Source of the DNA: Pseudovirgaria hyperparasitica
Taxonomy: Eukaryota
Assembly (NCBI GenBank): GCA_010093815.1
Contig: ML996575.1
DNA length: 64,000 nt
Strand: one strand, 5' to 3'
Positions 1 through 64,000 of the stretch are shown here, piece by piece (positions within the stretch are counted from its first letter, which is position 1; every line of letters begins with the position of its first letter). The notes beneath the pieces were generated by a model. The model was not told the DNA's origin. It ran no database searches and saw nothing but the letters and a program-made list of their open reading frames with translations. A program made the position numbers and the translations under genes.

Positions 1-1387
1 TCGGGCACTCCGTTCAACGGGAGCTGGCCTGTCTGGGTCTGGGGTAATTATGGGAGGTCTGCTGCATATGGCTTGCCGGCTTTCTCCTAGATACCTTCTT
101 CCTAATAAGTATTAAAACGGCGAATCGCCGCACGATGCAGAGATGCAGACGCCAGCTGCAGCTGCAGCCAGCGTGCATAGCCGACCGATGTGCGTACGTG
201 GGTGTGCCGGAAGACAGCGAGCGCGTTTCGAGGACGGCTGACGGCGACTTTTGCTGGCTGTGAATGCAAACAGTCAACAAGAACAATTGAGGCATTCCCT
301 GTCTTTGCTGTCCTCTGGGCTGGCTCTTGGGGGGACAATCGTTATATCTAGCAATGATGGCTGTGGCCACTAATAAGCAGCTGATGATAGTCGTGTTCTG
401 GGCAATAATGATGAATGCGCGGGGGGTCGTTGTGATCGGGGGTTTCCTAAGCCTATCTGTTATATTTGTTGTATCGCCTGGCAGGCTGACTGGCTGACTG
501 GAACTGCCTCACCACCCAACTTGGCCATTGCCGCCGCCCAGCACAAGCCACCTTAAGCGCTATATGTGATGGGGCCACGCCAAACATCGCCAAACGCCAC
601 ATCCCTCGCCGGCACACTTGGCACACCCCAATCCCTTAGTACCTATACCTAACATCCTTATACACTACTGCACCTCTGTAGTCTCACTCATCACTACAGT
701 ACTGTATGTCTGCATCTCCCAATAAGCCCAACTCTCTCCACTCTGCTCAGTCGTGGGGGAATGTTACTTGTACACTTCGACACAATTGAAGGGGAGGGGG
801 AGGGGTGGCGCCCTTCTCCGGAACACTTGATGAGCCAACATGCGTTTTTGCTACTATGTGTTCTCCTGTTCACTTCAAACCCGTGCTCTGGGTTTGTGCT
901 GTCTGCTGTTGTCCCGAGAGATTGGTTCAAGCATTTTAACATCCCTCCCCCCTTGTTCTGCCGTCATCTCATTACATGCTGGCCATATCTTTGCAACTCC
1001 TAACCACATCCACCCTTCTACAACTGTCATACGCCATATTCATAGTCCCTGTCCGAGCCCATGTGGGGTGGTTATCATTACTTTCTTCCCGCAAGAGCCA
1101 CATCGCCTCACGGCCTCTATATCTAGCTTCCTTCTTTGAAACATCCGAGCTTCTGTCACTGCTATCGCCATCATCCCGGTTGACATCTGGTTTCCTTGTT
1201 TGACACTTTGCACGCTGTGTGGGAAGCTGTGGGGATCAGTGTCAGGTCATGCTCGCTCATCAACTTGCATACTCTCTCACTGCTGTTTCCCCTCGTACAT
1301 AATCCTCTGGGCACTTGATTTCTTCACGAAGGCCTTCCTACTCCTCCGCCAGCAACACCGGACGGTCGACAATATCATCTGTCAAAG

Positions 1388-2804
1388 ATGGTTGACTTTG
1401 CAACTCATCTTCGCTCCGAGTCCTGGTCTCTGTACGGGGTTGGGATCGCCGTCATCGTGCTTCGATGGTAGATCATCCTTTTACGCAACGTGACTCTTGC
1501 TGACATTAGCCTTAGCTTCGCAAGAGTACGCAGAGTTGGCTTGAAGGGCTTCTGTGCCGATGACTGGCTCATGATTCTGGCTGGGGTACGTATATTATAG
1601 CCTTCAACGTTCTCAGTGTGCTGAATTATGTCAAGGTCCTATATACAACCCTTGTCTATACCCTGAACAGAATCGCCAGCGGTGGGGGTAGCAACCTGTT
1701 TGAACCAGAGCTTTTCGATACCTTCACTCAGGAGGAGATCGATGAGCGTATACTTGGCTCAAAGATTGTCGTCATCTCCGAACAAGTCAGTAAATTTGGT
1801 TGTCCGTATGATAGGTTCTGTGCTAACATATCCTATAGGCCATGCTGTGCCTAATCTACCTCCTCAAGTGCTGCATGCTTTGCATGTATTATCGTATTAC
1901 CATTGGAACTAGGCAGACCCGCCTTATTCTGCTTCTCTCCGGCTATGTTGCCGTTGGATTCATTGCTACAGAAGTTGGCTTCTTTACTTTCTGTCGACCG
2001 TTCAAAGGGTACTGGGGAATGCCTCCGCCAGACCCGCAATGCACGACCCTCGCCCACTACGCAATCACACAAGCATGCTTCAACCTCTCGAGCGATGTCA
2101 TGATGCTACTAATCGCAGTACCGATGGTCATTCGCCTAAATCTCCCCCTGAAGCAAAAACTCGTCCTCGCCCTCGTCTTCAGCATGGGCACCTTTGTCAT
2201 CATCGCCGCTATCCTTACAAAAGTCTACAATCTCTCCGACGTCTACGACTCGTCGTACATGTTGTGGTATATTCGCGAGTCCTCCGTTGCCGTCTACGTC
2301 TCCAACACGCCCATGATCTGGCCTCTTCTCCGCGAATTCGTCCCCTTTCTCCGCACCGCCGTTACCAGCGCCGGCAGCCGCACTGCCGGTCTCAACTCAC
2401 GCAGCAGGAACCAGCGCGACCAGGACAGCAACGCGATACTCTCGCACAACCGCAAATCGGGCGTCGAAGCCGACGCCCACGAGCTCAACTACGTCAAGTC
2501 TGTCAGCAACGACACCGACCGGACCTCCGACGACGGCGACGACGACCACAGCATGGGACACTCTGGACGCAACGAGTTGCGCTTCCACCAGAGCAATCGT
2601 CGTGCCGGCAGCCTCGCGTCCGACGAGTGCGAGCTCAATAGCGCGTTCTGGGGCAAGGGCGACATCCACCAGGAGACGACAATCGAGATCCAGCGCGAGA
2701 GTGTGGACCTGGAGAGCCAGACTGGACTGCCGAGAAGCATGAGCTGGGTCAGTAAACCGATGCGCCAGGTGCGGATCGAGGGCGGCGAGAGGAGTTATAC
2801 TTGA
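1388..2804 (+). CDS. PTH11-like / fungal rhodopsin-domain integral membrane protein (4 exons)
   Basis: ATG 1388 gives MVDFATHLRSESWSLYGVGIAVIVLR. Three GT-AG introns near 1468, 1586 and 1786 join it to ...GFCADDWLMILAG... and to ORF 1842-2804, which has the family motifs CRPFKGYW, NLSSDVMMLLIAVPMV, L-LPLKQKLVL-LVFSMG-FVII and W-IRESSVAVYVSN-P, followed by a Ser/Asp-rich tail. Confidence 0.85.
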
Positions 2805-5800
2805 GCGACCTTGAGAAGCACATTGGAAAGCCAACATCGCATGGATTGCATACTTTTATGAATCTATACTATACACCGCGAATCAGAGACGACACGACAC
2901 GAACATAGAGGCAAAAGTGGCCCGAGGCGTCAAAAAACAATGTTTGCTAAATTTATCGACTGCGATACACGACACATGGCTAAGTCTCGGGCCATACTTC
3001 GACATGCCAATCGACTCTCACATGCAGTTATACTCTTATGATACCCCTGGGATAGAAACGACCTGTGTTTATACCACCACGCTGGTGGGATTTATGTTGT
3101 TTGTTACGATTACCACGCATGTGTCACGGCTTTATAGATAGGGCAGGATACTGGGGAAAGTCACGAAATGAGATGCAGGCCTGCATTTTCCAGACTGCAG
3201 CAAGCAAGCGGATTGCCTGCGCACTATAAACAGCCCAGGTTCCAACAGACCGGGAGGGGAGAGCAAAGCAGTACCTAGCATCACTGGGCCGTGATAGCCA
3301 GACGACCGATTCAACACATCTAGAACGCAAATAGACGCAAATAGAGGATAGAGACAGAGACAGCGACAGAGAGAGTGACAGAGAGACAGAGAGACAGATA
3401 GAATTGAAAAAAAAAGAGAGACTTGAATCATCAACAGACGTCCCGTGAAACTGGCAAAGGATTCACCCAAAAAAATAGAGTTTTAAAGTTTACGCTACAT
3501 GTGTCTGACAAGTAATCGTCACACAGCATCATGTCTGTCCCCGGCGACCCGTGGAGGTTCACAGCACGGTCCAGGTGGTGAATCATGGATGGATGGATGG
3601 ATGGATGCGCGCAGAAATGATCGCCAGGCACAACAACGCAAACACATACATACATATACATACATTTATTGCGCCGCAAGATGGTCGATGGTCCTGCATA
3701 TATATACGACTAGGAAGGAATAACATATCCTACATATATCCCATGCCAGACCTCTCTCACGAATGAATCATTCCACACTCCACCTCCCCCTCCACCACCA
3801 CCTCCTCCTATCCTCCCTCCCCCGAGAAGAAAAAAACCATCTCTCCTAACCAATCCCCCAAGCGCAACCCATCAACCTCGTCCGTCCTCCGAGCGTCACG
3901 AAACCAGGTACTAACTACCTAGCATCATTCCATCAACCCCGCAGTCGCAGTCGCACTCCTCCTTCCACATTCCGCATCATGCGCCGCGTCCTCCGTGCTC
4001 GGTCCTCCACGCGGTGCAGGGACCCGAGCTTGACCTTGGGCTTGAGCTTGGCCTTGACCTTGACGGCGGCACCGCGGGTGCTCTGACGTGCTCGTGCGAG
4101 GTTTGGACTAATTAGAGGTACTGCTACTACACTATCCGGTCAAAGAATACCCCCCGACCGGACCCGACCTGATGATCCCTGGAGCTAATTAGACCGCCGG
4201 TGAAGCGGCGAATCGGCGAGTCGGCGGGTCGGCGGCTGGAAGAAGAAGGAGGGGAAGAGGCATTACTTGGGACGGCTGGATGGATGGATGGATGGGATGG
4301 ATGGCGCTTGGGGTACGTACCTACCGTGCGTTCCTGTCCCTCTTAGGTAAGTAGGTATGTAAGTAAGGAAGTAAGGACTGGGTGGATTGTATATCTCGGG
4401 TTTGGTGGTTTGGTGGTTTGGTGGGACTTTCTTTTTCGTAGTGTTACATAACGCCAGTCTTGCTGTTATCCATGGCTATGACTGACTACCTACTGGTAAT
4501 ACCATCACGCACGATTCGAAGGGGAGAAGGAGAGAAAGAGCGAGCCCCCCACGCTAAGAGGGACGAGCGGTGCGTGGCGCGCGGACGGGCTCGGCGATGG
4601 CGGCGGCGGCGGCGGCGGCTAAGCGAGGTGCTAGTTAGGTATGGATGGTATGGTATTTGAATTTTTGTCAATGGGATGGTAAATTGGACTAGGAAGAAAT
4701 GCCGGCTTGCTTGCTTGTTGTGGGTCTGCTGGTTTGATGTATGAGCTTGGTTGATTGGAAGGATCGTAATGGTTGATATATACGTGACGACTATGGAATG
4801 TACAGCATGTGTGTTTATTGGTGGGATGTATACGCTGTGGTTATATAGCACGGTAGGTGAGGTGTGAGGATATGGGTGAGATGTAGTGATGGATATCCTG
4901 TTTGGTTCATTGAAGGGACTTATTTCGGAGGAACTTCTTTGGTACGGAGGAGGGGCTGGTGTTTGGACTTGGTATTAGTACAAACAGTAGTATCTAGTGT
5001 TGTCTAACAAGCCAGTCAACTATACTGCCCATCTCCGCATCTGGCCAGGATGATATTCTAGCATTATAGTGTTCCAGACAACTTCTTGCATATACTACTC
5101 ACCACTAGAGAACAAATTACAGTTCTAGCGTGACTCATGACGACGACGTCAAGACGGATTCTGAAAAGAAAAAAACAGCGCAGATCGTTGTTCATGCCAA
5201 CTCATGAGTTTAATTGTCACTCAGATGTAGACTAATACCGTTTGCTCCAACGGAATATAAAGACGAGCTTTCCTGCCATCTATCCATCTTGCATCTTGAC
5301 TGGCGCGTCTTACCTAGGAATTACTTCCCCTGGTCATGGGCTGGAATATTGGAGTAATACGTACATGTAAAAACTGGAATATAGCTATAAGTTTGATATC
5401 TCGATGTAAGATGCTACCTCATCCTGGATGGGCATTGGGCATAGAACATGTAAGTATCTGACTGATACTATTACCATGCGATTATTCTGCTACGTTCGTT
5501 GTTCAAATAAGTTTCGAGTTTCTTATATAGTCTGATGATACGCACACCTTCGTGACACAATAACTTAACACCTAGATACAAGACGCGGCTGCTCGGGAAC
5601 ATGTTATCTCAGGTGCTAGATTCAGCAGTACTACCTGGAACATAGATAGTTCCGCGATGATCGATGAGATGGATACGGTTCTAGGAGTGATTTCTTTTCT
5701 CTTTCTTCTCTACAGGTAAGTGAGAAGGCAGATATAGAATAGAACAACTCCATCTGTACAGGGAACAAAGGCTTGATTTTATTGGAAGCTTCTGATACGA

Positions 5801-8394
5801 GCTATCTCCTTTCTTCCTTCCTTCCCTGTCCAAGATTGACACATATATACACAACTCATCTTATTCTATGTTCTATGTTCTATGTTCTACCCCTGATGCG
5901 TCTCCCTGATCTATTTTCGCAAGGCGACCTATATATAGACCCAGCCCGCTCCCCACGCCGTCGTGGTATCCATATATAACATCCTTCGCCCAAAGACAAG
6001 ACTGGAAATTTCAGGTATGATGATACTGCTGTTATCCCAGAATATAGTGTCGTAACGCATTTGAGTGGATGCTGTCTTACCTGCCAAACACACCCACGAG
6101 AGACCTGTTTGCCGCATGCATGCATGCATACTGAAGATGGGAGATTCCTCGATTGGCGAATAGCCTGGAAATGCAGATTATGTGAGTTTGGCATACTGGA
6201 GAAGTGGCAGTTCGCTATGTCGGGGTTGTTGGAGTTGTGACTTTATAGGTATTTCTGTTTGTTTGTTTGTTTGTTTGATCACTGACCTTGCATACATGGT
6301 CTTACCTAGCTAATTGGCTCCTAAGTGTTATAGTTTTCAGAGTCGTGGTATAGATGTCTGGCCGCGTCTCTCTAGCATAAAGCGCAGCTTCTCACTAGCA
6401 TCCGCTCTCCAAAAACATAACAATTACTGGTTCTTCATCTTGCCTGTTGTCTGTTGCCTATCATTATGGAGGGTAAGATATACATCGCAGTGTCTTCTCT
6501 CCACAGCAGTTCTATCAACGCGGATATACGACGCAAACGCATCTGTTCATGTCGTCTTCATCGCTTAGAGATATGATATCCAAAGGAGTTAGTTAGCAAA
6601 TATGATGATAACGTATAAGACGGCGCAGTATCAGGCCGAAAATATCCATTCATGGCTACGAACAGTCTAAGGTCCGATAAGTGAGCAGAGAAGGCGTCTT
6701 ACGCCTACTTTCGAGAATTACCCTACTACCTATCCATCCATAGCAAAAACCTCGCGAACATGTGCATAGCCTCAAAATCTCACAAGCAATATACCCAACT
6801 TCCCCTACCCACACGAAGTTGCCATATGCTTACTGTCTATTTACCCAACTGCCTCAGCATTCTAAAAAACAGTCCGCAGTCAAGACATCATCCACAGCAT
6901 TTTGGACGTTACAACTCCCCCTTCTAATAATCAACCTCATCATCCTAGACGCCACGAACGAGGAAACTGAGATCTGATCTGACGTGGTTCAAGAAAATGG
7001 AAAACCAGATCGGTTTGTCGACCGAATGGAGTTTTTGAGTGAGAGGAGATAGTTAGTCAAGTTATTCTAAATTCAGGGCTTTTCGTGTATGTCTGGCTGG
7101 TCCTCCTGAGGGCGGCGCATGCCTGTATAAGCAACAGTAGCAGCAGTAGCAGCAACAGCAACAGTAACAGCCAACGTGTAAACATAGCTTTATAGACCGA
7201 CAATGATCACCCCGAGGCAGGTCTCCGAGCACGCATTGGACAAATGCCAGCTCGTTACACACCGTCCTAGAGACTCTCCCAACAGATATGGATCCCGAAT
7301 CCTCCACATGAGACCTCAAGTGTCTATGAGCTAATATGCTGCGTGGGTAGGTCTAGGCGGGATAGGTCTGCTACGTACCTGCTACGTGTGCGAGCTTTGC
7401 GCCGATTTTGGTTTATGACGAGCCAAGGCGTTGACGATGTGTAATACACGCATGTTATCACCGCGGCGCGCTTTGTGTGGAAGAGACGGCTTGAATGCAT
7501 GTATGTGCTGCAGAAAGCCATGTTCGAAAGATGATGCATTGTCGCTCAGGACGACAGTGAATTGTGCAGTGCAGGAACTTGTCTGTACGTACGTAGAACA
7601 TATCACGAAGACCTGTAGGGCTTGTGAAGAACTACGAGTGCACAAAAGATGATCAGATCAGGCTGCAGCGACATAGGCACAGACGTAAAGGTAAGACTAT
7701 AAGGCAGTGGTAGCCCATCAGTCAAGCTCGATCATCGCCTTAACCTGAGGCATTGTAACTCACGTCGGGTGATGTGAGCTCGTTCAAAACTAGGGTCTAG
7801 AGGGAGAATATGTATTCGGTGACATAATTCTAACAGTGATACATGGGCCAGACGATGCGTTTGTAAAGCATCGACATGACCACAATTCCTTAAGAGAGGG
7901 GACCCACGGGGTCTTCCTCGATAACAAGATACATACAAGAAGATGTTATTCAAGGAGAGAGCAAACAGCAGAGCGCTGATTGCGAGAAAATAATCATGAT
8001 TCATAACACGAGAACACGTCATGCGTCTGTAATTACTCTGCTCAACGCTCAAAGCCAATCAACATCATACACCCAAAGTAGTTGCAACACCCAGCGCTTG
8101 GTTGTTGTATACACAAGAGCCACCCATAATGTTGAAAAGAAAGATAATGAGAAGTCTCATTACACAACGCGGATGTGAGAAAGAAAAACGAATCAAACCT
8201 TGAATTTGCGGTATCGACGAGTCGATACACGCGAACATATCATTGCAATGAGACGACAATATCACACTTGCACGTTCAGGGACCGACTGCATCATTTACA
8301 GTCGTGTTCCACAAACGTGAAAACGGACATTGACGTGTGAAAGGAAAGCTTTGCGGGGGAGGGCGGAGGGGGAGTTACTGCAGTAGTGATGATA

Positions 8395-10361
8395 CTATTG
8401 CGGGTTGTTGGCGAATAATGTCGGGTTGTAATGCGCGTTGCCGAAGTCGAATGCAGATGAGTAGTCTAGGGTCTGATATGCAGTGGTGTAATCATATGCA
8501 GAATAGTCGCCCATAAGCGACGACGACGGGTCGAATTGGGGCTGATACAATTCTGGGGTGACAAGTGCAGTCGACGCCTGTATTGACGTGGTAGGAACCG
8601 AGGCAGATGATGGTAGTTGAGCAGTCGCATATTGTGGCACACCATGCTCGTCGACGATGTGGGAATGAGTGAAGTTGTACGGCACATCGCACGGGGACTG
8701 AGCTTCTTGGGTGTCGACGACGTCTCCATCGCTATTCGAAAATAAGGCGTCATTCGACACATGTACTTCGATCTCTTTCATCCAATGCTGCTTGAGATAG
8801 TCCATCGGCGGATCGTCACCACCGCCCTTACCACCACGCTTTTCAGAATCATGCTTGCCTTTGCGGCCACGTTTGCGTGGGTGGAAATGGGCGCGGCGGA
8901 GGTGAGCAGCGGCATTATAATACGCACCATACTGCTTTCTATTGCGGCACTGCTTGCAGTTGGCGAGGAAGCGCTTGCCTTCTGAAGCATCGACAGTCAC
9001 CCATACTTTTTTCACTGTCGCGTGCTTACGATCAACGTGCCTCCGAAGCTCATGCTCGCCACGGAACCCGTCAGGGTATTCATTGCAGTGGGGACATAGA
9101 GTCTTCGGGTGTTGAGGACGAATGTACGGAGCCTTCGTGATCTGAGCAACGTCTTTGGAAGAACCGTCTTGAGACTTGATGCGAACCATCTTGGTCTGAC
9201 ATGAAGCACGTGACGCAGCAGTTTCGGTAGCACTTTTAGGTGCTATCGGACGTGCTGCGGAGGCAAGAACCTCTTGCTTACGTTGTGAGCAGCGCGATTG
9301 TGTAGAGACAGCGCTCTGATACGATGTCGACCTTTGCATCTCCTCCACTAGGTCCGACTGAGTGACTGATTGAGAGTATGGTGCTTCTTGGACACCATAC
9401 GAAGACAACAAAGACTGTGGTTGATCCACCGCAGAAACAAAAACAGGAGAAGTAATGAAATTAGAGTTTGAGCTCTCAAACTTTACATGATGGGACTCAG
9501 GAAATAGAGAAGACTCTCTAGTACACACGTTAGAGCATGCAGAAACATTGGAATCAACACGAAGCATTTCAAAGGGAGTACTATTGTACGAAGTACCAGC
9601 AGAACTGTTTTCACAACTCAGTTGACTTTCCATAGCAGAGCTGGTAGGAGTGTCAATGCTACTTGCCGATTCCGTAGGAGAGGTTCCTCCATAGTGGAAA
9701 TCGGGTTGGCCGAAGGATAGCTGAACCGCATCGGTAGTATAGTCGTCGACAGGACTGCTGATATATTGTTGGCGCGGGAGGAGGGAATCAGTGAAGTTTC
9801 GCTGAACGAAGGCCCCAGGCGAGTAAATATGCATATTCGGCGAGTTTGGGTTGGAGGCACCGTCAGATTTCGGCAAGTCGTTGGTAGGGCTCAATGTGTA
9901 GTACGAGTCGGTCCAGTCCAAGGATACATCAGTTTTGGGAGCATTCTGACCAAATGTTGAGGCAGACGCATCGGCGAAATTGGTGTAGATGTCGCCGCAA
10001 AAGCTTTCGGCTGGAGCAGATTGCGAGGAGGCGTTCATATTACGATCTAGGGCTGTCGAGGTGTAACCCTAGCAGAGGTTAGAGAGATGGGAACGGTGAG
10101 GACCAAAAAACAGAGCCATACAGGGACATGTCGGGTGGCGATGGGACTTCCGTAGGATATACTCCGAGGGACGTGTGTGGTGGGCTGAGGATCGTCGAAG
10201 TGTTTGAGTTCGGAGAAAAGTTCTTGTTTGCGTTGGGACCAACGCATCTGGAATTCTTCCTCGGATGGGCACTGATTCCGGACGGCCTTCATTTCCTCGA
10301 GAAGGACATTCTGAAAGGTAGCGTCAGTGGTCGAGGGGTGCATGATGGTATTGCTCGCCAT
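8395..10361 (-). CDS. KLAP1-like (key-lime pathogenicity protein family) putative zinc-finger transcription factor, about 637 aa, 2 exons
   Basis: Exon 1 is 10361-10122 (MASNTIMH...RHVP). Intron 10121-10069 (GTATGG...CTAAC...CTAG) joins it in frame to ORF 10038-8395. The protein contains CPHCNEYPDGFRGEHELRRHVDRKH and CKQCRNRKQYGAYYNAAAHLRRAHF (two C2H2-like fingers) and a basic RKRGRKGK...KRGGKGGGDDPP motif typical of this family. Family assignment is from recall. Confidence 0.75.
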
Positions 10362-12119
10362 TAGTCGATCGAGTGTTGAGATGTTGTGGGGTAACAAGTG
10401 TATCGAGTAGCAATATTGATAGCCTGGTGATGAACAAGGCTGCAGACACACGAAGATGATCAGCAAACACGCGAGGAGACGATCACGACTACAGGAAGAT
10501 AGAGTGGGAGCTCATCCAGAAGCACATACCTAGTAAATGCGGAGAAGGTTGTGAAGAAGTAAAGGAGGTTCTGAATGAAGCTGCGAATGAGTGACGCAGG
10601 AAAGCTAGGGCGAGCGGGAAATCGGGAGCAAAGGAGGATGGGGAAGGGCGGGCCTTTTGAGCACGAGAGAGTGAGGGAAGTCCGACTGCGGAGACTCTGA
10701 CTGCCACGTCAGGCGAGCACGCACACAAGGAAAAACTGACCAGGGCCCCAGGCAGCATTCAGGCAGGGATAATTACAGTACTGTACCTACCCGCTCGCTA
10801 CTGCAGTAATCAATACCGGGTATCAGGTATTCTATCCCACAACTTTCACACTTCACACATAAACACCAGCCAACCACCGTTCATCCACCAGTCACTCCAT
10901 CACCATCTCACAACCCAATCATGCTCATGATCCCAGACTTGCAACTCAATCTATCGACTCGCCGGCTGCAGGCTTTGTTTCCTATTGGCTGCCCCATTCC
11001 TTTTTCCGGGCGCTGGCTGACTCTAATCGTAGCGTCTCGGCTGATCAGCTCGTCGATCCCTCCACTGTCGTAATCCGCTTTTCCTCTTTCTCTCTCCCAC
11101 CATGACACGGACAGGGCACAAGAACAATTACGAAATGCCTTGGACTGGTTCCTTTTCTCGCACGTTATCGTAGCCTAGAACCTATACTGAGTATACTCAC
11201 AAAGTGGTGGAGATATTAGCCATTGGAGGATGTAAAACACCACGCCCCTCCACGTCCTCCCCTTCCGACAGGGCAGATCCATAGCCCTTGCATTCCTCCG
11301 ACGCGCGATTTTGACGCTGGAGTCTGCCATCCAACTGCCACCCTCCGCAATAGTCATCGTGCATTTATGCTGCATTACATAACCCTCGCTCGCACCACCC
11401 GTCATGTCGTCGTTTCCAGACCGGTCTGCTACAATACTTGCAACGGTGGCTCGCCTCCAAAGCTTTGGCTAGCACTCAAGAGATGATGACTTGGTCTGGC
11501 CCGTACCCCATGCCATCATGGCGCGAGACTAAACCACCTCCTTGACCGGCAATCAACCTTCCGCAATCCTTCCATGTCTATGGGGCTGGAGAGCAAGGAG
11601 CATAATAGCACGAAGTACATCACGTCTCACATGGAACGCACCCACCGGGTCAGCCCAAAGAAGGCAACCGCATCATTTCGTATGCAAGCTTTGTCTTATT
11701 TGTCCAAGCCACACCTCTCTCGTATTACTCCTCCACTTGGCAATAACCTCATCCCGGTGAAATGATGGCTTGCTTATCGCAATCTATTTCGCCTTCTATC
11801 CTGGTCGTCTAGGTCGCTCCAACTGACCGTGGCGCCTCAGCTTGCTGGGTATGTTCCGAGTTTCATCGTGTTGCCTGTTTATCCTGAACATGCCTCGTCA
11901 TGACTCCGCCTCCAACACCACCTGTCCAAAATTCGAATTTAACCAATCCCTGGTCTTGCAAGTCTTGATATTACAGTACGAGGCTGCCTTCGTATACCGT
12001 ATATCAGGTGCCCATGTTTGGCACTAGGATCTCTTTTTTGTCTTGACTGTCACGAAAGCGATGCCTTGTCTTCTCTACGCTCTCTCGTCAAAATACTGTA
12101 ACTTTAACCGCGCGCCTTC

Positions 12120-13700
12120 TTAGACCTGTCCATCTTCCATAAAGTCCTCATTAAAGTCGTCAAATTGGGCCGGATACGGCACTCCGCTGTAGCCACGCCA
12201 AGGCGTCAAACAATCCTGCCCCAGTATCTTTCTCCAGTGCCATGTACTGAGCCGTTCTGTCGCAGTCTCTCCATATTCTGATGTGGAGTACGTAGTCATT
12301 GTCTTTCCATACGTGTAGTTGCTCATCGACGAGCAGTAGGGTCTTAGCGGCTGATGACGCTTATGATCGTCCTCCCAGAACCTGTCGACGTCAGTATCTT
12401 TGCCGAAGATATCGTTGACTTCTCGCTGCAACATGTGCGCAACATGATTTTCCAACTCGACGATTTCGTCGTCGGTGATCTCGGGTGTCTCGGTTGATGG
12501 TGGCGACGGCTCTTGTCTTGTTGCAGTACAGCATTTGGTCATCCACACAAGGCTTGAGTCGTTCTCCAGGGCTGACATCTGCTCCGATGTTCGCTTCATA
12601 TTGGAAGCCTTGGAAGTAATTGCTACAGTTCTCTCCAGTTCAGGTGATGTGCTGCTCACAGCAGGAGAATACCCAGCGCTAGCATCAGATTTCCTAACAG
12701 TCCGACAAGGTGAGTTCGATCTCGGAGAGTCGTATAATCTCGTGTTAGGTGGTCCCTCCACCAGCTGTGCGGAACTCCCGCCATTGAGTCCCGATGTTGT
12801 ACTATCAGGCCTGTCCTCATGCTTCGACTCTTTCGCGCTTTTTAGAACTTGGCGACGGTCTCGCGATTGTCGTTTGTCTCCACCATATTCCGATCCCACA
12901 CGTGTCTGCGGGAACTCTTTCTCAGACCTTGTTGGTGACGGCGGCATGTCAGGCATCGAGGACAGTGTGGTGATTGAGGTTGCATAAGATCTGGCAGATT
13001 CTGACGAAGACATGGAATCAGAGTGCTGCTTGTTCTTTGTCTCGCCACCTTTGTCCTTGTGTGGACTATGTCCTTTCGGCAACATCGGCATTGTTGACGA
13101 ATGTACCAAGACTGGGATTGTGAAAGGTTTCATGGTCGCATAATCCGACGTTGCAACCGATCCAACGTCCTCTGTTTGCTCTGTCTCCATCTCTTTCTCT
13201 TCCAGTGGACTCACACACCTCGACGTACCCGTTGTATTCGGCGTCGATGGTGATCTCGATGTCCGCGCGAGACGAGATCTTGTGCCAGTCGACGACACCG
13301 ACGAAGGATTCTCTCCCTTCTTCATATCCGTCCCTACCTCCTTCCTCGAACTCTTTCTCTCACGCCCAAACAGATCCGTAAACGACCACTCCCCGGCCGT
13401 CGAAACAGAAGCAAGCGAATGTCTCCAACTCCTCCCCGTGGTCGACCCCGAGCTCCGCGTGCCCTGCGTCTCCGTCGACGGCCTCACCATCTGGCACTCC
13501 ATAACCGCGCTTGTCCTCCCACTCGTTGCGGCATTCGCAGGATCATGAAAGGAATCGATCCGGACCGCTCTCGGAGGCTCACTCTTCACCTTTCGCGCAG
13601 CCGCTCTGGCCTTTGCAGCTGCTTTCGCCGCCTTCGCCTCGCTCGCAAGTCTGGCTCGCTCGCGCGCCAGGAGATGGAGGTCGCTCTCGAACGTGGACAT
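12120..13700 (-). CDS. Hypothetical Ser/Thr-rich, largely disordered protein (526 aa)
   Basis: Long uninterrupted ORF with ATG in a good context (ACAAATG), an N-terminal helical A/K/R segment and an aromatic-rich C-terminus. No domain recognised. Confidence 0.65.
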   Translation of the reverse strand: MSTFESDLHLLARERARLASEAKAAKAAAKARAAARKVKSEPPRAVRIDSFHDPANAATSGRTSAVMECQMVRPSTETQGTRSSGSTTGRSWRHSLASVSTAGEWSFTDLFGRERKSSRKEVGTDMKKGENPSSVSSTGTRSRLARTSRSPSTPNTTGTSRCVSPLEEKEMETEQTEDVGSVATSDYATMKPFTIPVLVHSSTMPMLPKGHSPHKDKGGETKNKQHSDSMSSSESARSYATSITTLSSMPDMPPSPTRSEKEFPQTRVGSEYGGDKRQSRDRRQVLKSAKESKHEDRPDSTTSGLNGGSSAQLVEGPPNTRLYDSPRSNSPCRTVRKSDASAGYSPAVSSTSPELERTVAITSKASNMKRTSEQMSALENDSSLVWMTKCCTATRQEPSPPSTETPEITDDEIVELENHVAHMLQREVNDIFGKDTDVDRFWEDDHKRHQPLRPYCSSMSNYTYGKTMTTYSTSEYGETATERLSTWHWRKILGQDCLTPWRGYSGVPYPAQFDDFNEDFMEDGQV

Positions 13701-15871
13701 TTGTGGTGGTGGTGGTGGTGGCGGACCGGGCAGTCGTACAAGCTATGTGACACGACGACAGAAACAACGAGAAAGAATCCCACACCTTCGTTTTCGGGGC
13801 GTTTCGGCTGTGCTTGTGTCAAGGATTGAGTGGCGGGAGATGGTGGATTTTCGCTTTGTTCATATAGCTTGTATATTCAACTCAAGGGCATGCATGCTTT
13901 TGTAAAAGAGATTTTTCGAACGCAATGTTGCTTGCTTGCCTGCTAGAGGAAAGCAGTGGTCGTTTGTACCCCCAAGTGTTGCTGAGATGCAATAGAATAT
14001 CTCACTACGCTGTGCCCGGATTGAATGGCTGCATTCCACATAATCGTTTGCAGAACGAACGAGAGAGGCAGGCGCAGGAAGGGAGGGAAGGAGGGAAGGA
14101 ATCCCCAAAAGAAAGAACGAAGAGACAAATTCGTTTGCGGACAGACAGACAGACAGACAGAATGACTGACAAGACGCCGCAAAAAAAAGTGTTGCAATCC
14201 TGCAGGTGGCTGGATGCGGTTCGTTGTGTCACCATGATTTAAATGCCTGTGTCTGTTTTGTCTTGTGTTGTCTGTCCCGTGTAGTTTGTCCGTGTGTGTG
14301 TGTCTCTCTCTCTATGTGTGTCCTGTGTCTGTAGTTTTGCGCAGGGGAGGGAATGTTGAGCGTTCGTTCGTTCGTTCGAGCGTGGCCGGCTGGCCCCTTG
14401 CTTCGTTTCCCTTTTGTCCGGCAAACTAATCAGAACTATGCGGTTTGTTCCACATACAACATACACATACACATACTCGCTGCTCTCGCGCGCTCGCTAG
14501 CCATTCGTACATATAGACAGGACAAAGCCCGTCTCATCTCATCTCATCTCATCTCATCTCGTCCCATTCATCTCCCAAATTCCGAATCCGAAATCATAAA
14601 CATGCAAAAACCCTTTCCCTTGATGATACTGTCCAAGACTACATAAAACACTTTTTTGACCCCCCTTCCCCCCCAAAAAAAAAGAAAAAAAATTGAACAT
14701 GAAAAATGATGGCTAATTAGTTTTCTTTGGGGGAAGGTTTCTTCTTTCATGACACTGGTTTGAGAGTGATAGAGGAACGGGTCTTTTTGGAATGGATGCG
14801 GATTATCTGTTCAGATCATTTGAAGGTGGTAGACTGCGCTATGGAGGATGTGTGAAGGGTCTCATTTCTTCAACTCAGGCCAGTCGAGGACTTTCGCTGT
14901 GTGATATATAGATGATACGATATTCTGAGAGTCGCGAGGTAAATGCTTTCAGTAACCGCGACGGTCAACCTAGGTCGGGCCTCCGCATACACTGTCCCGG
15001 AAGCTGTCGCATCGTCAATTAGCGATAGCTTCTTTACCAGCTTCCTTCAACCCTCCTGCACTGCAAAACTTCACGAGCAAAGCACACCATCACAAAGCAA
15101 CCACGCTTGTCAACGATTCATTACATTTATTAGAAATTAACGAGTCCCAAATCCTGCTTCCGTGATGAACACACAAACACCGTGCAGGCACATGCTACTC
15201 GGAAAGCGTCAAGCCTTTCAGAACACACATGTCTCGCGGCACTCGCAATTTCCCACCATCGCCCATAAAAAGTTTCACGCGTGTGAAAAGCGACCATGAG
15301 GGTCGTGGTTCTCGCATTGGTTAGAGAACCGGGGTATCTCGAAGCGCTCGTATGAAAGTTCGTATCCAATGGTTCCCACCGTCAGTTCATTCACAGTCCG
15401 TCGTCCTCCGACCGTGGGGTATCACCGTTAAGAAGATGCGTCCCGAGTCTCCGTGAGATAGAGAGAGTGAGACAGAGAGCAACATAATACAAAGCCGCAG
15501 TAGATAGAAGGAAATGAACGAAACGCAACAAAACGAAACGAAAGAGATGTCTCACTGGTCCTTTCAAAGCCGTCGTACCCATGTTCTGTGACAAGGGCAA
15601 AGTAGAATGGAGATTTACGATCTTGACGTTGACGCGTCGGATAATCGTTATAACGGTAGAAGGGTAGAGGCCAAAGTGAGATCAGTGCAGCTTCCATACT
15701 AGACAGTAGGACTAAGTGATGATATAGCATGGCCTAGGCGTTGACAATTTGATATGGTGTCTTGCCCCGAAACAATCATGCCCTGGAGATCTTCATAACG
15801 CAAGTCTGCGATGGTAAGCTATCGGCACCGAGAAGAGGCGGTGTGGTAGCTGTTGTAACGCTACTGAAAGC

Positions 15872-18602
15872 TCAGCGAGGACAGCTTGCGTAACGTTTGA
15901 ATCTACCGTGCCCAAGTTCCAACATGCGAGAGCGAAAGAAGCGTCTTAAACTGTCACCAAGAGTCGGGCACCAGTAAAAGTCTCGAGCAATGACCTGACC
16001 GTTACGGTGTCTGCGAATCGTGTCGATGGACCTTCGCCGCTTCAGAAGTGGATGTGGATGTTGCGCAAAGTCGCGTACAGCTGGAGCATGGTATTCCTCC
16101 GAGTCTTCCGGCGCATATGAGTTTTTGCGGTTGGTCCTCGCGTCCTCGGTGAATTCGTTTATTTCGCCACCATCCATAAAATCGCACACAACTGGGCGAA
16201 TCTCAGAGTGCTCCGCCGCAGACTGCATACGCGTATCAGCGTTGGCCGATACAATCACCGGAAAGACCGTGATACCAGTGGCCAGTGACAATCTTGGCTC
16301 GGCAGGTAAAGACTTGTACGTATGATTCTCTGACCCACGCGTTGCGGACGTCGTGCAGCGCCGCAGTGTAGTAGGCAAGCTACGTGCGACCTTTTCCTTG
16401 CGAGGAGAGGGGTTCATAAGCTCCTTCAGACGCGTATATGAGTCTGACGGCCTCAGAAAATCCTTCCCCCCATCAATGAGAGAAAGCGGAGGAGAGTCTT
16501 CGTCTGAGCAGGAGCTCGTTGAACTGCGACCATTCCTTGCTACGTTCATGATCTGTAACGCAGTTGAGGCACATGAGCGAAGGGAGCTTGCTGGGGAAAG
16601 ACCACCTGTTATTCGTTTCAATGCGTGTGCTGTGCGTGACTGCGAAGGACTGCTTGAAATGCTTGATGTAGATATAGCTAGTGGTTTTTTCTGTGGCGAC
16701 CAGAACACACTCATTGCGGACTCAGCAGAGGACTCAGAATCGCCGGCTTGCATATCACATTGGTCCATGAGATCCTGCAAGACCTCATCTGCAGAGTCGA
16801 CCTCATCGTCTGCGTCGCAGACCTTTGATTCGATAGGTGCGAGAGTAGCTGTCGGTATACTTGAAAGTCGACTTTTTTTGAAAGCGCCTGAACCACTAAC
16901 CGGAGGACAAGGGCCACGCTGGTTTGATCCGGCAAGGAGAGTTTCTTGTGCAATCGCTTCCTCGGTAATGATCTCCAAGGGACTGTCCGGTAAGATAGCT
17001 GTGCAAGCTTCCTCGAACTCAGCCTCTGAGCGAACCAAAGCTCTTGCAGTGGAGAAATCAAGATCACGCAGATGCTGAGGTCCACTGGCGACGGCAATGG
17101 TATCAGATGAAGACACCGATGTATGGTCGAGCTCTGTTATGTTGGCCTGACTTGCGAGTCTATATTGCTGACGTCTGCGTGGCAAAACACATTGAGTTGT
17201 AATTCGTCTTTGAAGTGGTGGAGCAGCGTTTCGCAAACCTTGCTGTCTTCTAGGGTCTTGTCCAAAAACCTGGCGTCCTCCTTGGGGTCCCCTAGAAGGT
17301 CGAGGTGTGCCACGCGAGTTTAGTTGATGGGCAGCAGCAGCAGCTTGCTTCAGCTGTTGGAAATGCGCCACACTCGTGACACTGGACAATGAATGCGGAG
17401 CCACATTGGGTGGTGCGCCTGTAGGAGGCAATCTAATACGCGTCCTAACGTTGGCAGTCCTCTTCTTCTCCTGCTCTTCCATCTCGATCAGCTTGACTGA
17501 CAAGGCAGTATCGTGAATTATGAATTTTTCAAGCCTGCCTTTAGGCTCGTTACTTATGCCAGGCATATAACGGTGGTGCGAGCCAGTCGGGGCATCGCTC
17601 ACTGCTGGAAGAATGTGAGGCTCCCTGCTCCTGTCACTGCAAGAGGGAAAGATACGCCAGGTCTTCAAGTTTTGATGCATAGGTGGGCCAAGGAAGTCCT
17701 CCACACGTGGCAGTGGTCCAGGATATTCGCGAGTCGTCGGTGCTTTAGCAGGTTTTGGGGGTTCCTCAGTGACCTCCGGTTCTGAGCTCTCAGGCAGCTT
17801 TAGCCAGTCGCAATTGGCGCGGTATGTGATAGGCCATTTCACAGTTGCTTTCATCAGCGAGTCAAGCTCGTCTACAGTGAGAACGATGTTGAAACCACTG
17901 TTCGGGAAGGTCAGCTTAATACCATGTATGAGGCAAGGTGTGTGATACACTTCACCGCTGTTAGGGTCTATAACTTGTTAGCAACAGTCTGAACCCTAAG
18001 AGTGTGATGACTTACTCCATTCGATCGTAGAGTATCGTCGGTTGTACTATTATCACGCCAATTAATAATGGTCATGAAGACCAAGGTGGTGCGGACTCAC
18101 AGCTTGTCGAACAGCCAGTAGAGACTCTTTCTCATCAAGAAGCGTAAGTGAGTCTTGTCCGGGTGGGATTGTCCATGTGATGCGTACATCGTGACATTGA
18201 CTTTCTTCCAATGCTTTGGCATATTGAACCCTTGCAGTCTTGATCTTCTGGCGCATCAGTGACTCGGGGTGACAGCCAAGAATGTAATTTGGGTAGTGGC
18301 CACATGCTGGTTGAGTGCCTATACGATACGGTGGCAGTTCAGGCGCAGGACATGGTTTGCCGATGTGACGTGCGAACCATGAAATAAGCTCGTCGTTGTC
18401 TTTCTTGTTGCAGATGATTTGAGTGAGGTGGAAGGATGCTGGCTCATGCAACAGCTGGATGACCTGCTGCACGCAGTCCACGAGAATTTCTCTATCAGGA
18501 TAACTCCTGCTGACGTGTTAGCAGGTTGGCAGGTTTGCAGGTTGGCAGGTTGCCGGTTGCGAGAGCAGCGTACCCGCGATACTTCGGCTCATCTTCTTCC
18601 AT
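15872..18602 (-). CDS. Hypothetical multi-exon protein (globular N-terminal region plus long Ser/Pro-rich tail)
   Basis: ATG 18602 (MEEDEPKYRG), then an intron GTACGC...GCTAAC...CAGCAG, an exon covering ORF 18481-18062, short exons near 18050-17950 flanked by GTGAGT/GTAAGT and CTAAC/CTGAC signals, and finally ORF 17950-15872. The small exon boundaries are approximate. Confidence 0.6.
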
Positions 18603-19100
18603 GTCTGTTGGAGGTAAAGACATTTAGCTGGACATGCCAATTGCGCAGAGGCTAAACAAAGAGCGGTAGAAGGGAAGAGTAGATTGAAACGTCAAAGATG
18701 AGAGGAGATATTGCTTGGACAAAACGCAAAACGTTGGTCAGTTGCTGAGAGAAGAAAGATGGCGGGGAGGCGGAGGCGGGCAGCAAACAGGCGTGAGTTT
18801 GGTGAAGGTAGGTCAACAACACAGAGGTGTCGGCGCGAGGGCGGATGGGCATGACCGTCGAACGAGTTTTGACAACGCGGCGACGTCAAGTGAACCAGGA
18901 CGCGCGAATGGAGCGCAATGAAGGAAGTGAATTGGACATGGACATGGACATGTCACCGCCAGCGGTTTGAAGGGACCAAGAATGGCAGCGTATGCAATGA
19001 GCAGCGGACAAACAGCGTGATGGATGCACGTTTGACTCGACTATACGCTGTGGAGGAGAGATGAAAAGCGAACACTGTGACATAGGAGAGCGCGGCGAAC

Positions 19101-19146
19101 AAGAAGAAGAAGAAGAAGAAGAAGAAGAAGAAGAAGCAGAAGAAGA
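19101..19146. repeat. (GAA)n microsatellite
   Basis: About 14 tandem GAA units with one GCA interruption, read directly. Confidence 0.9.
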
Positions 19147-20393
19147 CTGGAAGGGAGCTGAAGCTGAAGTGGGAATATCTACGACTACTACATAGACACA
19201 AATACTGAGGGCGCCGCCATGGATACGAATGTTGGAAGAAGAGAGCGACCAGTGAATGTCATGTCTGCGACTTCTTGTGAACAAAGACTTCAGTCCATGT
19301 CAGATCTTAGTCTTCTTCTTCTTACTTTTGGGCAGCACGATGGAGAGAATGAAGACAGCGACTACCGACGAGAAAGTGTCTTGTACGACGATGCTGTTCT
19401 ACCAGCGAGAAGCACTGCAAGCCGCGGGCGGGGACATTTGGAGTTGTTGTCGCACCAGACGGAGAAGAAAGGGAAAGGCCCACGATCTATCAACTTGCAG
19501 TGTCAGACTGGAACATACAGGTGGCTGCGTGTTCTGCGTGTTGCAATGGCACACAAGATACACGATTTCTATAGAGCCTTCAAGTATGCGGTTTTGGGAT
19601 GGAGTTTCTGGTGTTTGTCGAAGCTCACGCGAAGTGAATGACGTTGCACGCGAGTCATTCGCAGAGCTAGGGTGTGCTGGTCCGTGCACGTGGCCCCTTC
19701 CGAGTGTAGCTAGTCAGGTGCGCTTTAGTGATACTCCGAAGTTCAACCATAGCCGGTTGAACTCCGGAGTATACTAGTAGGTACGTATCTATACAGACGC
19801 GTCTTACGTCATCCGCATTCAAATACAACAACAGCCAGGGCGTACTCCAAGCAAGCTCAGAGACAGCTCTGTTTTGCGCTTAAGAGCTGTTACATCGTTA
19901 TGTACTACTATACGTGCACTTGATCAGACAGCCGTCTCAGATTGTGGGCCCCCTTTTGAACCCCAATACTAGGGCGTGTTGTGACATTGTTCATTTGAGA
20001 TATTGAGATACGCAAAGCCCAATAAATACCCCCATGCCACTTATCTGCTCACTTGTTCACGATACAGGAATGTCCTATACCATGGCTTCTTTTCATGGGC
20101 ATCATTGACAAGATTTGGACTTACCTACCCAAGAGCATAGTATCAGTGTATTAGGGAGCGGTGAGAGACAATAGTTCACGTCCACAAAGATATTGATTCA
20201 CTTGACCTACCCGCCCCTCATCTTGCTCACCAAACCTGTAATCTTGTTTCCACGGCAATACACCGGACGGAAGCCTAGCTATAAAAACTCTGTTTCTCCC
20301 CCCCTTCACTTCTGGCCTCCTCTTCCTCCTTACTCTTCACCTTCATTGCCGATTGTGCATGGTTTCTTGACTCGAGCATGAGATAACTTCACA

Positions 20394-23300
20394 ATGCCTG
20401 ACCTCAAGCAGTTGCATTGCCATCTCGAGCTCTCCGATCCAAAGGGCCCGAAGACGGTCTTGCGTGAGTTCAACACCACCTACGCTGACGGCGCTGTCAA
20501 CACTTTCATCGCTGTGCCCGAGAAACCGGAGCCTTTCTGCATCAAGTTCTGTTCTAATGGATACATTGCCACCGGTATCGCTGCCTTTGTCTTCATCGAT
20601 GGCGAATATCAATGCAACCGCGTGCGTCAGGGTCTGATTGCTCCAGCTAAGGGTGTCTCACCCGTTAGCACTGACGTGCACTTCATCTTTCGTGGACAGG
20701 AACTTCCAGAGGGTCGTACTTTCAAGACGAGATGGTGGAAATTTGAGGCGCTCAACATTGGTACGTTCCTGATACATTATTCACAATGACCTATCACTGA
20801 TCATCACAGGAGCTGCTGACGCAACGAATGCGCCCCCCAACATCGACGCCATGGGCACCATCACGGTTATGGTTTTGAGATGCAAGCCAGACCCAAAAGT
20901 TGATTTCGCCAATATTCCGAAATTGATAACCTCACGTGAAATTCCTCTGAGAACTAAAACTGCTGCGACCAAAACCAAGGTGTCCTCAACTCAAGCAAAC
21001 GACGATAACAGTAGCGTAGGAGGGCTTGGTGGCCTTTTCGATGGGCCTTCTGATGATTATTTTCGAACGTCGTCGCGTGGCGACGATGGAAGACGTAGGT
21101 CCCTAACATACCACATATGCCTCCTCATTCATTCCACACCGCATTTACATGAGCTATTCCTCTAACACTACTCGGACAGGCAAGTCTCGACGCAGCGAGC
21201 GAGATACCCAGGACCAATGGTACAGTGACGATCGCGATGAAATTGAGCCATCAAAAGGTCCACATGTTTCCAAAGGCCGCAATAGGGCGGGCCCAGAGCG
21301 CCTCAGAGAGATCTTTCGCTCGCCAGATCGTGATCCCTCTTCGAAAAGCCCTTCTCGAAGCTCTCAGCGTGACTACTCCCAGTCTCATCCGCGCCGTCAT
21401 AGCAGTCATTCAAAGGCTTCAGAGCATTCACCTAAGCACGAACGCCGTCGTTCTAAGCATTTGGCTTTCGATGGCACTGCTTCAAGCGAGGGAGGAAACA
21501 GCTGGACACAAGCGCCCACGACAAAAAACTCTGAAAACCGACCTAGTTCGTATCGTGCTGTCGGTTTTGAAGATGAAATAGGAGCTAAACCACATACAGT
21601 GAAGCACTATGATCCCATTGGCGATCGCATGGGAATATGGAGCCCGAGATCTAGCGATTCATATGCCAGCAAGACAGGACTGAAGACCCACGCAGCGAAG
21701 CATAGTGGTAAAGCAAAGGACGGCTTTGACAGTGATGTGAGCTTCATTCCTTCCATAGATGGCTTGCAATCGCGTCATTGAATAAATGCTCCGCAATAGC
21801 TCCCACTCTATTCTTGAGAGTAATACCTAATGTTCTGTTATAGTCATCCTCAACTACCACTGTCGGTGTCAATGAAGCTTCCCGCCGTGCTCGAATGCGC
21901 GAAACGCCTACCGAAGATTGGCCTTCCTCCATCCCTGAGAGTGAAGAAGATACCTATCCAGGTGCGCTACAAGCAGGTCTCAACATGGCCAATCCTGATC
22001 ACTGGGAAATCCTTGAAGAGAGAGCCACTAGAAGCGGACGCTTCACTCACCCATCTCACGCTATCTCTGCAGCTCGACGAGGCCTAAAGGACTCTAAGTG
22101 GGACGAAGAAGAGGACAGTGTTGTTGTTGGTGGTGGTAGCGGTGGCAAAGGTAAAGAGTCCAGCTCGAAAGTCGACAAACCCCGTAATTACAGCGGCCCA
22201 GCTTTTGGAAAAGACAGTAGCTGTGATACGAAATGGGTTCCTAAGAACAGTATCTCAAGCGGAAGCACTCCTCAGAACGATGGCAGTTGGGGCAGCAAAC
22301 CCGGCAGCTCTCAGATCGCATGGAGCAAGAAAGCCAACAGTATCGCCAAGTGGACCGAAAGCATACACCCCGACGAATCGGCAAGCAACTCAGGAAAACG
22401 CTCGCATACCAGTACTCCTCCGGGTTCTCAGGATGGTCCGAGTAACAATCGTGGCAGTCAGTCTGGTAGCACTCGCAGCAAGAATCCCGGTGGGTCTCAG
22501 ACCAGCCATGCGAGACAGAATCGAACCACCAACGACACAGCCTGTGACCCAATCGGACAAGGTCAGACTCGAGGTACTAGCCAGCACCAACGTACCTCCC
22601 TTCTAGGCAAACCTGCAAGCAACAATGGTAGTCGCAATTCAAGGAACAGTGCTCAGGGTAAAAACACGAAGCTACCAGCGGGGAACAATGCTTCCAATCA
22701 AACCCAGTCCGCTAGCAACGCAGTGGAAGGTACAGGCGTTCAGTCTAAAGACAACAACAGCTCGAACTGGAACAACGGGAATGACCAAGGTTTCAGTCCG
22801 GATCAGGGCAATACTTCAGGCTGGGACACCAGTAACGACAACCAGAATGCCTCAACAGGTCAAACCCAAAGCAACGCCAACTGGAACGACAACAGCAATA
22901 CTCCTGTAGACCAGAACCAAGCCTCCAACTGGCAGGATTCTGCCGATGCTTCCGGAGACCAAACCCAGAACAACTGGGACAGCAGCAACACCACTCCAGC
23001 GATCCCAACTCAAGGAGACTCCAACTGGGACAACAGTGGAGCCACCTCAGCCGATCAGAACCAGGGAAACGCAGGTTTTACCAACGACGAAAACAGTCAA
23101 ACCAACAACAACCAAGGCGACCAAGAATGGAACGCCAACGCTGAACCCGCAGCAGATCAAACCCAGGGTGACGCAAACTGGGTCCAGAGCGAAGACAACG
23201 CAGCACAAGTCTGGGACAACAGCAACAACGACAACAACACCACCAGCCAAGCATCCACCGTCGTCCCCAGCACAAACGACTGCACCCACCCCTCCTTCAT

Positions 23301-23658
23301 CCCACCCTGGACCACCTCAACCTGGCACCCACGCCCCAGCCCCCCTCTCCACCCCAAGCTCCACCACTCGGCACCAGAAGTGCCCCTGTACACCGTCGCC
23401 GCCGCCACCGTCGCCGCAAAATCCGTGGACACCCAGGTCCGCCACGGCCCGCTGCGCGCCTGGCCCTCCGAGACCGCGCGTCCGGAGTACATGGACACGC
23501 CGGCGCGGCCGTACGCCGTGTTCACGTTCCAGTATCGCAGCAGGGCGATGCTGGAGGGAGTCCTGGGGAGGAAGCTGGAGGAGAGTGCGGGGGAGAAGAG
23601 GGAGAGGCTCATGCGGATGAGCAAGGAGGAGGTTGTGGCTGAGTTGATGGGGGCGTAG
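20394..23658 (+). CDS. Hypothetical multi-exon protein: DUF7918-like N-terminal beta-rich domain, long low-complexity region with periodic Trp motifs, short conserved-looking C-terminal domain
   Basis: Consecutive + strand ORFs 20394-20789, 20851-21165, 21149-21781 and 21895-23658 are separated by GT..AG introns (for example GTACGT at 20762 and GTGAGC at about 21737). The N-terminus LHCHLELS...FIAVP...SNGYIATGIAAFVFIDGEYQCNR resembles a common Dothideomycete hypothetical family (recall, not a search). The C-terminus reads PLYTV...RPEYMDTPARPYAVFTFQYRS. Confidence 0.65.
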
Positions 23659-24711
23659 GGGGGAGGGGGGTTGTGGCAGGTTGGCCAGGGGGGAGTGGGC
23701 GTTGGTAGTAGGGCTTTGTGATTTGCCGACGCGGTGGTCGAATGGGAGTGGTTCTTGATTGTGTGCTGTGTGCGTGTGCTGTGATGCTGGTGATGTGATG
23801 TGCGTGCTGTGATCTTGAGTGTGTGGTGGATGTGTGGTGTTGAGACGGTGGATGCTGGCTTTGAGTATTCCACAAATCACGGTTCTGCCTAGGGCCTAGG
23901 TAAGGAAAACACATAGGCATTGGATGATCAGATAACCAAACACACTTACCCAGGATAATCTATGAGCAGAGATCACACAACAACAACATTCTTGTCCGCC
24001 TGGACAGACAATTATGGAATCCACATGAGACAAGAAAGAGACACGACGCCAATTCACACGTGGTAATATACATAGACATCAAAGCAAATAGTAGTCCTCC
24101 CTAGTTCAGAGATACCAAAACGCCATAGATAGTAGGCTTTATTCCAAATCTACCTGGCCAAAGACCATAAATTAAACATAGCCAGAACGATAGCACGGTG
24201 TTCCGCCTGTGGAATGTCGATATTTTCTGGATATCAAGAACAACAGAATATGGGTTCTACCAGTGGTATATCGATACTTTGCGAATAACAAGAGTAGTAG
24301 AACATGCATTCTCCTGTGTATTCATCGTCATTGTAGGGTAGCTAGGATAACACGACGCGGTTGAGTCTGAATAGGGTGGTGCGTATTACGCTGTGTTGGG
24401 GAGACAATATGCATTCATCGATTCGTGTCTGTCTGGACGATACTGGGCCACGGTGTTGATGTTGACTGGAAGAAGGAGGTGTATAGCTTGGGCATTTAAC
24501 GAAAGCAAGAGACACACACAACCATACGATGTGGTCCCTACATATATATTTAGTACCTCTGACGTCAAACATGTATCTTTACGAGCCATCCGCAGAGGCT
24601 GTTCTGACATTTTCAAATCAACCCAAACGAGGAAGTCGGGTATCGCAAAGACAATACCGGAAGACCTACACACTAATCCATCACTAACGGTGCGCTGCGA
24701 CCTTTACTTGC

Positions 24712-26976
24712 TCACTTCACCGAAACAAGACCGACTCCTTCTCTAGCCTTTTTGCAAGCCTGCCGCAGTGCTTGCTCGTCACTATCGTCCCACTTCACGC
24801 TTAGCTCGTCCCACTTCTTCGTCGCGTATTCGTGCTTGTACTGCTTATGTTTGGCCTGGAGGCGGTAGACCTCGCGGCAATCGCCCGCTCCGGAGTACAC
24901 GATGAGGGCGGTGCAGGGTGGTAGACGCGCGTAGAGTGCGGCGATGTTGTTTACTGTCGATGAAATGGCGGCTGAGAGTGCTGCTTGTGTCGGTGGGAGG
25001 GGGACGTCTGAAGGTGAAGTTTCGCTCTCGAGTTTGTTGGTTTTCTCTCCTTGAACTGGTGCGGGTGCCGGATCTGGAGCATCTACGACTTCAATGGTTG
25101 TGGATGGGACTGCATGTCGCTGTATCGCAGCTATGCGCTGTGCGTCGATGTCGTGCTGCTGGGCCATGCTCCACCACCCTCTGACGGCTTCAAGCTCCCT
25201 GAAGCGCGCCCAAACCAGGTCGACGCCCTCGCGCAAAGCAGGCCCTGCATCTGCATCGCCCTTCAGCACTTTCTGTACTCCTTCAACAACCTCAGCATCA
25301 TTGGCGCATGGAATGCACAAGTCAGCATTCGCGCCAGCGCCTCTCCTAGCATCGCCCCAGTCCACAACTGCGCCCTTGCGCATCAGCGGTTCACCCGTGC
25401 TATCTATAACCCCCGGTCGAGGCGTTCTTGATAGTCGTTTGAAGATCGATTCCCCCGATGCCTCGCTGGTTCCCCATTTGGGCCCCTTCTCACACTTCTG
25501 TTTGACCAGATCGAGACATGCACGCGCATCTTCGATGCTGTCATGCCCGGAAGCACCGTGGCCCAGCTGAATCTCGCGTGAGAGATATTTCTGCGTTAGC
25601 CATTTGAGCGAAGATTTGAGTGGTGGCCCACGTGGGTGTGCATAGATGATGGATGTATCAATGATGAAGGGGTGAGTAAGCTTGAGTGCTTCGAGATCGG
25701 AATTCAGAGAGTGTCCGATGAGGATCGAATGGGGCGTGAGAAGCTCGAGTAGACGTGCCTGAATATCTGCGAGCGTGGTGGTGACTGGATCAAGAAGCTC
25801 CTTCGTCATGCCAGAGTATGGAGTAACATAGTCGGTGATAGGGTTTGTTGGTTTTACAAGTTCGTCCATGACAACAGAGCCATCCCATCCAACAATACTG
25901 ATGCGGGTGAGCTCGAATTTGGAATCGCTAGTCATGCACATCTCGCAGTCAAGAGCGAAGATTGTGCGGCCTGCCGTAATGCTACCTTGCTGGATCTCAC
26001 TATCACAGACATTGCCATCCTCGATTCTCGTGATATGTGTGTCCACCCAGCCATCGTCAGGGCCTCGGCCCATACGACGTCTATCAGACATAGCGCTCTC
26101 TTTTGCTTCTTCCGATGGCAAATATGCCGGGTGAATCACGTAGTCATTTTCCTGGAGATCGTTGACTGACGTAAGGAATTCTGTGATGCTTGTTCTCTTG
26201 TTCTCCCATTGGAGGCTTTCTCGAGGAGTTTTGGGTCCTTTCAGGTTCTTTTTGTCCTCTTTAGATTTAGGCAAGGGGACAGTGAGCATAGCTTGCAGAG
26301 ATGAATGTATGCGATTGAACTTATCATCACCTGGGTTTCTGACAGGCCAGGCGTGGGCAAAACAATCGGCCAGCGGTTTTGATGGTGCTGGCAGACCTTC
26401 AGGCGTTAAGGCGAAGGGATAGTAGTCATCAGGTGAAGCGTTCTTCCCACGTTCATGTTGTGATTTTGAACTCTGTTCTGTCTCTGTGGAGGTGGCACCT
26501 ACAGTGCTTTCTTTAATGTCTGGATTGGCACTAGAACCATTTATACTTCCCTTGAGCATGCCAAGCTCGAGGCCGGGCACGGCGAGGATCACAACTCTTC
26601 GCACAGAGTTGCGATGGCGCACAGCTATCCACTGAGGAGCGTTTCCATCGGCAATCAGGTACAGAGCTAGAGACTGAAGATCACTAATCTTAACCATAGA
26701 CTGGAGACGAGCTGTCGGAGAATGATGAAGGGCAGGATAATTGCCTGAATTCTTGCCCTCTTTGCTTTTTTTGCTTTTCTTTCTCCTAGAACAAGCAACT
26801 TCCCATTCTGCGCCATTGCTATCTTCAGCATCGCGAGCAGTAACCGGCGACTTGTCACCTTTGACCTGGTTCTGAGTATTCCTAATGAAAGCGAGGGTGT
26901 CGCCGACACCGATTAGATTGCTTTCGGACTCGCCGCGTGCTTCAAATTCATCGCGGCTCCGTTTACGACTCCCCAT
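24712..26976 (-). CDS. REX1: RNA exonuclease 1 (REX1/RNH70-like DEDDh 3'-5' exonuclease)
   Basis: 754-aa ORF with ExoI FALDCEMC, ELTRISIV...DELVKP...DYVTPYSG, ExoII ILIGHSLNSDL and ExoIII GHDSIEDARACLDL. Confidence 0.9.
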   Translation of the reverse strand: MGSRKRSRDEFEARGESESNLIGVGDTLAFIRNTQNQVKGDKSPVTARDAEDSNGAEWEVACSRRKKSKKSKEGKNSGNYPALHHSPTARLQSMVKISDLQSLALYLIADGNAPQWIAVRHRNSVRRVVILAVPGLELGMLKGSINGSSANPDIKESTVGATSTETEQSSKSQHERGKNASPDDYYPFALTPEGLPAPSKPLADCFAHAWPVRNPGDDKFNRIHSSLQAMLTVPLPKSKEDKKNLKGPKTPRESLQWENKRTSITEFLTSVNDLQENDYVIHPAYLPSEEAKESAMSDRRRMGRGPDDGWVDTHITRIEDGNVCDSEIQQGSITAGRTIFALDCEMCMTSDSKFELTRISIVGWDGSVVMDELVKPTNPITDYVTPYSGMTKELLDPVTTTLADIQARLLELLTPHSILIGHSLNSDLEALKLTHPFIIDTSIIYAHPRGPPLKSSLKWLTQKYLSREIQLGHGASGHDSIEDARACLDLVKQKCEKGPKWGTSEASGESIFKRLSRTPRPGVIDSTGEPLMRKGAVVDWGDARRGAGANADLCIPCANDAEVVEGVQKVLKGDADAGPALREGVDLVWARFRELEAVRGWWSMAQQHDIDAQRIAAIQRHAVPSTTIEVVDAPDPAPAPVQGEKTNKLESETSPSDVPLPPTQAALSAAISSTVNNIAALYARLPPCTALIVYSGAGDCREVYRLQAKHKQYKHEYATKKWDELSVKWDDSDEQALRQACKKAREGVGLVSVK

Positions 26977-27442
26977 TTTGTCGCTGTCCTGCTAATTTCT
27001 TCGTGGTGGCGAAGTCTTCGTTGCGAGGAAGACGAACTTTGTGGTTGGTCTGGACGGAGCTTAGGTTTCTGTACGGAATACGTATGGTCTGTGCGTCTAT
27101 GCGGGCTTTTGCATGGATCCAAGGACTGCCAAGAGTCGAGCGGAAAAAGTTACGGACGGATAATACATCCTACCTGGCTTTGCTCCCAAACACATATGAA
27201 CAGACAACATACAATTGTTTTGCATCCATCCCTCTCCTCTCTGCGCGCCCTCTTGGGCTTCTACCAATTCCTCTCCCTCCACGACTTCCTTTGCAAAAGC
27301 CCGGGCCGACTGTCGAGTCTATTTTTCAAGCCTGACTGCTAACCCCTGCGGCAAGCATAAGTCGCCGTGCGACGTGCTCAGGTGAATGCCTTCACCTACT
27401 CCTGGGACCTGATCTCGCGTCCTCGAGCTTGAGACTTACACC

Positions 27443-28831
27443 ATGACACGCTTGTTTCCTCCGACCTGGAAAGGACTCCATCCAATCGCTCCTGACCTTC
27501 CCGAGCCCTACTCACCGCGAGAGTTGGATGTGATTCTGCAATGCGGTCTATTGTGGGCAACAGTTTCGATGCCATTTAGGTATGGCATCCGTCGTTTTAT
27601 CCGGAAGCAGAGAATGCCTCTACCCGGTTCGTTTCTCGCCCACCTCGTATATGGATCTGCCGCCTCCTGGGCTCTGAACGCTTTGTGCGACCAGAGAGAA
27701 AAGTCATGCGTCATTCCGTTCTTTGAGAAACATGGGATTGAACAAAAACCTTTTCGCATTATCGAAAGAACGGGAAAGATTGGGATGGACGATATTGTTG
27801 TCTTAGGAGCATCGGCTGGACTTCTTGTTGCTCGCACCAGGTTGAAGCCTACGATCACTGGATGGAGACGGCATATAGGCCTTGCTTTCGCCGGTGCCAC
27901 TACGATGAGTATACTGGCGGACTATCCGCACCATATGTGGACAGAGTCCGCATGGGTGTCGGGGCAGGACCCGTATACGCCATCTGCTGCCTTTTATCGA
28001 CGCTTCAAGCAGGAGCGTCAGCAAGCCATTGTATACACCCAACATAGGGGTGAGATCGCCCAATGCGTCCCGGAATCGACGATTTCCATGTCGCAGATGT
28101 TAAGAATGCATCGCATTTTTGAGGAACATGCATCGATTCCGTCGGGGACCGGACTAATTGAAATATTTTTTGCATATTACTTCCTTCCCATGAAATTGCT
28201 GCACTTCTTCCTTCAGCCCTTCGATCCCCCTGGTCCCGATGATCTTCTCGAAATTGATGAAGAGACACAACTCGGCACGGCGGCAGAGCTCCCTAGGTAT
28301 ATACCAGGTGCCGTACCCTGGGCGACTGCGCACGTACCGGCTGTGAACTTGGAAGTAAAGAGAGATTATTTGTGGAGCATGCGTCTGCCGGAAGACATCG
28401 AATATATGAAACATGAGCTCGACCAGATGGAGGTGGTACGCCATGGCCTTTTCCGCGATAATGCATACATTATGTCCAAGATTGCTCAGAAAGAATATGA
28501 GCTGTATACAACTAAAGATCAAGGTACTGCGGAACATACGATCTTGATTTTTCAATTAGACGTTCTGGCAGGTTTTCACAGAAAAATTGAATCGGAAATT
28601 CTGCGATTGGGCTGGAGGATGAGGGAAGCACAAAGGCTCCTTGCTTTATCAAGAGGAGAGAACATAACACCAAAAGAGCGACTGTACTACACGGAGAATT
28701 CTATGATCCTTGTGCTAAATAGACATAAAGGTCCTGAATTTCCGTGGCCAACTGCAAGCGATGAAGTGGCTAAGACGGCATTCGCGGCGTTGAGGCAAGA
28801 ATTGGAGGCTGATTTTAAGAGTTCTGACTGA
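27443..28831 (+). CDS. Hypothetical protein with probable transmembrane segments and a C-terminal coiled-coil (462 aa)
   Basis: Uninterrupted 462-codon ORF with a CACCATG start, divergent from REX1, with hydrophobic stretches (DIVVLGASAGLLVA; IGLAFAGATTMSILA). No family recognised. Confidence 0.6.
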   Translation: MTRLFPPTWKGLHPIAPDLPEPYSPRELDVILQCGLLWATVSMPFRYGIRRFIRKQRMPLPGSFLAHLVYGSAASWALNALCDQREKSCVIPFFEKHGIEQKPFRIIERTGKIGMDDIVVLGASAGLLVARTRLKPTITGWRRHIGLAFAGATTMSILADYPHHMWTESAWVSGQDPYTPSAAFYRRFKQERQQAIVYTQHRGEIAQCVPESTISMSQMLRMHRIFEEHASIPSGTGLIEIFFAYYFLPMKLLHFFLQPFDPPGPDDLLEIDEETQLGTAAELPRYIPGAVPWATAHVPAVNLEVKRDYLWSMRLPEDIEYMKHELDQMEVVRHGLFRDNAYIMSKIAQKEYELYTTKDQGTAEHTILIFQLDVLAGFHRKIESEILRLGWRMREAQRLLALSRGENITPKERLYYTENSMILVLNRHKGPEFPWPTASDEVAKTAFAALRQELEADFKSSD

Positions 28832-29025
28832 TTGCAAGCACACTTTTAACAGATAAATTCCAAGTCTGTCTATTACGAGCGCCTAATACGCTTGTGTTAA
28901 TGATTGCCGCGACTGAATTGGCAAATGTCATGCGTGTGATAATTACTTGAAGCCCTTAGTTATGGTGTCGAGGGGCCCGTAAGATATCGTGCGCACCTTG
29001 TATGTATTCCTGCCCGGACATCAAG

Positions 29026-29819
29026 TCAAGCCTTCTTCTCCTTGTTCAACTCCTCCATCTTGTCCCTGGACGGTAAGGAATCAGGACCAAATGCATTCGG
29101 AAGTAGCTTTACAATCTCAGCACATCGCCTCATCAAAGGGTGGTCCAACTCACCTCTCCCATCGTCATGACCTCATATTTACCGTCACGATCAAACATCA
29201 GTATTGGCGTGGGAGGCTACGTCCAAGTCGTCAGCAAGTCCTCTACACGCTGTCACAACTACCACACCTCTACACCCCTCTCTCCACATAGCAGTCGTTC
29301 CAAAGCCTCACCCACAGTCTGCATCGGCCGAAGCGGCTTCCCCTCCTCATCCTTCACTCACCTCGCAAAACTCCCTCAGGAACTGTCTACACATGCCGCA
29401 TGGGCTGCTAGCAGGCGTCACATCTGTAGCCACAGCCACAGCCTTGAAGCTCCCCAGCTTATAACCTTGTATCACCGCCGTGCTCATCGCCGTCCGCTCG
29501 GCGCAGATGCCTACCGGGTACGAGCCGTTCTCGACGTTTGCGCCCATGATGATTGTGCCATCGGTCGCGAGGAGGGATGCGCCGACGCGGAACAGAGAGT
29601 ATGGGCCTGGTGCAGGGAATCAGTAATCTGAGCGAGAATCAGGAGTATGCTTGGGTTCTTCCGGGAAGGACGGTGGATTTGAGGGGCAGTATACGTACAG
29701 TATGCGAGAGCTTTGGCCGCGATGGCCTTCTCTCCTAGGATGTGCACTTCGGTGCTGGTGAGGCCATGAACACTCTCTTCATCAGGGGTCATGAGCTCTT
29801 TCGATGGTGCCCAAGCCAT
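29026..29819 (-). CDS. CDD1: Cytidine deaminase (homotetrameric type), 4 exons
   Basis: Spliced product: MAWAPSKE...AKALAYCPYSLFRVGASLL...GANVENGSYPVGICAERTA...SPCGMCRQFLREFCE-PPTPILMFDRDG...-LLPNAFGP...KKA*. Zinc motifs CAE and PCGMCRQ are present. Introns have canonical GTACGT/GTGAGT donors. Confidence 0.93.
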
Positions 29820-30328
29820 GTGGACAGTTTCTGGTGGACTGGGGAGGGGAATACATGGTTACTCTAGAGGGGCGGTAGTGAAAGCTCTAGCTCTCGGCTG
29901 TCTCCGAAACGCTGTTATCCATTATTTTGGTGCGGATGATGATAAGGGTATCGTTTAGCGCTCAATTAGAAAAGAATACGTATCGTTGAGGCTGGATTGC
30001 GTACATTGCAGTCTGGAGCCACTTACTATCAAGGTTGCGGAGCACTCCAATCGAACAAACGTCATGACAATAAGCATAAGCAAGGAATTGTAGATTGTTG
30101 ATGGATGAGCATTTGATGTCTTGCTACTGGATGGCTCGGATGGCGTCTGCAAGTAGAAGATTATATACGAAGAACCCAGAGCGTGGAGGTCAGTCATAGA
30201 TGCTCGGTATGCCATCCAATCCGCTTGATACTCAAATGAGAAACGAAAGGTTCGCTTCATGATAGCAATGGCAAGACTAACAACAATCATTCATACAGAC
30301 CTAAACTGCGAATCTGCTAAATAACCCC

Positions 30329-33292
30329 CTATGCAACCTCTACAAACGCCCTCTTCCTGACATTCTTGTCGCTATTATCCTCAAGTACATCTTCTAGTCG
30401 AACATTTTCATTATCCTTGACCTTGCCTCCCACGAATCTAAGCGCAGCAAGATTGAACCCGAGCACATCTTTTAAGCTCTCTAAGCTCGCCCTCAAGTCG
30501 TCCCTCATACCTTCTAATATCAGCCTCAATTCACCTGAACTGACAATCTGCCGCTGATGCGTCTTCAGCATAAAAAACAGAACCCTACACGTCAACGGCA
30601 TATTCCATTTCCTTCGCACAAAGATCGCCAGGAACGTGAAAAGCGACGGCAACATCGAGAATGGCAGCACGAGCAGCGCATCCTGCAAGCTAGGCGCCGG
30701 GATTCGCGCCATGGTATTGAGAACATGTCGCTCTGCAGAGATGCCGCCAAGAGCCATGAACAGCGGATCCCGTTGCGGTGGCGCAACGTTGACGTTTGGA
30801 TTATCTTTCTTTTGCGCTTCGTAGCGTTCGACGATGGCTAGGTCGGCAACACCTAGCTCAAGAGCCTCGGCGATCTTTTCTCCGGCCGTGAGCGTTTGGA
30901 TGGTCTGCTTCGATGCAAGGGTCAGCTGGTCGCGAGCTTCAGTACCATCGTCTTCGTCATTCAGGGTAGCTTGAAGCGCAGCTTCGTGTAGCTCCTCCAA
31001 GTCCTTCTCGCGCTCTTCTTCGAGGAAGAGAGGCTCGTCTGTTTGTGCCCAAATGCGAATGCTTTTGTCGTGGGATGCGGTGACGACGAAGTCGCCAGTA
31101 CGGGAAACGGCAAGGGACCAGATTTCACCATGATGCGCATCGAGCTTCTGAATCTGCTCAAACTTGTCGCCATCCCAGGATTTGAGGGTACGGTCTTTGC
31201 TGGCGCTGAAAAAGATATGGGCGTCGTCTCTGTTCACAGGATGCGGGATGAACTGTACGGCCATGATGCTGTCTTGGTGGGCGAATATCGCTTTATGGCA
31301 GTCGCCAAAGTCGAGTCCCCAGATGCGGATGTTTTTATCGGCGGAGCAGGTGGTTATTAGCTTGTTGTCGGAGGATATGGTAATATCAAGTACGGGGAGC
31401 TTGTGGCCATAGAGATTGAGGAAGACTTTGAGGGAGTCGGTAAAGAAGACTTTGACGGTGTTGTCGAGTGTGGAGAGGGCGAGAAGGCGGGCGTCAGGGG
31501 AAAAGCAGAGCTTGAGGACATCGTCATTGAGTTTAAGAATGCGAGTATGCTTAAGACGGAGCTTTTTCGTTGTCCGCTTTGTGCCAGGTATTTCTTCTTG
31601 AAAGACTTCGAAGGCCCAGAATTTAGCACATTTGTCGGCGCTGCCTGTTACGAGCGATTGACCGCCGGGATGTACTGCAAGTGTCCAGACAGACCCGTCA
31701 TGGGCCTGAATTTTCTCAAGCAGAGTTGAAGACGCAATGTCGAAAAGCTCAAGCTCACCAGATTTGGTTCCTACGACGACGATCTTGTCACCAGGAACAA
31801 ATGATACACATAATGCATAGCCACATTCCAGTGTACGGATACATGTCCGTGTTTGCACATTCCAGATTTTGAGGCTACCATTGGAAGCAGTGGCAAGCAT
31901 TTTGTCGTCGGAGCTGAGTGCCACAGCGCGAACATCGGCGCGATGCCCCGGAAGTTCGACGGAAGAGATACGATCATACTCTACTTCTGTATCATCTTTT
32001 GACTTCTTGATACGTTCTTTGGTGGTGACGGTATATGCTTCGATTAGGTTGTTTGTTGCTGTTGCGATGAGTTGTAGAGATCTGGAGGACTTCGTCCTCG
32101 CCCAAGCTACTGAACGGATCTTTCCCCCCGTTCTGACGATCGTATATGGGACAAAGACCTCTTTAATGTCAGTCTGACCGTTGTCCTCGAGCATGTCTTC
32201 ATCAATTTCTTCGCCTTTTTGAGTTGCTTTCTCACGTCTTCGCTTACGCTTGCGTGCGAGTGACTTCTTGATCTCCTCTTCGCCTCGAATGCGCCATATC
32301 TCGACAGCTTTTTCTGTACCATGGATCGCAATGTAGTCAGCTTTGTGGTGGAATTGAATACCTGTGGTTCGGTCTTTTCCCTGTCGATACAAGAGGCCCA
32401 TCTCATGTAGTACTCGATCACTCTCCCCCAGTCCTCTATCGCTCAGACTTGTCGCAAGTACGTTTGAATTTATCGACCAGACCTTGAGTTCACCATCGTT
32501 ACCAGCTGTAATGCAACCTGTACCATCTGGAGAGACGGACATTGCCCAGCATTCTCCGTTCGTTTGAGCCACATGGGTTTCAATGCAGTGCTGCGATGAA
32601 AGTTCCCAGACCTTGATGAGTGCATCTTTGCTGGTTGACAGTAAAACATTGCCCTCTGATGGTGGTGGTAAGCGTTCCTCGTCCTGCAAGGCTTGAGGGT
32701 ACAGGAAACAGAGAGCCGTGACCTGATCTTTGTGGCCGCGAAGTTTGAATAGACCGACTTCGCTCAGGAGATCCCATAGAATGATATCCGTATCCTTAGA
32801 CCCACTCGCAAGACGGGCTCCGGTACGGTCAAATTGGAGAGTTGTCACGGCTGATTTGTGGCCGTTGAAAGTAATGAGGCAAGTATCCGTTCTTGCATCC
32901 CATATTCTGATACTGCCATCTGCGTGCCTATCTTCCCATCAGATTGGCCCTTTCTGAATAATAGTGCCAACTCACCCAACCGCGAATATAGATTCATCCG
33001 CTGTTGATTTAGATACCGCCGTGACTTCAGCGTTGCACTGAACATCTTTCCACCGACTCAAGAGTTGGCCCTTCCGGACATCCCAACTCAACACTTCCTC
33101 ATTCGCGCTGACATACGCGACACCAGCTCCAGTTTTGGATGTTGATGCGTCTTCTTGTGGCGCCCAAACAAGATTCGAAGATCCAGTGCACACTACACCA
33201 AAAGAATGCGACTGTTCATATTTGCTGTATCGCATCAGCATTAGATCAATGAGGCTCACTACAATTGATACATACACATATGACTTGACCAT
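30329..33292 (-). CDS. DIP2: U3 snoRNP / SSU processome WD40 protein Dip2/Utp12 (3 exons)
   Basis: MVKSYVKYE start, many WD40 repeats (LASGSKDTDIILWD, LYGHKLPVLD, CSADKNIRIWGLDFGDCHKAIFAHQDS) and a C-terminal Utp12 domain (LQDALLVLPF...LGFNLAAL). Introns near 33275-33227 and 32976-32929. Confidence 0.93.
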
Positions 33293-33592
33293 GCTCGCTG
33301 TCGAACAGTTGCTCTGTTTAAGCTTGTCCTAGAATTTATCATCCCAGGCTTTTTTTCGATGCCGCGACCGAGTGCAGATCTCGACATTTTAGTGGAGCCT
33401 CGGGCTGTGGCGTGCGTGGCTGAAGCGTGCAATGAGGCATTCTTTCAGGCATCAATTCGTGATACACAACCCCACATCATTCGTAGGCCGTATTGGAAGC
33501 TACACTACACACCACATCTCTTCGCATTTTCAAGTCAGCGGCGCACGGGGCTCGAACATATCAAAGCTATATAGACCTCAGAGAACGGCAGC

Positions 33593-34699
33593 ATGCTTCT
33601 CCTCGACTACCAGAATGTGCTCATTGAATCGCTGCTGAAAGACCGCTTTGCTGGGTAAGATCCTTACGTCTTTGCTCTCCTGCGGACACATTCAAGTTGC
33701 TAACAACTCTACAGAGCTGCTCCTATTAACATTGATCAGATAGTCTCAGACTTTGACAATGTCACGTTCCATATATCTACCCCTGAAACCAAGACCAAAA
33801 TTCTCATCTCGATACGTGTGAAGTGCTTCCCAGAGCTAGTGCAATATGGCGCTCAGGCCGTCTTAGAAAGAGAATATGGGCCATACATAGTGTCGCCGGA
33901 GTCAGGGTATGACTTCTCGGTCCAGGTGGATTTAGAGGCATTACCAGAGAGTCAAGAGGAGAAAGATGACCTGATTCGCCGTATATCACTATTGAAGCGC
34001 AATGCGATGGCTGCTCCATTCGAGCAGGCTTTTGACGAGTTCAAGGCATTACAAGAGGAGGCATCGAAGTACACATCTGAACAAGCACCACAGGGTGTGC
34101 AAGAGGGAGGAGAGGTTCGGGCAATTCACTACCGTGAAGCGGAGGCCATCTTCGTAAAGGCCAGTCATGATAGAGTAACTGTGATATTCAGCACCATCTT
34201 CTCCGACGAGACGGATCGCATCTTCGGAAAGGTGTTTCTCCAGGAATTCGTGGATGCGAGGAGAAGGGCCATTCAAAACGCACCACAGGTACTCTTCCGG
34301 AATGACCCTCCGCTCGAGCTACAAGGTGTTCCCGGTATTGATGCAAGTGGCTCGGCCAAGATTGGCTACATTACGTTTGGTGAGTTTGTCGAAGTGCTTG
34401 TTGGTGGATGCTGATCAAGTAGTTCTCTTCCCACGCCATCTAGCGGATCAGCGTCGCGAAGATGTTATATCACACATACAAACGTTCAGAGATTACTTCC
34501 ACTATCACATCAAAGCATCAAAGGTAAGTGCTACCGACCTTCCATTGACTTGCACTATTGACCGTTGGAGGCATATATTCATTCGAGGATGCGCCGGCGC
34601 ACGGCCGACTTCCTCCAAGTACTGCGCAGAGCCAGGCCCGAGGCCGAAGAGAAGGAGCGCAAGACAGCAAGTGGACGGACGTTCAAGGTGCAGGCTTAA
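33593..34699 (+). CDS. ARC35: Arp2/3 complex 34 kDa subunit (ARPC2), 4 exons
   Basis: MLLLDYQNVLIESLLKDRF start, then SDFDNVTFHIST, LLKRNAMAAPFE, HDRVTVIFST, KVFLQEFVDARRRAIQNAPQVL, LFPRH and FRDYFHYHIKASKAYIHSRMR. Introns at about 33655-33714, 34380-34422 and 34524-34570. Confidence 0.95.
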
Positions 34700-35093
34700 A
34701 GTGTTCATAGGATATGTTCCTGTGCAATAGACGAGCTTTGCTTAGCCATTCTGGGTGAAGATGGCTCACGTATCGCAGATTCAGGGGGCCGTTATTACAA
34801 TACATAGGTGCAGGCGACGTCGTATAGACAGTCGAAATGTAGGTGTAGCGATACAAACAAAAGACATTAAAAATGCTCAAATCAAATACACACGGAGTAC
34901 ACGTTACTGTGATATTTGCATGTCAGGTTTGGTGTTGATTGCTTTTGTGATAATATTCCACTACAGTGGATGCCGGGTCCCTCAACCGCTTTTTACCGAG
35001 CGAAGCCCGCATCTCGACGTGCATCCTGGATTACCACGATTTAAGCACTGATTCCACTCAACGCGTTGAACTACAGCCACCGCATCGCGCACG

Positions 35094-35937
35094 ATGCGAT
35101 GGCCCTGGACTTCCGAAACAGACATTCACAAGCGCTCGGATAGTTCCTGGAGCTGGAAACGCTTTACAGAACCGCAAACCATCCTCGCATCGCTCGTTCT
35201 AGCTGGCGGTCTCCTCACATCTGTGCGTGTCTACAAAGAGTATCTTAGGCGCATACCCAATTCGAAATATATTAAGCCAGGATGGCTAAGGCAGAAAAGT
35301 CTGTTTGGAACTGTCACAAGAGTTGGTGATGCAGATGGCTTCCATCTCTACCACACACCAGGCGGAAGACTGGCAGGATGGGGTTGGTTTCCAGGAAGAT
35401 CAATACCAGTCAATAGAAAGGAGCTAGTTGGCCAGACGGTGAGATAGGAACGCGGATGTCTCTCACAAGCACGTATAATCTGACATATTTTACGCTCAGA
35501 TATCAGTCCGTATTGCCGGCGTAGATGCACCTGAGTTGGCACATTTCGGACAGGAGGGGCAGCCGTACGCCAAAGAGGCGCACCAGTTCCTGATCGGTCT
35601 CATAGACGGCCGAAGAGTACGAGTATATCTCCACAGTCGTGATCAGTACGACCGGGTCGTCGCTACTACCTACGTTCGACCGTGGGTTTTGAAGAAAGAC
35701 GTGGGACTGGAGATGCTAAAACGCGGCTTGGCTACTGTATATGAGGCCAAGACCGGGGCTGAATATGGAGGCAAGAAAGAGCTGTACGAGACTACGGAGC
35801 AAAAGGCAAAAGACAGCAAAGTAGGCATGTGGGAAAAACCAAATCTTCTGTCTCGCTTGGTTGGTACGAAAGAGTTTCGGACAGAGTCGCCTAGAGAATA
35901 TAAAAACAGACACAAGGAGGAAGCCGTCAAGAAGTAA
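35094..35937 (+). CDS. LCL3: Staphylococcal-nuclease-fold endonuclease Lcl3 (2 exons)
   Basis: N-terminal TM segment, then [33 protein letters not shown]. After an intron at about 35439-35499: [51 protein letters not shown] and ESPREYK. Confidence 0.92.
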
Positions 35938-36890
35938 AAGGGAGAATCTATGCTGCATAGCGAGGCGTTTGACAGAATAAATCCCTATGATATCTGCTTG
36001 ATTATACCAAACAATATCGAATTTATCATGCCTCAGGCTGCAACTGCTCCACGGCTAATGAAATGGGCGGGCTCTCCACCGTCTTAATTAGGTACTTCGG
36101 TACCGTCCCCGAGTTCGGACGGAACCTCCACGAATGTGGAGAAGTCAGATAACTAAAATAGAAATAGATGAGGTGATTGGCCTGTCAGTTTGAAAGAAAA
36201 AAAAATGCACCGAACATGCGCAATGCAGGCATGGTCCTCGACGCCTCAGGTTCTAGAGCGCGTCACGGGTCAACAGCCAGTGATAGCAACCTCTTACCGC
36301 CTGGCCATGGCATGGATGTATCCGATCAAGGCTTGCAAGCAAACTTTTTTTTTGCCTGGCACAATTTGCAAGGCTTGTGCATGACAAGGAACACGGGAGA
36401 ATGGAGAGGCATTGCAAGGAACATTTGCCGTCACCGCACCTCGATCGATGCAGGTGTGGTGGTGTACAGGTTCAGTCCCACGCAGAAAAGTTCTGCTTGC
36501 GATTCCTGAACATCTGCCAGGCTCTCTCACGCACTTACTATACGTATGGCATGCTAGACATACACCTAATATTCTTTGATTGACAATTCGTCTACCTTGT
36601 GAGGTAATTCCTAGCATTGCTAGCCTTGCCGGTGCCCTATCTTATCGGGGAGCTCTTAGCTAGCGCGCAGCAATAGAGTCATTCGAGGTTGTCCCCAGCT
36701 TTTTTTTAAATTCACACGAGCATCTTGACCTCACTTTTCACGCACACCGCACATTTCCTTCGTTGTAAACGCCTCTATATCTCTGATCCTGCACCTTGGT
36801 ATGCAATACACTGAGTAGAGAAGAATATCACCTAACTTGTCAAGGCATTTGAGGCACAATTGGCCGTCGATCGCCCAAGCCAGAGCTGCC

Positions 36891-39800
36891 ATGTCTCTCT
36901 GCGCCCGCGCAGGTCGCGCAACTTCAAAGCTTCTGCAGCAACCCACCACATATCGACTTTCCCGGCGATGCCTTAATACATCCGCTGCTCATCCTCGGCC
37001 AGTTTTCGTCTGCAGGTCGCAGCTGAATTCGCCCAAAAGTCAATTGCGATCTTTCACAAGATCTGCAGTCGCTAGGAATGCCTCTCAAGAGGCCCCGAAC
37101 TCTCAAGCATACTTGAACAGTGGTGCAATCTCAGGGGCTAGGAATCTTGTCAACGTAAAGAAGGTACTCGTCATTGGCAGCGGTGGCCTCAGTATTGGGC
37201 AAGCTGGTGAATTTGACTACTCTGGTGAGTCACGAGTGGGCGATCAGGCCTGGTCACAATATTAGCACCGATATAACTTACCTCACTTTGGCATATAACT
37301 ACAACAGTATACGAGACCAATAGCTAACGAGTGCAACGCATAGGGTCCCAAGCTCTCAAAGCCCTCAAGGAAGCGGGCGTTCAGTCGGTTCTCATTAACC
37401 CTAACATCGCTACCATCCAGACCTCCCACGTCCTAGCAGATCAAATCTATTATCTACCAGTCACCCCTGAATACGTCACATATGTCATTGAAAAAGAAAG
37501 ACCAGATGGCATCTTCCTCAGCTTTGGTGGCCAGACCGCCCTTAATTTGGGTGTGCGCATGAACAAGATGGGTATCTTCGAGCGATACGGAGTGCAAGTT
37601 CTTGGTACGAGCATCAAGACTTTGGAGACCAGCGAGGACCGAGACCTCTTCGCCCAAGCACTCAACGAGATCAATATTCCTATTGCAGAGTCCATTGCCG
37701 TTTCGACCATCGATGAGGCCCTCAAAGCTGCAAGCAAGATCGGGTACCCCATTATTGTGCGTGCTGCTTATGCCCTTGGTGGTCTAGGATCTGGCTTCGC
37801 AAACAATGAAGAAGAACTTCGAGATCTGTCTGCTCGCTCACTTACCCTCTCTCCTCAAATTCTGGTCGAGAAATCCCTGCGAGGCTGGAAGGAGGCTGAA
37901 TATGAAGTGGTACGCGATGCCAGTGACAACTGTATCACTGTGTGTAATATGGAAAACTTTGACCCCCTTGGCGTTCACACTGGTGACAGCATCGTCGTGT
38001 CTCCCAGTCAGACTTTCAGTGACGAGGAATACCACATGCTCAGGTCTGCGGCCATCAAGATTGTCCGCCACCTAGGCGTTGTAGGCGAATGTAATGTGCA
38101 ATATGCTCTGCAACCCGATGGTCTCGACTACAGGGTCATCGAAGTCAATGCCCGTCTCTCCAGGTCTTCGGCTCTTGCATCCAAGGCTACTGGCTACCCC
38201 CTGGCCTACACCGCAGCCAAAATCGGTCTTGGTCACACTCTTCCTGAACTACCAAACGCCGTGACAAAAACAACAACTGCAAACTTCGAGCCTAGTTTGG
38301 ATTACATCGTGACCAAGATGCCTCGATGGGATCTCAGCAAATTCCAGAACGTCAAGCGCGATATCGGAAGTTCGATGAAGTCTGTCGGCGAGGTAATGGC
38401 CATTGGAAGGACGTTTGAAGAATCGTTCCAGAAGGCTTGTCGACAGGTTGACCCTAGGTTCCTCGGCTTCCAAGGCGACAAATTCGACGATCTTGATGAA
38501 ACCCTCAGGAACCCGACGGATCGCAGATGGCTCGCCGTTGGTCAAGCTATGTTCCACGAGGGCTATTCTGTGGACAAGGTCCATGACTTGACCAAGATTG
38601 ACAAGTGGTTCCTGTACAAGCTGCAGAATATTGTTGATTGCACCAACGAGCTGCAGGAAATTGGCAGCCTCTTCGGCCTCCGACAAGAGATCATTCTCAA
38701 GGCCAAGAAGCTGGGTTTCTCTGATAAGCAAATCGCCAAGGCTGTCAACAGCACCGAGGACGAGGTCCGCGCTCGCAGGAAGAGCTTTGGTATCAAGCCT
38801 TGGGTCAAGAAGATTGACACTCTTGCTGCTGAATTTCCAGCGGATACTAACTATCTCTATACTACTTATAATGCCAGTTCTCACGATGTCACTTTCGACG
38901 ATCATGGAGTTATTGTACTTGGGAGCGGTGTCTACCGTATTGGCAGCTCCGTCGAATTCGACTGGTGTGCTGTCAATGCGACCCTGTCGCTGAACAAACT
39001 CGGCAAGAGGACCGTTATGATCAATGTGAGTCGAAATGCATATATTGTATTTCTCAAGTCTCGCCATCCCCGGACCCCTTTTGCTTCTCTACGACATTGC
39101 TCGCTCTTTTCTTCGATGGATATCTTCTTTCCTTCCTCACTTCATTTCATTACGTTTGTGCACAACATCGTCGCACAGTAGATGTTTTCTCAATTTTGTC
39201 CATTCGCTAACTTGAATCATAGTGTAAGCCTTCTCCCCATCACATCATTGACCCCATAATCCCCTCACCCGGGGCACGATTCTGGAATGCCTGGTCACCG
39301 TATTGCGTTCCTGCCGGATACCGGATATCCGAAGCAACATCCCCATCTGTATCGATTACATCAATTGCCCGTTCCCAGTCCAATGCCTCTAACCAAATCC
39401 CTGCCACTGAGTATCGCACATCAATTCCCGTCCCTGGAAATTGTCAAAGCATCTGGCTATCGTCAACAATCACTTCAATCATCATCATGGCTACCGTTGC
39501 CCTGAATTTGTCCCCATCTCGCCGCGATATTGTTATCTACCGGGCTCCCTACTCACTTCCAAGCCATTTGTTCATTTGTTTCCTCTTGCAACGTATAGCT
39601 AACTTTGCGCAGACAATCCAGAAACCTATAGTACTGACTTCGACGTCGCCGACAGACTGTACTTTGAGGAGCTGAGCTATGAGCGGGTGATGGATATCTA
39701 TGAGATGGAATCTGCCACCGGTGTAGTAGTATCTGTCGGAGGCCAGCTCCCCCAGAACATCGCTCTCAAGCTTCAGGAGGATGGCAAAGCGAAGGTTCTG

Positions 39801-41151
39801 GGCACAAACCCCAACGACATTGACAAGGCCGAGGACCGACACAAGTTCTCGCAGATTCTCGACTCGATCGGTGTTGATCAGCCTGCGTGGAAGGAGCTTA
39901 CTTCGTTCCAAGAGGCTAAAGAATTTGCCAATTCTGTCAGCTATCCGGTCCTGGTACGCCCTAGCTACGTGCTCTCTGGTGCTGCCATGACCGTCATTCA
40001 CTCAGAAAGTGAGCTGGAAGAGAAGTTGACAGCTGCGAGCAACGTCTCTCCTGACCACCCTGTCGTCATCACCAAGTTTATCGAGGGTGCCCAGGAGATT
40101 GATGTTGATGGTGTTGCGTCAAATGGCGAGCTACTTATCCACGCCGTCAGCGAACACATTGAAAATGCGGGCGTTCACTCTGGAGATGCCACATTGGTGC
40201 TACCACCGGCCTCTCTTTCCGAGGATATCATCAAGCGCGTCAAGGAAATTGCTCAGAAGGTCGCCAAGGCTTGGAGTATCACTGGACCTTTTAACATGCA
40301 GATCATCAAGGCTGAGGACCCAGAAGGTGGCGAGCCGGCGCTCAAGGTCATCGAATGCAATCTTCGTGCCTCTCGATCGTTCCCCTTTGTCAGCAAGGTC
40401 TTGGGTACCAACTTCATTGATGTTGCTACCAAGGCTCTTGTTGGTAAGGATGTTCCTGGACCTGTCGACCCGATGGCGGAGAAGAGAGATTATCTTGCGA
40501 CCAAGGTGCCTCAATTTTCGTGGACCCGTCTCGCTGGTGCGGACCCATACCTGGGCGTTGAGATGGCTAGCACGGGTGAGATGGCTTGCTTCGGGACGAA
40601 CCTTGTCGAAGCCTACTGGGCCTCTATTCAGTCCACGATGAACTTCCGCATGCCTGAGCCCGGGGAGGGTCTCCTGTTTGGAGGCGATATCAGTGCGCCC
40701 CACCTGGCCAAGATTGTAGACTACATCAACCCGTTGGGCTACAAGCTGTATGCCGCAAACGAGGAGGTGAAGCAACATCTCGAGCAGGGATCCAAGGACA
40801 ACAGCGTGAGCGTCGAAGTGATTGAATTCCCCAAGCAGGACAAGCGTGCGCTGCGCGAAGTCTTTGAGAAGTACGACATCCGCGGAGTCTTTAACTTGGC
40901 CAAGGTCCGCGCGAGCAGCTTGGTGGATGAGGACTACGTTATGAGGAGGAACGCGGTCGACTTTGGCGTTCCATTATTCATGGAGCCACAAGTAAGTTTT
41001 GGACTCTGACATGTTTGCACGCGCGTATTAACGACCCAACCAGACCGCTGTGCTTTTCGCGCGATGCATGAGCGAGAAGCTCCCCAGGAAGGAAGGTATA
41101 CCCCCAGAAGTGCGCCCGTGGACCGACTTTGTCGGCGGCAAAGTGATCTGA
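36891..41151 (+). CDS. CPA2: Carbamoyl-phosphate synthase arginine-specific large chain with mitochondrial presequence. Exons 36891-37224, 37344-39025, 39223 (1 nt), 39613-40991, 41044-41151
   Basis: R/S-rich presequence, then [26 protein letters not shown], two ATP-grasp halves ([34 protein letters not shown]), [20 protein letters not shown], and a C-terminal MGS-like domain ([15 protein letters not shown]). There is no glutaminase, DHOase or ATCase part, so it is not URA2/pyr-3. Confidence 0.96.
39223..39223 (+). other. CPA2: Single-nucleotide microexon (T) of CPA2
   Basis: The upstream intron 39026-39222 is GTGAGT...GCTAAC(39206)...TAG and the downstream intron 39224-39612 is GTAAGC...GCTAAC(39598)...CAG. 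AAT|T|AC AAT CCA GAA gives N-Y-N-P-E in frame with ORF 39687-41009. Confidence 0.85.
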
Positions 41152-41339
41152 GCCGGCGATCCAAGAGACATGCATGCTGTCATTGGGAGAAGACAAGAGA
41201 AATACGTAAAGCAATATTTAGGACAACAGGAAATGGTCGAATGCTCTAAAGTGTGCGCAAAGTTGGGTTATTAATTGTAGATATTACGATCGGGCGGTCG
41301 GCGCACGCAGCTATGTTGTTCGAGCGAGAGAAAAAAAAT

Positions 41340-41431
41340 ATGCCCTATCAACGAGTGATTCAATGCCCTATCAACGAGTGATTCAATGCCCTATCAACGA
41401 GTGATTCAATGCCCTATTAACGAGTGATTCA
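41340..41431. repeat. Minisatellite, 4 x 23 bp (ATGCCCTATCAACGAGTGATTCA)
   Basis: Units start at 41340, 41363, 41386 and 41409. The first three are identical and the fourth has one C>T change. Confidence 0.95.
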
Positions 41432-41619
41432 ACAGTACGGTTCTTGCTGTTCCACTTATCTTCGTGCAAATGCCCTTTGTCTGTGACCGATTGAAGGAGC
41501 AGAGAGAGATTCAAAGCACTCGGACTCATACACACATATTTACAACATCAACAGCAAGAAGTCGTCAATACCTCCAGCCCTCCCCCCAACAAAAAGAGAT
41601 GCTAATAATAATAGACACT

Positions 41620-43100
41620 CACCTCAATTCCGTCCCATCGCCTAGAATTTCCGCCCGGCAGGAAACGACAAGACGCTCTGACGACAAGAGGGAAATGTGA
41701 TTACTTACCCCATTTCGATTTTGCTTATATAGGCCCGTGAGGCGGTTGATTCACGTCGCTAGCAAGAGTCTAGCGCCTGAGAATTCCCCCCCTGCTGGTA
41801 CTGGTAGTAAACGACAAGACGCTCAAGTATGGAGAAAGGGGGGGTTGGGGGAAGAATAGGGTTACCCTTCCTTTTTGAATCAACGGGTTGGGATGTCATA
41901 GGGCAGTCAATTTCACTTTACGACTGAATAGAGTCTAGCGCCATAAATCCCCCCGCGGAAAACGACTAGACGTTCGACGACGGAGGGGGGGATAGATATT
42001 ACCCTTTAAGTTTAGGACTAAGGGTTCTAATAGGTCTGTTCTATAATATAATGGGGATTTATATTATTTCGGTGGTGCGGTTCACTCTATTTTTATAATT
42101 CACTACCCTATCCGTGCTAGCGCATGAAATCCCCCCGCGAAAAATAACTAGACGTTCAACGATGAACACGCTATTAGATTACCCTTTCTATACTTAAGGG
42201 AGGTGCGCTATAGGGTAGGTAGGGTAGGTAGGTAGATAGTCTATTCACTCTATTTTTATAATTCACTACCTTATCCGGCTTAGCGCTATAAATCCCACCG
42301 CGGAAAACGAGTAGACGTTCGATGATAAACATGCTATGAGATTACCCTTTTTAAACTTAAGGGAGATACCCTATAGGGTGGATAGATAGGTAGGTAGGTA
42401 GGTAGATAGGTAGATAGGTAGATAAGTATTCTATTCACTCTATTCTTATACTCCCCCACCCAATCCGTGTACTTTCCCATAGAAAAAACAACACGACGTT
42501 CAACGATAGAGTTAGTATTAGATTACCCTTTTTAAACTTAGGGGAGGTACCCTATAGGGTAGGTAGGTAGGTAGATAGGTAGATAATTCACTCTATTTTT
42601 ATAATTCACTACCCTATCCGTCCTAGCGCTATAAATTCCCCTATAAAAAAGGACTAGACGTTCGACGGTATACATGCTATTAGATTACCCTTTCTAAACT
42701 TAAGGGAGGTGCGCTATAGGGTAGGTGGGTAGGTAGGTAGGTAGTCTATTCACTCTATTCTTATACTCCCTAACCCAAATCCATCCTAGCTCCCGCCGTT
42801 CCCCGTGAAAAACGACACGACGTTCAACGATAGAGGGGGTCCTAGGAATTCCCTATTTCGAAGTAATCGCTATAATTTCACTCTATTCTTATACTCCCCC
42901 ACCTAATCCATCCTAGCTCCCGTAGTCCCCCGCGAGAAACGACTAGACGTTCGATGATAAAGGGTGTCCTAGGAATTCCCTTTTTCAAAGTGATTACTAT
43001 AATTTCACTCTATTCTTACACTCCCCCACCCAAATCCGTCCTAGCTCCCGCAGTCCCCCGTGAAAAAAACGACACGACATTCAACGATGGAGGGGAAATT
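41620..43100. repeat. Degenerate non-coding tandem array of about 10 modules (period about 125-190 bp)
   Basis: The core AAACGAC(T/A)AGACG(T/C)TC(G/A)ACGA or close variants occurs near 41663, 41809, 41960, 42142, 42305, 42486, 42647, 42810, 42937 and 43067. It is preceded by CTAGC(G/T)C...CCCC and, from about 42081 onward, by TTCACTCTATT. (TAGG)n runs occur in the linkers. Confidence 0.9.
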
Positions 43101-43381
43101 AGAAGTTGCCTGTTTTGGAGTGAACTGTTGGTTGGTTGGTTGGTGGGTTGATTGGCGGGTTGATCAGGGGGTTAGAGTCATGGGATTAGTTAGTTAGATG
43201 GGATGTATATACAAGTGAAGAAAGAGGAAAAAGGGAAAAGATGAATTTGAAAAAAAAGAATGAAAAACAAAAATTCTATTTTCGACGTGTCTATTCGGCA
43301 TCTACTACTACCTACTACCCTCATCACTCTCAGCCCTGTCTGTCCAGAACAGCACTACCCTCCCCTCCACCCACATCCTCA

Positions 43382-45664
43382 TCATCCACCCTCCGACTGC
43401 TCTTCCTCCTCCCCAACAACAGCCGTATTCCTACCAACCCTCAACGGCAGCGGCACAGCCGCAACCTGGCTATACACCCTCTCCTGCCTCACCCTCTCCT
43501 GCCCCACCTCCCCCAGCCTCACCCTCTCCTGCATCACCCTCTCCCGCCTCACCTCCCCCAGCCTCACCCTCTCCCGCCTCGTCTTCCCAACCGGCAATCG
43601 CAATTTCAGTTGTAATGCAGCTGGTGCAGCTGGAGGAGGTGGTAAAGGCGGTACCACCCTCTGCCTCTGCCCCTGCCTCTGCCCCTGCCTCTGCCCCTGC
43701 CTCTGCCCCTGCCCCCGCTGATCAGGCACCTGCTTGCCCGGCTTCGCCGTCGAACGGTGGGAGAGCGATGAGGCGAGGGACTCGTGCGAGGTGCGGGGTG
43801 TTGTGTGGGGAGAGGAAGAAGAGGAAGAGGTGGTGGTGGAGGCGGTGGTGGAGGCGGTGCGTGGGGAGGATGGGTGTGAGGATGTGTGCAGAGAGCGGTG
43901 GGAGGGAGAGGGGGAGGGAGAGGGGGGTTGAGACGGGGATTGGGATTGGGATTGAGATTGTGATGGTGATTGGGATTGGGATGGTAGTTGTGATGGGGAG
44001 TGAGAAAGAGAATGAGAAAGAGCCGGCGAAGACGAAGACGAAGACGAAGCACAACCCTGCGTCCGGCGCGAGAAATTCGTTGCATCGGCAGATGCCTTCC
44101 CAGCAGTCAGCGGTCGAACAGCATGCTGCGAGTCCGTAGCCGTCTTGGGTATCACTGCTGCTGGAAGCATCGTCACCGTCAGCGGCGCACCCACACGCTC
44201 CCCAGCCATCACAACAGGCACAACCTGCACCCCCCCATCCACCACAGCCTCATCCCCAAGCCCACCCAGCCCACGCACCTCAGCACCGCGCCCAACACCA
44301 CGCGCATCATCCGTCTTCTTACGCGGCGGGACAGCCGGCACAACAGCAGGAACAGGCGGCTCAGGCAGAGGCAGTCTCAGCGGCGGCGGCGAAGTGAGCG
44401 CGGCTGGCAGGGCCTTTTCAGGGGGGTGGGAATCGTGAGGCTTGGGGACCGGGGGTGTTGCGATTCTCAGGGATGGCGGGGGAGAGGGGTCTAGGGAAGG
44501 TGGTGGTGGGGATTTGAAGGTGCGGGTGTCGAGGATGTCGTTGTTGGAGCGGGAGGCTTTGTTGGTGGTGGTGGTGGTGGTGGTGGTTGAAGGGGGTGGG
44601 TTGGCATCTCGGCTGGTGTCTGGTCGGTCGATTTGACGATACGAGGGGTGTAGTGGGATGGGGTTGGAGATCTTTCGGTAGACGACGCGTTCTGAGCTTG
44701 GTTGTGTATGGACACGACGATGATGATGATGATCGCGCCCTCTGCCTGCGTGAGCCACAACCTTACCGCCGCTCTTCACCGACCCAGGTTTCTTCAATCC
44801 AATCCTGGGCTCCTCTTTCCGTCTCGACCGCAGCATATCCACCCTCTGCTTCACCAGCAAAGCTTTCCTCTTGTACCCCAGCCTGAAACCAACCGGCACC
44901 TCATTCCCATCCTGACCATGCCGTCCACGAGCGAGACCCGTACCGCCATGCGACGACGCCGACAACACCTCACCAGCCTTCCGCAGACCAGCACCATCGT
45001 CCACCACCGCCACCAGCGTCGATGAAGCAGAAGCAGAAGCAGAAGCAGAAGCAGAAGCAGAAGCAGAACCAGAACCAGAACCAGAAATCAACCCCTCGAC
45101 CACACCCCCCAACTCCCTAAGCCCACGCCTCAGCACAAGAAACGCCTCCTCCTCCTCCTTCTCACGCCTCGCCCCAACACCACCACCAGCACCACAACCA
45201 GCACAACCAGCACCACCCCTCAACCCCTCAACCACGCCCCTCAACTCCGCCCTCTCCCCCCTCAACCGTGCCGAAACCCGCCTTTCATCCTCGAGCTGCC
45301 GGGCCAAAGCCTGCTTGTCGCCCTTTAGCCTCTGCACCTCGCGCTCGAGGCTGTCGTTGTGCGCGCGGGCTTCGTCTATGTGGTGTTGGAGGTTGGCGGT
45401 GAGGGACTTGAGGATGTCTTGTGGGTTTATGGTTGTGGTTTTGTTGCTGGCGGTGGATAGGGGGTTGGATAGGGGGTTGGATAGGGGGTTGGATAGGTGG
45501 TGTTTCGTGGTGGTGGAGGGTCTTGATGTGGATGTGGATGTGTTTGTGTGTGAGGCGTCTGTTCGGGGGGGTTTGATGGTGGAAGAAGAAGAGGAAGAGG
45601 AAGATGTAGCAGTAGTAGATATGCTGGATAGGAGGCCTTTGAGGCCAAAGTGTGGGGGTGACAT
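43382..45664 (-). CDS. Hypothetical low-complexity protein with an N-terminal coiled-coil (760 aa)
   Basis: 760-codon open frame with a heptad segment (LQHHIDEARAHNDSLEREVQRLKGDKQALARQLEDERRVSARLRGERAEL) and many in-frame simple repeats. Confidence 0.55.
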   Translation of the reverse strand: MSPPHFGLKGLLSSISTTATSSSSSSSSTIKPPRTDASHTNTSTSTSRPSTTTKHHLSNPLSNPLSNPLSTASNKTTTINPQDILKSLTANLQHHIDEARAHNDSLEREVQRLKGDKQALARQLEDERRVSARLRGERAELRGVVEGLRGGAGCAGCGAGGGVGARREKEEEEAFLVLRRGLRELGGVVEGLISGSGSGSASASASASASASASSTLVAVVDDGAGLRKAGEVLSASSHGGTGLARGRHGQDGNEVPVGFRLGYKRKALLVKQRVDMLRSRRKEEPRIGLKKPGSVKSGGKVVAHAGRGRDHHHHRRVHTQPSSERVVYRKISNPIPLHPSYRQIDRPDTSRDANPPPSTTTTTTTTNKASRSNNDILDTRTFKSPPPPSLDPSPPPSLRIATPPVPKPHDSHPPEKALPAALTSPPPLRLPLPEPPVPAVVPAVPPRKKTDDARGVGRGAEVRGLGGLGDEAVVDGGVQVVPVVMAGERVGAPLTVTMLPAAVIPKTATDSQHAVRPLTAGKASADATNFSRRTQGCASSSSSSSPALSHSLSHSPSQLPSQSQSPSQSQSQSQSPSQPPSPSPSPSHRSLHTSSHPSSPRTASTTASTTTSSSSSSPHTTPRTSHESLASSLSHRSTAKPGKQVPDQRGQGQRQGQRQGQRQGQRQRVVPPLPPPPAAPAALQLKLRLPVGKTRRERVRLGEVRRERVMQERVRLGEVGQERVRQERVYSQVAAVPLPLRVGRNTAVVGEEEEQSEGG

Positions 45665-46283
45665 GCTGGGTATACAACTCTATAAAGGTTAGGGGCTGGG
45701 CAGGGGATCGAAGGCTCGTGTAAGTTTGTGAGAGGAGGGTGAGAGAAGGAACGACCTGCGGGCTTTCACAGCCCTAAATACCTCCTTCATCCTCGTCCTC
45801 CTCGTCCTCGTCCTCCTCCAAGCCATCAACAACGTCGTCCTGTCTCACGCCAACAAAGCACCTTCAGACAAAGAAATTACATTGTGAAGAGATACCTACC
45901 ATCAATCAAGCTGAACAGCGCAAGGATGAGACCGACGACACATTCTGAACAACATAATAAAACGGTGGCGTCCCCCAAGGACAAGCCAAAAAAATATGGT
46001 TGGTGGTGTATGTACAGTCTGTCGTCTATAATAATGGCATATGCGAGGAATCGAGTATAGAGTTCCACCAAAGCCAGTTGTATGTATATATGTATGCCAT
46101 CCGACGTCTGAAGACGTCCCTAACCACTGCGATAGATTAAACAAAAGGGATTCAAAGCCGTGGGCTGAATGCTTATAATGCATGGAATGTTTTCTTGATC
46201 TCAATGCCTCTCGCTCGCTATGCAAAACCTGATAAAAATGTGCTCCCTGATTCGATATTACAGTCATGTCATGTTATTAAGTA

Positions 46284-49200
46284 TCATCGTCTTCCTTGAT
46301 TATTGTATCGATTTTGTTGTTGCGCCTGTTGAGCATCCCAACTAGCACCGTAGGCTTGTGGTAGTATTTGCTGAGAAGCATAAGTGGCAGGACCTCCACC
46401 TTGAAACTGCTGTGGCGTTCCGGGACTGCGACCTGGCGTAGATGGACCGTAGCCATACTGATGATTCTGTTGCGCGTTCGTGAAGTACCCTTGAGACTGA
46501 TTCTGGTTTGGAAAGCCGTACAATGAGGGAGAGCCGGATTTCTGTTGGATTCCTTGACCGTAAGGAGGTATAAACGGCTGTGGAGAGAACGGTTGCTGCT
46601 GGACTGGGACACCCATGTTCATCATAGCCGGATTTTGCTGCATCAGCATGCTCATGTTCCCAAGACTGTTTGCGCGCATATGCTGCTGCATGGCGTGTTG
46701 CTGTTGTTGGAGCATCTGTTGTTGCCGTTGCTGTAGAGCATTCTGAACCAATGTGCCACTGGAGCTCCGACTCTGGAGAATATCGCGTTTTTCCCTTTCG
46801 CGAGCCTCAATAGCACCAACCAGTCCAGATGACTTGGGTCGTTGTAGCTGCTTTGTTTGATCAAGCTCGATCAAAGGTGTGCCAGTGGCGCGAGCTACGT
46901 ACTCTTGCTCTCGAGCAGATAGCTTAGCCGACTCGGTGTTGACCAAGCCTTGAGGGTTCAGCATGACAGATGCACCCCGAGAGTGAGGTCGTAATGGCAC
47001 GCGGTCTGTCGGGTTTCTTTGGTAGCCGGCCGTCAACTGAGACCAGTCTCCAGAAACTGCCCGGCCTGTTGGATGGAAACCACCACCATTAAGATTGTTG
47101 ACTTGACCAGACGCCGGGGAGACCCGAGGCGGAAGATGAGGTTGGGAAGCAGCAATCGCTCGTTGTTGAACCCACTCTTCAGCACTGAGACTAGGTTTAC
47201 TCTGGTGCCCTGCCGGCGAGCCTGCAGGTGACGTGCCCATCCCTGGCTGCCATATCACGCTGCGCCGCTTGTCCAGTGCAGGGTCGCTGTCATTAGGAGA
47301 TGGCTGTCCTGGACTACCACCACCAAAATACGACAGACGGTTGGCGCTGTCAGGTGTCACAGCACCACCCATAGCACTCAATCGTTCCCTCGATCGTGAG
47401 CGTGATCGATCGTGAGCCGACTGCATCATAGTACCGCTGGTGCCCGGTCGCGACTTGGGTTCAGGTTTCAGGGCGTAGGTTGGCCCGAAATCGATTGTTG
47501 GCATGCCCAATTCTGCTTCAGTCTTTGGCTTCGTACCATATTCCATGTCTCCCACGATGACAGGCTTTGCTTCTACTTGACCGACAGTTCTCAACACGCC
47601 CGTTCTAGGTCTATCGTAGTCCCTGGCTGGAACCGCAGGTACAGGTTTTCTGATGGTAGACTTCATGCTCGCGTGGTCTGTGCTGGCGTAATCTGTAGAT
47701 GCTAATGACTGGTTATCGTAATTACTGCTCGAATAGCTAGGTGCTCTAGCAAGTACCCTTTCGCGCTCTCCGAGGCGATCTAGAGCTTCCGGCTCGATTA
47801 CATTGCTTCGTAAACTGTTTAGACTTGAGCTTGTTGGCGCCGAAGGCGCGAGTGCTTCAGCGTTTAGTGGTGACCGACCTGGAACTGGTTTGCGTTGAAC
47901 GCCCGGATTGTTCAGAGGGCGACTTGGCGCATCCTCGTAAACCTCCTCCCCGTGCGACACACCAAGAGGATTGGTATTCGCAATATCTTGATACTCCTGT
48001 GGAACGCCATGTTCGGGTACTGAAGGCGCAGTAGGCTCATAGTTGGCCATCGCGGTCGCAGTAGGATCGCTCTGCTCGATGAATGGGGAAGCAGGGATGG
48101 TGGGCAGTCTGTTATTTCGCGGCCCTAATTGATCTTGATGGAAGGCTCGCTGATCTGGGCGAAGGCGACCGCTCCGATCCGAGTCGCCACTGCGACGACC
48201 TTCCCTAGCTTCGAGGCTTGACTTCCATGCTGCTGCCGCTCCAGCCGTCGAGTAGTTTGACGAAGGAGCATTGCTAGCATCTGCCATTTGCTGCAGTGTT
48301 GCAGAATCGACATTCGATGTTGCACGGCGCAATTCCGGGGAGGTATGCGGCATTGGCGTTGGTTTCTCAGTGGGCTTGTGCGTCATTGCGGGCGGAATGG
48401 CCACATGGGTCGGAGGAGGGGTACCCATGGCGACAGCCTCCAGCTCTGGTGGAACGACAGGCCTTGCGACGCCTTCATCGCCTGTTTCATAACCGTCGGG
48501 CAGTGACGCTTGGCTACCGCCTTGACCAAGATATCTAGGCGGGGACGGATTCTCGTATGAGGTGCGACCATTCATGTCATACCTCTTTGCTTGGTACTGA
48601 CTTTCCGAAATCGAACGCTGATGTTTAGGTCCGGCGAAGCTGATGGGCGGAGCAGAATCGGTTCTCCTAGGAGGTGCGGCAATATATTCTTCACGGGAAG
48701 GCGAACTTCGGCGAGTGCTTGGCTGAGACAACGCGGTACCGTTCTCGTTGAAACGCACTCCGGCGCCTCTGCCAGACAGAGTGTTTCGCCGGTTCGTCGT
48801 TGAGCTCTGCTCACGCGACGGTCCCGAAGTCATCCGGGTAGAAGTCAATTCCTTCATTTGCTTCCTCCACTGGCGTTCATTCCACGTCTTCGAGCCGTCT
48901 TTGAGAATCAAGCTTGCGACATCCCATAGTTCTAGGTAGCCATATCTGCGATCTTTTGGCATGCCAAACATCAATCCTCGAGTATCGAGAGGCTCGGCCA
49001 CCAAACGATTAGGACGGCCATACAGGGCAAACGTGTCGAAGACCGGGAAGAGGAAGCGCATCATGATCTCGAAACCGGATACAGCAGGATGAGATTCGGG
49101 CATGACAAAGACGAAGCCTTCGGTTGTAGACTCTGGCTTGGAGTGAATCGTGATCTGACCTTCAATCTTGACCAAGGTAGATTGGTCGATGAGAGGCTTA

Positions 49201-50589
49201 GACTGCGGATATATGGCGTATGCTGAATATGCTTCGGTGATGGTGGCGATCGGCCGAGTCCTTTTTGTAACCTTCTTGGTTTCGTAAAACCTGATGTCGC
49301 CCTTTAACACAGGCTGTGACTTATCATATGCGCCGCGCTTCTTCATGGTCTTTTGCAACTTTGCGTACTCTTTCTCGTCTGGAGGATTGACAACACACCA
49401 GCAACGGCGCCATGGAGTACCAGCTCCAAACCGCACCCTTGCCCAATCTTCGTGTTTCATTCTTGTGCGCTCCATGATGTCGCGAATGTTGTTCAACGTC
49501 TTGCCCTTGCCAGCAATCAAAGAACCGGTATAGGCCTCTTGGAGGGCTGTGTGTTCGTACATGGCCAGGCGAATGCCAGAAGTCCATTGAGTCAAGGAGT
49601 TGAGAGAGTTGAAGTGTAGGAGATATCTGTTGTTCGCAGCTGTGGAAACACTCAGGACGTTCTGCAGAGTCTGGCCTGTCGTACTAGACCCAGTCATGGG
49701 TAACGAAGGAATCTGTATATATTAGCACGAGCCCTGTGTAGATGAAGCAGTTGCCAAACCATCTTGATTGAAGCATCAGCCAAATTGATAAAGGTCGGAA
49801 TGACTTCGCCATCTGCACCGGCAACATCGAGCTGAGCAGCATCCCAAAGAGACACCACAGTGCCAGAAAGCTGGGCAAACACTTCAGACCATTCTCTGTT
49901 TGGGCTCGGGCGTCCTCCTAGCAGCTTGTCAGCTTCGGGTGTCTTCGATTTGTAGAAGCTGTGAGTGAACTCTTACTTGTGTCCAGATCGTGCAGCATCA
50001 GAAAGTAGCCCTCTTGATATAGTTTGTTCGAATGGCTGTTCAAGTATGTAAAGATGGGCATCAGCTCGGGTAGAGTATCTTTTTCGAGCGCCATGACTGG
50101 AGGATGATAGGTCTGGATCATGGACAGCGGACGCGAAGACCGCCTCTGCGAGATATCGTCTGTATAAGACTCGGAGCGAGAAGGACGGTGACGAGGAGAG
50201 GAGCGAGGGCTGAGCGGAGGAGAGGTAGAAGCAGCTTCGGGGAAGAGAGCGTCAACATCAGCATTAGTTGTGGAAGGCGCGACCTTCTGGGGCGAGGAGG
50301 AGGAAGATGGGGAAGGAGCGTCGTCAGCAGGTGAAGTAGCAACGTTGGTGGAGGGAGGTAAACGCGGTCCACCCCATTGGGAGATGAAGGAGAGCACTGC
50401 AGTGTCCGCCCAGTTAGCTTATATGGCCCAAAGTTGCACGAGCTGCTGCTGTTGTCCACCCAGGTGAGCATAGTCCGGGGACACTGACACCCACCCGTCA
50501 CAACGCGGAGCAGTGTAGAGTAGAGTAGAGCAGCAGAGACGCGAGGATCGACGGGGTTGCACGTTACCTCTGGCACGCCCGGGAGCCAT
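46284..50589 (-). CDS. SKG3/CAF120-like PH-domain protein (4 exons)
   Basis: Exon 1 ATG 50589 (MAPGRAR) is spliced through intron 50567-50397 to VLSFISQWGG. Then TLPELMPIFTYLNSHSNKLYQEGYFL, W-ECFAQLSGTVVSLWDAAQLD...PTFINLADASIK, LQNVLSVSTAANNRYLLHFNS, HEDWARVRFGAGTPWRRCWCV and YAIYPQSKPLIDQSTLVKIEG. Gln-rich tail. Confidence 0.85.
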
Positions 50590-53196
50590 GTTTGGGCGAG
50601 TTGGAAGCCTGGAAACCGGGGGAGAGGGAGTAGGTAATGCACAAGGCTACACGAGATTGGGAGTGACGGAGTTTCAGCGATAGGCGAATGAGAAGAAGAA
50701 AAAGGGGACAACGTGATCACGTATCACGTAGGGCTCGGTAGCTATGTATAGTATAGGTGGATGCAGCTGGAATCAGGGCTCCAGGCTTGCTGCTTCTATA
50801 CCGACACCGACACCGACCAAAGACCAGATGGATTATGTATGACGGAGGAGCTGCAACCAGGATCAGCCAGGCCGGACAGGCGGATGGCGCGGAACGAGCA
50901 GTAGTCGGACGGGGCTCACAAAAGACCAAAAGACCAAAAGACTGCTGGAGAGGAGGGAGGATGTGTGGGTAGTGTTCGATTGGCAAGCAAAGAAAGAAGA
51001 AAAGGATTGGTTGCTTGATTGATTGGGAGGGAGGATGAGTTTGCCAGCCAGCGTGCGTCGTGACGGACAATTGACACGAGACGCGAGAAGACAAAAGGCG
51101 TGTGTGTGTGGGTGGGTGCGACAGAAGCAAAAAGGGAAAAAAAGGATATAGAGGTCTTATTGTATTTATTGGTCCAGTAAGTAGCAGTAGCAAGTAGCAT
51201 CATTACATATTGAACGAGCGAGAGAGAGACTTTGCCCAGTTGGGCGGTGGTTCGGTCTTTTTAACGCGCGGCGAGAATGAGAATGGGTTAACAATTCACA
51301 GGTCAACAGTATCAGGGCGGGTCTCTTTTAACGGTTCCCTACCGGCTTCAGTGCTTTCGACTACAATTATACTAACTACACTAGGCATGTCCGGCCTAGC
51401 TGCAAGTCGACGCCAATACATGGTGGTGATCATGACGACGCGCATACACACACGGACGTGACTCGAGGACATGATTACATACAGTCCATGCTTCGCTTCT
51501 TTGACTGAGCCGCCGCTGGACAATGGACAGACAAGTGAAAGTGAAACAGATCTCGTGCTGCCATGACGCCTCTCAAACAAAAAGTATCAACTGCGCCCTC
51601 CTCTCTCCTTTGTCAGTCTGTACATATATCCATGGACAGACAAACCTAAGTGGTCACCGTCCAGCCAAGCAGACAAAAGCCTCGGCGGCTGGCGGTGCTC
51701 ACTTGCTGACGACTAATATCGAATGGATGGAGAGAAAGGGACCAACAACAAAAGATCTAGGTGGGACTGGCAACAATTAATTACTGGGTCGCTGGAACTG
51801 CTGGGAGAGGAACTGGCTGGAGATGCGAGGGCATGGATGGCATTGACGCCGCTCCATCGCATCCGGCACACACGCACACACACACACACAGCTGATGCTG
51901 CCACCCAATAATCAAAAAGTATGAATACGTCGTATCCGCTCGCTGCTTTGCGTATATTCTCACATAATCGCCATCCTCTCTTGACAACCAACTCGCGACT
52001 CATTCATCGTCTTACGCGCCAGGATGGATGCTTGCCAGTCGCCACGCGCTCTCTCTCTCTCTCAATGGAAGAAGACACAGACATTCATTACTCAAGCAGC
52101 GCCTCTTCATCATCATCATCATTCATCATCATCACAAACCTACCACTACTACTACTCCGCCTCCTCCAGGACTCCCAGTCCATTTCTGCCCAGACTCTCG
52201 AATGTATGTATGTACGTACACAGTACAGCAGCTCTCAGGCGCAGGTTCTAGTTAGCAGACATGTCCCACGTGTTGCACCACCACCTCTCTCCCATCATCC
52301 CAGCCAAGCCCAGCATGCGTGAGACCCTTTTCCCCGGGTGTTACCTTGTACCCTCGTACCCTACCTACCTATCTACCCCAGCACAAGCAAGTAGGGCCGG
52401 TCCCCTCACCTAAGAATGCCTTTCAGACTATCAGGCTTTCAGCAGGTAATCAAGTGATTATTAGGTCCAGCGTCAGTCTCGCCAGAAAGAAATGATTGCA
52501 TCGCACCGGGGCGGGCAACTAAACGATCGCAATCGTCATCGTCATCGTGACAGCCACGCAAATCTTACTCGTACTCAAAAAGCCACAGCCAGCGCCATTC
52601 GTTTACCGCCAGCCACTATCTCGTCTTTTCTTCCACGCGCTACCGCAGCACGGCCTGAGCCGCTTCCGTCCACTACTGTCCCGATGTGGAATGGGCGGTG
52701 CACGTGATGAGGCTCGGTTGAAGAATGGATCGTAGCTGGGCCGTCTGGGCAATAAATAATTAATGTATAGGTTAGCCGTTCTTGTTCCATCGTCATCGTC
52801 ATCATCACCATCATCAAATCTTCCATGCGACGATCTGGAGACTTGATATTGCAATTTCGATTCTTGTCCACCATCGTCACGGCACTGGAGGTATCACATA
52901 CCCGGCGTGTGGAATGCTGAACAGGCATACCCGTCACTGGCTGCTGCCACCGTGGACGAGTATGACAATGATCCAGTCCGTCACCTTGCCAAGAAGCCGT
53001 CAAGTAGAGGCATAATCCACGTAGAGCACGACGAGATGGGTCAGAGTAGATAACATCGTCCTCCACAACATCAAAAACACACAAATCCCATCTAAGTACA
53101 CAAGATAACATTCTAAAAGTCCATGCGCCCAACACCGTCTTCTTGTAACACACTCGTCACAACCATCACCATCACACCTCAGGCATACATCACACT

Positions 53197-53307
53197 TACC
53201 ACCACCACCACCACCACCACCACCACCACAACCCACTACTACACATCACCATCATCACCATCATCACCATCATCACCATCATCACCATCATCACCATCAT
53301 CACCACC
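53197..53307. repeat. Compound (CAC)n / (CATCACCAT)n microsatellite
   Basis: A run of ACC/CAC triplets followed by about 6 copies of the 9-mer CATCACCAT, read directly. Confidence 0.85.
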
Positions 53308-54181
53308 AGCACACCCACCACCCCATCATTTGTCCCGCTTATACTCGTCCACAAACGTCCAGCCCTACAGCGGAACACCCCGGCAAACACACACAACATA
53401 CACACGCCAGACACGCGTCATGACATAAGCATGGCTACAATCTGGTGCGGGGCCCATACGTCCACTTACTATCTGATCCACGAGAGCGGACGTGTTAGTA
53501 GTGGTGGTGGTGGTGAGAAAGTGTTATATAGTTCTTGGATTCTATTTGAGGCCTTGGGGGTCTGCTGGGTATGTTTGCTGGGTATGTATATATGTGTGAC
53601 TGCCCATGCATCTCGGTCTATCCATACCGTGCACTAATTACCGTCATGCCTTCCCAAAGCAGATCTACAAACCACATATTAAAACAGGCAGTCACACATC
53701 CAACCAGCCAGGCAAGCACGACCCAGACACCTACCCAATCCTCCTCCTCCATCACCACCATTCACAACACCCTTATTACCTAATACCCCAACGCACCTAC
53801 CCGTCCATCCATCCCACGCCTTCCCAATACTATAACTAGTCCTATATAAAACTATCCCCATACATCCTCCTTTCGCACATCTGCATGAATTCCTCGGAAG
53901 AAAGACTACGGTCTGCATGCCAGAATTGGCAATGTGTACATAAGCTACAATAGCCAATGCATGCTGTGTGTGTGTGTGTGTCTCTCTCTTACAAGCAGAT
54001 TCGCAGATGGGCGTTTGAGACACGTTCAACTCACGGAATGGTGGTGGTGGTTTTTCTTAGTGATGATGATGTATAGCGATGGATTGTAATGGTGATGACG
54101 GTGATAATAATGTCCATCAAACATATTATATCCAAGCATCCCCATCTCCATCCTATCCATCCATCTACACCCCCCTACCCC

Positions 54182-55216
54182 CTACCGCCCCATCATCGCC
54201 CTCCCAATCTCACTCCGCCACCCCTCCGCCCGCTCAAACCCATTCGAACACGTCGAGTAGTCCCTCAAAGCCTGATACACCTCCTCCCGACTGCCCAGCA
54301 CAAACGGGCCATACTGAACCACCTCCTGGTCGAGCGGCACGCCCGCGACAAGAATGAAATGCCCCGTCTCCGCCGCATCACCCGGCACCTCCGCAAGCAC
54401 CGTGTCGCCGCGCTGCTCAAACACGACGTTATGGTGCTGCGGCACCGTCTGCTGCCCACCGCCCTGTCCATCCCCTCCCGCGCCACCAAACACCGTCGTC
54501 CCCGCAATCGTATACGCAAACGCATTCCACCCCACCGGCAACGCCTGCACGATCCTCCCGCCCGGCCGAATCCTCACATCCAACAGCCAAACCGGCGTAT
54601 ACGCCAACTCCCTCACCGAATCCACGCCATGCGACCGGCCCGAAATCACCCTTACCTCCACCCTCCCCGCATCAACCACCACCCGCGGAATCTCCCCTGC
54701 GCGCAGGTCCCGATACCGCGGCTCGCACATCTTCAACCGCCGCGGCAGGTCAACCCACAGCTGCAAGCCCACATTCACATTCACATTCGCACTGCCGCTG
54801 CCAATACCATCCGCACTCTCCGTCTGCCGCGGCATCTCCGCATGCACAACCCCCCTCCCCGCCGTCATAAACTGCAAATCGCCCGTCTCGATAGTACCCC
54901 TATTCCCCGCAAAATCCTCGTGGTCGACGGCGCCAGCGAGCAGATACGTGATCGTCTCCTGGCCGCGGTGCGGGTGGTCGGGGAAGCCGGCGCCCGGGGA
55001 GATGGAGAAGTGGTCGAGCATGAGGAAGGGGGAGAGGCGGCGGAGCTTAGGCGAGCCGATGGAGCGGCGGACGCGGGCGCCGGCGCCTTCGGATTGTTCG
55101 GTTGCGAGGAAGGAGAGGGCGATTTTGCGGGGGGTGGTTTCGTGGGGGGGGTTGGTGAGGGAGGGGGAGGCGGGGGGGATGGTGGGGAGGTTGGGGAAGG
55201 GGGGTGGTGGGCTCAT
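54182..55216 (-). CDS. PRN1: Pirin (bicupin, iron-binding)
   Basis: EQSEGAGARVRRSIG, SPFLMLDHF, GFPDHPHRGQETITY, DLQFMTAGRGVVHAEMP, GLQLWVDLP and VVQYGPFV. Intronless ORF. Confidence 0.93.
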   Translation of the reverse strand: MSPPPPFPNLPTIPPASPSLTNPPHETTPRKIALSFLATEQSEGAGARVRRSIGSPKLRRLSPFLMLDHFSISPGAGFPDHPHRGQETITYLLAGAVDHEDFAGNRGTIETGDLQFMTAGRGVVHAEMPRQTESADGIGSGSANVNVNVGLQLWVDLPRRLKMCEPRYRDLRAGEIPRVVVDAGRVEVRVISGRSHGVDSVRELAYTPVWLLDVRIRPGGRIVQALPVGWNAFAYTIAGTTVFGGAGGDGQGGGQQTVPQHHNVVFEQRGDTVLAEVPGDAAETGHFILVAGVPLDQEVVQYGPFVLGSREEVYQALRDYSTCSNGFERAEGWRSEIGRAMMGR

Positions 55217-55786
55217 GGTTGAGGAGGTGGATTGATGGGTTGTGGGCTTTGGGATTGGGTGCTTTGAGGGCTGGGGTTTGGTTGGTGAGGAGTGGGCGTA
55301 GTCTGTGGGTTATTGTAGAGGCCGTGGTGATGTCTGGTATGGGTAGCTTTGCTTGGTAGAGATCGAGCGAGCTGCGATGATGATGACTGTTGAAAATGCA
55401 GAAACGAGAAGCCTCATCCGGGCAATGGTGGGTACTCATAGATGGGCGTTGAAGAACGAGAAGATGGTGGAAGCTTCATGGTTTGATGCCAAAGGGTTTG
55501 AAAGACGTTATCAATGATACTTGCCGGCGCCGGAGTGTGGAGACGAGGCTAGTTCAGCGATGACAATTGCTGATCAATAGGTTTGGAGGGGAAATGGAGA
55601 TGCATTTGCTGCCTTGATGCCTGGTTAGTCAGACACAAGAACGTTCCGACTGTGGCGCAGATCATTCCCGTGAAAAAGCCTTCATTCGTCTTTGTTATAT
55701 GCTATCATACTTCTCAGACTGACACCCATCATCCCCATATGCGCCGCCCAGCCGGGAATACGTGACCTACTCCACCAATCCCACCA

Positions 55787-56044
55787 TCAGCAGTCGCCTC
55801 TGTCGTAGCAATCCCGATTCCGCACAGCCCTGACAACAAACACAATAACTACTGCAGCGCAACCCCCGATGACGACAAAGCAGCAGAGCAAAGCAATCGC
55901 AACCTTCCAGGGACTCCAGTCTCGTAACTTTGGTGTGATTTGATAGAAGCGGCCAGAGCCCTTTTCGGCCGGAATAAACACTGGTCCGGTATATGTCGGT
56001 GGGATTTGATTCTCGTTCTGCATCGTGTTGACTCGTCTCGGCAT
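55787..56044 (-). CDS. Putative small single-pass membrane protein (85 aa)
   Basis: The ORF has one clear hydrophobic helix (WKVAIALLCCFVVIGGCAAVVIVFVV) followed by basic residues, and sits in an otherwise empty gap between genes. No homology recognised. Confidence 0.45.
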   Translation of the reverse strand: MPRRVNTMQNENQIPPTYTGPVFIPAEKGSGRFYQITPKLRDWSPWKVAIALLCCFVVIGGCAAVVIVFVVRAVRNRDCYDRGDC

Positions 56045-56674
56045 GTCTGGTAACGTGTATGGGCGGTTGAAAGATCGGAGACCTCTTCAAGATAGTTGTC
56101 AATACGATTTTATGGGTGACGTTTCTGTCGTGTTGTATCCGAAGTCGTGTTATGCGGAGGTTGGGTAGTGTAATGGTATAGCGAACAGCTCAAAATCAAC
56201 ACAAAGCGTCCCAGATGTAACGGCAGAAACTTTGTGAGGCAGTCTACCAAGGGCGGCTTTACATATCATACCAACATCAAAGAGTGCAAGCTACAAGGCT
56301 CTGGCCCCCACTCACTGTTGAAAGGTCAGTGGTGCTCCGCTATTGGCTTGCGAGGCGCAGCAGCTTTGTTTTGGGGGCCTTTCTCTTAAAGCATGAACTT
56401 GAATGAATCTGCAGAGGTCCGAGCGTAAGCTTGCGCCTGATCAGATCTTCATGAATGATACAAAGAGGAAAGCATTCCATTCCTGCGAGTGGACTCTCAA
56501 ATGGTAGATGAAGAACCAACTTACGAGTATGCAGCATACTACGTGGGGATAGCGCCTTCGCAGACGAAGATATAATTTTTGTCTTCTTATAACATCAGGT
56601 TGCGCGCCCACACTGGCAAACCTTCTTCATCTTGAATGCATCGCCAATAACTGCCAGTGCCACGATACTCAAAA

Positions 56675-57463
56675 TCAGTAGTCAAGCTCGATCTTGCTCT
56701 CAGTCGTCTGGTCAAGCTCACGGGCGATGCGACGTGGTGTTGGTTCGGCCCTGTCCAACGCCCTCTGCGCCTTCTCCTCTGTCTCAGCTTCCCTGCGATG
56801 CTTGTGCCGCTGCCTCGCCTGCTTGCGCTTCAGCCTTTTCGAGACTGTCTTCTGAAAGATGTTCGTTGATCGCTGACCATCGGCATCGCGACCATACGAG
56901 GAGGGCGTCGAGATCGGGGTCACTGCAGCCGCACCGGCCGAGATATCTTCATCACTGTTTTCCAATTGATTGTCTGTCCTCGTCTCTGTCTGAAGGCTTG
57001 TTTCTTGCTCAGCATCGAGCTGATCCGTCGTCTCACGTGACTCTGCACTTGGAATGGAATCATGATGAGACGAAGCCGCATCCTTGTGCTTAGCAACGAG
57101 CATTTCGGCCGCCTTGCGTTTCTGCTCTACACGGTTCGCATTCCGCCTTTTGTTCCGCTCGTAGTTCTTTTGCCTCTTGGCAAGGATCTGCTTGACTTCT
57201 GAGCTTCTGAAAATGGCGATTTGTTCATCTGTGAGTGTGCGTTTCACGCCGTCGTCGTAATAGCCCAGTCCATCGTCGTCGTCATCATAGCGGTATTCAT
57301 CATTCCATTGCTCGTAGAAGAATGATTCCGGCAGAGATGCCGATGGGAAATGCACGAGTCCAAACTGCCTGAGATCGTCCTGCCAAATCTTAGCAAGTCA
57401 ACCTACCTGGAGCTGCAGTCGACGTACTTCAGTCACCGTGGGAATATTGAACGTAAGGGACAT
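56675..57463 (-). CDS. DUF3807-family protein (2 exons)
   Basis: MSLTFNIPTVTE, then an intron (GTACGT...GCTAAG...CAG), then DDLRQFGLVHFP. Contains the family signature DDGLGYYDDGVKRTLTDEQIAIFR-SE and a C-terminal RRIARELD...LDY. Confidence 0.82.
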
Positions 57464-57748
57464 GGCGGAGATATAGACCTAAATCACCTCCGCTGCCCTC
57501 CTAACGCTCTATTCTCAGGATGTTTCGAATACTGTAATTATGGCGTGGTTGGTTCTAAGAAAGGAAAGGCGACGAATCGACGCACATAACAAGCGCCTAC
57601 ACCAAAAGAAACGCGTTTTAGTCCGTAACGGGTTAGCGCGTAACCTCAAGTGCCGCGTGGGTCAGTCCATGATGACGTCGGACGTTCCACCTCACGACTC
57701 CAGCCTGGAAGCATCAATGCAAAACACAGAAGACAACCCGCTGTAGCC

Positions 57749-58431
57749 ATGAAACACATACAGCAGCTCCTTCCACTCACCCTCCTGTGCTTTACCCTCA
57801 CCGCCACAGCGCGATACCCACCTCCCTCCGCGCGACACAAGACCCTCGAGAACCCCGCCATCAAACCCAACCAGCAATTCCTCCATCCTCCTCAAGCCGC
57901 AATGCCACCCAGCGACATCGCGGCCGGCGTATACATCTCCGACGTCATCGGCAAGACGCAAGATATCGCCATCTTCAGCTCGCTCACTCGCGACATCGAC
58001 AGCGTATCGGGGCGGCTAGAAGACTCGTCGCAAAACGCCACCGTCCTAGCACCCAGCAACAGCGTGATGAGGAGTCTGCCACGAAAGCCATGGGAGAACC
58101 CTGGCGATTATGGAACCTACGGCTCCGATGCGTATAGTGGGCAGAGTGGCGAGGACAGAGCGCAGGCAAACTTGAGGAAATTCGTGGAGGCACATGTGGT
58201 GCCTGTGAGTCCGTGGACCGAGGGCGAGAAAGTGAAGACGTTGGCTGGGAATGAGATCTGGTGGGAGGTTAGGGATGGGAAGAAGATTGTAAGTGCTTGA
58301 TAGCTACTCTACAGGAATGCTGGCTAACGAGCCTCTAGATCAACCCCGGAAGCGTCGAGGTTTCCAGTATTGCTGATAAGGTTGGTAATGGGGAAGTCTG
58401 GATCCTCAATGGAGTTGTCAATTACCAATGA
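57749..58431 (+). CDS. Secreted FAS1 (fasciclin) domain protein, YDR262W-like (2 exons)
   Basis: Signal peptide MKHIQQLLPLTLLCFTLTATA, then ISDVIG, NATVLAPSNSVMRSLPRKPWE and NLRKFVEAHVVP. After intron 58289-58338: INPGSVEVSSIADKVGNGEVWILNGVVNYQ*. Confidence 0.87.
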
Positions 58432-58968
58432 CCGCTCAACCCTTTTTTACGTTCACGATTGCATTATAGAAGGGCGTTTGTCAGGGGGACTATTGATATC
58501 ACCGTAAGACAACCCGGGCTGTTGTTGGTAAGCACGGCATGTGTAGGCAGTGTTGCGGCTTCTATAGCCATGACCAATTACCACTGTTACAAGGAATGCT
58601 AAGATTCTAGCACAGCGACTACACAGATGTTCTCGTATATAGACTTCTCATTATCTAATGGCACAGAAGACAGCCAATCATGTAAGACCATTCTACTTCC
58701 AGACCTGGCCTCCTGCTCTGAGTAATGCGCAGCGCACCATTCCGCCCGCCGATCACACAAACATCCATACATTGACAGATATGTAATCTGGAGCATATGG
58801 TCTCTCGTATAATAAATAGATGGTGCCAAACACAGCACGAAGCAGGGAACCCCACCTCTCCTCACCTCGGCTCGTCTCAACTCCCCATGACCAATACCTG
58901 ATATCAACATGGTAGACGTATCAATGGCAATCGACCTCCAACGACCCGACAGCACCACCACCGCCAAC

Positions 58969-60189
58969 ATGACAACAACAGTACCAAACACCCTAACCTT
59001 CACCCAAGAATTGGAGAACAGCGCCATATGCATGACCTGCGGCACGCAATACGCCATCCCCCTCTCATCAGCCCCAAAGACATGCAGAATCTGCGCCGTA
59101 CGTAGAACAAAAACACCAGTCTCTCAAACCACCACATATCAATCAAACATGTAACAATACCCACAGGACCCAAGACAATTCATCCCCGGCAACGGCCAAA
59201 CCTGGTCCAGCTACGCGCAAGAGCGCAACAAGCACGAGAACCACTTCACCCAAGACCCGCACGACAAGCGGGATCTGGTTCATCAACACCGTGCCAAAGG
59301 CATGCATGCCCTCCTTTCAAAAAACCCCATCAGCACCGCACCTGTAGCTCTAGACACAACAACAACAAACAATCTAACAACCACCCCAGCTCGGCATCAG
59401 CCAGCGCGCAATCCTCATCCGAACCCCACACGGCAACATCCTCTGGGACCTCCTCGCATGGATCGACTCAAAAACCAAAACCTGGGTCCGTCGTTCCCCT
59501 TCTCCCCCTCTTCCAAACTCTAACCCCAAACCCCAAGATAACATCCCAAGGCACCCTCACAGCAATCATAATCTCACACCCACACTTCTACACCACCCAC
59601 GCGCTCTGCTCCACGCTCTTCCCACACGTCCCCATCCACACGCACGCCCGCGACACCGCATGGCTCAACTACCCCACAACCCAGCCCTCTCGCCGCTCAC
59701 AAGCCCGTCTCACACGATCCTGCCGGGACTCGTAACAGCCGTTTGCGCGGGCAGGCGGGCATTTTCCCGGCTCTCTGGTTCTGCACCTGGCGTCTGATTC
59801 GTCGCGCAGGGCGACTCTAGGCGGACTGGAAGCCTCGCCGGCAGAAGGATCAGATGGCTCGGCGGAGGCGGTGGGAACGCTGTTCGTTGCAGATACCTGA
59901 CGACGGTGCCGTCAGCGCATACGCCGGCTTTGCATCGGGTGCCTGGTACGCCGACGTATGCGTTCATGTGGAGTATTCCGAACATGCAGCCGCTGGCGCC
60001 GGAGGCGATATTTGGGATCTGGGAGGCGCTGAGCGGGCTGGACTTTGGGGCTACGTATGGCGCGCGTTCACGGGGCAGGATGTGCGGGATGTCGAGTTGA
60101 AGAGGAGGGTGCTGGAGAGCATGCAGGGACAAGTGAGACGGAGCGGGTGGGAAGAGGCTCAGGCGGACATCTTGAGGGTCAGGATGTGA
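58969..60189 (+). pseudogene. Frameshifted metallo-beta-lactamase-fold hydrolase with N-terminal CxxC...CxxC (pseudogene or locally mis-assembled gene)
   Basis: Recognisable blocks are ICMTCGTQY...CRICA-DPRQFIP, GISQRAILIRTPHGNILWD, IIISHPHFYTT, GHFPGSLVLH, LFVADT, YAFMWSIPNMQPL and DFGATYG. Joining them needs about 5 frame changes (near 59271, 59700, 59754, 59897 and 60063) that are not explained by introns. Confidence 0.75.
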
Positions 60190-60644
60190 GAGAATGGGAT
60201 GGATGATGCATACATATGTGGGCTCCAAGGAGAATGCAACTCCATCGAATCTGATGACAAGGGGGCACACTATCGTGAATGATCACCATGCTCAGAAACA
60301 TAATAATGAATCGATTTGTTTGCTCTTGCATTACAGACGCCGTATCAGACCAATTGAAACTATACCTAGCATACTCGTGCGGCCGACCCCATCTGACCAA
60401 AATAGACGAAGACTCATCCCATCGCTTGGCGAGGTAAACATTCGCGAAACGTCCATCCCCGGCTGGGTGTCATACGATTTTGTACAGGGCAACATATATG
60501 AAAACTTTAGCATGATGGGCCCAAACTAGACCACCTTCTTCAAAAGAGCAGTATATCCACCATCAGTTGAGTCGAAAGTGGGTATTACCGACGTATAAGA
60601 TGCAAACCTCGTGCAAATGAAAGGAACCAGGACCTTTCTAGTGA

Positions 60645-62514
60645 TCAAGCAGTGCCTGCTGGAACCTCGGTCGACTCTTTGACTGTCTTTTCTGGCTCGT
60701 CTTCATTTGCTTCTTCCGCTGCCGCATCAGACATGATAACATCTTTTGTTTCATCAGCTTCAGGCTCCTCCTTGGGAGGGACAGATTCCTCCTTATCGTT
60801 AGGTGCTGTCGATTCTTCCTTGTGGCCATTGGTGAAAGCAGGCGGCGCCGCTGTCACTGGTGTCTCGCTTGCACTCTCGAGAGTCTTGTTCCAAATATCC
60901 ATCAGGGCAGTGGATCTCTTGACGAAGTTGTACTCTTCATCCTTTGGAGGAACTGGCGAAAGCTTGGTGATGCCTCTCAGCACTTTGTGAATCTTGGTCG
61001 CTTTGATGATCTCGGCTTCCAAATCCTCGTGTTGTTCCAACTGCTTCAGATGACTGTCCATTGCATCCATATCTTCGGCTTTGGGTGCAGTATCCTTGTT
61101 CAAGAAACCCTTTTGTAAGCGATGACGAAGATACAGGACTGTCTTCTGCGTCTTTGCCTGCCTCTCAGGCCCGGTCAATTCCACCGCCGCAGGCGACGCG
61201 GTGGCTTCAGCCTTGGCCTTCTTCTCCTTCGGCTTCTTTGACTTTGGCTTCACAGCCGAGTCCGCGGCAGGGGTCTTGGGCCCATTAACCTTCAGCTTCT
61301 TAGGGGTCTTTGCCGCCTGATTACGACGTTAGTGTTGTCTGCCGCTTCAAGAGATATACATACTTTATCGTCCACATCGTCGCCGTCCTTCTTCCTCTTC
61401 TTATTCTTTTTGCTAGAGTCACCGGCAGCGTCTTCCATCTCTACGTCGTCGTCATCAGCCTTGGCACTCTTCCGACGCGCAGCTTGCTCCTTTTTAGCTG
61501 CCTTTTCTGCAGCGCGAGCCTCTTTTTCCTCTATATCCTGCTGAATGGCTACCTCGTGCTCAGAAAGCATTGTTTTGAACCATGATAAATCATGCTCCTC
61601 TGCGGCAATGCCGTAGGCGTCCCAGAGGCTTTGAGACTTCTTGCCTTTATCCTCGGTACTGTAGATACGCTTTACCTCTTCGACGTCAAGAGGTCGTAGA
61701 TCAGTGTTGACTAGCCAGGCACTGAGACGAATTCATCAGTAACAAGATCGCTGTGTAGGTATGCTAGAGAGTAGGCATGGCCTAAGATGGTGACAACTCA
61801 CAATTCGTTGGTACCAAGGAACATGACAGGGTAGCGACGGTCTCGCGCGTTTTTTTGGCCTTCGTGGAAATCTTCGCGATAAGATCCATCGGGTCGGGCA
61901 GCGCTGACAGGCCGCTTCGAAAGCAGACTTTCAGGTAGCATTTCCTCATCGCAGATGATGGCGGGCCACGGGGCGTGACCCTTGAATATGGCAAACCATA
62001 GGTCGCCCGGCTTCGCGTTCAGATGCAAGACAGGAGGGGCCTTCTTTTTGCTTGCCGGTGTCTTCTTGCCTTTGTGCTCAGGAACGCCAGAGGAGCCTTT
62101 TCGCTTGCCATTCTTAGGAGCTGGCGTGCTTACCGGGGCTGTATCTAGTCAGTGACCACTCAGGCTGAGCGCGTATAACGCGTCGCAATTGCTTGGACAG
62201 AGCGCGCATTACCGGGTGTAGCCGATCCGGTATCAGCATTATCTTGAGTTACGTCCTGCTTGGTAGCAGTGCCATTGGTATCACCGGTGGTGGCTACTTC
62301 TGCGACAATTAGATTTGTCGAAACTATGCTGCGCTGATTCGCAAGACCCACCTTCAGCGACACCAGCATCTTCCTTCGACTCAATTGCCTCAGTCGTTGT
62401 TGTAGTATCGGCAGCAGGGGCGCTCGCAGTTGTGTCTAGGTCAGCAGAACGCGTTGCCGTCTCCTCTGGCTTGGCGTCTGCGACAGGTGATTGTGCAGGT
62501 GCGTCGTCGGACAT
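60645..62514 (-). CDS. PWWP-domain chromatin protein (Pdp3/Ioc4-like) with a C-terminal TFIIS-N-like helical domain, multi-exon
   Basis: PWWP core GDLWFAIFKGHAPWPAIICDEEMLP...RRYPVMFLGTNE-AWLVNTDLRPL, K/E-rich linkers, and C-terminal VLYLRHRLQKGFL...DLEAEIIKATKIHKVLRGI. ATG 62514 (MSDDAPA). Four GT-AG introns. Confidence 0.85.
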
Positions 62515-64000
62515 TGTAAGGTGAGGGCGACAACGTGTGAGAACGTTGGGAAGATGTGCGGGTCGCTGATATGAGAGCCGACGCGTGTGGGATCGAGCGC
62601 GACGCGAAGGTTACGTGTAGAGACGTAAAAGAAGGTGGACTTGACGTGGAACGATGGTTGGGATGAAGTTGTCGATGAGAGGTGATGCGGGTGATGGATG
62701 GACGGAAGAACGGGGTGAGGTTGGTGTAGGAGGTTGAGAGAAAGCAAAGAACCACCTTAAGATTTGAACGCCGGCAGCAAGAGCTCGGTGGTGGGGATCA
62801 CGTGATTTGGTACGTCGGGTTGTTGATGCGCCACGCCAGTCCTCGGCTCGAGAAACGGCGGACCAGGCAAACAGACGAGTTTGCAGAGGCGATTGCTCTC
62901 GTATGGACGCAGTGAGATACGGACTCAACAATCTGGTCTTGCAATCCGGATGCTCATTGTTCTGCTGGGGAGGAATTTGCGTGCGTGGTCCAGGTGGTGT
63001 GTCCCGCTCGATCGGGGATCGCGCAACATCAGCAGCGCATTCGGCCGCCACCGCCCCGGGGCATCCAGCTCCTCATCGAAACCTGAACAAGCCCCTCATT
63101 CCTCGTCGCGATCAGTGCGTCTCATTCGAACAGACGACGACAAGGGTTTTGCGTTGTCGTCGTGTCGCATCATCTCTGCGAAACAAACCATCCCAAGCTC
63201 GAGGGCTTCTCTACGTCCTCTACTGCTGGCTTCTGAGCGACAATGTCATCTAGCCGAGTCGTTCGCTGTAAACCAGAACCACATTCTCCAGTTCCAGGCT
63301 CTTAGCTCGTAGCTGAGGAGCTTTACAGGTTCATACGTGCTCTGAGCTTTTCGAATCGAAACTGTAACGTGTAAATATTGGCGAGATCGCAATGATTCTA
63401 ATCACTCAGTAAATAACTTCAGGTGCAACTTGGATTACTGATGAACTATCACATCACCCGAGACGAGCAACGTCTATTTCGGTCGAGATAATTCGATTGA
63501 GAAGATGATCAAGCGTGCCTGCGTGTGTTAGTTGCAGTACTAGCGTAGGCTCAGAATTACTTACTAGCTACATTAACATACTGGTCCTGGACCCTATTAA
63601 CGTCTCGCCTCAAGACAGTCATCGTCCTAGCACCCTGACGCCCTTGACGCCCTTCAATATGCGCGGAAACTGCTTGAGTATCTCGAGCAGGTCCAGCATC
63701 ATATACACCTGCCGAGATAGGGCTATATCCGAAGGCAAGGTTATGGCACAGGAAGGATCGCCGACCATGTAATATCATAACTCAGCGAGATGTCCACTTT
63801 TAAGGTTTCTAGAATAGATACTCAAGTACGCCACCAGAGATGAATCTTCTCTAGCATAAGACGTGGACCGTTGGATCCAGTCACGCCACAGTTGCGTAAG
63901 ACACTTCACCAGAGGTACGAGATCACACCGAATCATCAATATAGTCCTGCCCTTGACCTTGTATACATTGACCTTGTATATACAAGGTCGTCAGAGATTC

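Follow-up and report, generated by a model that had tools for sequence, protein, structure and literature searches.

Internal exons of a single nucleotide are rare and have already been described in plants and fungi. The single-nucleotide exon of Arabidopsis APC11 was reported by Guo and Liu in 2015 (PMC4674806) and has been traced across land plants (PMC8831610). It was demonstrated with reporter constructs and RT-PCR, and the authors favour intron definition with stepwise removal of the flanking introns (PMC4674806). A one-base exon is also described in plant VPS55 (PMC8831610). Among fungi, a long-read annotation of Coprinopsis cinerea lists 13 single-nucleotide exons across 13 genes (PMC12230235), and Nelson and Syed (2026) described a one-nucleotide exon in the P450 gene CYP621A of Fusarium, without which gene models fail (PMC12940212). 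Stwintrons of the Pezizomycotina are a neighboring system: adjoining U2 introns that are removed consecutively and have been tied to one-base shifts of intron position (PMC5587772).

The third exon of CPA2 in the window (the whole 64-kb stretch of DNA analyzed) is very probably a single T (39223), which we read as a constitutive by-product of the gain of one intron (intron 2) beside an older one (intron 1). The initial annotation of the locus had called one-nucleotide exons very rare and could not say whether this case had been reported. Their rarity stands, and there are earlier cases in Arabidopsis, other plants, Coprinopsis, and Fusarium; our search of the literature on CPA2 or carbamoyl microexons in fungi found no report of one in CPA2, which is a further example and no new kind. 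Like the APC11 exon, which annotation misses, the CPA2 exon is internal and flanked by two GT..AG introns, and it appears to be constitutive. APC11, as far as the available text of its reports goes, is a plant gene whose exon is conserved across land plants, whereas that of CPA2 is fungal, seen in contigs of one sample and absent from the sampled relatives; CPA2, unlike APC11 in that text, has an intermediate from which the upstream intron is already gone. CYP621A shares with CPA2 a filamentous ascomycete host and a base that keeps the frame within the codon of a conserved motif, confirmed for CYP621A by transcript reads. It differs in that its exon is a G whose AG-G-GT setting fits both splice consensuses, its interruption is ∼139 nt, and it is found in 20 to 24 orthologues of a rarely expressed gene (PMC12940212, available text); in CPA2 the exon is a T, the interruption is 587 nt, and the arrangement is lineage-specific and lies in a highly covered housekeeping gene. 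The Coprinopsis exons are likewise fungal, found via transcripts, and lead to premature stops when omitted; they are from a basidiomycete and are given as annotation counts, among which the available text does not name CPA2. Stwintrons occur in the same group of fungi as this CPA2 gene, but in them one splice signal of the outer intron (donor, branch site, or acceptor) is split by the inner one and no remainder is left (PMC5587772). A stwintron reading of CPA2 is ruled out, as donor, branch site, and acceptor are intact in both introns and the T stays in the product.

Homology identifies the gene as encoding the arginine-specific carbamoyl-phosphate synthase large chain (CPA2/arg-3) of a Dothideomycete. 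It has two tandem synthetase halves, to which GATase, DHOase, and ATCase are not fused, and its nearest matches are fungal large chains of the arginine-specific type: the best 120 homologues found with exon 2 are 87 to 94% identical, and for many of them the source gives the name arginine-specific large chain or CPA2. In a Pfam search, exon 2 matches CPSase_L_D1, D2, and D3, and exon 4 matches D1 and D2; an MGS-like domain is not listed at E ≤ 0.01. Outside the joint under study the frame is open, with 85 to 86% identity to homologues. With the T included the predicted protein has 1167 aa and shares 970 to 1006 identical residues with four homologues (P0003, P0005, P0007, and P0045), the alignments being gap-free at the joint.

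All features lie on the plus strand. Exon 1 (36891 to 37224), placed by homology, opens at an ATG (36891), would encode the presequence and the start of the first synthetase half, and ends in phase 1 (...EFDYS-G). The following 119-nt intron (37225 to 37343; GTGAGT, GCTAAC, CATAG) is also placed by homology. Exon 2 (37344 to 39025) is assigned the first ATP-grasp half, the oligomerisation domain, and the start of the second pre-ATP-grasp domain, ending in phase 0 after ...TVMIN. Intron 1 (39026 to 39222; 197 nt) has GTGAGT at 39026 to 39031, GCTAAC at 39206 to 39211, and a terminal TAG; it lies in phase 0 between the Asn and Tyr codons. The one-base exon (39223 to 39223), supported by contigs and by the gap-free protein alignment, supplies the T with which the Tyr codon TAC begins in the motif N-Y-N-P-E-T. 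Intron 2 (39224 to 39612; 389 nt), in phase 1 inside that codon, has GTAAGC at 39224 to 39229, GCTAAC at 39598 to 39603, and a terminal CAG. Exon 4 (39613 to 40991) starts with AC, the remainder of the Tyr codon, followed by a run of 10 residues (letters not shown), and is assigned the second ATP-grasp half and the C-terminal region. A 52-nt intron (40992 to 41043; GTAAGT, TTAAC, CAG), again placed by homology, precedes exon 5 (41044 to 41151), which is supported by protein alignment and carries the stop codon TGA (41149 to 41151).

On re-reading, every coordinate that the initial annotation had given between 39025 and 39613 (donors, GCTAAC sites, acceptors, T, and exon edges) proved correct. 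Exon 2 ends ...ATG ATC AAT at 39025 and exon 4 opens AC AAT CCA GAA at 39613; one base lies between two introns, each with its own donor, branch site, and AG. Including the T restores the Tyr of MINYNPET, and omitting it breaks the frame. Because a G follows 39025 and a G precedes 39613, a single GT..AG cut cannot yield AAT-T-AC, and none of the six in-frame single-intron solutions in a scan of donors from 39000 to 39059 and acceptors from 39540 to 39679 gave the conserved motif. The claimed conservation of that motif held, with MINYNPETYST in 101 of 120 homologues; Tyr or Phe stands at the T-dependent residue with normal spacing in 109 of the 120. The predicted stops were also right: keeping intron 1 takes the exon 2 frame to a TAG at 39179 to 39181 (ORF 37328 to 39181), and skipping the T, that is, removing 39026 to 39612 in one piece (TIQKPIVL...), leads to a TGA at 39673 to 39675, which is likewise met on keeping intron 2 (ORF 39223 to 39675). 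The compound signal CTAAC-N(4-25)-AG-N-GTRAG has a single match on both strands of the 64-kb window, at this site (0.20 expected); 17 of 100 shuffles contained at least one match anywhere. The arrangement thus exceeds chance expectation: by our own arithmetic, a match would arise in one strand of the 587-nt stretch with a chance of ∼0.001, or of ∼0.0002 when N is T.

Transcript-like evidence was obtained from two coded runs (X1 and X2) of the same sample in one study, maybe from the assembly's own project, in the form of Logan contigs rather than raw reads. All eight aligned contig records are at least 99% alike and show 0 differing letters and 0 gaps relative to the window. The joint that the initial annotation had predicted for inclusion is present in both runs: a 2555-nt contig of X1 (depth 228.8) covers 38700 to 39025, carries one extra letter T, and continues with 39613 to 39642, and a 60-nt contig of X2 (depth 753.3) consists of 29 letters up to 39025, the T, and 30 letters from 39613. 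The shorter sides of these joints, 29 to 30 letters, are below the 31-letter bar for a bridging record, the contigs ending where graph paths part. The exon 2 part from 38700 to 39025 is covered without difference at depths of 229 (X1) and 556 (X2), and the exon 4 part from 39613 to 39950 at 299 and 764. According to these contigs, the message includes the base T between exon 2 and exon 4.

Of the two half-spliced intermediates that had been anticipated, the one with intron 1 out and intron 2 kept was found: a 449-nt contig of X2 (depth 24.6) joins 39025 directly to 39223, skipping 197 nt bounded by GT..AG, and reads on unbroken to 39642. The reverse form, with intron 2 out and intron 1 kept, does not occur among the X1 and X2 contigs, which drop rare variants; nor, within the same limit, does a skipped form joining AAT directly to AC. 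The inner acceptor is therefore in use (39025 to 39223), and because the intermediate has this joint the T can be placed at 39223. The inner donor must be in use as well, because the mature joint carries a T that no single cut supplies. The only intron-bearing form in X1 is fully unspliced; it spans 39089 to 39642 at depth 6.3 and is identical to the window; bases 39036 to 39077 have next to no contig cover. Overall, exons are covered at depths of 229 to 764 and introns at 0 to 25, and intron-containing forms amount to ∼1 to 3% of mature depth (24.6 and 3.5 vs. 753 in X2; 6.3 vs. 229 in X1).

Neither run is on record as RNA, and we infer their cDNA nature from the contrast in depth between exons and introns and from the spliced contigs. 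The joined contigs could in principle be DNA, for example from a processed, intron-less gene copy elsewhere, and would then be silent on splicing of the CPA2 locus. This is highly improbable: exon depth is at least 36-fold intron depth, neighboring exons differ in depth (556 vs. 764 in X2), and a half-spliced form is present, together a pattern of RNA processing and not of a retrocopy; a processed copy would in any case record the same splicing outcome.

The same contigs bear on the reading that there is one 587-nt intron, with the missing base due to an assembly error or to a frameshifted pseudogene and the inner AG-T-GT present by chance. Thirteen related loci do have a single GT..AG intron that ends right before the Tyr/Phe codon, and the ...CAG|AC of the window resembles these loci minus one T. 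Such a reading is scarcely credible given that the inner acceptor is used in the X2 contig that retains intron 2, that mature contigs hold the T, and that an X1 contig reads 39089 to 39642 exactly as the window does. The inner branch site, acceptor, and donor all match consensus, a coincidence to be set against the ∼0.0002 given above, and the remainder of the gene is open, 85 to 86% identical to homologues, and highly covered in the cDNA-like runs.

The results thus support the structural reading first put forward, of two complete introns around a T needed for the Tyr codon and removed stepwise. Both introns are complete and of U2 type, with a separate donor, GCTAAC branch site, and YAG acceptor apiece, and either should be recognizable alone by intron definition. 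Overlap of the intron 1 acceptor with the intron 2 donor in AG-T-GT makes removal of one intron after the other most likely. In the observed intermediate, intron 1 has been removed first; one contig of one run suggests that this may be the usual order, and the half-spliced form bears on an order of removal left open in the available text of the Arabidopsis paper (PMC4674806). In the mature message AAT-T-AC encodes Asn-Tyr, a conserved pair that opens the second synthetase half. Recursive splicing, to which the Arabidopsis paper also refers (PMC4674806), is another neighboring case. Its ratchet points (zero-length exons) likewise have an acceptor directly next to a donor, and they allow a long interruption to be taken out in successive 5'-to-3' steps. 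They leave nothing in the message, and the first ligation re-creates the donor, whereas the CPA2 donor is complete beforehand and one base is left.

The history of the exon was approached through 80 related loci, 78 of them readable; 24 of the 80 are only 53 to 61% identical and may not be orthologues, and the set includes no close relative. The position of intron 1 is occupied in 18 of the 78 readable loci (15 with a single interruption, and L005, L008, and L051), and the position of intron 2, between the first two bases of the Tyr codon, in 0 of 78. The AG-T-GT arrangement, whose conservation the initial annotation had proposed to look for, is absent from all 78. To judge from the distribution of the two positions, intron 1 is probably the long-standing intron here, with intron 2 a later, lineage-specific gain one base downstream. 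An apparent recent gain one base from an old intron would constitute a natural test of how closely introns can abut.

Alternatively, one long ancestral intron may have lost an acceptor base, a cryptic inner AG-T-GT then being recruited to mend the frame. A frame-rescue origin was proposed by Nelson and Syed for Fusarium CYP621A (PMC12940212, available text), and relatives have single introns of 60 to 2224 nt at this position, a span that takes in the combined 587 nt. We consider this origin unlikely. It needs a consensus branch site, an acceptor, the right base, and a consensus donor to be ready within the old intron when the frameshift struck a gene required for arginine synthesis (chance ∼0.0002), and both borders of intron 1 match the old position exactly, where one insertion after the T explains the arrangement in a single step.

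Introner-like elements have near-identical copies as introns of other genes and a stable predicted structure. For introns 1 and 2, blastn searches of the 64-kb window and the 80 loci returned only chance-level matches and no second copy; in predicted folding, intron 2 does worse than its shuffles (z +2.12), while intron 1 does not stand out from its own (z −0.80). No intron-hosted RNA was found by Rfam at E ≤ 1 in 38950 to 39700. The reading phase of exon 2 stays open for 130 codons in intron 2; no Pfam family was found in this frame, which we take as an effect of composition.

A similar arrangement occurs in the same place in the related metagenome locus L051, with the same old phase-0 intron, a tiny exon (2551 to 2553, TAC, the same Tyr codon), and an extra intron; the model by coordinates gives a run of 14 residues (letters not shown). 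Unlike in the window, the extra intron of L051 follows a whole codon, so that skipping would be frame-neutral, and a 17-nt exon comes next in the putative structure; the introns of L051 are unrelated in sequence to those of the window. A search for a cDNA counterpart of L051 found none, the nearest loci being ∼80% identical in DNA. It is conceivable, though improbable, that the first 25 bases past the junction are a hot spot of repeated intron gains beside the old intron in Dothideomycetes, and that these gains gave rise to exons of 1, 3, 17, and 25 nt as well as to acceptors lacking AG.

The regulatory part of the initial annotation fared less well. It had proposed that skipping of the T or intron retention forms a frameshift switch, coupled to nonsense-mediated decay (NMD), that lowers arginine-specific carbamoyl-phosphate synthase according to arginine or amino-acid supply. 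Skipping and retention do lead to the early stops at 39673 to 39675 and 39179 to 39181, intron-containing forms are present at ∼1 to 3% of mature depth, and some plant VPS55 genes produce both forms that include their one-base exon and forms that lack it (PMC8831610, available text). The proposal nevertheless found no support, and we regard it as very unlikely: inclusion dominates in the sole sample, the contigs hold no skipped joint (a weak point, as contigs drop rare variants), and its occurrence in 0 of 78 readable related loci shows that the arrangement is no conserved device. A low level of RNA that still contains introns is to be expected from any gene. In fungi, arginine control of this enzyme works through the arginine attenuator uORF for the small subunit and through general amino-acid control for both subunits. 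Because the intron 1 acceptor and intron 2 donor overlap, productive CPA2 mRNA may nevertheless depend on a strict splicing order. One could then speculate, as a long shot, that splicing kinetics set the share of transcripts that skip the T by pairing the outer sites or that stall with intron 2, and that NMD clears them, giving a lineage-specific, condition-sensitive arginine throttle. If so, arginine synthesis would be under a condition-sensitive limit missing in relatives.

The locus provides a one-base exon with transcript support in a highly expressed ascomycete housekeeping gene, and gene predictors will break or distort CPA2 at this exon. In 8 of the 120 public homologues, a deletion, an insertion, or a garbled stretch starts exactly at the exon 2/T junction, which merits manual curation in Dothideomycete genomes. 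The oddly annotated species are Aaosphaeria arxii, Rhizodiscina lignyota, Neohortaea acidophila, Saxophila tyrrhenica, Kalmusia sp., Botryosphaeria dothidea, Saccharata proteae, Cryoendolithus antarcticus, and Emmonsiellopsis sp. Among the 80 loci, those nearest to the oddly annotated homologues share 83 to 95% identity with them over 224 residues, and none is from the same species. One further homologue of the 120 has Asp at this residue, as expected from read-through of the first intron base in the arrangement of the window.

The break lies within CPA2, the gene for the large chain of arginine-specific carbamoyl-phosphate synthase. Carbamoyl-phosphate synthase large-chain domains flank it on either side (Pfam), and the 120 top-scoring exon 2 homologues belong to the fungal arginine-specific large chains (87 to 94% identity), with Dothideomycetes ranking first. 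In a FastTree tree of the window and 51 of the 120 homologues picked as named representatives (69 omitted), the window stands alone on its branch, within a Dothideomycete clade of 30 rows that has good support. Direct inspection of the window sequence bore out every coordinate claimed for the junction in the initial annotation. On the plus strand, the long open frame of exon 2 ends with ATG ATC AAT at 39025; intron 1 begins with GTGAGT at 39026, has a GCTAAC branch site at 39206-39211, and ends with TAG at 39222. A single T (39223) separates it from intron 2, which begins with GTAAGC at 39224, carries a second GCTAAC at 39598-39603, and ends with CAG at 39612; the downstream exon starts with AC AAT CCA GAA from 39613. 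Joined by coordinates, the five exons of the model (36891-37224, 37344-39025, 39223, 39613-40991, and 41044-41151) are separated by introns of 119, 197, 389, and 52 nt, the outer two (119 and 52 nt) being placed by homology only. The model protein has 1167 residues, with 970 to 1006 identities to four homologues and no gap at the junction. MINYNPETYST is present in 101 of the 120 homologues, and 109 have Tyr or Phe at the motif position with normal spacing.

Frame analysis contains both stops claimed earlier: TAG at 39179-39181, reached on read-through of intron 1, and TGA at 39673-39675, reached when 39026-39612 is excised whole or intron 2 is retained. Because G follows 39025 and G precedes 39613, a single cut cannot give AAT-T-AC; of the single GT/GC..AG pairs scanned, six keep the frame, and all six lack the conserved motif. 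The pattern CTAAC-N(4-25)-AG-N-GTRAG matches the 64-kb window once when both strands are counted, at the CPA2 junction (0.20 expected); in 17 of 100 shuffles it turned up somewhere at least once. By our own scaling to 587 nt, one strand, and the only base giving Tyr, the chance of the compound signal is ∼0.0002.

No sequencing run is recorded as RNA; we placed contigs, rather than reads, of two runs (X1 and X2) that share a sample and a study and contain 96% of the gene's sampled words, on 38700-39950. The eight contig records match the window with no gaps and no other letters. Depth is 229 to 299 (X1) and 556 to 764 (X2) over exons, and 0 to 6.3 (X1) and 0.08 to 24.6 (X2) over introns; the contigs behave like cDNA, from which we infer the RNA origin of the runs. 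The predicted inclusion junction was found in both runs: a joint from 39025 to 39613 (skipping 587 nt, GT..AG) whose sides are separated by a single T and nothing else, carried by a 2555-nt X1 contig (depth 228.8) and a 60-nt X2 contig (depth 753.3). One of the two predicted intermediates was also recovered. A 449-nt X2 contig (depth 24.6) joins 39025 to 39223 (skipping 197 nt, GT..AG) and runs unbroken across intron 2 to 39642; this half-spliced form, which has lost intron 1 but still contains intron 2, fixes the position of the T at 39223. Unspliced RNA spanning 39222-39224 has a depth of 6.3 in X1 (39089-39642) and 3.5 in X2 (39077-39237). The shorter side of the joints is 29 to 30 letters, one to two under the 31-letter bar, because contigs of 31-letter words stop where paths part. 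Neither a skipped form without the T nor an intermediate with intron 2 removed first occurs among the X1 and X2 contigs, which carries no weight since contigs lose rare variants. The transcript-like contigs thus bear out the one-base exon of the initial annotation, and a structure with two complete flanking introns is very probable.

Both introns have a consensus donor and a GCTAAC branch site 9 to 11 nt ahead of YAG, and each could be recognized independently by intron definition. The inner acceptor and inner donor overlap in AG-T-GT, where bound factors would exclude one another, so the introns would be taken out in turn. The sole intermediate observed (one X2 contig) has lost intron 1 first, and this order fits that of transcription because the intron 2 branch site is made ∼390 nt later; we somewhat favor it as the usual order. 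This scheme is the one that Guo and Liu put forward for Arabidopsis APC11, in which intron definition and recursive splicing are combined (PMC4674806). The further proposal that the T exon is an arginine-responsive, NMD-coupled splicing switch is unsupported and very improbable: the inclusion form dominates in the one sample available, intron-containing forms reach ∼1 to 3% of mature depth (X1/X2), a level as for any gene, and relatives do not share the two-intron/T arrangement.

We compared the junction in 80 related loci from one metagenome scan, 24 of which are just 53 to 61% identical and may be non-orthologous. It lacks an intron in 53 loci, and 15 have a single interruption exactly at the intron 1 position; 13 of these are GT..AG introns (60 to 2224 nt) ending immediately 5′ of TAY or TTY (ATG in L021). 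Three loci (L005, L008, and L051) have an intron at this position and another shortly downstream, with small exons between close introns of 25 nt in L005 and of 3 and then 17 nt in L051. An intron lies 10 to 21 nt downstream of the junction in L016, L017, and L058, and one base upstream (AA-intron-T) in L050, L052, L055, and L060. Two loci (L006 and L049) are unreadable here; 18 of the 78 readable loci have an intron at the intron 1 position, which indicates by comparison that this position is old, and none has one that splits the Tyr codon after base 1. The most economical history is a single event in the window lineage, in which an entire intron was gained between T and AC. Base loss followed by rescue via a cryptic inner exon, a history proposed for Fusarium (PMC12940212), would require a ready-made consensus site within the old intron, and we rate it lower than intron gain. 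Intron 2 has no second copy within the window or the 80 loci, no Rfam match, and nothing unusual in its predicted fold. The frame continuing from exon 2 via the T (39223-39675) is open for 130 codons in intron 2 and 20 further codons into exon 4, then meets TGA; a Pfam search of the intron 2 open frame returned no family, and its openness probably reflects the C/T-rich composition of the intron.

Intron positions cluster in the first ∼25 bases past the junction; besides the position one base upstream (L050, L052, L055, and L060), the loci L016, L017, L058, L005, and L008 include, in different members, positions after 10, 14, 20, 21, and 25 nt of downstream coding sequence. From these crowded positions, together with those in the window and L051, the junction looks as if introns were gained or slid here especially often. 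At this junction L051 (2493-2902) is predicted to contain three introns of 58, 267, and 55 nt, the first of them the old phase-0 intron, separated by exons of 3 nt (TAC) and then 17 nt, its pieces joining by coordinates into a predicted [14 protein letters not shown]. In L008 (∼3220-3320) the second small intron follows a 25-nt-like piece without an evident GT donor, and our model left the frame unrestored. In the orthologous intron of L013 (∼3022-3372) and L023 (∼3022-3438), GCTAAC and a further 10 nt precede the Tyr codon, and the intron ends in GG and CG, respectively, not AG; the 61 bases of L023 3′ of the branch site contain no AG, and both genes are open for >450 codons either side. These introns may have acceptors that lack AG and sit a fixed number of bases from the branch point.

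The CPA2 T is a real one-base exon with transcript-like contig support and a further example of a known phenomenon. One-base exons are described in Arabidopsis APC11 (PMC4674806), plant APC11 and VPS55 (PMC8831610), 13 genes of Coprinopsis cinerea (PMC12230235), and Fusarium CYP621A, for which the authors claim the first in a fungal gene (PMC12940212). Stwintrons differ from the CPA2 case in that one of the outer intron's signals is broken by the inner intron, with no base left behind (PMC5587772). Literature searches outside supplements, covering one-base exons, microexons together with CPA2, arg-3, or stwintrons, and microexons of fungal carbamoyl genes, returned no CPA2 report. CPA2 offers a clear-cut example from a housekeeping gene, for which an intermediate is seen and recent gain is a plausible history.

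The junction is also a practical warning for annotation. Among the 120 CPA2 proteins from public sources, eight show a deletion (such as [28 protein letters not shown]), insertion, or garbled stretch beginning exactly after ..MIN. The insertions LTPPM and LTPPP correspond to the CTAAC branch site translated as Leu-Thr. In the Aaosphaeria arxii homologue Asp replaces Tyr; in the window's arrangement, Asp would arise from the first intron base, G, read together with AC. The affected or altered homologues (P0009, P0015, P0026, P0047, P0068, P0114, P0103, P0115, and P0017), nine in all, are scattered across the FastTree tree, and their odd junctions probably reflect misannotation where introns are complex. 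Elsewhere, both strands of the window at 43200-45700 hold open frames that are long, overlap one another, and abound in Pro, Ser, Thr, and short repeats; one of these, on the minus strand, spans 765 aa.
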